Position numbers and translations under genes: made by a program. A stretch of 64,000 nucleotides of DNA from the NCBI RefSeq assembly GCF_030028105.1, contig NC_092402.1, forward strand, positions 79,723,425 to 79,787,424, read 5' to 3'. Positions within the stretch are counted from its first letter, which is position 1; the number at the start of each line of letters is the position of its first letter. The notes under the pieces are model-generated. The model saw only the letters and a list, made by a program, of their open reading frames with translations, ran no database searches and was not told the origin of the DNA. The DNA is from Mobula birostris (Eukaryota). This document shows, piece after piece, positions 1 to 64,000 of this stretch.

Positions 1-262
1 GGAGCAGAAGTAGGCCATTCGGCTCCGCCATTCAATCATGGGCTGATCCAATTCTTCCAGTCATCCCCACTCCCCTGCCTTCTCCCCATACACTTTGATG
101 CCCTGACCAATCAAGAGCCTATCTCTGCCTTAAATACACCCATTGACTTGGCCTCCACAGCCGCTCATGGCAACAAATTCCACAGATTTACCACCCTCCA
201 ACTAAAGTAATTTCTCTGCATCTCTGTTCTAAATGGACGTCCTTCAATCCTGAAGTTGTGCC
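1..262 (-). mobile_element. CR1-type LINE 3' end fragment
   Basis: Similar to the 3' end of the CR1 copy at 1740-2020 (ggccattcgg..., ggcctccacagcc, aaattccacagatt). Confidence 0.7.
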
Positions 263-756
263 CTAAATTTTGTGCGTGCTGCCCTGAATAAAAAGCGCAA
301 CATACCATATATTCAACAAAATTGTAGGAAATAAATTGTTACCCAGATCACCATTCAGCTGGAACTGACATAGAGCAAGGATAACAAAAAAAAAATGCCG
401 AGAGGTGGTGAGAGTAAGGAGCCTTCACTGAAAATGGAAGGTTGCATTGCAATGCTGTCATAAAAGAGAGGACAGAAACCGAATCACTGAAAGAAGGATA
501 AAGATCCATACTTTCTATGTTCCCGTTACATGGCCAAGTGAAAATCGCAACAATACAACAGAACTTCAGCTTGATGAGGATTCGTGTGTTAATTTTTAGA
601 CCGTAGATATCAACCCAGTTTTCCTCTCCACGCGCATTGCCACACAAATTCTGCACCAAATTTTCAGCATTTGAAATATTTTTCTCTGTAATCCTTTGAC
701 ATAAATAACAATAACCATCAATCTCAGTCCCTGATGTGGTTGTCTCTGCAAAATCT

Positions 757-1181
757 TCACTGATCTCTGCTGATTTTTGCCATAATGAGAAGGTGCTGTT
801 GTAGATGTGCTCTGGTCTCAGCGTGGGTTATTTCCCAGGCACAGGCAGTGAATCTCTGAAAGAGAGAAAATGAAATACGTTATATAATAAACCAATATCA
901 AGTGTTTGAAATAATGTGCTGGTGATCACATGTTAATTCACCTTCTGTTTCAGAAACTCTCTCAGTACATGAAAGTATTTAAGAATTGCCGCATTCTTCC
1001 TTGGTTTGGACTCTGAGCCTGGTTTCCGGACACAGACATCCAGCTCTTTGAGCTGCCGATCCAAGAGATGCCTGAGGTGTTCCACTGAGCTCTGGACCCA
1101 CGTGACTGAGTTCAGGTTCAAACTGTAGATCCTGCGGAGGTGATGCAGGGTCTGATGGACAATGCAGATCCTTTCCTGCGG
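757..1181 (-). pseudogene. Type I interferon copy A: only exon 3 (1181-942) and exon 4 (855-757) remain
   Basis: Exon 3 PQERICIVHQ...LDVCVRK...FLKQK and exon 4 RFTACAWEITHAETRAHLQQHLLIMAKISRDQ* have AG/GT boundaries. Promoter and 5'UTR survive at 8790-9082, but no exon 1 or exon 2 sequence lies between; CR1 fragments occupy that space. Confidence 0.85.
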
Positions 1182-1720
1182 CTGTGCAAAACACACATGG
1201 TGACATTAGATAGGATCTGATGCTAATAAGCTTTAGAACTAAATTAGAATGCTATGTAGCTGAATAGAATAGCGTATTAAACATCCGTATCAAGCAATCA
1301 GCACCCAGAAGAAAGACATCCAACTTCTGTGATCTGAAAGAAGTTCAGAGCTATGTGATCTGCAATTGGTACTCAAGCTATAAACAGGGTGTGAGCAAAT
1401 AGCTGTAAGTAAGGCATCAGGTGAAGGACAGAAGACAGGACTCGACAGAATGTGGGACCTACTATGAAGAATAGTATCAATGCTGCAGGACATCAGTTAC
1501 ATGGAGAGATTCGGGGAACGAGGGCTGTTCTGCTTTAGCTAGGGGTGGCGAGGGGGAGATTTTATAGACATATGTCATCTCATGAAGGGGAAATCAAGCA
1601 GGTAGGTGGAAAAAAATGTCTGATCTGAACGGAATGTTTAAAAGAATCAGCAGTAACTTACAAAGAGAGCAGCATAAACAATTATTTATCAACTATGTTG
1701 GCACAAGGGAATAGAGTTTA

Positions 1721-4640
1721 GAAACATAGAAACATAGAAAGTAGGTGCAGGAGTAGACCATTCGGCCCTTCGAGCCTGTACCGCCATTTATTATGATCAT
1801 GGCTGATCATCCAACTCAGAACCCTGCACCAGCCTTCCCTCCATACCCCCTGATCCCCGTAGCCACAAGGGCCATATCTAACTCCCTCTTAAATATAGCC
1901 AATGAACTGGCCTCAACTGTTTCCTGTGGCAGAGAATTCCACACATTCTCCACTCTCTGTGTGAAGAAGTTTATCCTAATCTCAGTCCTAAAAGGCTTCC
2001 CCCTTATCCTCAAACTGTGACCCCTCGTTCTGGACTTCCCCAACATTGGGAACAATCTTCCTGCATCTAGCCTGTCCAATCCCTTTAGGATTTTATACGT
2101 TTCAATCAGATCCCCCTTCAATCTTCTAAATTCCAACGAGTACAAGCCTAGTTCATCCAGTCTTGCTTCATATGAAAGTCCTGCCATCCCAGGAATCAAT
2201 CTGGTGAACCTTCTTTGTACTCCCTCTATGGCAAGGATGTCTTTCCTCAGATTAGGGGACCAAAACTGCACACAATACTCCAGGTGTGGTCTCACCAAGG
2301 CCTTGTACAACTGCAGTAGTACCTCCCTGCTCCTGTGCTGGAATCCTCTCGCTATAAATGCCAGCATACCATTCGCCTTTTTCACCGCCTGCTGTACCTG
2401 CATGCCCACTTTCAATGACTGGTGTATAATGACACCTAGGTCTCGTTGCACCTCCCCTTTTCCTAATCGGCCACCATTCAGATAATAATCTGTTTCCCTA
2501 TTTTTGCCACCAAAGTGGATAACTTCACATTTATCCACATTAAATTGCATCTGCCATGAATGTGCCTACTCACCCAACCTATCCAAGTCACCCTGCATCC
2601 TCTTAGCATCCTCCTCACAGCTAACACTGCCACCCAGCTTCGTGTCATCCGCAAACTTGGAGATGCTGCATTTAATTCCCTCATCCAAGTCATTAATATA
2701 TATTGTAAACAACTGGGGTCCCAGCACTGAGCCTTGCAGTACCCCACTAGTCACTGCCTGCCATTCTGAAAAGGTCCCGTTTATTCCCACTCTTTGCTTC
2801 CTGTCTGCTAACCAATTCTCTATCCACATCAATACCTTACCCCCAATACCATGTGCTTTAAGTTTGCACACTAATCTCCTGTGTGGGACCTTGTCAAAAG
2901 CCTTTTGAAAATCCAAATATACCACATCCACTGGTTCTCCCCTATCCACTCTACTAGTTACATCCTCAAAAACTTCTATGAGATTCGTCAGACATGATTT
3001 TCCCTTCACAAATCCATGCTGACTTTGTCCGATGATTTCACCGCTTTCCAAATGTGCTGTTATCACATCTTTGATAACTGACTCCAGCAGTTTCCCCACC
3101 ACCGACGTTAGGCTAACCGGTCTATAATTCCCCGGTTTCTCTCTCCCTCCTTTTTTAAAAAGTGGGGTTACATTAGCCACCCTCCAATCCTCAGGAACTA
3201 GTCCAGAATCTAACGAGTTTTGAAAAATTATCACTAATGCATCCACTATTTCTTGGGTTACTTCCTTAAGCACTCTGGGATGCAGACCATCTGGCCCTAG
3301 GGATTTATCCACCTTTAATCCCTTCATTTTACCTAACACCACTTCCCTACTAACATGTATTTCGCTCAGTTCCTCCTTCTCACTGGACCCTCTGTCCCCT
3401 ACTATTTCTGGAAGATTATTTATGTCCTCCTTAGTGAAGACAGAACCAAAGTAATTATTCAATTGGTCTGCCATGTCCTTGCTCCTCATAATCAATTCAC
3501 CTGTTTCTGTCTGTAGGGGACCTACATTTGTCTTTACCAGTCTTTTCCTTTTTACATACCTATAAAAGCTTTTACAGTCAGTTTTTATGTTCCCTGCCAG
3601 TTTTCTCTCATAATCTTTTTTCCCCTTCCTAATTAAGCCCTTTGTCCTTCTCTGATGAACTCTGAATTTCTCCCAGTCCTCAGGTGAGCCACTTTTTCTG
3701 GCTAATTTGTATGCTTCTTCTTTGGCATTGATACTATCCCTAATTTCTCTTGTCAGCCACAGGTGCACTACCTTCCTTGATTTATTCTTTTGCCAAACTG
3801 GGATGAACAATTGTTGTAGTTCATCCATGCAATCTTTAAATGCTTGCCATTGCATATCCACCGTCAATCCTTTAAGTGTCATTTGCCAGTCTATCTTAGC
3901 TAATTCACGTCTCATACCTTCAAAGTTACCTCTTTTTAAGTTCAGAACCTTTGTTTCTGAATTAACTATGTCACTCTCCATCTTAATGAAGAATTCCACC
4001 ATATTATGGTCACTCTTACCCAAGGGGCCTCTCATGACAAGATTGCTAATTAACCCTTCCTCATTGCTCTAAACCCAGTCTAGAATAGCCTACTCTCTAG
4101 TTGGTTCCTCAACATGTTGGTTCAAAAAACCATCCCGCATACATTCCAAGAAATCCTCTTCCTCAGCACCTTTACCAATTTGGTTCACCCAATCTACATG
4201 TAGATTGAAGTCACCCATTATAACTGCTGTTCCTTTATTGCACACATTTCTAATTTCCTGTTTAATACCATCTCCAACCTCACTACTACTGTTAGGTGGC
4301 CTGTACACAACTCCCACCAGCGTTTTCTGCCCCTTAGTGTTATGCAGCTCTACCTATATCGATTCCACATCTTCCCGGCTTATGTCCTTCCTTTCTATCG
4401 CGTTAATCTCATCTTTAACCAGCAACGCCACCCCACCTCCTTTTCTTTCATGTCTATCCCTCCTGAATATTGAATATCCCTGAACGTTGAGCTCCCATCC
4501 TTGGTCACCCTGGAGCCATGTCTCTGTGATCCCAACTATGTCATAATCATTAATAACAATCTGCACTTTCAATTCATCCACCTTATTACAAATGCTCCTT
4601 GCATTGACACACAAAGCCTTCAGGCGCTCTTTTACAACTC
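1721..4640 (-). mobile_element. CR1 LINE, nearly complete ORF2 (APE endonuclease + reverse transcriptase), 5' truncated
   Basis: ORFs 4354-4614, 4090-4317, 2566-4035 and 1816-2550 are all in one frame. Motifs: NARSI/ITETW/GDFN/SDH (endonuclease); [29 protein letters not shown] (RT). (TTTCTATG)n tail at 1721-1740. Confidence 0.95.
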
Positions 4641-5349
4641 TTAGGTGAAGTGGTTAGTGAAATGGGGTACAGGTGATTCAGGGAATAGGAACTGAAAAGC
4701 AGAGCCTTGCAACGTGAGCCCAGACTCCCTATGTCAGTAATTTGTGGTATCCAATGTACAATGGCCATCGCATATTTTTTTAAAAAAAGCAATAGAACAG
4801 TGACATCTTCTACACTTCAGAACTTGAGAAAATGCAAGTCACAGAATCGTTGGGCCATGGGGCCACTACATCACAGAAACAGGCCCTGAAGTCTTCTTGG
4901 TTCATCCTACCCAACAAGATGCCACCGAAAGAAACCCCACTTACTGATAGCTGGTCAGTCGCCGTGGCAACTGAAGAGCTCGTATAGATACTTCTTAAAT
5001 GTTCTGAGCGATTCTTCCTCTGCCACCCTCTCAGTGTGTTCAAAATTCCAACTATACACTTGCAGAACATAGTTTCATTTTCCTTATATCCCATCCACAC
5101 CTTTTACTTTTTGACATAAATCTGTGTAATTTGCTTTGGGAAAAATTTTATTGCTATCCATGCCAATTGTGCCACCCAGAATTTGGTACACCTCTGTCAA
5201 GATCCCCCATGAGCCCTTTGGAGACGGAATCCTTGTAACCTGCCGTCAGTTCCTTAGTGTAGATTATATCATTCAATCATATGTGGTGGACACTGGTTGT
5301 GACATTATTTGAGTAGTTGAAGAGATTGTGGGACACTAGAAGTGATCTT

Positions 5350-8300
5350 TCAACAATTACTGGAGTCAGGAATGCTTTCAGAGGACTGGAAAATTGCAAA
5401 TGTCACTCCATCTTTAAGAAGGGAGGAAGGCAAAAGACAGGAAATTATAGGCCAAATAGCCTGACTTCAGTGGTAGGCAAAATGTTAGTTTCTATTATTA
5501 ACGATAAGGTTAAGATGTACTTGGACCACACAATATAATAAGCCGAAGGCAGCACGGTTTCCTTATGGTATGAAAGTGAGAGGGAGTAGGCTCAAGGGGG
5601 ATATGAGGGGTAGGTTTTTTAACTCAGAAAGTTATGGATGCCTGAAATATGCTCTCTGTGTGGTGGTAGAGGAAAATGCATGAGAAGCTTTTAACAGATG
5701 GTTGGGTAAGCACATGGATGTCAGGGTGATGAAGGGATATCGCCACTGTGCAGGTAGGAAGGATTAGTGTTTAGGTGTTTTTCATTTGCTTTCTAGCTGC
5801 TTCAGAATAATATTGTGGGCCGAATGGCCTGTTACTGTGCTGTACTATTCAATGTTCTATGTTCTAAGATTGGCTGACTGGCAAAAGTCAAATAGTTGGA
5901 TTAAAGGAAGCCTTTACTGGTTCTTTAGGTATGTGAAAAGGAAAAAAATAGTTAAGACCAAACTTGAGCCCTTGAAGGCAGAAGCGGGTGAATTTATTAT
6001 GGGGAACAAGAAAATGGCAGACGAGTTGAATAGGTACTTTGGATCTGTCTTCACTAGAGAAGACGCAAACAATCTCCCAGATGTAATAGTGGCCAAAGGA
6101 CCTAGGGTAATGGATGAATTGAAGGAAATTTGTATTAGGCAGGAAGTGGTGTTGGATAGGCTGTTGGGTCTGAAGGCTGATAAGTCCCCGAGACCTGATG
6201 GTCTGCGTCCCAGGGTACTTAAGGAGGTGGCTTTAGAAATTGTGGACGCATTGGTAATCATTTTCCAATGTTCTATAGATTCAGGATCAGTTCCTGTGGA
6301 TTGGAGGGTGGCTAATGTTTTCCCTCTCTTCAAGAAGGGAGGAAGAGAGAAAACAGGGAATTATAGATCGGTTAGCCTGACGTCGGTGGTAGGAAAGATG
6401 CTGGAGTCAATTATAAAAGATGAAATTACGACACATCTGGATAGTAGTAACAGGATTGGTCCGAGTCAGCATGGATTTACGAAGGAGAAATCGTGCTTGA
6501 CTAATCTTCTGGAATTTTTTGAGGATGTAACTATGAAAATGGACAAGGGAGAGCCAGTGGATGTAGTGTACCTGGACTTTCAGAAAGCCTTTGATAAAAT
6601 CCCACATAGGAGATTAGTGGGCAAAATTAGGGCAGATGGTATTGGGGGAAGAGTACTGACATGGATTGAAAATTGGCTGGCTGACAGAAAACAAACAGTA
6701 GCGATTAACGGGTCCCTTTCGGAATGGCAGGCGGTGACCAGTGGGATGCTGCAGGGTTCCGTGCTGGGACCGCAGCTGTTTACAATATATATTAATGATT
6801 TAGATGAGGGAATTAAAAGTAACATTAGCAAATTTCCCGGTGACACAAAGCTGGGTGGCAGTGTGAAATGTGAGGAGGATGTTATGAGAATGCAGGGTGA
6901 TTTGGACAGGCTGGGTGAGTGGGCAGATGCATGGCAGATGCAGTTTAATGTGGATAAATGTGAGGTTATCCACTTTGCTGGTAAGAACGGGAAGGCAGAT
7001 TATTATCTAAATGGATTCAAGTTAGGAAAAGGGGAAGCACAACGAGATCTAGGTGTTCTTGTACATCAGTCACTGAAAGCAAGCATGCAAGTACAGCAGG
7101 CAGTGAAGAAAGCTAATGGCAAGCAGGCCTTCATAACAAGGGGAATTGCGTACAAGAGCAAAGAGGTCCTTCTGCAGCTGTACAGTGCCCTGGTGAGACC
7201 ACACCTGGAGTACTATGTGCAGTTTTGGTCTCCAAATTTGAGGAAGGACATTCTTGCTGTTGAGGGCGTGCAGCGTAGGTTCACAAGTTAATTCCCGGGA
7301 TGGCGGGACTGTCATATGTTGAAAGATTGGAGCGAATGGGCTTGTATACTCTGGAATTTAGAAGGCTGAGAGGGGATCTTATTGAAACATATAAGATTAT
7401 TAAGGGATTGGACACGCTGGAGGCAGGAAGCATGTTCCCGCTGATGGGTGAGTCCAGAACCAGAGACCACAGTTTAAGAATAAGGGGTAGGCCATTTAGA
7501 ACGGAGTTCAGGAAAAACTTTTTCACCCAGAGAGTGGTGGATATATGGAATGCTCTGCCCCAGAAGGCTGTGGAGGCCAAGTCTCTGGATGCTTTCAAGA
7601 AAGAGATGGATAGAGCTCTTAAAGATAGCGGAATCAAAGGTTATGGGGATAAGGCAGGAACTGGATACTGATTGTGGATGATCAGCCACGATCACAGTGA
7701 ATGGCGGTGCTGGCTCGAAGGGCCGAATAGCCTACTCCTGCAACTATTGTCTATTGTCTATTGGTTGACTGCCGGTGACGAGTGATGGTCCGCAAGGTTG
7801 CTAACGGGTCTGCTAATTTTCACATTATACGTTAATGATCTGGATGATAGAATCGATGACTTTGAGGACATGTTTGTGGGTGACACAAAGATGAGTGGAG
7901 GGGCAGGTAATGCTGAGGAAGAAGCGAGGCTGCAGAAGGACTTAGACATAGCCGAATAAGCAAAGACGTGGTAGATGGAACGCAGTGAAGTGTAGTGTAT
8001 GGTAGTACACCTTGGTAGAAGGAATAAAGGCTATTTTCTAAAGGGGGCAAATTCTGAAATCAGAATTGAAAGGAGTCTTGTGATGCCCAGTGTCAGGTTC
8101 CCTAAAGGTTAACTTGCAGGTTGAGTTTGTCGTAAGGAAAGCAAGTACATTTCGAGGGTTCAAGAGTATAAAGCAAACACGTGACGCTGAAGATTTATAA
8201 GGCATTGGTCACACTATAGTTGAGTATTGTGAACATTTTCTGGTCCCATATCTAAGAAAGGATGCGCTGGTATAGGGGTGCGTTCAGAGAAGGCTTGCGA

Positions 8301-8780
8301 GGATGATCCGGGAACGAAAGGACTAACGTATGAGGGGTGTTTGATGGCTCTTGGTCTGTACTCGCTGGAATTTAGGAAAAAGCGGGAGTATTTTAATTGA
8401 AACCTGCTCAATATTGAAAGGCCTAGGTAGAGTGGATGTGGACAGAATATATCCTATCGTAGGGGTGTCTAGGGAACTGAAGGCACACCTACAGAATAGA
8501 AGGACGTCCCTTTAGAGCAGGGTTTATGTAGAATTTCTTAAGCCTGTAGGTGTAAATCTTTGAGATTCATTCCCACAGACTTCTACAGAAGCCAAATCAT
8601 GGGTTATATTTAAAGTGCATGTTGATAGATGCTTAATTAGCAAGGGCGTCAAAGTTAGTGGGCAGAAGACATGAGAATGTGCTTGAGAGGGAAAATCAAA
8701 TATCAGCCATGATCGAATGGCGGACTAAACTCGATAGCCGATCGGCTTAATTCTGCTCCTATATCTTTAAGTATGATGTA
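5350..8780 (+). mobile_element. Nested stack of CR1 LINE fragments: older element 5350-5570, 5866-5920 and 7762-8780, plus an inserted 3' end at 5570-5865
   Basis: KGGRQKTGNYRP motif at 5420. The older RT sequence stops at ~5920 and resumes at ~7762. Microsatellite tail ttctatgttcta at 5855. Confidence 0.8.
5921..7763 (+). mobile_element. Young 5'-truncated CR1 LINE (RT domain)
   Basis: ORFs 5786-7291 and 7300-7671 with RT motifs (FADD altered to FPGD, one stop codon). (TATTGTC)n tail at 7745-7763. Confidence 0.92.
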
Positions 8781-8940
8781 CTAAAGGACCTGAGACCAGA
8801 ATCAACTCCGAAAACGGGTCCTCATTGTCGTCTGGTACTCTGGACAAGGAAATGCCGCGGCTTGTGATCCGGGAGCGGACGCCGGTGCTGCCGAGACCTG
8901 TGTCTGGGGATCGTGTTGTGAGCTCCCTCTGCCATGCTGC

Positions 8941-9082
8941 CGGATTTTATATGTTAAAATCCGAAAATTGGTGACATTCGGAAAGTTAAACGACCACGGG
9001 ATATTTGGGAGCGTTTCGGGAGAGAACTCTGAAGTAAGGAATCTGAAAGCGGGAGAGTTCCGCAGCAGCGACGGGAAAATCC
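8941..9082 (-). promoter_or_regulatory. Orphan proximal IFN promoter of copy A (kB sites, degraded IRF-E, TATA)
   Basis: Homologous to the promoters of B-E. GGGAAAATCC at 9073-9082. IRF site changed to GGAAAGTTAAA. TATAAAA lies within an inverted repeat. Confidence 0.7.
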
Positions 9083-11029
9083 GCCACTGGAGAGAGCAAT
9101 CAACTCTCCGTCTCCGGTTCAGAACGGGGGTCCAAGGGATCGTGGATGGAGAGTCAAGTTTTGGCAGGAGAAAAGGTGGGTGGGTGGGGTGGGGGGGGGA
9201 AGTAACTGTGTCCATTCACTGGTGGGGGAAGGATTTTTATCTGGGTTGCGCCTTGCAGCGCCGACCTTCGCATGCGCAGATCGATGTTGTTGAATCCGCC
9301 CTTCGCACTCACCTGAGCTGAAGCCGCAACACAGGGTGGTCAGTGCCTGAATCACAGCGGCCCTTGGCGACTCTCTTTCTGCGGATACTCATCCCCTTGT
9401 TTTTCTTTGCATTTAAACCGCTTCGACTCCGAGTCGGAAAGCAATCCCGACCCCGAACTAGATCCCTTTCCTTTCTTACCATTGCTCCGAGAATGAAACC
9501 AGCTCCGTTTTCCTCTGGAAGGCGACCACGTGGCAACTTCACCCGAAGAGAGAGTGAACGGGGCAAGTGACGCGTTCGTCACTCCCGAAAGTAGCCGTGA
9601 TGGCAAATTAGCAAATAAAACTGCAGATACTGGAGACTTAAACAGCTAAAATTCTCAACCCCATTCCCGGTCGTGCTAACGACCACCACCACTGCCATAG
9701 TGAGGTCTAATGTCAACTAGAATAGCACCTTGTCTTCCCTCTCGGTACTATTGCAAGTGGCTTCTGCTTTTAAATTGTCAAGTCTCATTGCATCCGGACT
9801 GCAGTTTCAACACTTGTTATTCAATTGGAGAATGTGAGGATGAAATAAAGATTAAATCCGTGCATATTCCATGGAATTAAAAAATGAGGAAATTCATTTC
9901 AAAAGGCATGCATTTCCTCTGTCTACCGAGAGTGGCATTGTAAAAACGAAGGCGAAGAAACTTCAAATGTTATATTCCTTGAGGAAGATCATACATATAG
10001 TATACCTCCAGCATTGTATAATATTGAAAATACTTAACATCCACATCTTTACAAAAAGTTTTTAATTTAGAAAAAATATTTGCATTGCTTATCTCGGAAT
10101 AGCAATAAATTAACAAAGTTAATGAGCCACAATTGCACATTAAAATCCACAATAAATATAAATAAATTAATATAAAATTATCTTAAGACTACCCTGTACT
10201 GAGATAACAAGTACATGTTGATTACTGTCCGTTCGGGATAAATTCAAGATTAATGGTCCTAGAAGTCCATCACCCACCAGAGCGTCATGCAGGCTTAGAA
10301 ATTAATGATCGTACACCTATTGCAAGAGCAACAAATGCAGGGAGAATTTGCAGAAAATCGAATGGCAATAAACAGTTTAGCCTCGGATAGGAGGAGCGCC
10401 CTACAACTCGCTAACTGAAATTGCTAACACTAAAGGAAGCTGGGTAAAAATCGCATCATGTCTTCGACATGACATTGTGGAAAATGAATGATTATCCATC
10501 TCACTTTAGTGTTGTAGCTAACATAATGCCAACGATAAGAGACGGTGAGAGTGAGGAGCTAAGCACCACCATCTTCTCCAGTAATTACATTTTACACTGA
10601 AGGATCTGCCTGTCTTTAAAACGGGAACGGATTCAGGATCATTCACCAAATTGACATCTCAATCCAGGATAGTCATACAAAGATCAATATCAATAAATTA
10701 AGTCAACACTGGCATATGAATAAAGATCTAGGCATCTTCTGTTCTCCCTTACTTGCCAAGTTAAAATCGCAGCAATGTAACAACACAATATATTGTAAAG
10801 TCAGAAAATACTGAAAATGTTCTGCTGTTGATAGGGATTCATGATGTAACTTTTTTGCTGACCGAAATTATTAACCCAGTTTTCCTCTCCACGCGTAATA
10901 TTTCCGTCAACTTCTGTTTTCGCTCAAATTTCCGGCATTCGTCTTTTTTTTCTTTTTCCATAAATAAAGCGCACTTTAAGTTAATAGCCATTAATCTCAG
11001 TCGCCTATGTGGTTGTCTCTGCAGAATCT

Positions 11030-13779
11030 TCACATATTTTTGTTAATTTTTGCCATAATGAGAAAGAGTTGTTGCAAATGAGGCCTGGTCTCAGCGCGGG
11101 TTATCTCCCAGGCACATTCACTGAATCCCTGAAGAAGTGAAAATGACAGATCAATGCATTAGATAATGAAGACATATAGAGGGACTGAAGAAATGTGTTG
11201 GCAATCACACGTTTTCATATCAACTCACCTTCTTTTTCAGAAACTTTCTCAATTTCCGAAAGTACTTAAGAATTGCGGCATTCTTCCTTGGTTTGGACTC
11301 TGAGCCTGGTTTCCGGACACAGACATCCAGCTCTTTGAGCTGCCGATCCAAGAGAAGCCTGAAGTGTTCCACTGAGCTCTGGACCCACGTGACTGAGCTC
11401 AGGTTCAAACTGTAGATCCTGCGGAGGTGATGCAGGGTCTGATGGACAATCCAGATCCTTTCCTGCGCCTGTGCAAAACACACATGGTGACATTAGAAGG
11501 GGCCTGGTCTCACGAACGTTTAGAATTAGAGTAGAATGCCATGCGTCTGAATAGAATAGGGCAAAGTACAAACAATAAGCGGCATAAATCAATCTGCACC
11601 CAGATGGACGACTACTGATTTCTATGAACCTAAAGTCACTCTGAGACGTGAGCTGCAATTGGTATTCAAAGTTTAAATAGTGAATGAACTACAAGTCAGG
11701 CTAGTCAGTCCCCGGGTGAAGGACAGAATGTGGGGCCGATTATCAAGAATGGTTATTATAAATGTTCAGTGTGTCAGTTACTTTGGGAAACTACAGGAGT
11801 TCCGGCTGCTCTCCTTAGCCAGAGGTGGTGAGGGGGAAAGTTGATAGATATCTGCAATCTCATGGATGTATTTTCATGGAAGATAAGTGGTAAGAGTCTT
11901 CTGAATAGTTCGTTTAAAAGATTCAACAGTATCTTATAGAGACAACAGCTTGAATGTTTGTATGATAATTATGTAGGCCTATGGAAAAGGAACATAGGTG
12001 AAATAGTTTGGGGCATTGCGAACTAAAAAGTTGAGACTTGTAACATTGGCAGAGGTTCCGTGTGTCAGGTATCTTGTGGTATCTGGCGTGAAGGCCATCG
12101 CATGCTCTAAAAAGTGAATTGAGCATAGGCATCTTCTACACTTCAGAACTTGACTAGAGGCACGTCACAGAGTCACAGAGTCACAAAACCAATCCTTACC
12201 GTATTCTCAGCCCATTTCACTCATCAAATTACACACACTAAGGAAATTCCATTTATCAATATCGACTGAGTAGTCTTGGCAATTGAAGAGCGCACATATA
12301 CACTTATTAAATACTGTAAGACATTCGCCCTCCACCCCACACTCAGACATTTAAACTGCAAAATGGACGGGGGGGGGGGTAGCTTAAATAGTTTTATTTT
12401 CCTTATATCCAGGCCAACCTTCATATTTCCACCCCCCCCCCTTAAATTTATGTCATCTCTTTATAGAGACATTTCTTGTAGGGACATTTTATTGCCCTCT
12501 GTACCAGCTAAGGCACTCATAATTTAGTATACCTTTTTCAGATTCCCCCGAGCCTTTTTGTCCTTGATCCCAATCGAATGTTAACATAACGAGTAATGTA
12601 ACTAGATTGCAGGGGAAATGTTACAATCGGGTGTCAAATCGTTAGAGCAGAGTAGATGGTGCAATCACCTACAGTGAACACATTTTGTGTAATGATATAC
12701 GGATGAAAGGATTTCCAGATTAACAGAAGTGATAAATTCAATGGGGAGTTGAGGTAACGAGAGAGTGTGAGATGGGGAGCGAGAGTAGAAAATAGAAGTT
12801 CATACATGTTGACAAGTTTAGTGGGAATAGAGCAAGTGAGATGATCAGTGGGTGTTAGGTACAGAGAGTGAACTACCAGTGAACGGACCAGAGGAAAAGT
12901 GAATGAAGTTGTCATGGTGAGCGATGGCAATGACTGAGCCCAGGTGCAGAAGAATGGCAGACTGCCATGTGGAAACGAAACAAGAGGCGATACATAGGAG
13001 TACAAATAGAACCCTACAATCAGTGCTAAATGTCCGCTTTAAAATATCATAGAATGATGGAAACCCATGACAGTCACAATTAATTTGACAAGATTAAACA
13101 GAAAGCACAAGGGTTTAACGACCCTGGTTAAGACTACAATGAGTAAATACCGGTGCTCGAAAAAGCAAGAAACCCAACACTTTACGGCTCACCGCAGAGG
13201 TCCCAATACATGACTGAAGTGTGATAACTGAAGTGAGATATATTAATTGTGAATAGTTTCCTTAGAATCAGCAACAACGACAAACGAAGAGAGCGACTTG
13301 GAGAGAAAATATCGACATTATGTCTTAGCTTTGTTCTCTGCATAAAGTTCAGATACGATTCTCAACATTACTCTGCAAGAATATCTCGAATGATTATAAA
13401 ATCCAGAGTTTACTCACATGAATCTCCGCCGAAAGTTTCACCAGGTCTAGGGGCTTGGTTTTCAACGACAGCCTCTCAGTCACACACTGTTGAGGGAGGC
13501 GGCCACCCTGAGACAGAAGATATCAACGTTACTGACAATCCCCACACACAGAAACACCGGGAGAACAGACTATTTGTAATCACCTGATTGTTAACAACGA
13601 ACACCCGGGACTGTCAGGACCCGTCTCTGGGAGCAGGTTCAACTCACCATTTCATCCAGTTTGCCCAGAGTGTCTGTGTTGAGAACTTGCAGTAACCGCA
13701 GCCTCTCACAACCCAGGGCCAGGGTCACGGTCAAAAACAGCCACACACTGCAAACTCTCCAAACACGGCCCAATGCCAT
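11030..13779 (-). CDS. Type I interferon copy B, 186 aa; exons 13779-13648, 13507-13418, 11468-11229, 11128-11030
   Basis: MALGRVWRVCSVWLFLTVTLALG|CERLRLLQ... signal peptide; GGRLPQQCVTERLSLK...; AQERIWIVHQ...KYFRKLRKFLKKK; GFSECAWEITRAETRPHLQQLFLIMAKINKNM*. All introns GT-AG and phase 0. Four Cys spaced like IFN-alpha. Confidence 0.92.
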
Positions 13780-13959
13780 CTTCACCCGACTCAGAATAAA
13801 GCACCGATCTGAGACTAGAATCAGCTCCGAAAACCGGTCTTGTTCGCCGACTGGAACTCGGGATATAGAAACGCCGCGGCTTGTGATCCGGGAGCGGACG
13901 CCGGTGCTGCCGAGTCCTGTGTCTGGGGATCGTGCTCTGAGCTCTCTCTGCCATACTGC

Positions 13960-14110
13960 CGGATTTTATATGTTAAAATCCGAAAATGGGTGACATTCGA
14001 AAAGTGAAATGAGTGCGGGATATTTGGGAACGCGTCGGGAGAGAGCGAACTTCGCTCTGAAGTAAGGAATCTGAAAGCGGGAGAGTCCCGCAACAACGAC
14101 GGGAAAATCC
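13960..14110 (-). promoter_or_regulatory. Proximal IFN promoter of copy B: 2x NF-kB, IRF-E, TATA
   Basis: GGGAAAATCC (14101-14110), GGGAGAGTCCC (14079-14089), GAAAAGTGAAA (~13999), TATAAAA on the minus strand at ~13965. Confidence 0.75.
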
Positions 14111-14338
14111 GCCACCGGAGAGAACAAGCAGCGCCCAGGCTGTTCATGATTTCAGATCGGAGGGTCAAAGGGGTTGTGAAGGGAGGGTCAGGTTTATCAG
14201 GGGTCGAGAATGGTTTTGCGGACGTGACAGTTGCCGTGCATTGGTGGGGGCTGCATTTTATCACGGTGACAATAACCCTGCGCCTTTCAGAGCTGATCTT
14301 CGGATCCACAGACAGCTTTTGTTAAAATCTCCTTTTGC

Positions 14339-14647
14339 ACTCACCCCCAACTCCGACGAAGCCACATTGCAGGGTGGTCAGTGCCGAGAGCCCGGGTCAT
14401 AGCGATCGGTGGCGACTCTCTGCGCGGATACACGTGTCAGTGACTGTGTTCTCTAAGCAGAGAAAGTTTCTGTTGTACGTGTTTCTTTTCGCAGACAACA
14501 TCTCTGTTTTCTTTATTTGAAATTAAGCCTCTTCCACTCTGGATCGGAAGACGAACCCTATCCCGATCTCTTTGCTTTCCTGCCGCTCCGCCGGTATCTT
14601 CACCAAAACCGAAAGTATCCGGTGACGTGACTGTTCGTCACTTCCGA
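14339..14647 (-). promoter_or_regulatory. Putative distal promoter and non-coding exon 0 of copy B
   Basis: CGGAAGTGACG (ETS-CRE) at ~14636-14646 on the minus strand, AAAACCGAAAGT (IRF-E) at 14605-14616, GTGAGT donor at 14344-14339. Confidence 0.45.
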
Positions 14648-14679
14648 AAGTGGGCGCGTTTGTAAACAACTTGGGTCAC

Positions 14680-17350
14680 GGCCAAAGTCTCGTTATTGTC
14701 ATATGCTAAGTATGTGTATGCAGCGGCGCAATGAAAGGCATATTTACCGCTGCATCGTAGGCGCACAACGCCATATTAGCTGTATTCACAAAATAATAAC
14801 TTAACCAAACATAAATTATACAGAGTTTTTACAAGGACGAATAAAATTAGGAAAAAATGTTCATTTTATTGCAACATGATTAATGTTATAGTGTTAATAA
14901 TCTGGAGTGATTATGGTTGTGCAGGCTGATTCAAGAAGGAAATAGTTGAAGGGATGTAACTGTTCTTGAACCTAGTCGCGTGGGACTTCAAGCTTACGTA
15001 CCTCTTCCTGGATAGTAGGTGTAGAAAGATGTCATGGTCTAGATGGTGGGAACCTTGTACGATTCATGCTGCCTTCTTGAACCAATACCTCAGGTAGATA
15101 TTTTCGATGATGGTGGTGGAGGAAGGTGCCCGTGGTGCATTGGTCCACTGCTCCCTACAGATTCTTACATTCCTGCACATCCGAATTCTGCCGATCTACA
15201 TTATGGTGCAAGAAGAAGAATGCTTTTAACAGTACAAGAGAGAAAATAAATAAATAAGGGATGGGCCACACTTAGGCTGGAAGAAGATGAAGCCACACTC
15301 AGGTTGGAGGAACAACACCTTATATTCCGTCCCCATTCCCATTCTGACATGTCTATCCACGGCCTCCTCTACTGTAAAGATGAAGCCACACTCAAGTTGG
15401 AGGAACAACACCTTATATTCCGTCTCGGTAGCCTCCAACCTGATGGCATGAACATTGACTTCTCAAACTTCCGCTAATGCCCCACCTCCCCTTCGTACCC
15501 CATCCCTTATTTATTTGTCTATTTATTTGTCTGTTTGTTTGTTTATTTATTTATTTATTTATTATTTTTTCTCTCTTTTTTCTCCCTGTGTCCCACTCAC
15601 TATAACTCCTTGCCCATCCTCTGGGCTCCCCTCTTCCTTTCTTTCTCCCTAGGCCTCCCGTCCCATGATCCTCTCCCTTCTCCAGCCCCGAATCCCTTTT
15701 GCCAATGACCTGTCCAGCTCTTGGCTCCATCCCTCCCCCTCCTGTCTTCTCCTATCATTTCGGATCTCCCCCTCCCACTTTCAAATCTCTTTCTAGCTCT
15801 TCTTTCAGTTAGTCCTGACGAACGAAGGGTCTCGGCCCGAAACGTGGACTGTACCTCTTCTTATAGATGCTGCCTGGCCTGCTGCGTTCACCAGCAATTT
15901 TTATGTGTGTTGCTTGAATTTGCAGCATCTGCAGATTTCCTGGTGTTTGCCCATTTGTTCGAGATGAAATTCGAGCCACATTTGGAAGGTGGTGTGTGCT
16001 TTCATGCAGACCCTGATTCCAGCGTATGAGTTAAAGACAACTTCAAGATGAGCTCCAACTTCTGTGCACATTTGGAAAGGGTTAACTGCAATGGGGCCTT
16101 TTTATTATTTTTTTCTTTTCTTTTTTCCCTACTAACTGTTCGAATAAGCTGAAATTTGTAAATATACTTTCTTTATAATTATATGCAGTGTCCCATCTGT
16201 TGTTTCTTGCCGACGGTAAATTGCATAGGAGCAGTATTTACACAGTATTCGCACAGATCGGGGTTCGGATGGTTGACATATCGCAACTTCCCAATTTTGC
16301 TGGGACCCAAGTCATATTGACCCAAGACATATGGTGTTTGAGAAAGGTGGTTTTCTCGCCGCTGCGTCCAGAGGCTGTTCACGAGGGGCTAACAAGCCGC
16401 GTCTCTAGAGACGCCCGGTAAAAAACAGTTTCATATGTGTTGGGCTATGGGAAGTTATCCGACATGTTAATGCCCACGAAATTTCACTGTTGACCCCCCA
16501 ATGTACAGTGGTATAGGTTTGCCCTCCTCAACCTTCCTGGTCAATAATCAGCTCTTTATTTTTGCTGACGTTGAGCGAGTGGTTGATCTTGAGACACCAC
16601 GCAAACGGGCGATGAACTTTCTCCAGTAGATTGACTCATCACTACCTGTTATTCATCCAGCAACAGAGATGTTGACCATGCATTTGAAGTTAGTATTGAA
16701 GCTATGCTTAGCCACACAATGAATGTGTATAGACAATTGAGCAGAGGCTAAGCACGCAGCCTCCGACTGTAACTGCGTTGATGATCGGCGAAGAGAGATA
16801 CTGTTGCTAATCCTCACTGATTGAAGTTTACAATGAAGAAGGGGAGTATCTAATTACAGAGGAAGGTACAGATGAGGAAGGCCCATGTCCTCAAGTCTGA
16901 TGATGAGTTTCGATGGGATGATATAGATGATATTTAACCCCATCATTCCTACCGGGGAATAGGCCACCGACGGTAGCTCGCCAGAGCCGAGCCAGCCATT
17001 CACGTCGTCTCCGGGTGTAGCCCATTTTTTCCTTCCTCTCCCACAGATGAGGTCTGTAGAGCTTCTGTTGGCGTTTCTGTAGCACTGTGTTTTTGAGGAA
17101 TAGGGTTGCCACCTCATGCCCCAAACCCGTCCTTCTGCAGTTGGGCTTGGGACCGCCCATGCCATGGCGGGTTTTCGATGGGATGATTGCGTTGAAATCC
17201 GAGTTTTAATTGATAAACCGCAGCCGGAAGTATGTGTCCATGTTGTCCCGATGGTCCACAGTAGAGTGAACAGCCAGAGAAATCACACCTGATGTAGACC
17301 CGTTGAGGCATTAAATAAACTGGGGCGGGTCTGGGTCATTTCTGAGGCTG
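14680..17350 (-). mobile_element. Degenerate Rex1/Babar-like LINE fragments interrupted by other insertions
   Basis: Decayed similarity to the Rex1-type element at 58915-60720 (e.g. 16540-16600 resembles the NL.LNV.KTKELIID region). Confidence 0.5.
15266..15950 (+). mobile_element. Penelope-like element 3' end / pseudo-LTR with hammerhead-like motif
   Basis: Encodes ...LEEQHLIFRLGSLQPDGMNIDFSNF (C-terminus downstream of the GIY-YIG domain). CTGACGA...GAAAC motif at ~15812-15850 with an ACGA duplication. Confidence 0.75.
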
Positions 17351-17929
17351 GGTAAGGGAAAGTAGGAAATTCTGGGGTTTTATTGTTCCCATATATCTCC
17401 TTTCAACACACCCCCTCTTAACTTAAAAGCATGCCAACTGGTAGTGCAGATTTCGACCCTGGAAGAAAGATACCAGCTGTCTGAGTTATTTATGCCTCTC
17501 AATATCTTACAAACGTCTATCTCGTTTCCCCTCATCCTCCGCCGTGTCGGAGATAACAATGCAAGTTTGTCCAACCTCACGTTTCAGCAAGCGTCCTCCA
17601 ATAAGGGCAATATCTCGCTAAACCTTTACTTCACACCGTACTGTAAACATAACAGTTGCACACCATATCAAGACGGTTTTTGTCCTCATCTGTTGTCCAG
17701 GCACACATCAATGGTCTTTTCTGCTTCTTTCAAACTGCCTAATTGATCCCTGTGTTGTCTGACATTTCTGTGGCCTGGGGGAGTCAGTGGTCTTTGTATA
17801 ATTCGAATGTAAAAATTGTAACCCCGGCCTCGCCACCGCATGAGTATTTCAAAAGCCTCAAGTTCTGGTGCACTTCAGACCTATGCTCCCAATCCATGGG
17901 CACTCTTTGCAGAGGTTATTCGGGTCAAG

Positions 17930-20900
17930 TTATTATTATTAATTTTTAAACTTTTCTTCTCAGCTTAGGCTGGTAAAACCCAAGCTATGGGCATAGGTAA
18001 ACACACTCATTTCTCAACTGCTAGGAACTTTCCAACTGTTCTAGTGGTGCTTAGTATTGTGGCTTTTGGAGACTTACATAAATATTACTGTGTAGGCCTA
18101 ATTATTTAATGCTATCGTGTAGTGATTTTGGGATGACACTATTTGTAGATATTACTATAGAGACAATGTCCTCTCTGTTCATGTTCCAAAGTCTCCCAAT
18201 TTCCTCTTTTAATTCAACGTATTTCTGGAGATTTTCACTTATTGATCTTTGTATGTTATGTGTGCTTAGAATGACTATATCTATTAAGTAAGTTGTTCTT
18301 GCTTGTTTATCCTTTATTATTATACAATATCTGGATGGTTATTATGGATTGTTCTGTCTGCAATAACCGATCAGTGTAATATAATTTATGAGGCTCTGAC
18401 TCTAAAACTGGATCAGGCGTGTATTTGTAGTATTTCTTTCATAAATTTGCATCTTAAAGCAACATTTTGATGAATTATGTTTACCACTTGATTGTGCCTG
18501 TATAAGTCATCAGATTGAGTTAAACTGCTGTAAGATCTTGTAATGTCTTGGATTATTTCTGGTTTCTATTGGCATTTTCTGAGTTGTCGTCTTGAGTTGT
18601 TGGGTCTTTTATTGTACTTTTATTATGTATTTTCGATCATTTTTAGTGCTAACCACCTGGTCCTGTTTTGTCACGTGGTTCCCTTCTGTTTCTGGGAAGA
18701 GGTATCATACGACGCTTCCTTGTCAACATCCTGTATGCTCAGATCGAGGAGGTGTTCTCCATCCGGATCATACCCGTCCTTTTGTTAACATTTTCTTTAA
18801 TAGTGATAGCTTCTTCATTTTTCTGGGCTGTGCTTTCGTTTAAGTTTAGTGGTGTGTACTTCTTATCAGAATTGCATTTGCTCGCCTGGAGTGTTGAATT
18901 CTGTTTTCGTTGATGAAAATATATCCTTAGAAATTTTATCTGATTGCTGTGTAATTTTTAAATGTTTGTAACTCCTCTTCCTCATTCGGTTAATCTAAGC
19001 ACATTTGAGTGTTTCAGAATTTCAGAACATTTCAGAATACAGAGTTTTCTGAAATTTAGCATTTCAGTTCTTATTTTTCTTTGTAAATTTTGCAGATTGG
19101 TTTTGGACCAAGTTATTATGACAAAAGAATATGTTATTCTGGGTATACCAAAGTGTTTATTGCCTTTGTTATATTTTTACTACTGAGCTCTGTTTGGCAG
19201 ATTTTCTTAAGGCTTGGAGTAAACTCTGTCGAAGATTTTCCCTTTATGATCTACTTTCTTTGCTTGTTGATATCCGAGGTACTTAATTGTTTCATATTCA
19301 TTCATTGGTTGTATTGCAGCTTGCTGCTCTGTTTTGTATTCTATTAGCTCTGTTGCACCTTCCTTTATGTTTAATTTTCTGTACTTATCTAGTCCAAAGT
19401 TCATGTTTATACCTTCCCTTGTTTCTGATTTGATACCCAACATACGTCCGATTCAGTAAATTAAAAAGCGGGTTTAAAGCTAAACAAAACCATAGTGGGC
19501 TTAGAGAGTCGCCCTGGAGAATGTCTCTGTTTATTTTGATAATAGTAGCTGTTCTTTTTCGTTGTCAATAGATCGGGTGATTATATTACGCGAATCCTTC
19601 ATCAGATATTAAAGGAATTTCACAAGTATTGGGTGAGGTTCATATATATTAAGAATTTGCATTAACCATGTGCGTGGGACAGAATCAAATGTTTTTGATG
19701 GTCAATATAACAACATGAAAGATTTCTGCCTTTCTGTCGGTTTTGATTTAGAATTACAGAATCTATTATCAGTTATACTTTACATCCTGTCATCCCCTTA
19801 CGGCATCCTTTCTGCTCTTCTGTAAGTATATTGTAGTTATCTAAGTGAGTAGTTGCGGGATGCATGATGTTCTAATTTTATATATAGTTTGTAAACAAGT
19901 AATAGGACGATAATTTTGACGGATGATTAGTAATTTCTCCTTTGCGTAGGAAATATGTTTTACCTTCTATTGAAACTTCTGGCACTTTTTTCAAGATTTT
20001 AAAGAAAATTGTTGATATGTATTAATGGGTATGGATGAAGGTAAGTAATTTTTTATAGCAATGATTATGCCATTTCTTTTCCAGTTTGGGGTATTTTTTA
20101 ATAACCACTTTTAGCATATCCACTGTAACTTCAAGTATTTGCCTTTCTTCAATTGTGTGTGTACGTTCATTTCTCTTCCTAACCCAGCTTGCTTCTTGAT
20201 CGTGTGTCATAGGTTTGGCCAGATATTGGATCAAAAGTTCATTATCTCTGTGATTGTTGGTCATTCCGTGCTTGGGTCGGTGACACTTTGGTGTGTCGAA
20301 TTTAGTTTCGGTATCCTGTATATACCATTTTCATTGTTTGTGAACTGATAAATCTACTTTCTTCACCTGGCGCATTTCATGTATCTAATTAGTCTAGCTT
20401 TGTGTGCACCGAGTATTTGTTTTAGTTTATCGATAAGTTCTACAATTTTTTTTAGTTTGATTGTATCTCGTATGGACTTTCTATTTCCTTGGTGCTTCCT
20501 TAGCTTTTCTTTTAAATTTTTGCTCAGGTTATTCATTTTGTACTCCATTAGGCGTGCTATTTCTGCTCTTAAGATTTTAATTTTGTTGCTTCATCTTTTC
20601 TATAATTTTGGTATTCTCGTTCTATTACTCAGTTTTGGGTTTCTATTAATTGGTGCCTCTATTTTGGATCATTGCTCTTCACTGCTGTTAATGCTGCATA
20701 GGATATTATTGTGTGTAGTTCTTCAAATGTTTCAAGTATTCCTAAATATTATAGTGATATAATATTGTTGAAGTATCTAGAAGTTTGATGAAGTATTTTG
20801 TTTTGGTGTGTAGGGACTTTTTATTGTGTCAATGTTCATATATTCTTTTAGAGTGAAGTTAAATATTAGGATAATTTTGTCTGTAAGCTCAGCTTCCTCA

Positions 20901-22495
20901 TCAGCATTCTGAGAAGATTCTACGTCTGTGTTATTGCTGTTAACCATCCGGTTGTGAAGCAGATCAAACAAATTGTATTTTCATTCGTGTTTCGGTGTGT
21001 AACACGCTGTAAGGTTTCACTGATGATGTAATGGCTTCTCTCTAATGTTCCACTGCTGAGGTAATGGTTTCTCTGTGGCAGTGATGTTTGGGTTATGACT
21101 AGAGATAACGGGGCATGCTAGCCAATAAGCGGGATGTTGTTCTTTCTTGTGTGTCTGGGAGCCTGGAATTTGTGGGTCTTTTGCCGGGGAGAGATGAGGA
21201 GAGAAGACGCGAATGAAGAGAGTTGGTAGACCTCGGACGGAGTGGACGGAGCGAGCGTCCGAAGGTCAGCGACGATCGGAAGAGGTCGATGGTGGACGAA
21301 CGGCCTTATCAGTGAGCTCCAACATTTTCGCATTAGACTGTTTCATGAGAATGGGCTTTTCTCTCTTTTTTTGTTGTCTTTACTAACCATATAGTCAAAG
21401 TAAGAATTATAAAGCTTAATCGTTTAATCGTATATTGTGTATTGTTTGTTATTTCCTGGTACTGATTTGTAAAAGGGGACACATCGCGCAGCATCCACCC
21501 AAACGATATTTCTTAAGTTTGGCCGGGCCGGGGGGGCGGGGGGTGGTATCATCCCCTATATTAAGCTGCTAGCCGAGGCGAGAGTTACAGGTGCATTGTA
21601 TTTTCATTATTTTATTGCATAGCATTATTGTGGTCCTTCGGTTGCAACACAGACCAAATACTGGAGGAACTCATTAGGCTAAGCATCATCTATGGAAACG
21701 AGTAAACAGTCGATTATTCGGGCCAGGACCCTTCATCAGAACTTTAGGTTGGTTTCTTTCTAGCTCTTCAGTAACTTCGTGTTTTATTTGGTTTAACTTG
21801 TCTATTGGGATGAAGTTATTTTTTACTATCGCTCTATGTTGATCTACTATTCGTTGTGCAATTACCTGCATGAAGGGATATTGCGCTATAAACTGTTGAT
21901 GAAGTTTGTTCCTGCATGCTGTCATATAAGTTTCAAGTTCCATTACTCGGTAAATTTACACGCATTGTGAATGTGTTTACTTCTAATGACTATTTCATCC
22001 GTGCCTTTCTTCTCTTAACTGCTTGAGTGGTCTTAGTTGTAAGTGGACTGCTCCCCTGAGAAACACTTGCGGCAGGCGCAGCCTGGGGTTTTGTTGTGCT
22101 ACTTTGAATGCTACCAGTATCTTCTTTCAGGTTTCCAGGTGCCTGCCCGCCTGTTCAGCGGTGCACCATCAGCGGTTTGCGTACTGTCATGCCCTGCGCT
22201 AGCTCCAGGCATGCCCTGACGATCTCCAGTCAGTGGCCGTATCACTCTATTTCGTAGATGCCTCTACTTTCTAAAATGAAAGGGGGCTGCATTTTATACT
22301 TATGGCTTCATTCGCCCCTAACATGGGGTACAGACGCGGACCATAGCACGGCCCAGTCTGGGTACAGACGTGCCTGGATTAGTTTCTGCTTTGGTCCGCA
22401 GGTGGTATTTTATTTCTGATTTGCCCTGCATATCCGCAGAACTTTCCCGAATCCGCCACATGGGGCCGGATGGGGGACTGAAAACCTTTCATTGA
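17930..22495 (-). mobile_element. R4-clade (Dong-like) non-LTR retrotransposon with restriction-like endonuclease, degenerate
   Basis: Minus-strand remnants EEQKGCRKG, YIDxxKxFDSVPH, ILQGDSLSPLWFCLALNP, INMNFGLDK, YKYLG-like, RHNQV, NNHPDI...TYLIDIVI. (TAA)n tracts at both ends (17930-17941, 22496-22518). Confidence 0.8.
20998..21589. mobile_element. Solo LTR nested in the Dong-like element
   Basis: Termini TGTAAC...GTTACA. 4-bp TSD GGTG at 20994-20997 and 21590-21593. Confidence 0.8.
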
Positions 22496-23554
22496 TTATT
22501 ATTATTATTATTATTATTACATTCGCAGAGTTTGTTGTCTTTTGCACATTGCTTGTTTGTTCATCGTGTTGGATGCAGTCCTTCATTGGTTCTATTCTGT
22601 TTCTTGAATTTACTGTCTATGCCCGCAAGAAAATGAATCTCAAGGTTGTATATGTACTTTGATCATAAATTTACTTTGAACTTTGAATTTTGAAATGATC
22701 CTAGGTAAGGAGGAATAGCAGGCATAATGATGTATCACACGACAAAAGTGTTCAAAATAATACTTTTATTTACATCAACATCTTTAGTATAAATATTTAC
22801 CGCTTTTAGAAATAGTATCTCTCAATAAATAGACAATAAATTAACAACCTTTTGAGGCTCTGTTCCTGCATTTAAGTACCTTCACATTAACACGACAAAT
22901 ATAAATACAGGCTGAGATGAATTGATCAGCTAGCTGTTGATCAACTACCGAAGTAAGTACTGTAATCATGACTGATGGTCAGGAAAGAGGTCGAGCATCA
23001 TTAGCCTGCTAGTACACATGACAAAAATTTATTTTTGTGGTATTACTGAACCCTATTACTTTAAAAAAAAGTTAACAGGGCTCAGTGACGCCACAAAAGC
23101 AAGCTCAAGAAAATTATGATGGAAAATGAATTGCTGCGCAGTTCATTTTATATCAGAACTATATTAGATTAGTTCTAAATAACTGAAATAGAACTAATTA
23201 CTGCCAACCGCAACGAAACAAGCTGCAGAAAGGCAGTGATAGTGAGATGCTGACCACAGAGCACCTTCTCCAGAAATGGAACTTTGCATTGCAGTAACGG
23301 TCAATCAGTCAAACGGGGAACAAAAACAGGACCATTCAGCAAATTCAAATCTCAACACAGGAGATTAAATAAATACATCAATAAATATATCAGTGCATAA
23401 ATATCAAGATAGATTCAGACATTCTCTATTCTCCATCACTCACCAGATGAAAATTGCCTTAACATTCAACATAACACACAAGGGGGAGGAGAATAGAAAA
23501 TTACTGAACGTAATCTACATATCACGTAGTGGCGAATGGGCGTGAACAACAGTT

Positions 23555-23800
23555 CATGTTGCATAGGCTTAGCATTTAGCACCAGCGATTGGGGATCCGT
23601 TCCCACCGCTCTCTCTAAGGAGTTTGTATGTTGGCCCCATGATCGTGTGGGTTTTCTCTGAGTACTCCTGTTTCCGAAGACAAACGAGTAGTAAGTGGTG
23701 AGCCAAAAGTACGGCGACACCTCCAGGCTGCCCCAGTGCCCTTAGACAGCGTTTTTCGTACGTTTCGATGTATGTTTGACGAATAACGGTAATCTTTAGC
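23555..23800 (+). mobile_element. V-SINE/HE1-like SINE, degenerate
   Basis: ggagtttgtatgtt...cgtgtgggttttctctgagtactcctgtttcc core, also seen at 62800-63055. Confidence 0.55.
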
Positions 23801-24009
23801 GTAAAGAAATGCTCATATTGATGAGCATTTAGGACAGTATTTTATTTGGTCCGATATATTAACTAGGTTTCCTCTCCACACAGATTGTGTATTCCATCAT
23901 CTTCTGTTTTCATAAATAGCTCTGGAAATTGTTTTATTTTCCTTCCAAAATGTAATATTAGTCCATTTCGAGATCCTTTTACACATAAAATATTTGAATT
24001 AAATAGTCA

Positions 24010-27000
24010 TCAATCTTGGCTTTCTTTGATATTATCTCTGGAAAGTCTTCGGTGAACTTTATTGACTTTTCCCATAATTAAAAGGAGTTGTTGTAAATGT
24101 CTCCTGGTCCTATCGTGGATTATTTTCCAGGCACAGTCACTGAATCCCTAAAAGAGGAAAAGCAAAAAGTAAATATATTAGATAATAAACAGATATTAAT
24201 TAGCTGTATGAATCTGTAAATAATCATAGAGAATAATCTTAGCCAACTCACCTTCTGTTTCAGAAACTCTCTCAGTACATGAAAGTATTTAAGAATTGCG
24301 GCATTCTTCCTTGGTTTGGACTCTGAGCCTGGTTTCCGGACACAGACATCCAGCTCTTTGAGCTGCCGATCCAACAGAAGCCTGAAGTGTTCCACTGAGC
24401 TCTGGACCCACGTGACTGAGTTCAGGTTCAAACTGTAGATCCTGCGGAGGTGATGCAGGATCTGATGGACAATCCAGATCCTTTCCTGCGCCTGTGCAAA
24501 ACACACATGGTGACATTAGAAGGGCTCTGATTCCAGTAAAGTTGAGAATTAGAACAGAATGCTTATCTAACATCAACTCCAAACAATAAGCCCTCAGGGA
24601 GATGTTGAGGAAGAAAAAAGAAAGGAAATTATAGGCCAGTCAGCCTAACGTCAGTGGTTGGGAAGGTGTTGGAGTCTATTAATAAAGATGAGGCTTCAGG
24701 GTACTTGGAAACTAATGATAAAATAAGTCTCCCTTCTGAAAAGGGAAATTTTGCCTGACAAATCCGTTAAAGTTCTTCGAGGAAGTAACCAGCAGGGTGG
24801 ACAAAGGAGAGGCCGTGGATGCAATTTACTTGGATCTTCAGAAGGCATTTAATAAGATGCCACACATGAGTCTGCCTACCAAGATAAAATACAATAGTGT
24901 TACAGGAAGATACAGGCATGGATACAAGAATGGCTGACAAGCAGGAGGCAGCATGTGGGAATAAGGGGGGCATTTTCTGGATGTTGTTCCAGTGTTGTTC
25001 CTCAGGGGTCAGTTTTGGGACTGCTGCTTTTCACATTGTTTGTCAGTGATTTAGATAATAGAGTTGATGTCTTTGTGGCAAGGTTTGCGGATGATATGAA
25101 GATAAGTGGAAGGATAGGTACTGCTCATTGCGGCAGGACTTAGACAAATTGGAAGAATGGGCAAAAATGTGGCAGATGGAATACAGTGTTGGGAAAGGTA
25201 CTCTAATGCAGTTTTGTGAAAGTGCGGACTATTATCTAAATGGGGAGAAAATTCAAACATCAGAGGTGCAGAGGGACTTAGGAGTCCTCGTGTAAGACTC
25301 CCAGAAGGTTAATTTACAGGTTAAGAAGACAAATGCAATGTTGACATTTATTTCAAGGGGAATAGAATATAAAATCAAGGAGATAATGTTGAGGCTTTAC
25401 AAGGCACGAATCAGGCTGCACTTGGAGTATTATCAACAGTTTTAGGCCCTATATCTCAGAAAGTATGTGTTCAGAAAGGAAAGAGACATGAGGAGGTTCA
25501 CGAGGATGATTCCGGGAATCAAGGGGTTAACATATGAGGAACGTTTGGCAGCTTTGGGCCTGTACTCACTGGAATTTACAAGAATGCGTGGGGATCTTCG
25601 AAACCTACTGAATGTTGAAAGGATGGATAAGATGGATGTGGAGAGAATGTATCCCTGTGGTGGGGGTGTCCAGAACTAGAGGGCACAGCCTCAACAGTGA
25701 GGGGCGACCTTTTAGAACAGAGGTATGAGGAACTTCTTTAGCCGGAGAGTATTGATTCTGTGGAATGCTCTGCCACAGACTGAGGAAGAGACCAAGTCCG
25801 TGGGTATATTTAAAGTGGAGATTGGTAGTTTCCTGATTGGTCAGGGCATCAAAGGATACGGCGAGAAGGCAGGTGTATGGGGTTGAGTGGGATTCGGGAT
25901 CAACCATGATGCAGACTCGACTGGCTGAATGGCCTAATTCTGCTCCTATGTCTTATGGTCTTATAGGAATTGCAGTCCACGGTTTGCAGGTTAAACGGAG
26001 AGTGATCAACTTACTATTAGTAAAACCTCAGTTGCACGACAGAATGTCAGTCCTTGACGGAGTGTGGAACTGATCTGCGAGAATAGCCTCAAAGATACAG
26101 GGACATTCAGTCAAAGCGCAGGGAATTTTGGTCAGATCTCCTCAAGAAAGAGGTGGTGAGGGAAGGATGGGTGTTCAATAGATGTGCAATCAAATGAAGA
26201 GGAAGAAAATAATGTTGATGAAACATGGGTTGTGTAAAAAGCTTGAACCGTAATGTATTCAGACAGCAGAAAAAAACAGTATGCAAAATAAGTCGTCCCA
26301 ATGGTACATAGCGAAAGAGAGAACAAGTGAAAGAAGATTAAGGCTACACAGCAGAGAATGCAGATGCTAGGAGGTTAAGGGAAGGGAGACATATAAAGGG
26401 GAGAGCTGCACTTTGACAAAGAGCGCACTATATGACAATTAATGCGCAATGGCCATCACTCAAAACTTGAATAGAGGCAAGTCATAAAGCCAGATTTATA
26501 TCAATATGATCTTCAACATTCTCAGTCCATGGTACCATCAAGTAGTAACTTAGTCACTAGCTTAAACTTACCTCGACACGTCATATAATACCAAGTAACT
26601 CTTCAAAAATTCTGAGAGTTTTTGCCCCTACCACTCTAACAGGCATTGTATTTCAAATTCCGACTACAAACTGGGGGAATTATTTTTTTCCTTGGATTCC
26701 ATCCAATCCTATTAATCCCTGCCTTCTACCTAGAGCGCTCGCTTTATATACAAAGCATTGGGTAAAGGTTTACAGCTATCTACATTTACATTTACAGAAC
26801 CACGTTTTATATTCCACACCTCAGCCGCCTTCTCCATGATTCAAATGGACCAGCAATGATGTGGAATTATTTAACTATTCTGAAAGGGGAAACCTCACAG
26901 TCTGTCACGGCAGCATAGGTATCAAGAAGAGCAGTCAGCTGCGGTGGACACAGGTTGCATGATTGAAGAGATGAGAGGATTTCCAGGATATCGATAGAAA

Positions 27001-27748
27001 ATATAAATTCATTGGGTGGTTGAGATAATGAGAGAGTGAAACAAGATGGCGGGGGGGGGGTTGAGTCAAGGACGGTAATATATTTAGAAGTGGAAACACA
27101 GTAGAGCAAGTGAGATGATTGGAGAGAATTAGATACAAGAGAGTGAGCTACTAGTGAGTGTGTTACAGAGAGAGAGATGGAGGAGGGTGATCACTAAAGT
27201 GAAATCTATTCGGTATGCATGCGTTCTTCGGAGTCAGTGATAGTGATTCTAAAGAAGGTGATGTGCACAGAACAAAAGAAACGATATTCTGCTGTTACCA
27301 CATTCTTCGGTTAGAGTTCAGATCAGATTCTTCACAATATTTACATTAATGTTTTGAATAAATAATATTAAATCAAAATCTAGAGTTTACTCACATGAAC
27401 CTCCGCGGAAAGTTTCACCAGGTTCAAGGGCTGGGTCAGCTCCCCAGTCGCACACTGTCGGGGGAGGCGGCCACCCTGAGACAGAAGATACCAACGTTAC
27501 TGACAATCCCCCCACACAGAAACACCGGGAGAACAGACTATTTGTAATCACCTGATTGTTAACAACGAACAGCCCGGGACTGTCAGGACCCGTCTCTGGG
27601 AGCGGGTTCAACTCACCATTTCATTCAGTTTGCCCAGAGTCTCTGTGTTGAGAACTTGCAGTAACCGCAGCCTCTCACAGCCCAGGGTCAGGGTCACGGT
27701 CAAAAACAGCCACACACTGCAAACTCTCCAAACTCGGCCCAATGCCAT
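24010..27748 (-). CDS. Type I interferon copy C, variant, 196 aa; exons 27748-27617, 27475-27395, 24491-24252, 24147-24010
   Basis: Intact frame and GT-AG splice sites. Exon 2 has an in-frame 9-bp deletion (GGRLPRQCATGELTQPLNLVKLSAEVH). Exon 4 reads GFSDCAWKIIHDRTRRHLQQLLLIMGKVNKVHRRLSRDNIKESQD* (ancestral TGA>CGA). Confidence 0.85.
24610..25962 (+). mobile_element. Degenerate CR1 LINE in intron 2 of copy C (antisense)
   Basis: [17 protein letters not shown] and FADD remnants; tail tatgtcttatggtctta. Confidence 0.85.
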
Positions 27749-27928
27749 CTTCACCCGACACAGAATAAAGCACCGATATGAGACTAGAATCAGCTCCGAA
27801 AACCAGTCTTGTTCGCCGACTGGAACTCGGGATATAGAAACGCCGCGGCTTGTGATCCGGGAGCGGACGCCGGTGCTGCCGAGTCCTGTGTCTGGGGATC
27901 GTGCTCTGAGCTCTCTCTGCCATACTGC

Positions 27929-28079
27929 CGGATTTTATATGTTAAAATCCGAAAATGGGTGACATTCGAAAAGTGAAATGAGTGCGGGATATTTGGGAAC
28001 GCGTCGGGAGAGAGCGACCTTCGCTCTGAAGTAAGGAATCTGAAAGCGGGAGAGTCCCGCAGCAACGACGGGAAAATCC
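27929..28079 (-). promoter_or_regulatory. Proximal IFN promoter of copy C
   Basis: Same kB-kB-IRF-E-TATA arrangement as B, D and E. Confidence 0.75.
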
Positions 28080-28789
28080 GCCACCGGAGAGAACAAGCAG
28101 CGCCCAGGCTCCGGACTTCTTGACGGATTCAAGGTGTTGTGGAGGGAGGCTCAGGTTTGGCAGAGGACGAGGGTGGGATGAGGAAGTGACAGTGTCGGTG
28201 TATGGGTGGAGGCTGTATTTTATCATGGTTATAGTAACACTGTGTCGTTCAGCGCTTATATTCGGATCCACAAAGAGAATTCCTGTTAAATCCGTCCTCG
28301 CACTCACCCAACTCCGGTGACATCACAACACAGGGTGGACAGTGCCGAGAGCCCGCGTCACAGCCAACCTGTGGCGATTCGCTCTGCGGGAGTACACTTC
28401 CCCGTGACTGTGGTCGCTAAGTACAGAATGCTTCTGATATCTGCGTTCTTTTAAAATACATTTCTGTTCTTTTTATTATTTAAACGCTCCCACTCCGATT
28501 CAGAAAGTGATGCAACCCTCTTCCCTATTGAATATAGATTCTAAAGATTTTCCTCTTTTTCCGTGTTGTAAGCACTTCACTCCACTTTATGCCTTACGCT
28601 GTAGTTTTACACTCGTCAGAATAAGCAAGTGCATATATTTTGTTGTGAGTTGTCTCAGTTTTATATTTCAATGTTGTTACACGGATTTAATCTCTTGGTT
28701 TTAGTTCTTTATATTTATTTTGAAACGAGAAAGGGTTGAATCTGAAGTGAAAATGCCACAAGGACCAAGATGTACACAGCAGATGCCTC

Positions 28790-28990
28790 AAAGATGAGAA
28801 AATCTACAGATGCTGGAAATCCAAGCAAAACATACAAAATGCTGAAGGAACTCAGCAGGCCAGGCAGCATCTATAGAAAAGAGTCGACATTTCGGGCCGA
28901 GACCCTTCTTCAGTCCTGGCTGTTTACTCTTTTCCATGGATGCTGCCTGTCCTGTTGAGTTACTCCAGCATTTTGTATGAGTCGGTTGAA
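28790..28990 (-). mobile_element. Penelope pseudo-LTR inverted hairpin unit with hammerhead-like core
   Basis: Imperfect inverted arms around CTGAAGAAGGGTCTCGGCCCGAAATGTC (minus strand). TSD-like ACAGCAG(A/G)TGCCTC at 28776 and 28990. Confidence 0.7.
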
Positions 28991-29177
28991 CAGCAGGTGC
29001 CTCTTGCAATAGTAACGAGAGGGAAGGTAAGGTTTTGTTTTCCCAGTTTACGTTGTACCTCACTCTGGCAGTGGAGGAGGTCCCCGTAGCACGAATGAGA
29101 GTGGGGTTGAGAATTACAGCGGTTTCAAACCCTTCAATCTGTAGTTTTATTTGATCATTTACAAACACGTTCAATTT

Positions 29178-29494
29178 CGGAAGTGACGAAACCCCCTTTT
29201 CTTGACTCGGGTTACTTTCGCTTTTCTTCCAGTTGCAAACAGAGCCGGAGTCTTTCCTGGGAGCAGCGGCAAGAAAGAAAAGCGATCGGGGTCTGGATCG
29301 CCATCCGACTCAGTGTCCAAGTGGTTCGATTTAAACGAGAAACCGAAATGTCTTATTTAAATACAGACTACAAACACACTCTGTGCTTAGAGAGCACGGT
29401 CGCGGACTGGAGTACTCGCGCAGTGAGAGTCGCAGTGGCCTTGGCTTTCTGCGCTGACCACCCTGCGATGTGGTTTCATTGGAACTGGGTGAGT
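29178..29494 (+). promoter_or_regulatory. Putative distal promoter and non-coding exon 0 of copy D
   Basis: CGGAAGTGACG at 29178-29188, consensus IRF-E (reverse GAAAAGCGAAAGT) at 29214-29226, GTGAGT donor at 29489-29494. Confidence 0.45.
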
Positions 29495-29732
29495 GCTAGG
29501 TGCGAATTTAACAGAATCTGTTTGTGGCTCCGAAGATCAGCTCTGAAACGCGCAGTGTAACTGTAACCCTGATAAAAATGCAGCCCCCATCGAGGCACGA
29601 ACACGGTCACGTCCGCAAACCCACCCTCGTTCCCTGCTAAAGCTGACCCACCCTCCACAACCCTTTTGACCCCCCCGATCTGAACGACGCAAGAAGTCCG
29701 GAGCCTGGGCGCTGCTTGTTCTCTCCGGTGGC

Positions 29733-29883
29733 GGATTTTCCCGTCGTTGCTGCGGGACTCTCCCGCTTTCAGATTCCTTACTTCAGAGCGAAGGTCGCTC
29801 TCTCCCAACGCATTCCCAAATATTCCGCAGTCATTTCACTTTTCGAATGTCACCCATTTTCGGATTTTAACATATAAAATCCG
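29733..29883 (+). promoter_or_regulatory. Proximal IFN promoter of copy D
   Basis: GGATTTTCCC at 29733-29742, GGGACTCTCCC at 29754-29764, TTTCACTTTTC at 29834-29844, TATAAAA at 29873-29879. Confidence 0.78.
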
Positions 29884-30063
29884 GCAGTATGGCAGAGAGA
29901 GCTCACAACACGATCACCAGACACAGGACTCGGCAGCACCGGCGTCCGCTCCCGGATCACAAGCCGCGGCGTTTCTATATCCTGAGTTCCAGTCGGCGAA
30001 CAAGACCGGTTTTAAGAGCTGATCCTGGTCTCATATCGGTGCTTTATTCTGTGTCGCGTGAAG

Positions 30064-33000
30064 ATGGCATTGGGCCGAGTTTGGAGAGTTTGCAGTGTGT
30101 GGCTGTTTTTGACCGTGACCCTGACCCTGGGCTGTGAGAGGCTGCGGTTACTGCAAGTTCTCAACACAAAGACTCTGGGCAAACTGAATGAAATGGTGAG
30201 TTGAACCCGCTCCCAGAGACGGGTCCTGACAGTCCCGGGCTGTTCGTTGTTAACAAATAGTCTGTTCTCCCGGTGTTTCTGTGTGGTGGGATTGTCAGTA
30301 ACGTTGAAATCTTCTGTCTCAGGGTGGCCGCCTCCCCCGACAGTGTGCGACTGAGAGGCTGTCGTTGAAAACCAAGCCCCTGGAGCTGGTGAAACTTTCG
30401 GCGGAGGTTCATGTGAGTAAACTCTGGATTTTACTTTAACGTAATTTATTCGAGACATTTGTGTAATGCTAAGAACCTGACCTGAAATTTAACAGGTGAA
30501 CAAACTATTACAGAATGTCAATGCTTTTTCTCCATGTCATTGGCTTTTTCTGTCACTCCGGCTCGGATTCTAAAGAAAACATTCAAAGGGAATATATCTG
30601 ACAGCAGCTTTCACACCCTGTCGATCTCCTCCTGTGTTCCACTCACTGGCGGCCCACACTCTGTCTCTAACATCCTCTCCTCATCTCACATACTCTAACA
30701 CGAAACATGCTGCTCTGTGACCGTCTGCTTGCTACTGTCACTCCCCCTCCCTGCACTTTCTGGTCGCTCTGTCTGATGATCTCAACTACCCAATGAATTT
30801 ATCCCTTCTGACCATCTGCTGCAAATCTTCTTATCCCCTCAAAATCTCCTCGAAGCATCACACAACCTGTGTCCACCATGGGTGATGAAATCAACTGCAC
30901 TATCCCAATAATCCAACACCTGAGTTTAAGTGCCTCCTCCGACCTAGTTAAGTGATTCTTCATCTTAGTTGGCCCATTGGGATCAAGGAGGCGAGGATTT
31001 TGTGTGTGGGGGGGGGGGACGGGATAGGGGTGTATCAAATTATGAGTGGTGGAATTAGAATGTACTGCATTATTCTTCCCCACAGCTGAGGTGTCTACAT
31101 TGATTTAAGACAAAAAAGTAAGAGGTTTGGATGGGATATTAGGAAAATATTCCTCCAGGGTATACTTGAAATTTGGAACCCAGCATCTGAAAAGATATTG
31201 AGGGCAGAAATTTTCACAACATTTAAGGAGTATCTACTGTATATGATTGCTTCAATTGCCAAGGCTACTGAGCAGCTATTGGTGAATGGAGCATGAGAAC
31301 AATGCAGCACAGTACATGCACGATGTCTACTCTAATATCAATCTAACCCTTCCCTCCCTCATAGTTCTCCATTTTTTCTTTCTTCCATATCTCTATCTAA
31401 CAGTCTCTGAAATGTCCCAAATGTATTTGCGTCGACTACCACCCTGGCGGGGCGTTCTATGCATCCACTATTCTCTGTGTAAAAGACCTACCTCTGACAC
31501 TGCCCCCCCCCCATACATTCCTCCGAACACCTCAAAGTTATGCCCCTTGTATTAGCTATTTTTATCCTGGGAAAAAGTCTCTGTTGCCCACTCTACCTTT
31601 GCCTGTTATCATCTTGTACACCTCTATCAAGTCACCTCTCGTCCTCCTTCTCTCCAAAGAGAAAAGCCCAAATTATCCTCATGAGATATGCCCTCTAATC
31701 TGATCAGCATCATGGTAAATCAACTCTGCACCCTGTCTAAAGCCATGTACTTCCTATATTGAAGTGAACAAAACTGAGCACAATACTCCAAATGTGGTCT
31801 ATCTAGAGCTTTATAGAAGAGTTATACAACTGCAACATTACCTCACAGCTCTTAAACTCAATCCTATGAGTAACTCCATATGCCTTCTTAATCACCCTGT
31901 CAGCTTCCATAGCAACTTTAAGGGATCTATGAACATGGACTTCAAGATCCCGCTTTTCCTCCACTTAAGATCCCTGCCATTAACTCTGTATTCTGCCTTC
32001 AATTTTGAGCTTCCAAAGAGAAACACTTGATACTTTTCTAGATTGAACATCATCTGTCATTTTTCAGCCCAGCTCTGCATTCCATGAATGTCCCATTGTA
32101 ACCCAAATCAATCTTCTATTCTATGCATAACAACATCAATCTTTGTGTTATCTGCAAACTTACTAATTCTCCCTTCCGCTTCCTGATCTAAGTCATTTAA
32201 AAATATTACAAAGGGAAGGGTCTCAGAAAAGATTTTTGCGAACACCATGAGGGACAGACTTCCAGGCAGAATGTGTTCCATCTGCTACCACCTTCTGCCT
32301 TCTGTGGGCAAGCCAACTCTGAATCCACTTAGCCAAGTTTCCCTGAATTCAATGCCTCTTTACTTTTTGAATGAGCTTACCATGGGGAACCTCGTCAAAT
32401 GCCTTACTAAAACCCATACATACTACATCCACTCTTCTGCCTTGGGAATTTCCTTAATTCGACTTGTGATAGCCTTTTCATGTCCAGTTCTAGCTCTTGT
32501 AAGTCCATTCATTAGCTGCTGCCTGGCTACTAGCAGATGAGATGGGCCAAATGGTCTAATTATGCTCTTATGTGCTATAGCCTACCTTGCAGCTCTCAAG
32601 AGTCTGATCCTTTCTTACTAAATTTTAGGTATGTTTCTTTCTTCCTCTAAACTAGATGTTCCACTTCTCTTGTCAACCATGATTCCTTCACCCTACCATC
32701 CTTTCCTTGCCTGAATGGGGCAAACCTATCCAGAATCACATGCAAGTACTACAACCTTCACATTTCCATTGTGCATTTCTCTGAGTGCATCTGTTCCCAA
32801 TTTATGCTCTCAAGTTTCTACCTAATAGCATCATAATTGACCTGCCCCCAATTAAATAATTTATAATACTGTCAGCTCCTATCCTTCTAAAAGGCTATGG
32901 TAAAGGTGTGGGAGTTGTAGTCACTGTCTCCAAAATGCTCATCTAAAAAAGATATGTCACCTGACCACGTTCATTGGCTAGAACCAGGCCTAATATGACC

Positions 33001-34694
33001 TCTCCTCTAGTTGGCCTGTCTGCATACTGTGTCAGGAATCCTTCCAGGACAGACCCAACATGCTCTGTCCCATCTAAACTTTTTGCACTGAGGAGCTGAC
33101 AATCAATTTTAGAGAACTTGAAGTCACCAATGACAACAACCCTGTATCTTTCCAAAATCTGCCTCCCAATCTGCTGCTCAGTGTATTGGATAATGTTGAG
33201 GGGATCTACAGAAATCTTTCAATAGAGTGACTGCTTCCTTGCTGTTTCTGACTTCCATCAACACTGACTCCATAGACGATCCCTCCAGGACGTCCTGCCT
33301 TTTTGCAGCTGTGATACCATCCCTGGTTAGCAATGCCACTCCCCCACCTCTTTTACCTCTCTCCCTGTCCCTTTTGAAAAATCTAAACCCCAGAAACTGC
33401 AGCAAAAAATTCCTGCCCTTGTGACAAATCCTCTGACCTATCACTCTGCTTTTGTATCACTCTGAATGAGATTTCTTTAGGTGGCTGCTTGATGGGTGGT
33501 ATGGACTGAGAGGACTCGAGCACCTTTATTTCTGTGACTCTTACTTGCCCCTACTCAAGTTCTGAAGTGTAGAAGATGATCTGCTTATCTTAAAAATGTG
33601 TGATGGCCATTGGGCATCAGGTACCAGACGGTGCAGACACAGGGGACCTCAGCTCACATTACAAGACACCCCTAAAAAGTTCCTACTCCCATTGTCACCT
33701 GTCATCTATTTCCCTAACCACTTCACTGACGTTCCAATTCCTTGGACTAACATAATTAACATGCAACTGTTTATGTCATTGTCTTTATAAGTTACTGTTT
33801 AATCTTTTTAACAACCCATTCAGACAACTGTCTGTCTCACCTCCATGATTCTCCCCTTTATGAGATTGTAGATCTCTATAAAATCTCCCCCTCACTATTT
33901 CTGGTGAAAGGAGAGCAGACTAAATTCCTCTAGTCTGTGTAACTAACATCCTGTGGAATTGATGCCATTCGCTCATTCAGTCAAGCAGCTTGTCATTCTT
34001 CATCTAAGTCCTTATTTGTGGTTCATTGCTCATTCCCTGTTGAAACCTCTAACTGTACACTGCAATTGACAACGATGTGACCTTCAATTCACAGTTGTTA
34101 GTAGCCCTCCATTTGAGGTCTGTATATTTTAAGTTGATGTTTGATTTTGTCTTGTACTAAGACTCATAAATGTTCTGTTCTAATTCTAAACGTTTGTGAG
34201 ACCACAACCCTACTAATGTCACCATGTGTGTTTTGCACAGGCGCAGGAAAGGATCTGGATTGTCCATCAGACCCTGCATCACCTCCGCAGGATCTACAGT
34301 TTGAACCTGAGCTCAGTCACGTGGGTCCAGAGCTCAGTGGAACACTTCAGGCATCTCTTGGATCGGCAGCTCAAAGAGCTGGATGTCTGTGTCCGGAAAC
34401 CGGGCTCAGAGTCCAAACCAAGGAAGAATGCCGCAATTCTTAAATACTTTCAGAAATTGAGAGAGTTTTTGAAACAGAAGGTGAATTGATATTAAAACAT
34501 GTGCCTGCCAATACATTTATTTATCTACTTTATACTTGTTCATGATCTAATTTTTCACTATTGAGTACATTTGCCTTTTTCTTCCTCCCTTTTAGGGATT
34601 CAGCAACTGTGCCTGGGAGGTAACCCGCACTGAGACCACCACGCATTTAAAACAGCTCCTTCTCATTATGGCAAAAATCAGCAGAGATCACTGA
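30064..34694 (+). CDS. Type I interferon copy D, 186 aa; exons 30064-30195, 30323-30412, 34241-34480, 34596-34694
   Basis: MALGRVWRVCSVWLFLTVTLTLG|CERLRLLQVLNTKTLGKLNEM / GGRLPRQCATERLSLKTKPLELVKLSAEVH / AQERIW...KYFQKLREFLKQK / GFSNCAWEVTRTETTTHLKQLLLIMAKISRDH*. Canonical phase-0 introns. Confidence 0.92.
31295..33440 (-). mobile_element. Degenerate CR1 LINE fragments in intron 2 of copy D
   Basis: Endonuclease remnants RGGGVALL and GDF (ORFs 33178-33444, 32943-33155), with RT remnants downstream. Confidence 0.75.
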
Positions 34695-34738
34695 AGATTT
34701 TCCAGAGTCAATTTTATAAGGGATCAAGATTAATGACT

Positions 34739-36080
34739 ATTTATTTAAAATAACTTTCAAGGCAAAGTATATCTGAACCAGCTGATGTTACATTCAAAAA
34801 TAAATTAAACTAAGTACAGTACTAGAAATTTTAATGGAAACTCCAGCTGGTGCAAATACTCAGTGCCTGTGGAGATGAAATCTGAGTTAATTCCTCGAGT
34901 CAATGCTCATAAACTTGAAACACTAATTGTTGCTCACTCCACTCAGCAGCTGTCTGAGCTGTGCATGTTTTCAGTATTTTCTGTTTTTACTGTTTATTAT
35001 ACAACCATATTAATACAATTTTCATCTGGCAAGTGATGTGGAAGGAATGTTTGGATCTTTTTCCATATCCAGTGTTGTGTTGAATTAATTTATTGCTATT
35101 TTTTGTATTATTACTCAGTGATGAAATGTGAATTTAGTGAATGATACTATTCTTGTCCATTCATATCAAGACAGGCAGCTACTGCAATGCAATGATCCAA
35201 TCCTGGAAAAGGTGCACTGTGGACAGCTTCTCACTCTATCTGCCATTCTGCACCTTATCTCTATTACGGTTTTAAGGCATCCGTTAGTCTTGCGAGACCA
35301 TGGATCTGCACCTGGAAAGTCTTCACTCTCCAGGGCGCAGGCCTGGGCAAGGTTGTATGGAAGACCAGCAGTTGCCAATGCTGCAAGTCTCCCCTCTCCA
35401 TGACACCGATGTTGTCCAAGGGAAGGGCATGAGGACCCATACAGCTTGGTACCAGTGTCATCGCAGAGCAATGTGTGATTAAGTGCCTTACTCAGGGACA
35501 CAACATCACACAACACCTGTTGCCATGGCTGAGGCTCGAACTCACGACCTTCAGGTCGCTAGTCTAATGCCTTAACCACTTGGCCACGTGCCCACATGGT
35601 TTGCATCATTGTAGTTCTCTATCTAAATTAATCCTGGGTGGAATTTTGTTTCTCATAACTTCATTTACAAGAAATTTTGCAATTTCTTTTGTCCAGCATC
35701 CTCTAGTGTTATCAGTTTGATCTGAGAGTTGTAGGTTTCAGCCCCTCTTCAAAGGTAAACTGTTTGTAGTTCTATTCCTTTTCCCAAAAATTCTTCCTCC
35801 AATTGTCATTTTTGTAATGGGAATATGCATTGGGAATGTTCTGATCTACACTTAGTACACAGGTTGTGGGTATGCAAGACCATTCCTCTTGATTTCATCG
35901 CTGATCTTCAGTGATCATAATGTGATTGTTCTCCCAATGGTTAGAAGATAAAGTTGTCCTAATTTATTTATACTGTATTTATTGTGATCATTTAAAAAAG
36001 TATGTACATGTAGCTCAAAAGTTTTAATTTATTATTACTGTGAAAAATACAATGGATAATATATTTTTAAATTTAATAAA
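34739..36080 (+). promoter_or_regulatory. 3'UTR of copy D with AU-rich elements and candidate polyA signal
   Basis: ATTTATTTA at 34739-34747, further ATTTA clusters at 35960-36075, AATAAA at 36075-36080. Homologous layout follows B, C and E. Confidence 0.5.
35270..35593 (-). mobile_element. tRNA-derived SINE in the 3'UTR of copy D
   Basis: Minus-strand head GGGCACGTGGCCAAGTGGTTAAGG...GAGTTCGAGCC (A and B boxes), followed by a CORE-like CCTGAGTAAGGCACTTAA. Confidence 0.75.
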
Positions 36081-36708
36081 AAATCAGTGAAGATGTTACT
36101 ACATATTAATTATTCTGAATATTTCACATTTTTGGAATAAAAATTTGGGCATGCTGATCCTCCTCACAGAATATAACATTTCTTCTTCTCATTCCTTGTT
36201 ATAGGTACTTCCCCCACTTTATTCTTTCCCCTGCAATGTCACATTCAGCAGACAAAGCATATGAGTACACTTCAAAGTGATTTGACGTGATTTTTATCTT
36301 CCCTGTATGTTACTTGGTTTTCATCTTCATATTCTCCCTTTGAATGAGGAAGTGTTGAATCTGAAGGGAACATGTAAATGTAACACAGGCCTATATCTTA
36401 AAGCAGAAACCACATGCAGTGGTACTGTCACGGAGGATAAAGTGCTGCTCTTCTTGCTTATATTGGGCTCATTGTGGTAGTGGAGGAGGCTGCAGTGAGG
36501 TCAGAATGGGACTGGGATTGAGAACGAACGTGCTTTTAGATTCCAGCATCATAAATTCTAAATTAAAGTTTATTGTCAGAAGCATCAGTGCCCAGGTTAT
36601 AAATGCCATGAAAATTAGTTTTTTTTTGCAGGAGCGCCACAGCATATTATAAACATTACAAACAGAAGTTAGCAAATATAACTTAGCAAAAAAAAGAGAG
36701 TATATCGA

Positions 36709-36900
36709 AAACAACAGGAATTCTGCAGATGCTGGAAATTCAATCAACACACATCAAAGTTGCTGGTGAACGCAGCAGGCCAGGCAGCATCTGTAGGAAG
36801 AGGTGCAGTCGACGTTTCAGGCCGAGACCCTTCGTCAGGACTTCTTCCTACAGATGCTGCCTGGCCTGCTGCGTTCACCAGCAACTTTGATGTGTGTTGA
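36709..36900 (-). mobile_element. Penelope-derived ~190-bp hairpin element with TSD
   Basis: Perfect 58-bp inverted arms at 36744-36801 and 36843-36900. TSD GAGAGTATATCGA at 36696-36708 and 36901-36913. Confidence 0.85.
36807..36842 (-). ncRNA. Minimal type I hammerhead ribozyme (Penelope type)
   Basis: AGUC CUGACGA A GGGU-CUCG-GCCU GAAA CG UC GACU: intact core, stem I AGUC/GACU, stem II with tetraloop, palindromic ACGU in place of stem III. Confidence 0.75.
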
Positions 36901-38949
36901 GAGAGTATATCGAGTTAGGAAAGAGGCTGAGGAGAAGGGCATCCAAGGTAGTGCAGGTAGGAATGGGACACAGGTCGATAAGTGGTTAAAAAAGCTTATG
37001 GAATACTTGTTTTTATTAGTCGTGACATTGAGTTCAAAGGTCAAGAGCTTATGTTACAACTTTATAGACTCTTGTTAGGCCACCCCTGGTGTTTTGCATA
37101 CAGTTCTTGTCGCTCCACTATAGGAAGGACGTCGAAGCTTTGGAGAGGGCGCAGAAGAGGTTTACTGGGATGTTGCCTGGTTCAGAGGGCTATCACAAGA
37201 AGCTGAACAAACTTGGGTTGTTTACTTTGGAGCAGCTGAGGCTGGGGGGAGAGCTGATAGGGGTTTATATGATTATGAGATGCATAGGTAGACAGAGAGT
37301 ATCTGTTTTTTCCAGGGTAGAAATATCTAATACCAGATGAGCATGAATTGAAGGTGAGTCGGGGGAGTTTCAGGGGAGAATTGAGAGGTAAATTTTTTAC
37401 TTAGGCAGTGGTAGATGCCTGGAATGTGCTGCCTGTATGGAAGTAGAGGCTTTTAAAGAGACGTTCAGATAAGCACATGGACGTGGATATGAGGAAAGTG
37501 GAGGGATATGGACATTGTGTAGGCATACAACATTGTGGGCCGAATAGCCTGTTCCTGTGCTGTACTGTTCTATAAACTTACAGTAACATAAATTATACAC
37601 AATTTACAAAATAAGAAAAGTAAACATAAACACACATGTAAGTTGTGCAAGTTAATCCAGGGTCGCGTTAAGGTATTTCAGTTCGGTACAGGACCCCGAT
37701 ACAGTGGGGAAGAAGCTGCTGAAGAACTTTGAGATGTGAGTCTTGAAGCTCCTCTAGATTCTGCCGAGTGGGAACATTTATTGCTTTCCTGAGACATTAT
37801 CTCCTGTCGATGTCATTTATGGTGTGGAGAGCTGCACTAGTGATGAAACTGGATGAGTATACTACACTCTGCAGCCTCTTGAATCCCTGTGCATTGAGTT
37901 TCCATGCCAAGCCCCGAGGTAACCCGTCAGAACGCTTTCTATCGTACATCTATAGAAGTTTGGCAGAGTATTCGATGACATATTGAATCACCTTAAACTA
38001 AGAAAATAGGGATGCTGGAGTATATTCTTCATTGTTGCATCCAGAAGCGGTCGAGTGTGTTGAGTCCTTTGATGTTACCGGTGACATGCTGGCAGTAGTT
38101 CGGCAGAGGATTCTTCAAGTTAAACTAGTTGAAGTGCCCTCCGATGCTGAGGAAGGCATTGGTGAGGCCAGTTAATCACGGAGCTCAATCCCTCCAGTGC
38201 TAGTTTGACATCTGCCTGGGGTGGGAATATACTTCAACCAGTGTAACATCAGAGAACTCCCCCGCTAGATAATAATGTAAACCATACGAACGAGATAGAA
38301 CCTCCTGCTCCCAGCACTCCAGCAGTTAGTCAGGAAGCAAAAGTCATCGCCTCCGCAGTTTCACTTACGCTCCATTCCGGTTGATAAACACTCCACTTCG
38401 GAAGTGACGACCCCGTCACCTTTACCCTCGGACACTTTCGTTTCGGGTGAATTTGCCGTGAAGCCACTTCCCACCGGCAAGCTAAGCTGGAGGCTAACCC
38501 GCAGCAGCGCAGACAGAGCAGGCATCGGAATCGCCTTTCGATCCGGAGACGAAGAAGAATTGAAAGAAACGCCGAAGTGTCTTCTGTAAAGAACCCGGAC
38601 ACCATACTACCTTCATAGCGAGCACAGCCATAGACAGGTGTATCCGCGCAGAGTCGCTACCAAAGTGATGTGCTCAGGCTCTGTACACTGACCACCCTGC
38701 GATATGGCACCACTGGCGTTGAATTTAACAGAATCTCTGTCTGTGGATCCGAAGATCAGCGCTGAAAGGCGCAGGGTTACTGTCACCGTGATCAACTGCA
38801 GCCCTCACGGATGCACCGACACAGTCACGTCCTCACCCCACCACCGTCCCTTGCCAAACCTGACCCACCCTCCACAGTACCTCGGACCACCCGATCTGAA
38901 CGAACGCATGAAGTCCGGAGCCTGGGCACTGGTTGTTCTCTCCGGTGGC

Positions 38950-39100
38950 GGATTTTCCCGTCGTTGCTGCGGGACTCTCCCGCTTTCAGATTCCTTACTT
39001 CAGAGCGAAGGTCGCTCTCTCCCGACGCGTTCCCAAATATCCCGCACTCATTTCACTTTTCGAATGTCACCCATTTTCGGATTTTAACATATAAAATCCG
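38950..39100 (+). promoter_or_regulatory. Proximal IFN promoter of copy E
   Basis: kB, kB, IRF-E and TATA as in D. Distal CGGAAGTGACG at 38399-38409. Confidence 0.75.
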
Positions 39101-39280
39101 GCAGTATGGCAGAGAGAGCTCAGAGCACGATCCCCAGACACAGGACTCGGCAGCACCGGCGTCCGCTCCCGGATCACAAGCCGCGGCGTTTCTATATCCT
39201 GAGTTCCAGTTGGCGAACAAGACTGGTTTTCGGAGCTGATTCTAGTCTCATATCGGTGCTTTATTCTGTGTCGGGTGAAG

Positions 39281-42200
39281 ATGGCATTGGGCCGAGTTTG
39301 GAGAGTTTGCAGTGTGTGGCTGTTTTTGACCGTGACCCTGACCCTGGGCTGTGAGAGGCTGCGGTTACTGCAAGTTCTCAACACAGAGACTCTGGGCAAA
39401 CTGAATGAAATGGTGAGTTGAACCCGCTCCCAGAGACGGGTCCTGACAGTCCCGGGCTGTTCGTTGTTAACAAATAGTCTGTTCTCCCGGTGTTTCTGTG
39501 TGGTGGGATTGTCAGTAACGTTGAAATCTTCTGTCTCAGGGTGGCCGCCTCCCCCGACAGTGTGCGACTGAGAGGCTGTCGTTGAAAACCAAGCCTCTGG
39601 ACCTGGTGAAACTTTCGGCGGAGGTTCATGTGAGTAAACTCTGGATTTCACTTTAATATAATTCATTGGAGATATTATGCTAAGTAATGTGAAGGATCGG
39701 ATCCGAACTTTACCCAGATAATTTGACTATATCAGAATATGAATTCTTTCTCTCCATGTCACACTCATTTTCTGACTCTATCACTCGGACTTTCAGGACC
39801 CCATTCACATGGAATAGATCTCATTTCAGTTATCACACTGCTGCCCCCTTTCTCTCTATCCCACTCACGGGTAGCTCCCTCTCTGTATCTAACTCCCTCC
39901 CATCATCTAATCTAATCATTTCACATGCTCTGTCACCAATAAACATGTCACCCTGTATCACTTTCGGCTAGCTTTTCCTCTCCCTCCCTGTGTGTTCCTC
40001 TCTCTAAATATCTCTCCCGCACCCTACAGTGACATTACGGGTTCTGTTGATCTCAGGAAATGCTTGCATCCTCTCAGATCATCACACTACCTACGTGCTT
40101 CATTGGTGATGGAACCACCGACTTCACTTTAAATGCACTGAAAAATCGTGAGGTTTCTCGTTAAATTATTTTACATTATAGCTGACCCTTTGGTATCGAG
40201 GAGATAAAAGCTGAGGGGAGACCTGACACTGGTGTGCCATATCATGCGTGGTTCTATGATTGTAGGCATCTATAAACTTTCCAAATCGAAGAAATGTATA
40301 TGACCAATGTTACAGATTTAATGCAAGACTTTGGAGTACAGGATGCGATAGCAGGAAAAAAATCCACAATGCATGGATGGAATTTGGAACAAACATCTTA
40401 AGACAGAAACTCTCACGATATCTGTTCAAATTTCAAGTGAACTTATTATCAAAATTGATATATTTCACGATATACAACCCTGAGATTTGTTTACTTGATG
40501 GCATACTCAGAAAATACTCATTAGAAAGAGGTGGCCTAGGGTCAGAAGGTGTTGAACCATTGTGGATAGAGTGTGGAACTGCAAGGGTAAAAAGTCCCTG
40601 ATGGAACTTCTGTACAGATGCCCAAACAGTAGTAAGGATGTTGCCTCCAAGTTACAATGGAAGATAGAAAATGAAAGCCAAAAGGACAATGTTACAACAG
40701 TCTTGGGGGGACTTCAATATACAGGTAGTTTGGGAAAATCAGGTTGGTGTCAGGTTACAGGAGGTAGGATTTCTAGAGTGCCTACAAGATGGTTTTTCAG
40801 AGCAGCTCGTGGTTGGGCAGACTAGAGTATCAGTTATTCTGGATAGGGTGTTTTGCAAAGAACCAGAATTGATTAGAGAGCTCGAGGTAAGAGAGCCTAT
40901 CAGGGAAAGTGATCATAATATGATAAAATTCACTATCCAGATCTTTCAATGTTCAGTAAGTTTCAATGAGACTCCCCACCCACCTATCCTTTTAAATCCC
41001 AGCAAGTACAGGCCCAGAGCCATCAAATACCCCTCATATATTAACCTTTTCATTTCCGGGATCATTTTCATGAACATCCTTTGAACCCTCTCCAATGTCA
41101 GCACGTCCTTTCTTAAATAAGGGGCCCAAAACTGCTTATAATATTCCAAGTGAGGCTTCACTAGCACCTTATAAAGCCTCAGCATTACATCTTTGTTTGA
41201 TATTCTAGTCCTCTCGAAATGCATACTAACATTGCATTTGCCTTCCTCACCACGACTCAACCTGCAAGCTAACCTTTAGGGAATGCTGTACAAAGACTCC
41301 CTCGTCCCTTTACACCTCTGATATCAGCATTACAGTGGAGTATAGGGAATTACAGAGGCATGAGGGAGCAGTTGGCCAAAATTGATTGGAAAAGAACACT
41401 GGCAGGGATGACAGCAGAGCAGCAATGGTTGGAATTTCTGGAAGCAATTTGGAAGGCCCGGGATATATACATCCCAAAAAGGAAGTAGTGTTCTAAAGGA
41501 AAGATGACACAACTGTGGCAAAAGAAGTGAAGTCAAAGCCAACATAAAAGCCAAAGAGAGGACATATAATTGAGCAAAGATTGGTGGGAAGTTAGGGGAT
41601 TGGGAACCTTTAAAAAACTAACAGAAGGGAACTATAAAGTCATTAAGAAGGTAACGATGGAATAAAAAAGTAAGCTGGCCAATAATATTAAAGAAGATAT
41701 CAAAAGTTTCTTCAGATATATAAAGTGTAAAAGAGAGACAGGAGAGATATCGGACCACTGGAAAACGATGCTGGAGGGATAGTAATGGGGGACAAGGAAA
41801 TGGCAGATGAACTGAATAAGTATTTTGCATCAGTCTTCACTGTGGAAGACACCAGCAGTATGGTGGAAGTTGCAGGTAGCTGGAGGCATTAATTGTGTGA
41901 AGTTACCATAACTAGAGAGAAGGTTCTTGGGAAACTGAAAGGTCTGAAGGTGGATAAGTCACCTGGACCTGATGGTGTACACCCCAGAGTTCTGAAAGAG
42001 GTGGCTGAAGAGATTGTGGAGGCATTAGTAATGATCTTTCAAGAAACACTAGACTCTCAAATGGTTCTGGAAGACTAGAAATTTGCAAATGTCACTCCAC
42101 TCTTCAAGAAGGGAGAGAGGCAGAAGAAAGGAAACTACAGGCCAGTTAGTCTGACCTCAGTGCCTGGGAGGATGTTGGAGTTGATTATAAAAGCTAAGGT

Positions 42201-44103
42201 CTCAGGGTACTTGCCATAATCAGCATGGTTTCCTCAAGGGAAAATCTTGCCTGATAAACCTGTTATAATTTTTTGAAGTAACAAGCAGGATGGACAAAGG
42301 AGAATTGGTTGATGTTGTGTACTTGGATTTTCAGAAGGTCTTTAACAAGGTGCCACACATGAGGCTGGCTTAACAAGCTGTGGGCCCATGGTATAGCAGG
42401 AAAGATTCTGGCATGGATAACACAGTGACTGATTAGCAGGAGGCAAAGACTGGGAATAAAGGAAGTCTTTTCTGGTTGGCTGCCGGTGACTAGTGGTGTT
42501 ACACAGGGGTCTGTGTTGGGACCGATTCTTTTTACATTATATATCAATAATTTAGATGATAGAATTGATGGCCTTATTGCAAAGTTTGTAGGCGATATGA
42601 AGGTGGAGGGGCAGGAAGTTTTGAGGAAATAAGGAGGCTGCAGAGGGACTTTGACAGATTAGGAGAGTGGGCAAAGAAATGGCAGATGGAATGCAGTGTC
42701 AGAAAGTGTAGTTCATGCACTTTGGTAGAAGAAATGAAAGGGTTGACTCTTTGCTAAATGGGGAGAAAATACAAAAAACTGAGAAGTAAGGAGACTTGGG
42801 AGTCCTTGTGCAGGATTCCCTAAAGTTTAATTTGCAGGCTCAGGCAAATATAATGTCAGCATTCATTTCAAGTGGACTTGAATATAAAAGCAAGGATGTA
42901 ATGCTGAAACATTATAAAGCACTCGTAAGGCCTCATACGGAATATTGTGAGCAGTTTTGGGCCCCTTTTCTGAGAAAGAATGTGCTGTAACTGGAGAGGG
43001 TTCAAAGAAGGTTCAGAAAAATTGGAGGTTGCGGGAAGCTAAAGGAACTGCTTCTGTAACACTTTCATTTGTCTCCACCCAAAGTCTGAAGGTTGTAATA
43101 GCTGATGCACAATACTTCTTTTAAAAATATGCAATGGTCAGTGTACATCAGGCTCTTGACATGGCAAACCTTTTGTCATATAGCTAAACTCCCCTTCTTA
43201 TTTCCTCCTTTCCTGTTCTTCCTTCACCTGTTTTTCATTCCTCTAAGAATTTCAATCTCTTCATGAGATTGGACATGTCTCGAAAATCTCTCCCTCATTG
43301 CCTGTGTCTTGAGGAGATCAGCCCAAATTTCTCTGGACTCACTCTGTAACTGAAAGTCCCTGCAGCATTAATGTATTCGTGCAAATCAGTTCCGCAACCT
43401 GTCAAGGACTCTAGCATTCTCTCCTGCACCTGAGGCCTTACTAATAGGAAATTCTCCTTTCGCTGTTTAAACTATTAACTGTAGGCTGCAGTTGACATGG
43501 CTCTGCACTTTGATAAATTCACTGAATTTAGCAGTCCCTTAGTTAAGGTCTGTTTGTTTGAAGTTAATGACTGATTTTGTCTTGTCCTATTCTACTGAGA
43601 GTTATAAGCATTCTGTTCTAAATCTCAACTTTACTAGAACCATGGCCCTACTAATGTCACCATGTGTGTTTTGCACAGGCGCAGGAAAGGATCTGGATTG
43701 TCCATCAGACCCTGCATCACCTCCGCAGGATCTACAGTTTGAACCTGAGCTCAGTCACGTGGGTCCAGAGCTCAGTGGAACACTTCAGGCTTCTCTTGGA
43801 TCGGCAGCTCAAAGAGCTGGAAGACTGTGTTTGGAAACCAGGCTCAGAGTCCAAACCAAGGAAGAATGCCTCAATTATTAAATACTTTCATGTACTGAGA
43901 GAGTTTCTGAGACAGAAGGTGAATTAACATGTGATCGCCAGCACATTATTTCAAACACTTGATATTGGTTTATTATATAACGTATTTAATTTTCTCTCTT
44001 TCAGAGATTCACTGCCTGTGCCTGGGAAATAACCCGCGCTGAGACCAGAGCACATCTACAACAGCTCCTTCTCATTATGGCAAAAATCAGCAGAGGTCAC
44101 TGA
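39281..44103 (+). CDS. Type I interferon copy E, 186 aa; exons 39281-39412, 39540-39629, 43679-43918, 44005-44103
   Basis: Signal peptide plus CERLRLLQ...; GGRLPRQCATERLSLKTKPLDLVKLSAEVH; AQERIW...LEDCVWK...FLRQK; RFTACAWEITRAETRAHLQQLLLIMAKISRGH*. Canonical phase-0 introns. Confidence 0.92.
40520..43020 (+). mobile_element. Degenerate CR1 LINE in intron 2 of copy E, with an inverted CR1 piece at ~40945-41325
   Basis: GDFN, SDHN, KSPGPDGVHPRVLKE and QGSVLG remnants. Confidence 0.85.
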
Positions 44104-45994
44104 AGAATTACCAGAGACAATTTTTATAAGGGACTAAAATTGGTGACTATTTATTTAACAATAACCTTCATTGATCAAAAAGAATATGTGAATTGATTCA
44201 TATTACATTTCAAAACAAAAGCAATTGCTGAAAATTTGAATGAAAACCTCAACGGGTGGAAATACTCCATACATGTTGAGAGGAAAACTTGGGCCCAAAA
44301 AAGACTTCCAACATTATCAATGATTATCAGGCTGAGGCATTAACTATATTTCTCCTCCTCCCACCTGCCTCACTGTTGTCTAAACAATGGAGCATTTTCA
44401 GTATTTTCTGTCTTTATGATGCATTATGTTACATTGCAGAGATTTTCAGTTGACAAATAATGGAGAACAGAGAGTGCCTGGAACTTTATTTGTTAGTGTT
44501 GAATTAATTTATTGGTATTTATTTTTGTATTGCTACTATGTGATGAAATGTGAATTTGGTGATTGTTCCTGTCTCTGTCCCTCACTTAAAAGACTGGAAA
44601 CTAGTGCAATGCAAAGTTGCATTTCTGGAGAAGGTGCTCTGTCGCCAGCTTTTCATTCTCACTGTCTTTGGTAGCTTGTCTCTGTTTTGTGGATGTTATT
44701 TTAGTTCCAATTGTAAATGGAGCTGGGTAACAAATCATTTTCCTCAATTTCATATAAAAGATATGGATTTGCAGAGCCATTCCTTATGACTTCATCCCTG
44801 ACCACAGTAATCATAATGTGCTTGTTCTTCCAGTGGTCAGAAGCTAAATTTGCCTTTATTTATATTTATTGTGATATGTTTAAAACGTGTATGTGTGGCT
44901 AAAAAAGCATTTAATTTATTGTTATTGAGAGATATCTAATGGATAATATTTTTCTAAGTAAAACATTTCATTAAAGATGCATCTGTATTATTTATTCTCC
45001 ATATTACACAATTTTTTAATAATAACTTTTGTGTTTGCTGATTTTCTCAGGAATATAAGATTTTGCCTTCACTTTCCCTGTCATAGGCTTTCCCCTCCAT
45101 TCTATACCTCCCCCTCAGCAGACGAAGCATACGCATACCTCTGGAAATTAATTGTCTTAATTTTCTGTTTTCTGGATGATACATGGATTTAAACTAATAG
45201 TTTCCTTCTTCATATTCTCCTGTTGAGTGAGAAACCTTTGAGCCTGAAATGAAGATATAACACTGGCTTCACAGCAGAAACCGTATGCAGTAGTACCCTG
45301 AGGGAGAATAACCTGTTGTTTTTCCTGCTTATATTGAGCTCACTGTGGCAGTGGAGGAGGCTGCAATTTTGTCAGAATGGAATTAGGATTGAGAACTAAA
45401 GTGGTTTCAGATTCCAGCATCACAAATTTAAATTCAAGTTTATAATAATAATAATAATAAATACTTTATTGATCCCGAGTGGGAAATTCTTTCATTACAG
45501 CAGCAATATTTAAAAACACACTTAACAGTGTGCAGACTTAACTAATAATAATGTATGAAATAATAAAACAGAGGCTAATGAATTATGATGTGTATTATTG
45601 TTTGAGGCATTAGTACCCAGGGTATAAATGCTACGAACATTTTAGCAGCAGCAGCTCAGTACATTGGAAATCTGATAAACATAAATTAAATTAACTTAAA
45701 TTGATTTAATTATATTACAAATTAAACATCAAAGAGTGAAAGTTGAGAGAGAAAGAAGAAATATAATCCAATGTTGAGTTAAGATATTCAGTTCAAGAAC
45801 ATAATTTAAGTGAGGGAGAATTTACTATTGAAGTTTGAAATGTGAGTCTTCAGGCTCCCCTAACTGCTTGCAGCATCAAAGCAAGGGCATATCCTGGATT
45901 ATGAGGGTCCTTAATGATGGATATTGCTTTCCTGAGACATCGCTTATGTAGATGTCATTGATGGTGGGGAAAGCTGGACTTGTCTGCTTTCATA

Positions 45995-46580
45995 AACACA
46001 AAATAATCTGCAGATGCTGGGGTCAAAGCAACACTCACAACACGCTGGAGGAACTCAGCAGGTCGGGCAGCATCCGTGGAAAAGATCGGTCAATGTTTGG
46101 GGCCGGAACCCTTCGTCAGGACTGAAGAGGGAAGGGGCAGAGGCCCTATAAAAAAGGTGGGGGGAGGATGGGAAGGAGAAGGCTGGTAGGTGCCAGGTGA
46201 AAAACCAGTAAGGGGAAAGATAAAGGGGTGGGGGAGGGGAAGCAGGGAGGTGATAGGCAGGAAAGGTGAAGAAGGAATAGAGGAAAACACAATGGGTAGT
46301 AGAAGGAGGCGGAACCATGAGGGAGGTGATAGGCAGCTGGGGGAGGGGGCAGAGTGACATAGGGATAGAGGAAGGGAGGGGGAGGGAATTACTTGAAGTT
46401 GGAGAATTCTATGTTCATACCAAGGGGCCGGAGATGACCTAGACGGTATATGAGGTGTTGCTCCTCCAACCTGAGTTTAGCCTCATCATGGCAGTAGAGG
46501 AGGCCATGTATGGACATATCTAAATGGGAGTGGAAAGCGGAGTGGAAGTGGGTGACTACTGGGAGATCCTGTCTATTGTG
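45995..46580 (-). mobile_element. Penelope-like element fragment
   Basis: ORF 46389-46670 ...LRLEEQHLIYRLG...GMNIEFSNFK. Pseudo-LTR with a decayed hammerhead at ~46088-46122. Confidence 0.8.
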
Positions 46581-47249
46581 CCTTTGAAGTGTGATGGGAA
46601 AGCAGATCACCTGAGAGAAACCACTGAGTATACTGAGGGAAGATGCCAACCCTCCATAAACAGTATCCAAGGTCAGGATTGAACTCAGATCCCTGGAACC
46701 ATGAGAATCATTGGGTCATACAGTTCTGAAAAAGACTCCGGGTTTACATTGAGCATCAAGCATCCATTTACAATAATCCTGCACTAAGTTTATTTCCCCT
46801 CATTCCAGTCAACTCTCCCATCCATGTTCAAACACACTAGGGTTAAATTTCAATGGCCAGTTAACCCAGCAATCTGCAAATCTTTGGAAACTGAAGAACT
46901 AGAGGCGATATACAACTCAACTCATGTCATTGCATTGCTGTGGAAAGAAGAAGATTCAACAGCAAATGGGAAGAAATTCAGGAAGAGTATATTCAGTAAA
47001 GACAGATCCAGTATCAATTCTGCAGGAGCTCCATCAAGACTGACTTTAGCCAAGTGGACGTGAACATTTTGCAACATCTAGCAAGTAAATAATTTTGTCC
47101 AACACGCCTGTTTCATTTAGAGCCTTCCAAGCTGTGCAGATGGAGTCTGCTTACTAGATGAAAAATAGGGCTTCAAAGAACTGCTTGAATGTAACAAGGA
47201 CCAACCTAATTAGTCTAATACACATTCTGCAGCTATTTTGAATAGCTGT

Positions 47250-47740
47250 AAACACAAAATACTCTGCAGATGCTGGGGTCAAAGCAACACTCACAACACA
47301 CTGGAGGAACTCAGCAGGTCGGGCTGCATCTGTGGAAACGATTAGTCGATGTTTTGGGCTGGAACCCTTCGCCAGGACTGAAGAGGGAAGGGGCAGAGGC
47401 CCTATAAAGAAGGTGGGGGGAGGGTGGGAAGGAGAAGGCTGGTAGGTGCCAGGTGAAAAACCGGTAAGGGGAAAGATAAAGGGGTGGGGGAAGGGAAGCA
47501 GGGAGATGATAAGCAGGAAAGGTGGAGAAGGAATAGGGGAAAACGCAATGGGTAGTAGAAGGAGGCGAAACCATGAGGGAGGTGATAGGCAGCCGGGGGA
47601 GGGGCAGAGTGACATAGGGATAGAGGAAGGGAGGGGGAGGGAATTACTTGAAGTTGGAGAATTCTATGTTCATACCAAGGGGCTGGAGACTACCTAGACG
47701 GTATATGAGGTGTTCCTCCTCCAACCTGAGTTTAGCCACC
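47250..47740 (-). mobile_element. Penelope-like element fragment, close relative of 45995-46580
   Basis: Near-identical to 45995-46485. Confidence 0.8.
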
Positions 47741-48004
47741 TCATGACTTCACCAACCTCAGTAGAAAAAGCCTGCTTGCATTTGCCCTATCTCTACCCCT
47801 CAAAATGTTATTTACCTTTATCAAATCTCCTCTGAATCTTCTACATTCTAAGGAATAAAGTCTTAACCTATTCAGTTTCTCCCTATTACTCTGGTCCTCC
47901 AGAACCAGCAACATCCAAAATGAATTTTCTCTGTACTCTTTCAATGATATTTACATCTTTCCTGTAGTAGGTGACCAAAACGCACACGATTTCTGGAGAT
48001 CAGC

Positions 48005-48050
48005 CCCCTTCTAATGTCACCATGTGTGTTTTACACAAGCCCAGGAAAGG
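48005..48050 (+). pseudogene. Relic of an IFN exon-3 acceptor
   Basis: CCCTTCTAATGTCACCATGTGTGTTTTACACAAGCCCAGGAAAGG matches the intron-2/exon-3 junction of copies A-E with AG>AA, then the match ends. Confidence 0.65.
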
Positions 48051-48299
48051 TAAGGCGAGTAACAAAGGAGGGACAAGGAAGAAAATATAAATGCACGCTT
48101 ATAGACAGAATCAGAATCAGGTTTTTATCATTGGCAAGTGTCATGAAATTTGTTAACATAGCAGCAGTAGTATAATGCAATACATAACAATATAGAAAGG
48201 AAAAAATAAATAAGTAAATCAATCACAGTAAGTATATAAATATATACTAAATAGTTAGATTAAAATAGTGCAAAATAGAAATAATATTTTTTTTTACCC

Positions 48300-49010
48300 C
48301 GAACAATTCCCCACTGATCTCCCTCCTGGCACTTATCCTTGCAAGCAGAACAAGTGCCACACCTGTCCCTACACCTCCTCCCTCACTACCATCCAGGGCC
48401 CTAAACAGTCCTTCCAGGTGAGGCGACACTTCATCTGTGAGTCTGTTGTGGTCATATACTGTGTTTGGTGCTCCCACTGTGGCCTCCTGTATATCAATGA
48501 GACCTGACGTAGATTGGGAGACTTCTTCTCTGAGCTTCTACGCTCTGTCTGCCAGAACAAGCGGGACCTCCCAGTGGCCACCCAATTCAATTCCACTTTC
48601 TATTCTCATTCCAAAATGTTCATTGATGGTCTCCTGCAATGTCAGGATGAGGCCACACTCAGGTTGGAGGAACAACACCTTATATTCTGTTTGGGTAGCC
48701 TCCAACCTGATGGCATGAATATTAATTTCTCAAACTTCCGGTAATACTCCACAACCCTCCCCCCTTCTTCTCCATTTCCCATCCCCTATTTCTCTCTCTC
48801 ACCTCATCTCACCAATCAGCATCCCAGCTCTTTACTTCATCCCTCCCCCTCCAGGTTTCACCTATCATCTTGTGTTTCTCTCTCCCCTCCCCCACCTTTT
48901 AAATCTACTCAGCCTTTTTTCTCCAGTTCGGTCCGAAACGTTGACTGTACTTTTTTCCATAGATGCTGCCTGGCCTGCTGAGTTTCTCCAGCATTTTGTG
49001 TGCGTTGCTA
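48300..49010 (+). mobile_element. Penelope-like element fragment (GIY-YIG region)
   Basis: ORFs 48268-48507 (PGTYPC..KCHTC...FIC.S..VIYCVWC..C.LLYI.ET) and 48514-48744 (..RLEEQHLIFCLGSLQPDGMN). Confidence 0.85.
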
Positions 49011-49959
49011 TAATATTTTTTTTAAAAAGTGAGGTCGTGTTTATGGGTTTAATTCCTCATTCAGAAATCGGATGGCAGAGGGGAAGAAGCTGTTCCTGAA
49101 TCGCTTTATGTGTGTCTTCAGTGCTGCAGCTCATGGTCATATACTGTTCAGAAACATGAGGAAATGGGCCAGTGAAGGAGGGAACAAAGTCTAATCTTTC
49201 ATTTCAGGTTGGAGACAGTTTGATGTCAAAGGACTGAAGGTTGTGGGAAATAAACATTATAAAGCAGAGATTAGAAGTCCAGGTAACAGACTCCAAGCAG
49301 AGGCTCCAAAATATACAGAGATGTGAATATTAAAAAAATGACAACTATAAATGAAAAATAAACACCAGTTTGTTAAAACATAATTTTCCAAAACATTTAT
49401 TTACAGTAAAATGTTCTCATTCAATATAAGTCATTACAGTGTAAACAAGAACTTAATTTGTTAATAAATACTACACTGCAAAAATGATTTACGCATTTAG
49501 TTTGAGTGGTACAAAACAACAACAATTCACTAGACAGAATAGTCATAACTTAGAAATAAAAAATACACAATGAATGGATAAATAGGTAAAATTTAAATAA
49601 ATAAATACATAAATTGTAGTGGTCTTGCGGGGATCTGAAGCAGGTGTCACCGTGAAAGTAGAATGATGAAAATCAGGGTAGATCCTGGTTAACTGGCCAG
49701 TAAATCCAACCCAAAGAGTTGGGAAAGATTCCCATATCCCAGATGAAAAGTGGACTCCTAAATTCTCATCACGATCAAAATCAGAAGCTAGAATATGCAG
49801 CCTTGCAAAGCTAAGAGAACAATAGAGCCAAAATTTGAAATCTGGCTTGAACCCATAATTCATCGCAGGAAGCAACTCACTAGGTCCATTGATGCTACCT
49901 GAAGTGTCATATTCTGTAAAACCAGTTCCTTCCATAAAATGTCATTTTACGCAATTATA

Positions 49960-50501
49960 CACGCAGTGGCCATTTTATTAGGTACTTCCTGATAAAAGTA
50001 CGAGTGTATGTGGTCTTCCGCTGCTGTGGAGGTTCGATGTGTTGTGTTTTCAGAGATGCTCTTCTGCACACAGCTGTTATAACGCATTGTTGTTTCAGTT
50101 ACTGTCACCTTCCTGTCAGCTTGAACCAGGCTGACAATTCTCCTCTGACTACACTCACTTACAAGATGTTTCTGCCCACAGAACTGGTGCTCACTGGATG
50201 CTTTTTGTTGTTCGCACCATTATCTGTAAACTCTAGAGACTGTTGTGCATGAAAATCCCAGGAGATCAGCTGTTTTTGAGATACTCAAACGACCCCATCT
50301 GGAACTAACAATCATTCCATGGTCAAAGTCACTTAGATCATATTTCTTCCCCATTGTGATGTTTGGTCTGAACAATAACTGAACCTCTTGACTCTGACTG
50401 CATGCTTTTATGCATTGAGTTGCTGCCACATGATTGGCTGAATAGATATTTGCATTAAAGAGCAGCGGTACACGTGAACATAATAAAGCGGCTACTGAGT
50501 G
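49960..50501 (-). mobile_element. Tc1/mariner internal-deletion derivative in the 3'UTR of copy F
   Basis: TIRs CACGCAGTGGCCATTTTATTA / TAATAAAGCGGCTACTGAGTG flanked by TA. Encodes MGKKYDLSDFDHGMIV...SISKTADLLGFSCTTVSRVYR (Tc1 HTH). Confidence 0.85.
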
Positions 50502-50660
50502 TATGTTTATGGTCATTAAATAGGTAGTAAATGTGGAAGTATATAAAGACACATCCTCTACTCAAGTCACTTCCAGCTGAAGATGTTATATATAAAATGT
50601 TTCTCTTTGAAAGGAACGTCCATTCTTCTTTTCCAGTGCTGGCCGCACCTTTAAAATTAT

Positions 50661-53074
50661 TCAGTATTTTCTGCTAGTTTTTGCTGCGATGAGGAGGATC
50701 TGCTGTGAACAGGCTCTCGTTTCAGCACGGATAATTTCCCAGGCACATTCGGCAAACTTCTGGAAAAAGAAAATATTCAGGAGAGCAAATTATGGGTTGC
50801 GCATACAGAAACTGGGTGAAATGCAATATCGCTAATTAATGACAGAGTATAACAGCTACCAGCTCACCTTATGTTTAAGAAAGCTTCGCAATTTTCGAAA
50901 GTATTTTTCAATTATGATGGTTCCCTTTGGCCGAGACTCTGTGGCTGGATTCCACTCGCATTCCTCCAGCACTCTGACTTGCCGATGCAGGAGAACCCTG
51001 AAGCCTTCCACCTTTTTGAGGGGCCATGTGGCTGAACCTAAACTCATGCCGTAGATCTCGTTGGTTTGCCGGAGTGTTTGACAAACAATATGGATCTTCT
51101 CTTGGGTCTGTGCAAAGAACACAAGGTGGCATTACAGCAGTCTTGCTAGCAATCTGGTTCAGCAGCACTCTCCAATCCAGACATCTCAGTGAACTCCTCC
51201 TTTAAGTCTTTGCGTCCTTCTTATAGTCATAGCAGGAAAGCTTCTTTACCACTTATGTCAACACTTTCAGTGAGCTGTGGATTTGCACCCTAAGATCGCT
51301 TTGTACATGAATGCCCCTAACGTCCATCTTTCCTCGTGTACCACATCATGGTTAACTGGATTAAACTTTACATGCCATATTTCTGCCCAAATTTCCAATT
51401 GATTTACATCTTGCTGCATTTTTTGACAGCTTTCCTCACTATCCATAACTCCATCAATAATTGCGTTATATGCAAACATACTAATCAGACCACTCACGTT
51501 TTCATTGACATCATTTACTGCAGTCAGATAGAATCATTATGCACACTATGAACACTCTGTACTTCGACACTTTCCAATTTTGAACTATTCAATTTATACT
51601 CTAAAAACGCAGATTCACAGCAAACTGCACAATCACAGTTTCCCACATAATTCTCCAACCTACCCGTCCTCACGCTGCCCTTACCCTTTGCGCCTTATTA
51701 TCAGCAACAAACTTGGACATACAGTATATTGCACTTCTTATTTCCATTTAATTCGTTAATGACCTTTTTTAACATGGGTCAGCTACTCTGTTCACAATAC
51801 CGAACCCCTTATTATTAATAGCCTGACGACATGGATGTTCATTTTTTTTTAGTTCTATGTTCTCTGTCTTTTAGCCAGTCCTCGTTCCTTGCTGATATTT
51901 TAATCCAATATCGTTTTCTTCACCTTATCGAACAGTTATTTCATCATGCACTTTTGAAATTCTGAACATCATCTACTGCCTGCTCTTTAGACCTCATTTG
52001 GACACCTTTTCTTAGACAGGGAGTGATGAAACTGGAAAGGGTTCAAAGGAGGTTGACGAAGATGATTCCAGGATTAAACAGCTTGTCACATGAAAAAAGT
52101 TTGAATTTAGAAGAATGAGCAGTGACTTAATTGAATCGTGTGAAACGTCTTGATGGAGAGGACATTTCCTATTTGGGAGACTATCTAAGACTAGACCCGA
52201 GGACACAGATTCAGAATAGAGGGGTCTCCTTTTAGAACGAGATGAGGAGGAATTTCTTTAGCCATTGAGTGGTGAGTCTGTGGAATTCTTTGCCACAAGC
52301 AGTTGTGGAGGCCAAATCTTCATGTATATTTAAGGCAGAGTTCGATTGGTTAGGGCATGGAGGGATACAGGGAGAAGGCAGGAGATTGGGGCTGAGAGGA
52401 AAAATGGATCGGCCAGGATGAAATGGTGGAGCAGACTCGATGGGTCGAATGGCCAAATTCTGCTCCTATATTTTATGGTTTTCTGGTCTTAAAGGCTCCG
52501 CTAGACGAGCCAGTGTCGGTGGGAAGTTGTTTTCTCAGTCACTGACATCCGAGAAAGGAGTACATACTACACTCCTTTTCACATCCACGTTTCGGCAACA
52601 CGAAGTCACAATGATAGATGATGAAGTACCAAAATAATGCGCTCTGCAACTGAATGAAATAAAGTCCAACCACTCACCGTCAACCCCTTCGAAAGATTCA
52701 CTAGCTTCAAGGGCTGGGTTTTTAGCGACAGCCTCTCACTTACACACTGCCAGGGAAAGGCAGCGCCCTGGGAGGGAGAAAGTAAACTTTGTTATAGACA
52801 ATCCAACACCGAAATATCACAGTAACGCGGGGAATCAGGCATGTAGAACGACAAAGCTCTCAAACTATAGCGCCTTTTCTGAGATTTAAATCAAAGAGCC
52901 GGGGACTGTCAGGAGCGGTTTCTGGGCGCGGGTTCAACTCATCATTTCATCCAGTTTGCCCAGAGTCTTTGTGTTGAGAACTTGCAGTAACTGTAACTTC
53001 TCACTGCCCAGGGTCAGGGTCACGGTCAAAAACAGCCACACACTGCAAACTCTCCAAACATGGCCCAATGCCAT
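50661..53074 (-). pseudogene. Type I interferon copy F, divergent subtype, exon-1 donor lost; exons 53074-52943, 52767-52678, 51107-50868, 50759-50661
   Basis: Exons 2-4 are open with canonical sites (GAAFPWQCVSERLSLK...; TQEKIHIVCQ...FLKHK; KFAECAWEIIRAETRACSQQILLIAAKTSRKY*). Intron 1 starts ATGAGT instead of GTGAGT, and Cys1 is Ser. Confidence 0.75.
52020..52490 (+). mobile_element. CR1 LINE 3' fragment in intron 2 of copy F
   Basis: RVQRR.T.MIPG and RNFFS remnants; tail ttctgctcctatattttatgg. Confidence 0.75.
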
Positions 53075-53254
53075 CTTCACCCGACACAGAATAAAGCACC
53101 GATATGAGACTAGAATCAGCTCCGAAAACCAGTCTTGTTCGCCGACTGGAACTCGGGATATAGAAACGCCGCGGCTTGTGATCCGGGAGCGGACGCCGGT
53201 GCTGCCGAGTCCTGTGTCTGGGGATCGTGTTGTGAGCTCTCTCTGCCATGCTGC

Positions 53255-53372
53255 CGGATTTAATGTGTGCCATTACATTCGAAAACTGAAAATGGGCGTC
53301 AGGTGTTCTGAAAGGAAAACTGTCAGTGATCGTTTCCTCATTTCCGCTCTGAATGCGAAAACGGGAGATTCC
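53255..53372 (-). promoter_or_regulatory. Divergent proximal promoter of copy F (IRF-E, kB; TATA altered)
   Basis: GAAAACTGAAA at 53281-53291, GGGAGATTCC at 53363-53372; TATAAAA replaced by ATTAAA. Confidence 0.6.
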
Positions 53373-56300
53373 GGAAACAGTAACAGTGAAAATTCCTGAT
53401 CGGAGTCAAAATCCAGCTCTCCGCGGGAGTACAGTCTAGGTGAATGGTTGCAGAGCAGGGGGCGGTGGGGGAGATGCCTTGTGTCTGCCGATATCAGCTA
53501 CAGTGTACTATCAGGGTTGTGGTGACCGCGACCGCGTAAATTCTGCCGCAACCGCTTTTACTGTGACGGAGAGAACTCCTTTGGAAACGACTGCACATTG
53601 ATCACCACTCCCGCTCTGGGCCAACAGCCGCTCTCCACACCGCAGTGCGGACAGTGCGGAGAGCACCGGGCCCAACCGGCTGGTGACGACTGTCTTTGTT
53701 CGACTTTCGCAGACGGCTCTGTCGGCGAAAGTTTGTCGTGTCCGAGTTGTTCGTGATGCTCATGTCTGGGTTTTGTTCCCCTGTAATCCAACATCCAGCT
53801 CCCGGGACCCGGTCTCTGTGTATAAACATTGGAGACAAGGTGCAATGCAACAGTTGGGGGGTGGGCGGTGGGGGGGGTGAGTTGAATATTCTTTTCCGAC
53901 CTCCGCCGGATCCACTCTTAACCTAAGATTGGTCCCATTCCTGGCTCAATGAAACTTTCTCAGCTCTGCACTTCAAGTCCCAGGTTTCTCCCCGTTCTTT
54001 GGCCGATCTCCGGCGCTCCACGCCCCTTTTGCTCTTCCGCTGCCGCTGACTCCATACCACATCCCACCCCCAGACTTCGCTTTGCTCTCCCTCCCGCTTT
54101 CCTCTCAGCTCCGTTCACCCTACTCAGCTCTCTCAAGCCCTCTCTATACCATTGGCCCCTGCAGACCCCACACCTCACCCAGTTGCAACAACTAGCAACG
54201 GTTCCCCTTCCGCTACCCTTCTACCTCCTTTTGAGTCTATCATTTCTAGTCGCCAAAGTGACATTAATTGCTTTGACTTCTCTATTCCTCCACCCACTCC
54301 ATCCCCTCTGAAGGTCTGAACCCGAAATGTCGACCATCCCTCTCCCTTCACAGATGCTGGTCGACTCGCTGAGTTCTTCCAGAAGTTTGTTTTATTTTGC
54401 TCCAAATTCAAGCATCTACAGTCTCTTGGGTCTCGAAACATTTCTGGTTTAACATTTGCAGTGCACATCACAGACTTTGAATAGAGAACTCGGCGTAAAA
54501 CTGAAATTTAAAGCTATTTTCAATTACTATAGAGGACTGATGCAAACAACATTGAACGAATTAGGCAAAAAGAAGTGTTTCAGGTACTTTAGTGGAAATA
54601 TTAAAAACGTTACACTCAAAATAAAAGGTCAAGTTGAAAACTAAGGAAGTAACGTAGAAACGAATGTAACTGGTCGAATAACTGAGTGTTTTAAATAGAG
54701 GTGAAATTCCAAACGGGAAGTTGAACTGGCCATACTACATGTGCGTAAATCAGGACAGCGATAGATTTGGACGGGAATTAGCAGGGTGCCTGCGTGCCAA
54801 TAAACCTGCTACATTTGTTCATCCAGATTCAAAATTCGCAGGTTTGCAAAATTCCTTTTGAAAATTTTGGCGTGATGTTGGATTGCATCGATAGGTTGCG
54901 CACTTCTGCCACGGTGCATCCGTGTAGTGGGGAATAAACAGCGTCCTCGGTGGGGGCAAGGTACATAAATATTTAAAAGAAATGTTTGGACTTTATCAGT
55001 ACTTTCTAATATATATCTTCTTATCTGTGTAGTCAGACTTCATGGGGAGGCAACAATTTCAATATTCCCCTTTGCCTTCTGCGAAATCTTGCAAATGTGT
55101 TGATAAACGGTGATTTTTAAAAAAAAATTATCGCTTAACGTTGTTGAATATCGTCCACATCAAAACCGGCCATCTATCTGTGCATGGGGTCCATTCAATG
55201 TAAAATATTGATTTATGTACAGAAGAGTACAGTAATATGGCTGAAAATAGAGTTCAATCAGATAATGAAAACATTTATGGTTAGATTATCCACGAGTAAT
55301 TAAACCGCAAATGTCTGCAAATATATTTCAATATATACAGTATATAGTTGCATGTTATAGCGGACTACAATCATTTGTTTCCTGGAAATTCAGAAACAGC
55401 ATATTTAAAATGAGCCTGATAGTGATCTTGCATGCCATGTTCACGAATACAGTTTAAAAGAGTTTGTCAGATGAAACTAAATAAGGCTGGTGTATCAAGT
55501 GTGCCTATGAGCAATGCCCATTCTAGACAATTACAACGTTAAACACTTCTTCAGCTTCTCAAAGTCTATGAAATTCTCAAAAGTCATCATTAATCATTGG
55601 TTGATTTTTACATACATCGGCGTGGATTGTGATATATTTTTTAACAAGTCCAGAACACAATAAAAATTCAACATGTACTGGACACGAAATGCACTTTATA
55701 TTCTGAGATTTGCATTGGAGTTGCCAGATTTAGATATATTGCAAGGGAATAAAACCGCAAAATCCGTCGGAAAACATTGTGTCTGCTTTGGTTCCTACCA
55801 ACATATATCATTGGGATTACCCGTGTTAAACTTGCAGTATAAGAGTGGGCCACAGATATTCAAAACAATTGAAGGAATTGAATTTATGAGTGATCTGCGG
55901 GGTGTTTTTTTAAATCCTTTAATCGTTCACAGGACACAGGGGCCACTGGCAATGCTAGCATTCATCTCCATTAATACTTGCCACATAAACTGGCTTTTCA
56001 GGTCATTTCCAGGATCGATTAAGAGGCAGCCATATTAATAGCTCCAGTGTCACATGTGAAAGGCCAGCAGATTTCTTTAACCTCAAGTAATTTTTTTTTT
56101 ACTTTAGTTTCGTGGTCACCTTTACTGAAACCAGATTTTCATTCCTGTGTGCATTTCTTGAATTTGAAGTTCCTAGCAGCTGGAGTAGAATTTGAATTCC
56201 AATATCTGGATCAATAACCTAGGTTTTTAAATATTAGCCTAAGAATGGAAAAACTATGGTTGTGAACGCCAAAATAGCAGGCCATACAAAGGGAATAAAA

Positions 56301-57362
56301 ATGATGAGCACAGTGAAGTAGCAGGTTCATTCTCAAATGGATACTCCCCTGAATGTTTCCCTACGACTGTGATTTTCCGTACAGCCACAGATAAGTGACC
56401 AATCCTAGACAATCAAAAGTCCTCAGGGTTTACAAAACCCATAATGGATGGTTTCAATGCTCTGAATGTCAAATAATAAAAAGAGTTGGAGTTGGAATAG
56501 ACCACCTCAGATTTGAGCTCTCAAACATCTGAACATATAATCTCAAACTGGACATCTAGTCCTTAATACAACTTTTAGAATATAAAGCAGTACAGCATTA
56601 GACAAGCCTTCAGCCCATGATGCTGTATCAACCTTGATGCCAATTTATACTAAATGTTCTCCTCTGTATCATCCATGTACCTCAATTCCATTCATAACCA
56701 TGTGTTTAAATTGTTATCATTTTCTTCCTTACAAGATAATATCAAATGATCATGGAAAATCGTATAGAGTATATTTTTATGAACAAAAGAAAAGTCACTG
56801 AAGGGCAGTGAGTATTGCAGTTGAATGAGTTGGAATGAAATTGAAAGAATGATAAACAACACTCACCTTGCCAATGAAAATTTGACCACTGGAGGATGTA
56901 AAATTGAACCAACAAAATAAATATATGAAAACAAGTATGAAATGATTTGTAAATTACTGCTGCAGCAAGCAAATAAAATACTTACACCTAGAACATACAA
57001 TGTCGAGCTTAATGAAGAAACAGTTAGCAAGGAAAACAACAAACAGTAATTTTCAACAAATTTGGAAGATATTCTGGTAACAAAAGATTAAAGTTTCAAA
57101 AGAGATAGAGAGTGAAAGCAGCAGAGGGCAGGATGGGAATTCAAAGACATTCATCAGAAGAATGGAAAGTGGCCTGACACAAATGGGTAATAAATATAAT
57201 TTCAGTGTAATGCTTAAAACAATTTATTAGTACTAAAACATTTTCCTTCAGGATAAAATCTTCCATTTTATAGCAATATTGTTCTTCAGTTTATAGACAT
57301 CAGTTACATGTAATTAGCATTTCACATTGCATAAAACTAATAGTTCCCTGCTGAAGTAATCA

Positions 57363-57408
57363 CAATAAATAAATAAATAAATAAATAGCTAGATAGATAG
57401 ATAGATAG
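57363..57408. repeat. (AAAT)n(GATA)n compound microsatellite
   Basis: Direct reading. Confidence 0.85.
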
Positions 57409-57931
57409 AAGCATCCTAAAGTGTTGCCCACTTGAAAAGCCAAAATGTAAAGGTTAATATTTCTCTGGGTTTGTTGTCAATCAAACTCACTTTAAAGGGC
57501 TTGAAAACATTATCCAGTCTTGAGGCAGTATTCAGCTAACCTCATCATCCTCAAAGTGAATATGGAGCAAAGCTAAATGTGAAACATGTCTTATCTTTAG
57601 CTGCTTAACTCCATAGCACTTACTTTCAGAATGACAGCACAGAGTTCAACTCACAAGATGATATCAATACTAAATTTACATTACATCTTCGGTCATTTCA
57701 TTCAGCTAGAACATGAGAAATGGCAAAGGCAATAATGCAAATAGTGTTCTACAAATTGAAGTTGCTGTTTATAATATAGTATTTCAGTTCATTATGGAAG
57801 AAATAATGACAGCTTTTTTCATAGATCTTTCCAGTGAATCCTTAGCATTCCACCGAACACATACTGAAATAATTATAATAAATAAATGGCTATCATTTTT
57901 ATGTTGAGTAGAAAATGCCTTTGAAAATTAT

Positions 57932-58771
57932 TCAGTTGTTCCTGCTGATTTTTGCTTGTATGAAACGAAGCTGCTGGAAATGGCTTCTGTTCTCAGCTTT
58001 GGTTATTTCCTAGGCACAGTTACTAAATTGCTAAAAATGTCAAAACAAAATATAAAAATAAATTAGAGAATGAATAGGATTAGAAAAAGCTGCAGAAGGT
58101 TGTAAGCTCAGCCAGCTCCATCATGGGCACAAGCCTGTCTGGTATCTAGGACATCTTCCAGACGCGATGCCTCAAAAAGGTGGCATCCATTATTAAGGAA
58201 CACCATCACCCAGGACAGGCCCTCTTCTCATTACTACTATCAAGGAGGAAGTTCAGGAGTCAGAAAACACATGCTCGACAATTAAGGAACAGTTTCTTAC
58301 CCTCTGTCAGCAGATTTGTGAAAGTTCCAGGAACCCATGAACACTATCTCACTATTTTGCTATCTTTTTGCACTACATATATATTTTTAGATCTCTTATT
58401 TTAATGTATAGTATTTTTATGTATTGCACTGTACTGCTGCCTCAAAACAGTAATTTTCAAGACATACGTCAGTAACAATAAACCTGATTCGGATTCTACA
58501 TTGAAATAATACAGTATACCTGCTCTCTTACCTTCCGTTTGAGAAACTTTCTCAGCTTCTTGAAGTATTTCCTAATTTTGTCCTTTCCTTTTGACCTGGA
58601 TTTTGAGCTTGGTTTTCTTATACATTCTTCCAGCTCTCTGAGTTGCCAATCCGGAAGAAGTCTGAAGTATTCCACTTTGTTCCTAGACCATGTGACTGGA
58701 TCCAAGTTCATGCTGTACACTTTGGTGACTTGTTGCAATGTTTGATAGATAATATTGATTCCCTCTTGGGT
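57932..58771 (-). pseudogene. Type I interferon copy G: exon 3 (58771-58532) and exon 4 (58030-57932) with premature stop; exons 1-2 not found in window
   Basis: TQEGINIIYQTLQQ...LEECIRK...KYFKKLRKFLKRK. Exon 4 QFSNCA*EITKAENRSHFQQLRFIQAKISRNN*, with TGG>TAG at 58012-58010. Confidence 0.82.
58090..58497 (+). mobile_element. Rex1/Babar LINE 3' end in intron 3 of copy G
   Basis: ASIIK..HHPG.ALFSLL.S.R..RS..T...LRNSF.P motif; tail aataaacctgattcggattct. Confidence 0.75.
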
Positions 58772-58914
58772 CTGTGCAAGATACATGCAATGATGTTAAA
58801 GAGATCTTCCCAGCTATTCGACCTTCAGTATTTATCAACATGAACAAGAAATTAACAAACAGGAAAACATGAAACTGGAAATGGTTTATTTTTAACAAGT
58901 AGAATTTGAATCTG

Positions 58915-60720
58915 ATACACCTAGAGAGCTGGTTCAGTGATAACAACTTGATGCTTAACGTCACCAAAACCAAGGAGATGATCGTTGATTTCAGACGATC
59001 TCAGCCTGAGCACACACCCCTCAGCAGCTCCACTATGGGGAGAGTGGAAAACATCAAGTTCCTTGGGGTGCAGGTCTCGGCCAATCTCACCTGGTCCAGG
59101 AACACCACTGGGATTGTGAAACGGACCCAGCAGAGATTGCACTTTCTGAGGAAGCTTAAACAAGTATCACTCCCCACTAACATCTTAACTACATTCTACA
59201 GAGGTGTGGTTGAGTGTGCTGTCACGTACCCTGTGACGGGGATCAAGAACCAGCAGAGATGGAAAACACTTGGGAGTCTCATATTGTTATAAACTACTAA
59301 TATTTATTAGTAACTACACAATACAGTAATATAAATGTAGATAAATCAAACACATTAGCAATGATTATATATAAAAGTAAATAAATCAGTAAGTGTGGGA
59401 ATGTATGTATGATTACCAAGCTTCTTTAAGTCTCGGGGTAAACAGATACAGTCTTACGATGTTGAGTAAAGTTCAGTTTAGTTCGTGGTATTTAGTTGAG
59501 TAGTGATGGAGAGGGAGAGGGAGAGAGAGTGAGTTGAGTCTTTAGGTGAGCTGTTGCCGTCGATCTTCTTGTCGTCCTCCGAAATCCTTTACAAGTCACC
59601 GACTGTGACTTTAACCAGGGGGACCGGTTTTCCTGTGGTGGAGCTATCACCCCGGCAAGGGTGGACACATAGACAACTCCCCACCAGTCAACCCCTTCTT
59701 CACCGCTGGAATGGCAGTTTGGATCGATCCGCCTGATCGATCCTCCAAAACCCACTTTCTCTGCGGGCACAACAACGCTCATTCAGTGTCCAGATCATGT
59801 GTCTGAGGTCTGTATCATCTGACCTCCCATTTATCCCACCAGGCTGAGCATCACCTGTCATTCAAAGAGTCCCTCCTTCCTTTATCTGTAAAGGAGTGCA
59901 CAAGCTGGCAACAAGTCCTTGAAAGTAACATCAACAACCTGCCGAAAGTCATAACATCGAGTGTCCATTAAATAACACTGCCTTTGGTCACCATAGCAAC
60001 TTATGAGCTGCTCAGTGCTATCTCCAAACCCAAACTCAGTAAAAATCCAAAGTTACTTCCAATGCCTTAAAGTGACCGTCCAACCGTTAATTTTCATCTC
60101 TCTCTCCTTTCCAAACAAACCATCAATGATGAATGTCCCTCTCTGTCTCTCTTCAAGCAGTTAATAGGGGCACTCCTGGATCCCCTCACAGTGCTGACCT
60201 TTTGCATCACAACCTGGTACTCCAGCTGCAGTGCTGTTGACAAAAAAGCCTTGCAGAGGGTGGTTAGGGGAGCAGAGAAGGTTATCGGGGTCTCCCTATC
60301 TTCTGTCCAAGACCTCTTTCAGAGTCGATGCCTCCAGAAGACACGGTACATCATTAAAGACCCCTCACACCCTCTCCATGAACTGTCTGTTCTTCTGCCA
60401 TCAGGCAAACATTACAGGAGCATCAAAACTAAAACCACAAGGCTACTAAACAGCTTCCTCCCACAGGCAGTCAGACTGCTAAATAGCTGCTCTGCCTGAC
60501 TCTGCTTTGGACACTTTTAACTTGCACTGGGCACTTATAACTGATTTTAACTGACATGTGGCTGTTGTGTTTTTACTATTTATTGTTATGTTTATTATTT
60601 AGTGTTGCGTTCGTTATGTTATGATTGCACTGCTCCTGGGAAACGCTGTCTCATTCTGCCCTGCACAGCTGATGTATGGTTAGAATGATAATAAAGTTTT
60701 TTGAATCTTGAATCTTGAAC
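58915..60720 (+). mobile_element. Rex1/Babar LINE 3' portion, split by a solo LTR
   Basis: WFSDNNLMLNVTKTKEMIVDFRR...KFLGV...QQRLHFLRKLK...FYRGVVE|VLTFCITTWY...HPLH..LLPSG...NSFLPQAVRLLN; (TTGAATC)n tail. Confidence 0.88.
59220..60190. mobile_element. Solo LTR (971 bp)
   Basis: TGT...ACA termini. 4-bp TSD GTGC at 59216-59219 and 60191-60194. The host Rex1 frame resumes across it. Confidence 0.8.
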
Positions 60721-61104
60721 TGAACGCGGTTTGGGATTGCTAGCTGCTAAATTAACAGCAAATAAAAACAGAGTGCAAAGGGAACTCATCGACAAAGCTT
60801 CCTGGGTGCCTAAAGATTAGGATTAAAATGAAACAGAAACAGTAAAGCAGTTTTATGATTGCAAATGAGTGGAGTACAGAGGATGTCTAAACTGGATTGA
60901 CTGTTCATGAATCACAAAATGTTAGTAAGCAAATGCAGCATGTAGTTAGAAAGGCGTTGCATATTGACCCTTATTCAAATAACTTTGAAGTTTAGAAATA
61001 CTTTGACACCTATACAGAATATCAGTGATACCATATCTAAATTATTGTGCACAGTTTTGGTCCTCTTATTTAAGGAAGGAAATTCTGATTTAAATTGGCA
61101 TCAA

Positions 61105-61508
61105 CATGGATGGCGGGGTGGAAATATATCTCTACCAAATGAGGTGCAAGGTGCTCCTTCTTTCTGCTAGCCTGCAGGTCACCCTTGGGCAAGGTGCAGC
61201 ACCTGCTTAGCCCCCCACCCCACCTGATCAGGGTCACGTAAAGCCATGGGAGCAGGTGGTGGTTGGTCATACGAGCAGCTGGTGCAGATCATGAGTCCTG
61301 GTTATGTGACCACTGACTCCAGACAGAGAATCTCTGAAGAGTATTGATAATGGGTGGGGTCACCCCTGTTGTAAAGACGCCGCCCAGAAGAAGGCAATGG
61401 CAAACCTCTTCTGTAGAAAAATTTGCCAAGAACAATCATGGTCATGGATAGACCATGATCGTCCATGCAGACAACATGGCACATAATGATGATGATGATG
61501 ATGATGAT
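61105..61508 (+). mobile_element. SINE with RTE/BovB-like 3' region and (TGA)n tail
   Basis: GAAGGCAATGGCAAACC motif, CORE-like GTCACCCTTGGGCAAG, (ATG)n tail at 61486-61508. Confidence 0.6.
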
Positions 61509-61793
61509 GGACACAGATACTGTGAACAGAAGTGTTTGTTTTTGTGCTGTAATGTTGTTCCATATGAGCAGCCCAAAATAGATCCATGAGACTAATTCTT
61601 GTGATGAGACGGTTAGTCTATCATGAGCAGTTTAATTTGGATCTGTATTTTTGGAGCTTAGAAAAATGAGGTCTTATTTGATTGAAACTTTTAATTTCCA
61701 CAGGGGGCATGCTAGGGTAGATCTCAAGATGTTTCCACTAGTTGGAAAATTTTGAATATGTGGAGGTAGTTACAAGCTAATGTAATTACAAGG

Positions 61794-61978
61794 AAACAAC
61801 AGGAATTCTGCGGATGCTGGAAATTCAAGCAACACACATCAAAGTTGCTGGTGAACGCAGCAGGCCAAGCAGCATCTGTAGGAAGAGGTGCAGTCAACGT
61901 TTCAGGCCGAGACCCTTCGTCAGGACCTCTTCCCACAGATGCTGCTTGGCCTGCTGCGTTCACCAGCAACTTTGATGT
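61794..61978 (-). mobile_element. Penelope-derived ~185-bp hairpin element with hammerhead and TSD
   Basis: Inverted arms at 61836-61888 and 61926-61978. Core GUC CUGACGA AGGGUCUCGGCCU GAAA CG UU GAC. TSD ATGTAATTACAAGG at 61780-61793 and 61975-61988. Confidence 0.82.
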
Positions 61979-62799
61979 AATTACAAGGGTAGTGATTTAA
62001 AACTGAGAAACTTGGGTATTTCTGCTCATGTAGGGTGGTGAATGTCAGGAATTTTCTAGCTTTGAGAATTGCAGATGAGAGATTATTAAAAGTAGTTAAA
62101 GGGAAAGCAGACACATTTTTTGTAGAGTAGGAGAATTTCTAGGATAAGTGGAAGTGGCATTGATGGAGAATTGAGGCTTGGGGCAGATAAGCCATGATGG
62201 CATTAAAGATTGTGGCAGGCTTGAGCTGCCCAGCACCCGACTCCTGTTCCTATTTTCATGTGTGTTCCTGTGTGATTAACATCAAGTTCATGAATCAAGC
62301 TAAATATAAACATATAGTGTTGAACTATTAAAATAAGTAAGGCTAACAGAGTCCATAAGAAAATTAATCGTTGTTTGTTTACAGTCACACCTTTCAATAT
62401 GGTTTTCCAATATAATATAGTCAGCTTACACTTCATATTTTTGTAGTCACATTGTTTGTATGTATGACCCTGGTTGAGATTTAATTAAATCTCTTTCAAT
62501 TTTATATAAAATTAGATCATATTATAAGTAATCTTTCATGTTCCTTTATCTATACATCGTGAAATAACCTTTTCTCCTTGCATAGTGTTTCATTGTTGGA
62601 TGGGCTTCCTCAGCCTCAGTGGTGGCATATTCATTCATATTGTCTCTAGTCAGGGGTTCCCAACCTTTTTTATGCCATGGCTAATACCATTAAGCAAGGG
62701 ATCCATGGACCCCTGCATGGTCCACTCCAGGTAATGAACCCTAGTAGATAGGGGGTGATGAGCATTGGTGACTCCCTACTACCAAGAAATTCTATGGTA

Positions 62800-63055
62800 C
62801 CGTAGTGGTTAGCACAGTGCTTTACAGTACAGGTGACCTGGATTCAATTTCCACTTTTGCCTGTAAGGAGTTTGTGTATTACTCCCATGACTGGCTGAGT
62901 TTTCTCTGAGTGCTCCAGTTTCCTCCCACAGTCCAAAGACATACCGGTTGGTAGGTTAATTGTCCTATGATTAGACTCAGATTAAAGCAGAGTTTGCTGG
63001 GCAGTGCGGCTTGATGGCCTGGAAGGGCCTATTCCATATTGTTTCTCAATAAATA
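62800..63055 (+). mobile_element. V-SINE/HE1-like SINE
   Basis: tRNA-like head GTAGTGGTTAGCAC...GGATTCAATT, core ...GTGCTCCAGTTTCCTCCCACAGTCCAAAGAC, tail aataaataaa. Confidence 0.75.
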
Positions 63056-64000
63056 AATTTAACAAAGAGTTGAAAATGATTGAACGGGAATATTTGCTCT
63101 ATTGCATAAAAGAGGAGCGAAGTAACATTCATTCAAAGGTAATTAAAGTTCACTCCACTGCCTGCATACTGTTTGAGAGATAGAATGGCCTCCTTAACTG
63201 TTAAGTTAAATTACCCTTTTATCATCAAAATTTCATCCTGAAAGTGATACTGTCAACACAAACCTGCAAATTGTTGCAGTGAGAATCACTGCGTGAAATT
63301 AGGCTAACAGAATGTTGCAGGGAGTGACAGAATGACAGGATGTGTGGTGGTAAATGAGTTGAAATTTCAAGGAGTTTGAAATTAAAAAGGAGTCAAATGT
63401 TTAAAGACAGCAAGGCTGAATCGGGTAAGAATACATGAAGTAAGAGCGAGAATAGACCTCAATTAGTCTGTCTTGCACCCAATAAGGTGAAGGATGATGT
63501 CTAACCTCCAGCTGGTTTCCCAACCCATCCACATAACTTGGGATTCCTTTAGAGCTACTTCAGCATTGAACATTATAACTGACTAATCAAAGCCTTCTGG
63601 ATATGGAGAAGTGACAGCCTCTTAGTTTGAAATTTCTCCTCATCATGGATGAGCCCTTATCCTGAAAACAATGCCGCCTGTTTGCAGATTCAGCAGACAA
63701 ATGAACCTGCCTTTCTATATCAAACTTGACAATCTCTTTCAAAATGCCACACCTCAAAGGCATCAAATTTCATTCTTTTAAATTTAGCGAATATTCTCTC
63801 GGAAATATTGCATCCAAGAGATAAAGCTGATTAATGAATACGCACCAACTCAAAAGCAAGGTACACCTTGTGCACAGAATTAGGTCAAAACTGCAAAGTG
63901 TCCGTCAGATGTGAACCAAATAAAATGATGATAATTTGCAACTAAAGATGTTTATACTTGCACTCCAAATTCCTGCTTTCTTGTCATTAGCTCTGCACCT

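Follow-up and report, generated by a model that had tools for sequence, protein, structure and literature searches.

In two members of the type I interferon cluster of the ray Mobula birostris, here called copies D and B, an upstream exon (exon 0) is almost certainly spliced directly to exon 2, past the exon that encodes the signal peptide. The intron removed from the long transcript of copy D (29489..30322, + strand, 834 nt, with a GT..AG joint) contains the entire proximal promoter together with exon 1. Exon 0 of copy D (29323..29488, +) is coding and has an in-frame start of its own, a point missed by the first-pass annotation of this DNA, and the predicted product is an interferon without signal peptide, first cysteine or helix A.

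The interferon cluster and its spliced upstream exon

The window, by which we mean the whole stretch of 64,000 nucleotides analysed, is a ray type I interferon cluster of six related segments (A to F), interferon genes or relics, and a seventh copy, G, adjoins it just before its start; a genome profile search gave ten Pfam exon-3 matches above the cut-off on the source contig. Exon 3 exceeds the Pfam cut-off for PF00143 (type I interferon), the protein of copy D is identical to a RefSeq Mobula birostris interferon, and a homology search with a cluster interferon matched 18 solved interferon sequences at E<=0.001. Copy D has four coding exons, each of phase 0 and all on the + strand: the coding part of exon 1 (30064..30195), which encodes the signal peptide and, from Cys24 on, 21 residues at the head of the mature protein (helix A); exon 2 (30323..30412), common to both isoforms; exon 3 (34241..34480); and exon 4, up to the stop (34596..34694). 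The canonical form has the hydrophobic stretch of a signal peptide (hydropathy 2.1 at residues 12-22) and the four-cysteine pattern, Cys 24, 124 and 159 being invariant in one alignment and Cys 52 in another.

The RNA data come from four public contig sets of one study (runs X1-X4) that share words with the region; being contigs only, at a depth of 2.6-8, they can establish that an RNA is present, but not that one is absent, where it starts or how abundant it is. None of these runs is recorded as RNA, and their status as such rests on the spliced contigs, which run X1 also holds, although it is flagged 'probably DNA'. Contigs were aligned to positions 28950-30700 (D) and to copy E, with a likeness threshold that lets in all close paralogues. 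The only joint found in the alignment to D was 29488>30323, which X2 supports with 25 nt on its shorter side and X3 with 60 nt and no mismatch, and contigs without a mismatch to D cover exon 0 in X1, X2 and X3, its 5' end being 29323 or further upstream. In the other two of the four runs, X1 and X4, it is copy B whose exon 0 is joined to exon 2, in contigs of similar depth with loose ends of 28 and 159 letters; the X1 contig of copy B extends onward into exon 3, and the same run holds a D exon-0 contig that terminates at the donor. The first-pass annotation had postulated a spliced upstream exon with a GTGAGT donor, and had offered a skip to exon 2, with loss of the signal peptide, as one of its fates. 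The spliced contigs of D and B bear out both the exon and the use of its donor, and the junction of the skip is found exactly.

Other contigs of D and B are short and unspliced and lie over parts of intron 0 as well as the 5' UTR and the exon 1 donor. The variant letters listed number 15, and every one is a B allele; six occur in B but not in C, D, E or F. Since those over exon 1 are all B alleles, the detectable RNA stems from D and B. Neither the joint 29488>29773 nor that of exon 1 to exon 2 (30195>30323) occurred in any of the four runs, at the low depth of these contigs and with close paralogues admitted. No RNA of copy C was seen in the four runs among contigs aligned to D and E, and no E-specific exon-0 contig among those aligned to E; an apparent E joint at 38653>39539 is a copy B contig placed on E. 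An alternative E donor at 38781, suggested by 12 Hemitrygon models whose N-terminus maps there (E=1e-6), was sought and not seen in any of the four runs. Contig cover is absent upstream of 29303, which is not evidence for a start site there.

Only one of the six manta copies having the exon-0 region, copy D, keeps an intact ORF in it. The distal motifs and exon 0 of copy B lie at 14345..14646 (-), exon 0 covering at least 14503-14345; it is spliced to exon 2, yet all three of its ATGs are out of frame, the shift being two bases. Copy C holds an exon-0 relic (28300..28520, -) in which the donor is retained, the ETS-CRE motif is gone, the conserved ATG is lost and there is an in-frame stop. The corresponding region of copy E (38399..38781, +) retains ETS-CRE and an ISRE-like site, has ATA for the ATG and has lost the donor by deletion, as had been noted earlier. 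Copy A (8791..9587, -) is an orphan promoter region with a donor, neither the coding part of exon 1 nor exon 2 having been found ahead of its exon 3 at 1181, and copy G, with a mutated donor and no ATG, carries a duplicated distal fragment. The more distant paralogues fetched showed no exon-0 homology, save a weak relic in F (E=2e-5) and the G fragment. An origin of exon 0 in a transposon or another gene was rejected: the region matches six places, all within the cluster, in a search that skips very common words, and a transposon is also opposed by contig depth, which is 2-8 at exon 0 as against hundreds to thousands over a neighbouring repeat.

Probable promoters and splice elements

The distal promoter very probably lies at a pair of motifs upstream of exon 0. 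The ETS-CRE composite motif CGGAAGTGACG is exact in B, D and E (14636-14646, -; 29178-29188, +; 38399-38409, +) and has one mismatch in A (9577-9587, -), all as first reported; these four matches compare with 0.28 expected, for copies that are paralogues and hence non-independent. The ETS-CRE 13-mer is the longest word common to B, D and E in the diverged upstream zone. An IRF-E does follow in D, B and E, at gaps of 25, 19 and 24 nt and not the 25-30 claimed for it, and a motif scan found none near the ETS-CRE variant of copy A. In D this second site is at 29214..29226 (+; motif scan) and is IRF-E/ISRE-like by consensus. Genome-wide the pair is confined to B, D and E, although with three matches against six for the reversed control this speaks only to the absence of further copies. 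The distal region is CpG-island-like (CpG o/e 1.02 vs. 0.48 for the window), and ETS-CRE, IRF-E and donor are all intact in D and B only.

The donor GGTGAGTGC, used in D as the 5' splice site GTGAGT (29489..29494, +), is present exactly at all four sites given for it (9312, 14344, 28307 and 29489, in copies A, B, C and D). Its 9-mer is the longest word common to these copies in a 410-nt diverged zone where they are pairwise 64-75% identical, the range among copies in the upstream sequence generally being 62-75%. The four donor-bearing copies were chosen after the fact; P is 0.0015 for nine columns fixed in advance and 0.19 if any nine consecutive columns count, so that the letters by themselves do no more than suggest a donor. 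Near-identity sets in at about 29700 and lasts through exon 2 (B, C, D, E and G agree at 91-100% over 29700-29800), probably as a result of gene conversion. The candidate acceptor and the uORFs fall inside this block, so that their recurrence is not independent conservation.

These proximal features had been described as an acceptor, a TATA box and two upstream ORFs, and each exists: the AG at 29771-29772, TATAAAA at 29873-29879, MSPIFGF at 29847, and an 82-codon ORF (29889..30137, +) that overlaps the interferon start at 30064 out of frame. The acceptor is ordinary, with 14 of 20 pyrimidines, and is equalled or exceeded in score by five of the 31 other AGs in 29490-30063. Its pyrimidine tract coincides with the 3' half of GGGACTCTCC at 29754-29763, a kB-like site by consensus, which overlaps the acceptor (29754..29772, +); no use of the acceptor was seen. 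Further downstream lies a block (29834..29879, +) with what we take, again by consensus, to be a proximal IRF-E (29834-29842) and a TGACAT-like site (29847-29852, minus strand), followed by the TATAAAA, and by analogy with the layout of the IFN-beta enhanceosome this block would presumably be the inducible promoter. The MSPIFGF ATG sits inside the TGACAT word, beside the proximal IRF-E. The 82-codon ORF is intronic in the spliced long transcript, and no sign of its use was found; in 10% of shuffles the frame is likewise open over the 58 codons up to the interferon start. At the level of protein models only, the corresponding ATG of a Narcine model (P0044) reads in the interferon frame, and so does the corresponding stretch of a Hemiscyllium model, which has no Met at that place. 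A similarly placed acceptor had also been claimed for copy F, an identification that does not hold: the AG at 53308 is not homologous and lies about 45 nt, not 100, before the TATA-equivalent, and in F the AG aligned to 29772 is altered, while the tract of F reads as an ISRE-like word on the opposite strand.

The predicted product and its batoid counterparts

Exon 0 of copy D has two ATGs, at 29348 and 29468, each in frame with exon 2. The first (29348..29350, +) overlaps an IRF-E-like word at 29340-29348 and begins a 47-residue leader of Mobula type; the second begins a conserved seven-codon start, MWFHWNW (29468..29488, +). The ORF of exons 0, 2, 3 and 4 from 29348 is the RefSeq isoform X1 XP_072105097.1 (P0065), and there are matching models in M. 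hypostoma, Hypanus and Hemitrygon. The first-pass annotation had looked to other rays for conservation, and at the level of protein models, which for RefSeq are automatic predictions, exon 0 does recur in rays and skates. Rays have the MWFHWNW start and skates have MWLHRSW (MWL[HQ]RSW among the models, directly before exon 2). Among the proteins listed, a start of the MW type heads 29 of the 42 skate models and four of the 38 myliobatiform ray proteins, and none of the six Pristis and Narcine proteins or the 114 shark models; groups were assigned by source names, and three clusters are represented by 15 of 24, 15 of 17 and 15 of 22 members. A skate N-terminus aligns to copy B exon 0 (E=6e-6), and the joined skate ORF (P0055) is found on a Logan contig of 902 nt, so that this transcript must be spliced. 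Ahead of the conserved Met, Mobula and the skates have different leaders, which makes the seven codons and the donor the conserved unit. In a partial Hypanus model (P0036) the frame is shifted as in copy B, and, copy B being spliced without an in-frame ATG, the transcript can evidently persist without the protein.

The exon-0 product predicted for D skips residues 24-44, and with them Cys1, as well as the signal peptide. These residues, which established interferon structure assigns to helix A, match the N-terminal part of fish and human interferons of solved structure, Cys1 included. The IFNAR2 hot spots of human IFN-alpha2 are mainly an arginine of the AB loop and the last helix, the AB loop and last helix supplying most of the energy of IFNAR2 binding, while helix A belongs to the fold and to the IFNAR2 site (PMC7689341, in the portion available). 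By alignment, both the AB-loop Arg and the last helix are encoded by exons 2-4 and would be kept, and the loss of helix A may unfold the protein. AlphaFold2 gave a mean pLDDT of 58 for the exon-0 isoform (below 50 for residues 1-48) and 53 for the canonical precursor; both models are of low confidence and so uninformative on the stability of a form without helix A. In skates and stingrays the exon-0 starts have a best 11-residue hydropathy of 0.3-1.2 within the first 60 residues, compared with 2.1-2.4 for signal peptides. One hydrophobic stretch is present in the Mobula leader, where residues 26-36 reach 2.2, and this leader could serve as an atypical signal.

Function, alternatives and known systems

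The explanation that we prefer, and to which we give about an even chance as a whole, joins the exon 0 to exon 2 splice and a predicted non-secreted D interferon to a distal promoter active at rest and a TATA-driven form made upon infection. The distal CpG promoter, with its ETS-CRE and IRF-E, would fire in resting cells, perhaps boosted by interferon; splicing would strip the proximal promoter and exon 1 from the long RNA; and the long RNA of copy D would be translated into a truncated cytosolic interferon, giving a weak, cell-intrinsic, tonic interferon-like signal such as has been proposed for trout intracellular interferon. The kB/IRF/TATA promoter would supply the secreted interferon upon infection. 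That the exon-0 protein is made and selected seems to us rather likely, and, given a selected protein, an agonist role is probable. It is more doubtful that batoids evolved, independently of teleosts, a constitutive and stable cytosolic interferon without helix A as the main resting product, signalling or tuning within the cell. On this equally tentative reading, an exon of seven residues would stand in for the signal peptide and all of helix A and yield a four-helix product, which would also be that of most skate copies.

The main rival to this explanation is that basal distal transcription opens the inducible promoter, or damps it by read-through, the truncated protein being incidental and the skipping of exon 1 serving as a safety valve against leaky secreted interferon. 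Both this priming and its safety-valve detail we hold to be unlikely, if well worth considering: copy B has kept its promoter motifs and donor, and its RNA is spliced despite the lack of an in-frame ATG, copy E retains ETS-CRE despite the loss of its donor, and the product has neither helix A nor Cys1, but three species of skate and several of ray share both Trp codons and an in-frame ATG placed 21 nt ahead of the donor, with leaders that diverge. That skates and rays share the exon and its frame speaks against noise from a CpG island with a chance donor and no selected role, as do the ETS-CRE, the longest word common to B, D and E, and the exon 0 to exon 2 joint, the sole spliced 5' form seen; low contig depth and the decay of exon 0 in A, C, E and G would suit such noise, which we nevertheless consider very improbable.

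A long undecoded transcript isoform (LUTI) arises when an upstream promoter transcribes across a proximal one, as the batoid upstream transcript also does. The first-pass annotation built on this likeness, proposing that exon 0 joins 29773, or reads through, and that the uORFs at 29847 and 29889 silence the full-length interferon. The uORFs and the AG do exist, and the unspliced low-depth D and B contigs could represent retained-intron RNA; pre-mRNA, however, would give the same cover, the 29773 and exon 1 to exon 2 joints are absent from all four runs, the acceptor is ordinary and overlaps the kB-like site, and the frame of the ORF relative to the interferon differs in the Narcine and Hemiscyllium models. 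Nor did any of the four low-depth runs hold a long mRNA retaining the full ORF behind the uORFs: unlike a LUTI, the batoid long RNA splices the uORFs out and opens a different ORF in place of the full one, and we think the silencing model very improbable. A helix-A-less protein that is made and acts as an antagonist, a decoy or an alarmin released by lysis, and not as an intracellular agonist, would fit a molecule that keeps the surfaces of exons 2-4 and loses part of the IFNAR2 site, and the alarmin role has been proposed, without evidence, for teleost forms (PMC5127012, in part); we regard this as improbable.

In zebrafish IFNphi1 and Atlantic salmon IFNa an upstream promoter yields a constitutive long transcript without a signal and a proximal promoter the inducible secreted form (reviewed in PMC5127012, as far as the available portion goes). 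The batoid copy resembles these genes in making a long transcript without the signal peptide from an alternative 5' exon; in the four runs the long junction alone was seen, in contigs of unrecorded treatment that give no levels. In the portion available, however, the teleost two-region form belongs to the two-cysteine IFNa/phi1 subgroup only, while the batoid interferon is of the four-cysteine type, skips a whole coding exon and does not retain helix A. Rainbow trout iIFN1a and iIFN1b are likewise produced by 5' splicing that drops the signal peptide, an upstream ATG giving a new N-terminus, but as described in the accessible part of PMC3828176 they are active and keep the whole mature peptide with 7 or 31 extra residues, whereas the batoid form deletes 21 mature residues, Cys1 and helix A among them.

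The exon 0 to exon 2 junction is already there in several RefSeq models (XP_072105097.1, XP_062893758.1, XP_059822106.1 and 149-aa skate models), which bear the names of ordinary interferon-like proteins. No paper describing a signal-less ray or skate interferon isoform was found in the full-text literature, most subscription papers lying outside it; PMC5332411 and PMC5536018, in their available portions, describe non-secreted interferon forms for teleosts only, and the words 'intracellular', 'skate' and 'splic' are absent from the main text of PMC6640115, on cartilaginous-fish interferons. As far as that literature shows, the isoform is new as a described entity, though automatic annotation includes it without comment. 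Type I interferon of the non-secreted kind has so far come from one teleost subgroup (PMC5127012, PMC3828176 and PMC5332411, each as far as available). With a different exon solution in a second lineage, it becomes possible to test whether an intracellular or tonic interferon is ancestral to jawed vertebrates or convergent. The batoid form is also a natural experiment on whether type I interferons can function without helix A. Most of the skate RefSeq models listed (29 of 42) are signal-less, so that evolutionary studies that treat them as secreted use the wrong N-terminus.

A possible replacement start at copy E and a possible start in copy B

In the case of copy E, a new ATG that arises after the deletion of the exon-0 donor opens 26 codons at 38704-38781 (+). 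These 26 codons match the N-terminus of 12 Hemitrygon interferon (IFN) models, in which that N-terminus is spliced to exon 2, and this match suggests that Hemitrygon has a replacement start and donor for exon 0 at the segment corresponding to copy E 38704-38781. None was seen for copy E itself in the four runs, public contig sets from one study.

Copy B carries a GTG at 14365 (-) that is in frame with exon 2 and is flanked by an A (-3) and a G (+4); the partial Hypanus model P0036 has Val at the corresponding place. This GTG is a possible non-AUG start.

Upstream sequences in sharks

Nine consecutive residues of P0147, an IFN-like model from the epaulette shark Hemiscyllium, are identical to the translation of about 29925-29960 (+), and on this identity the exon-1 5' UTR there is conserved as far as sharks. 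The catshark model P0062 has an unrelated upstream exon joined to exon 2, and its N-terminus is similar to an upstream segment of P0147 (E=1.6e-6); this may be a shark counterpart of exon 0.

The distal region and the degenerate copies

Within the diverged zone, which contains exon 0 and the putative distal promoter, the only 8-mer common to all six copies is CCACCCTG, found in copy D at 29459-29466 (+), a short way 5' of the conserved ATG. In copy G, which lies just before the window, part of the distal promoter region is duplicated, and the second fragment is at 8967-8723 in the coordinates of that copy's own locus, L007.

Copy F retains a weak exon-0 relic at 53793-53635 (-). Its TATA box is absent (about 53265, (-)), its exon-1 donor (52942-52937, (-)) reads ATGAGT and Ser replaces Cys24; exons 2-4 are open. 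In copy A the promoter region (8791-9587, (-)) and exons 3-4 (763-1181, (-)) survive, and neither the coding part of exon 1 nor exon 2 was found between them. Exon 0 is joined directly to exon 3 in the skate models P0033 and P0096.
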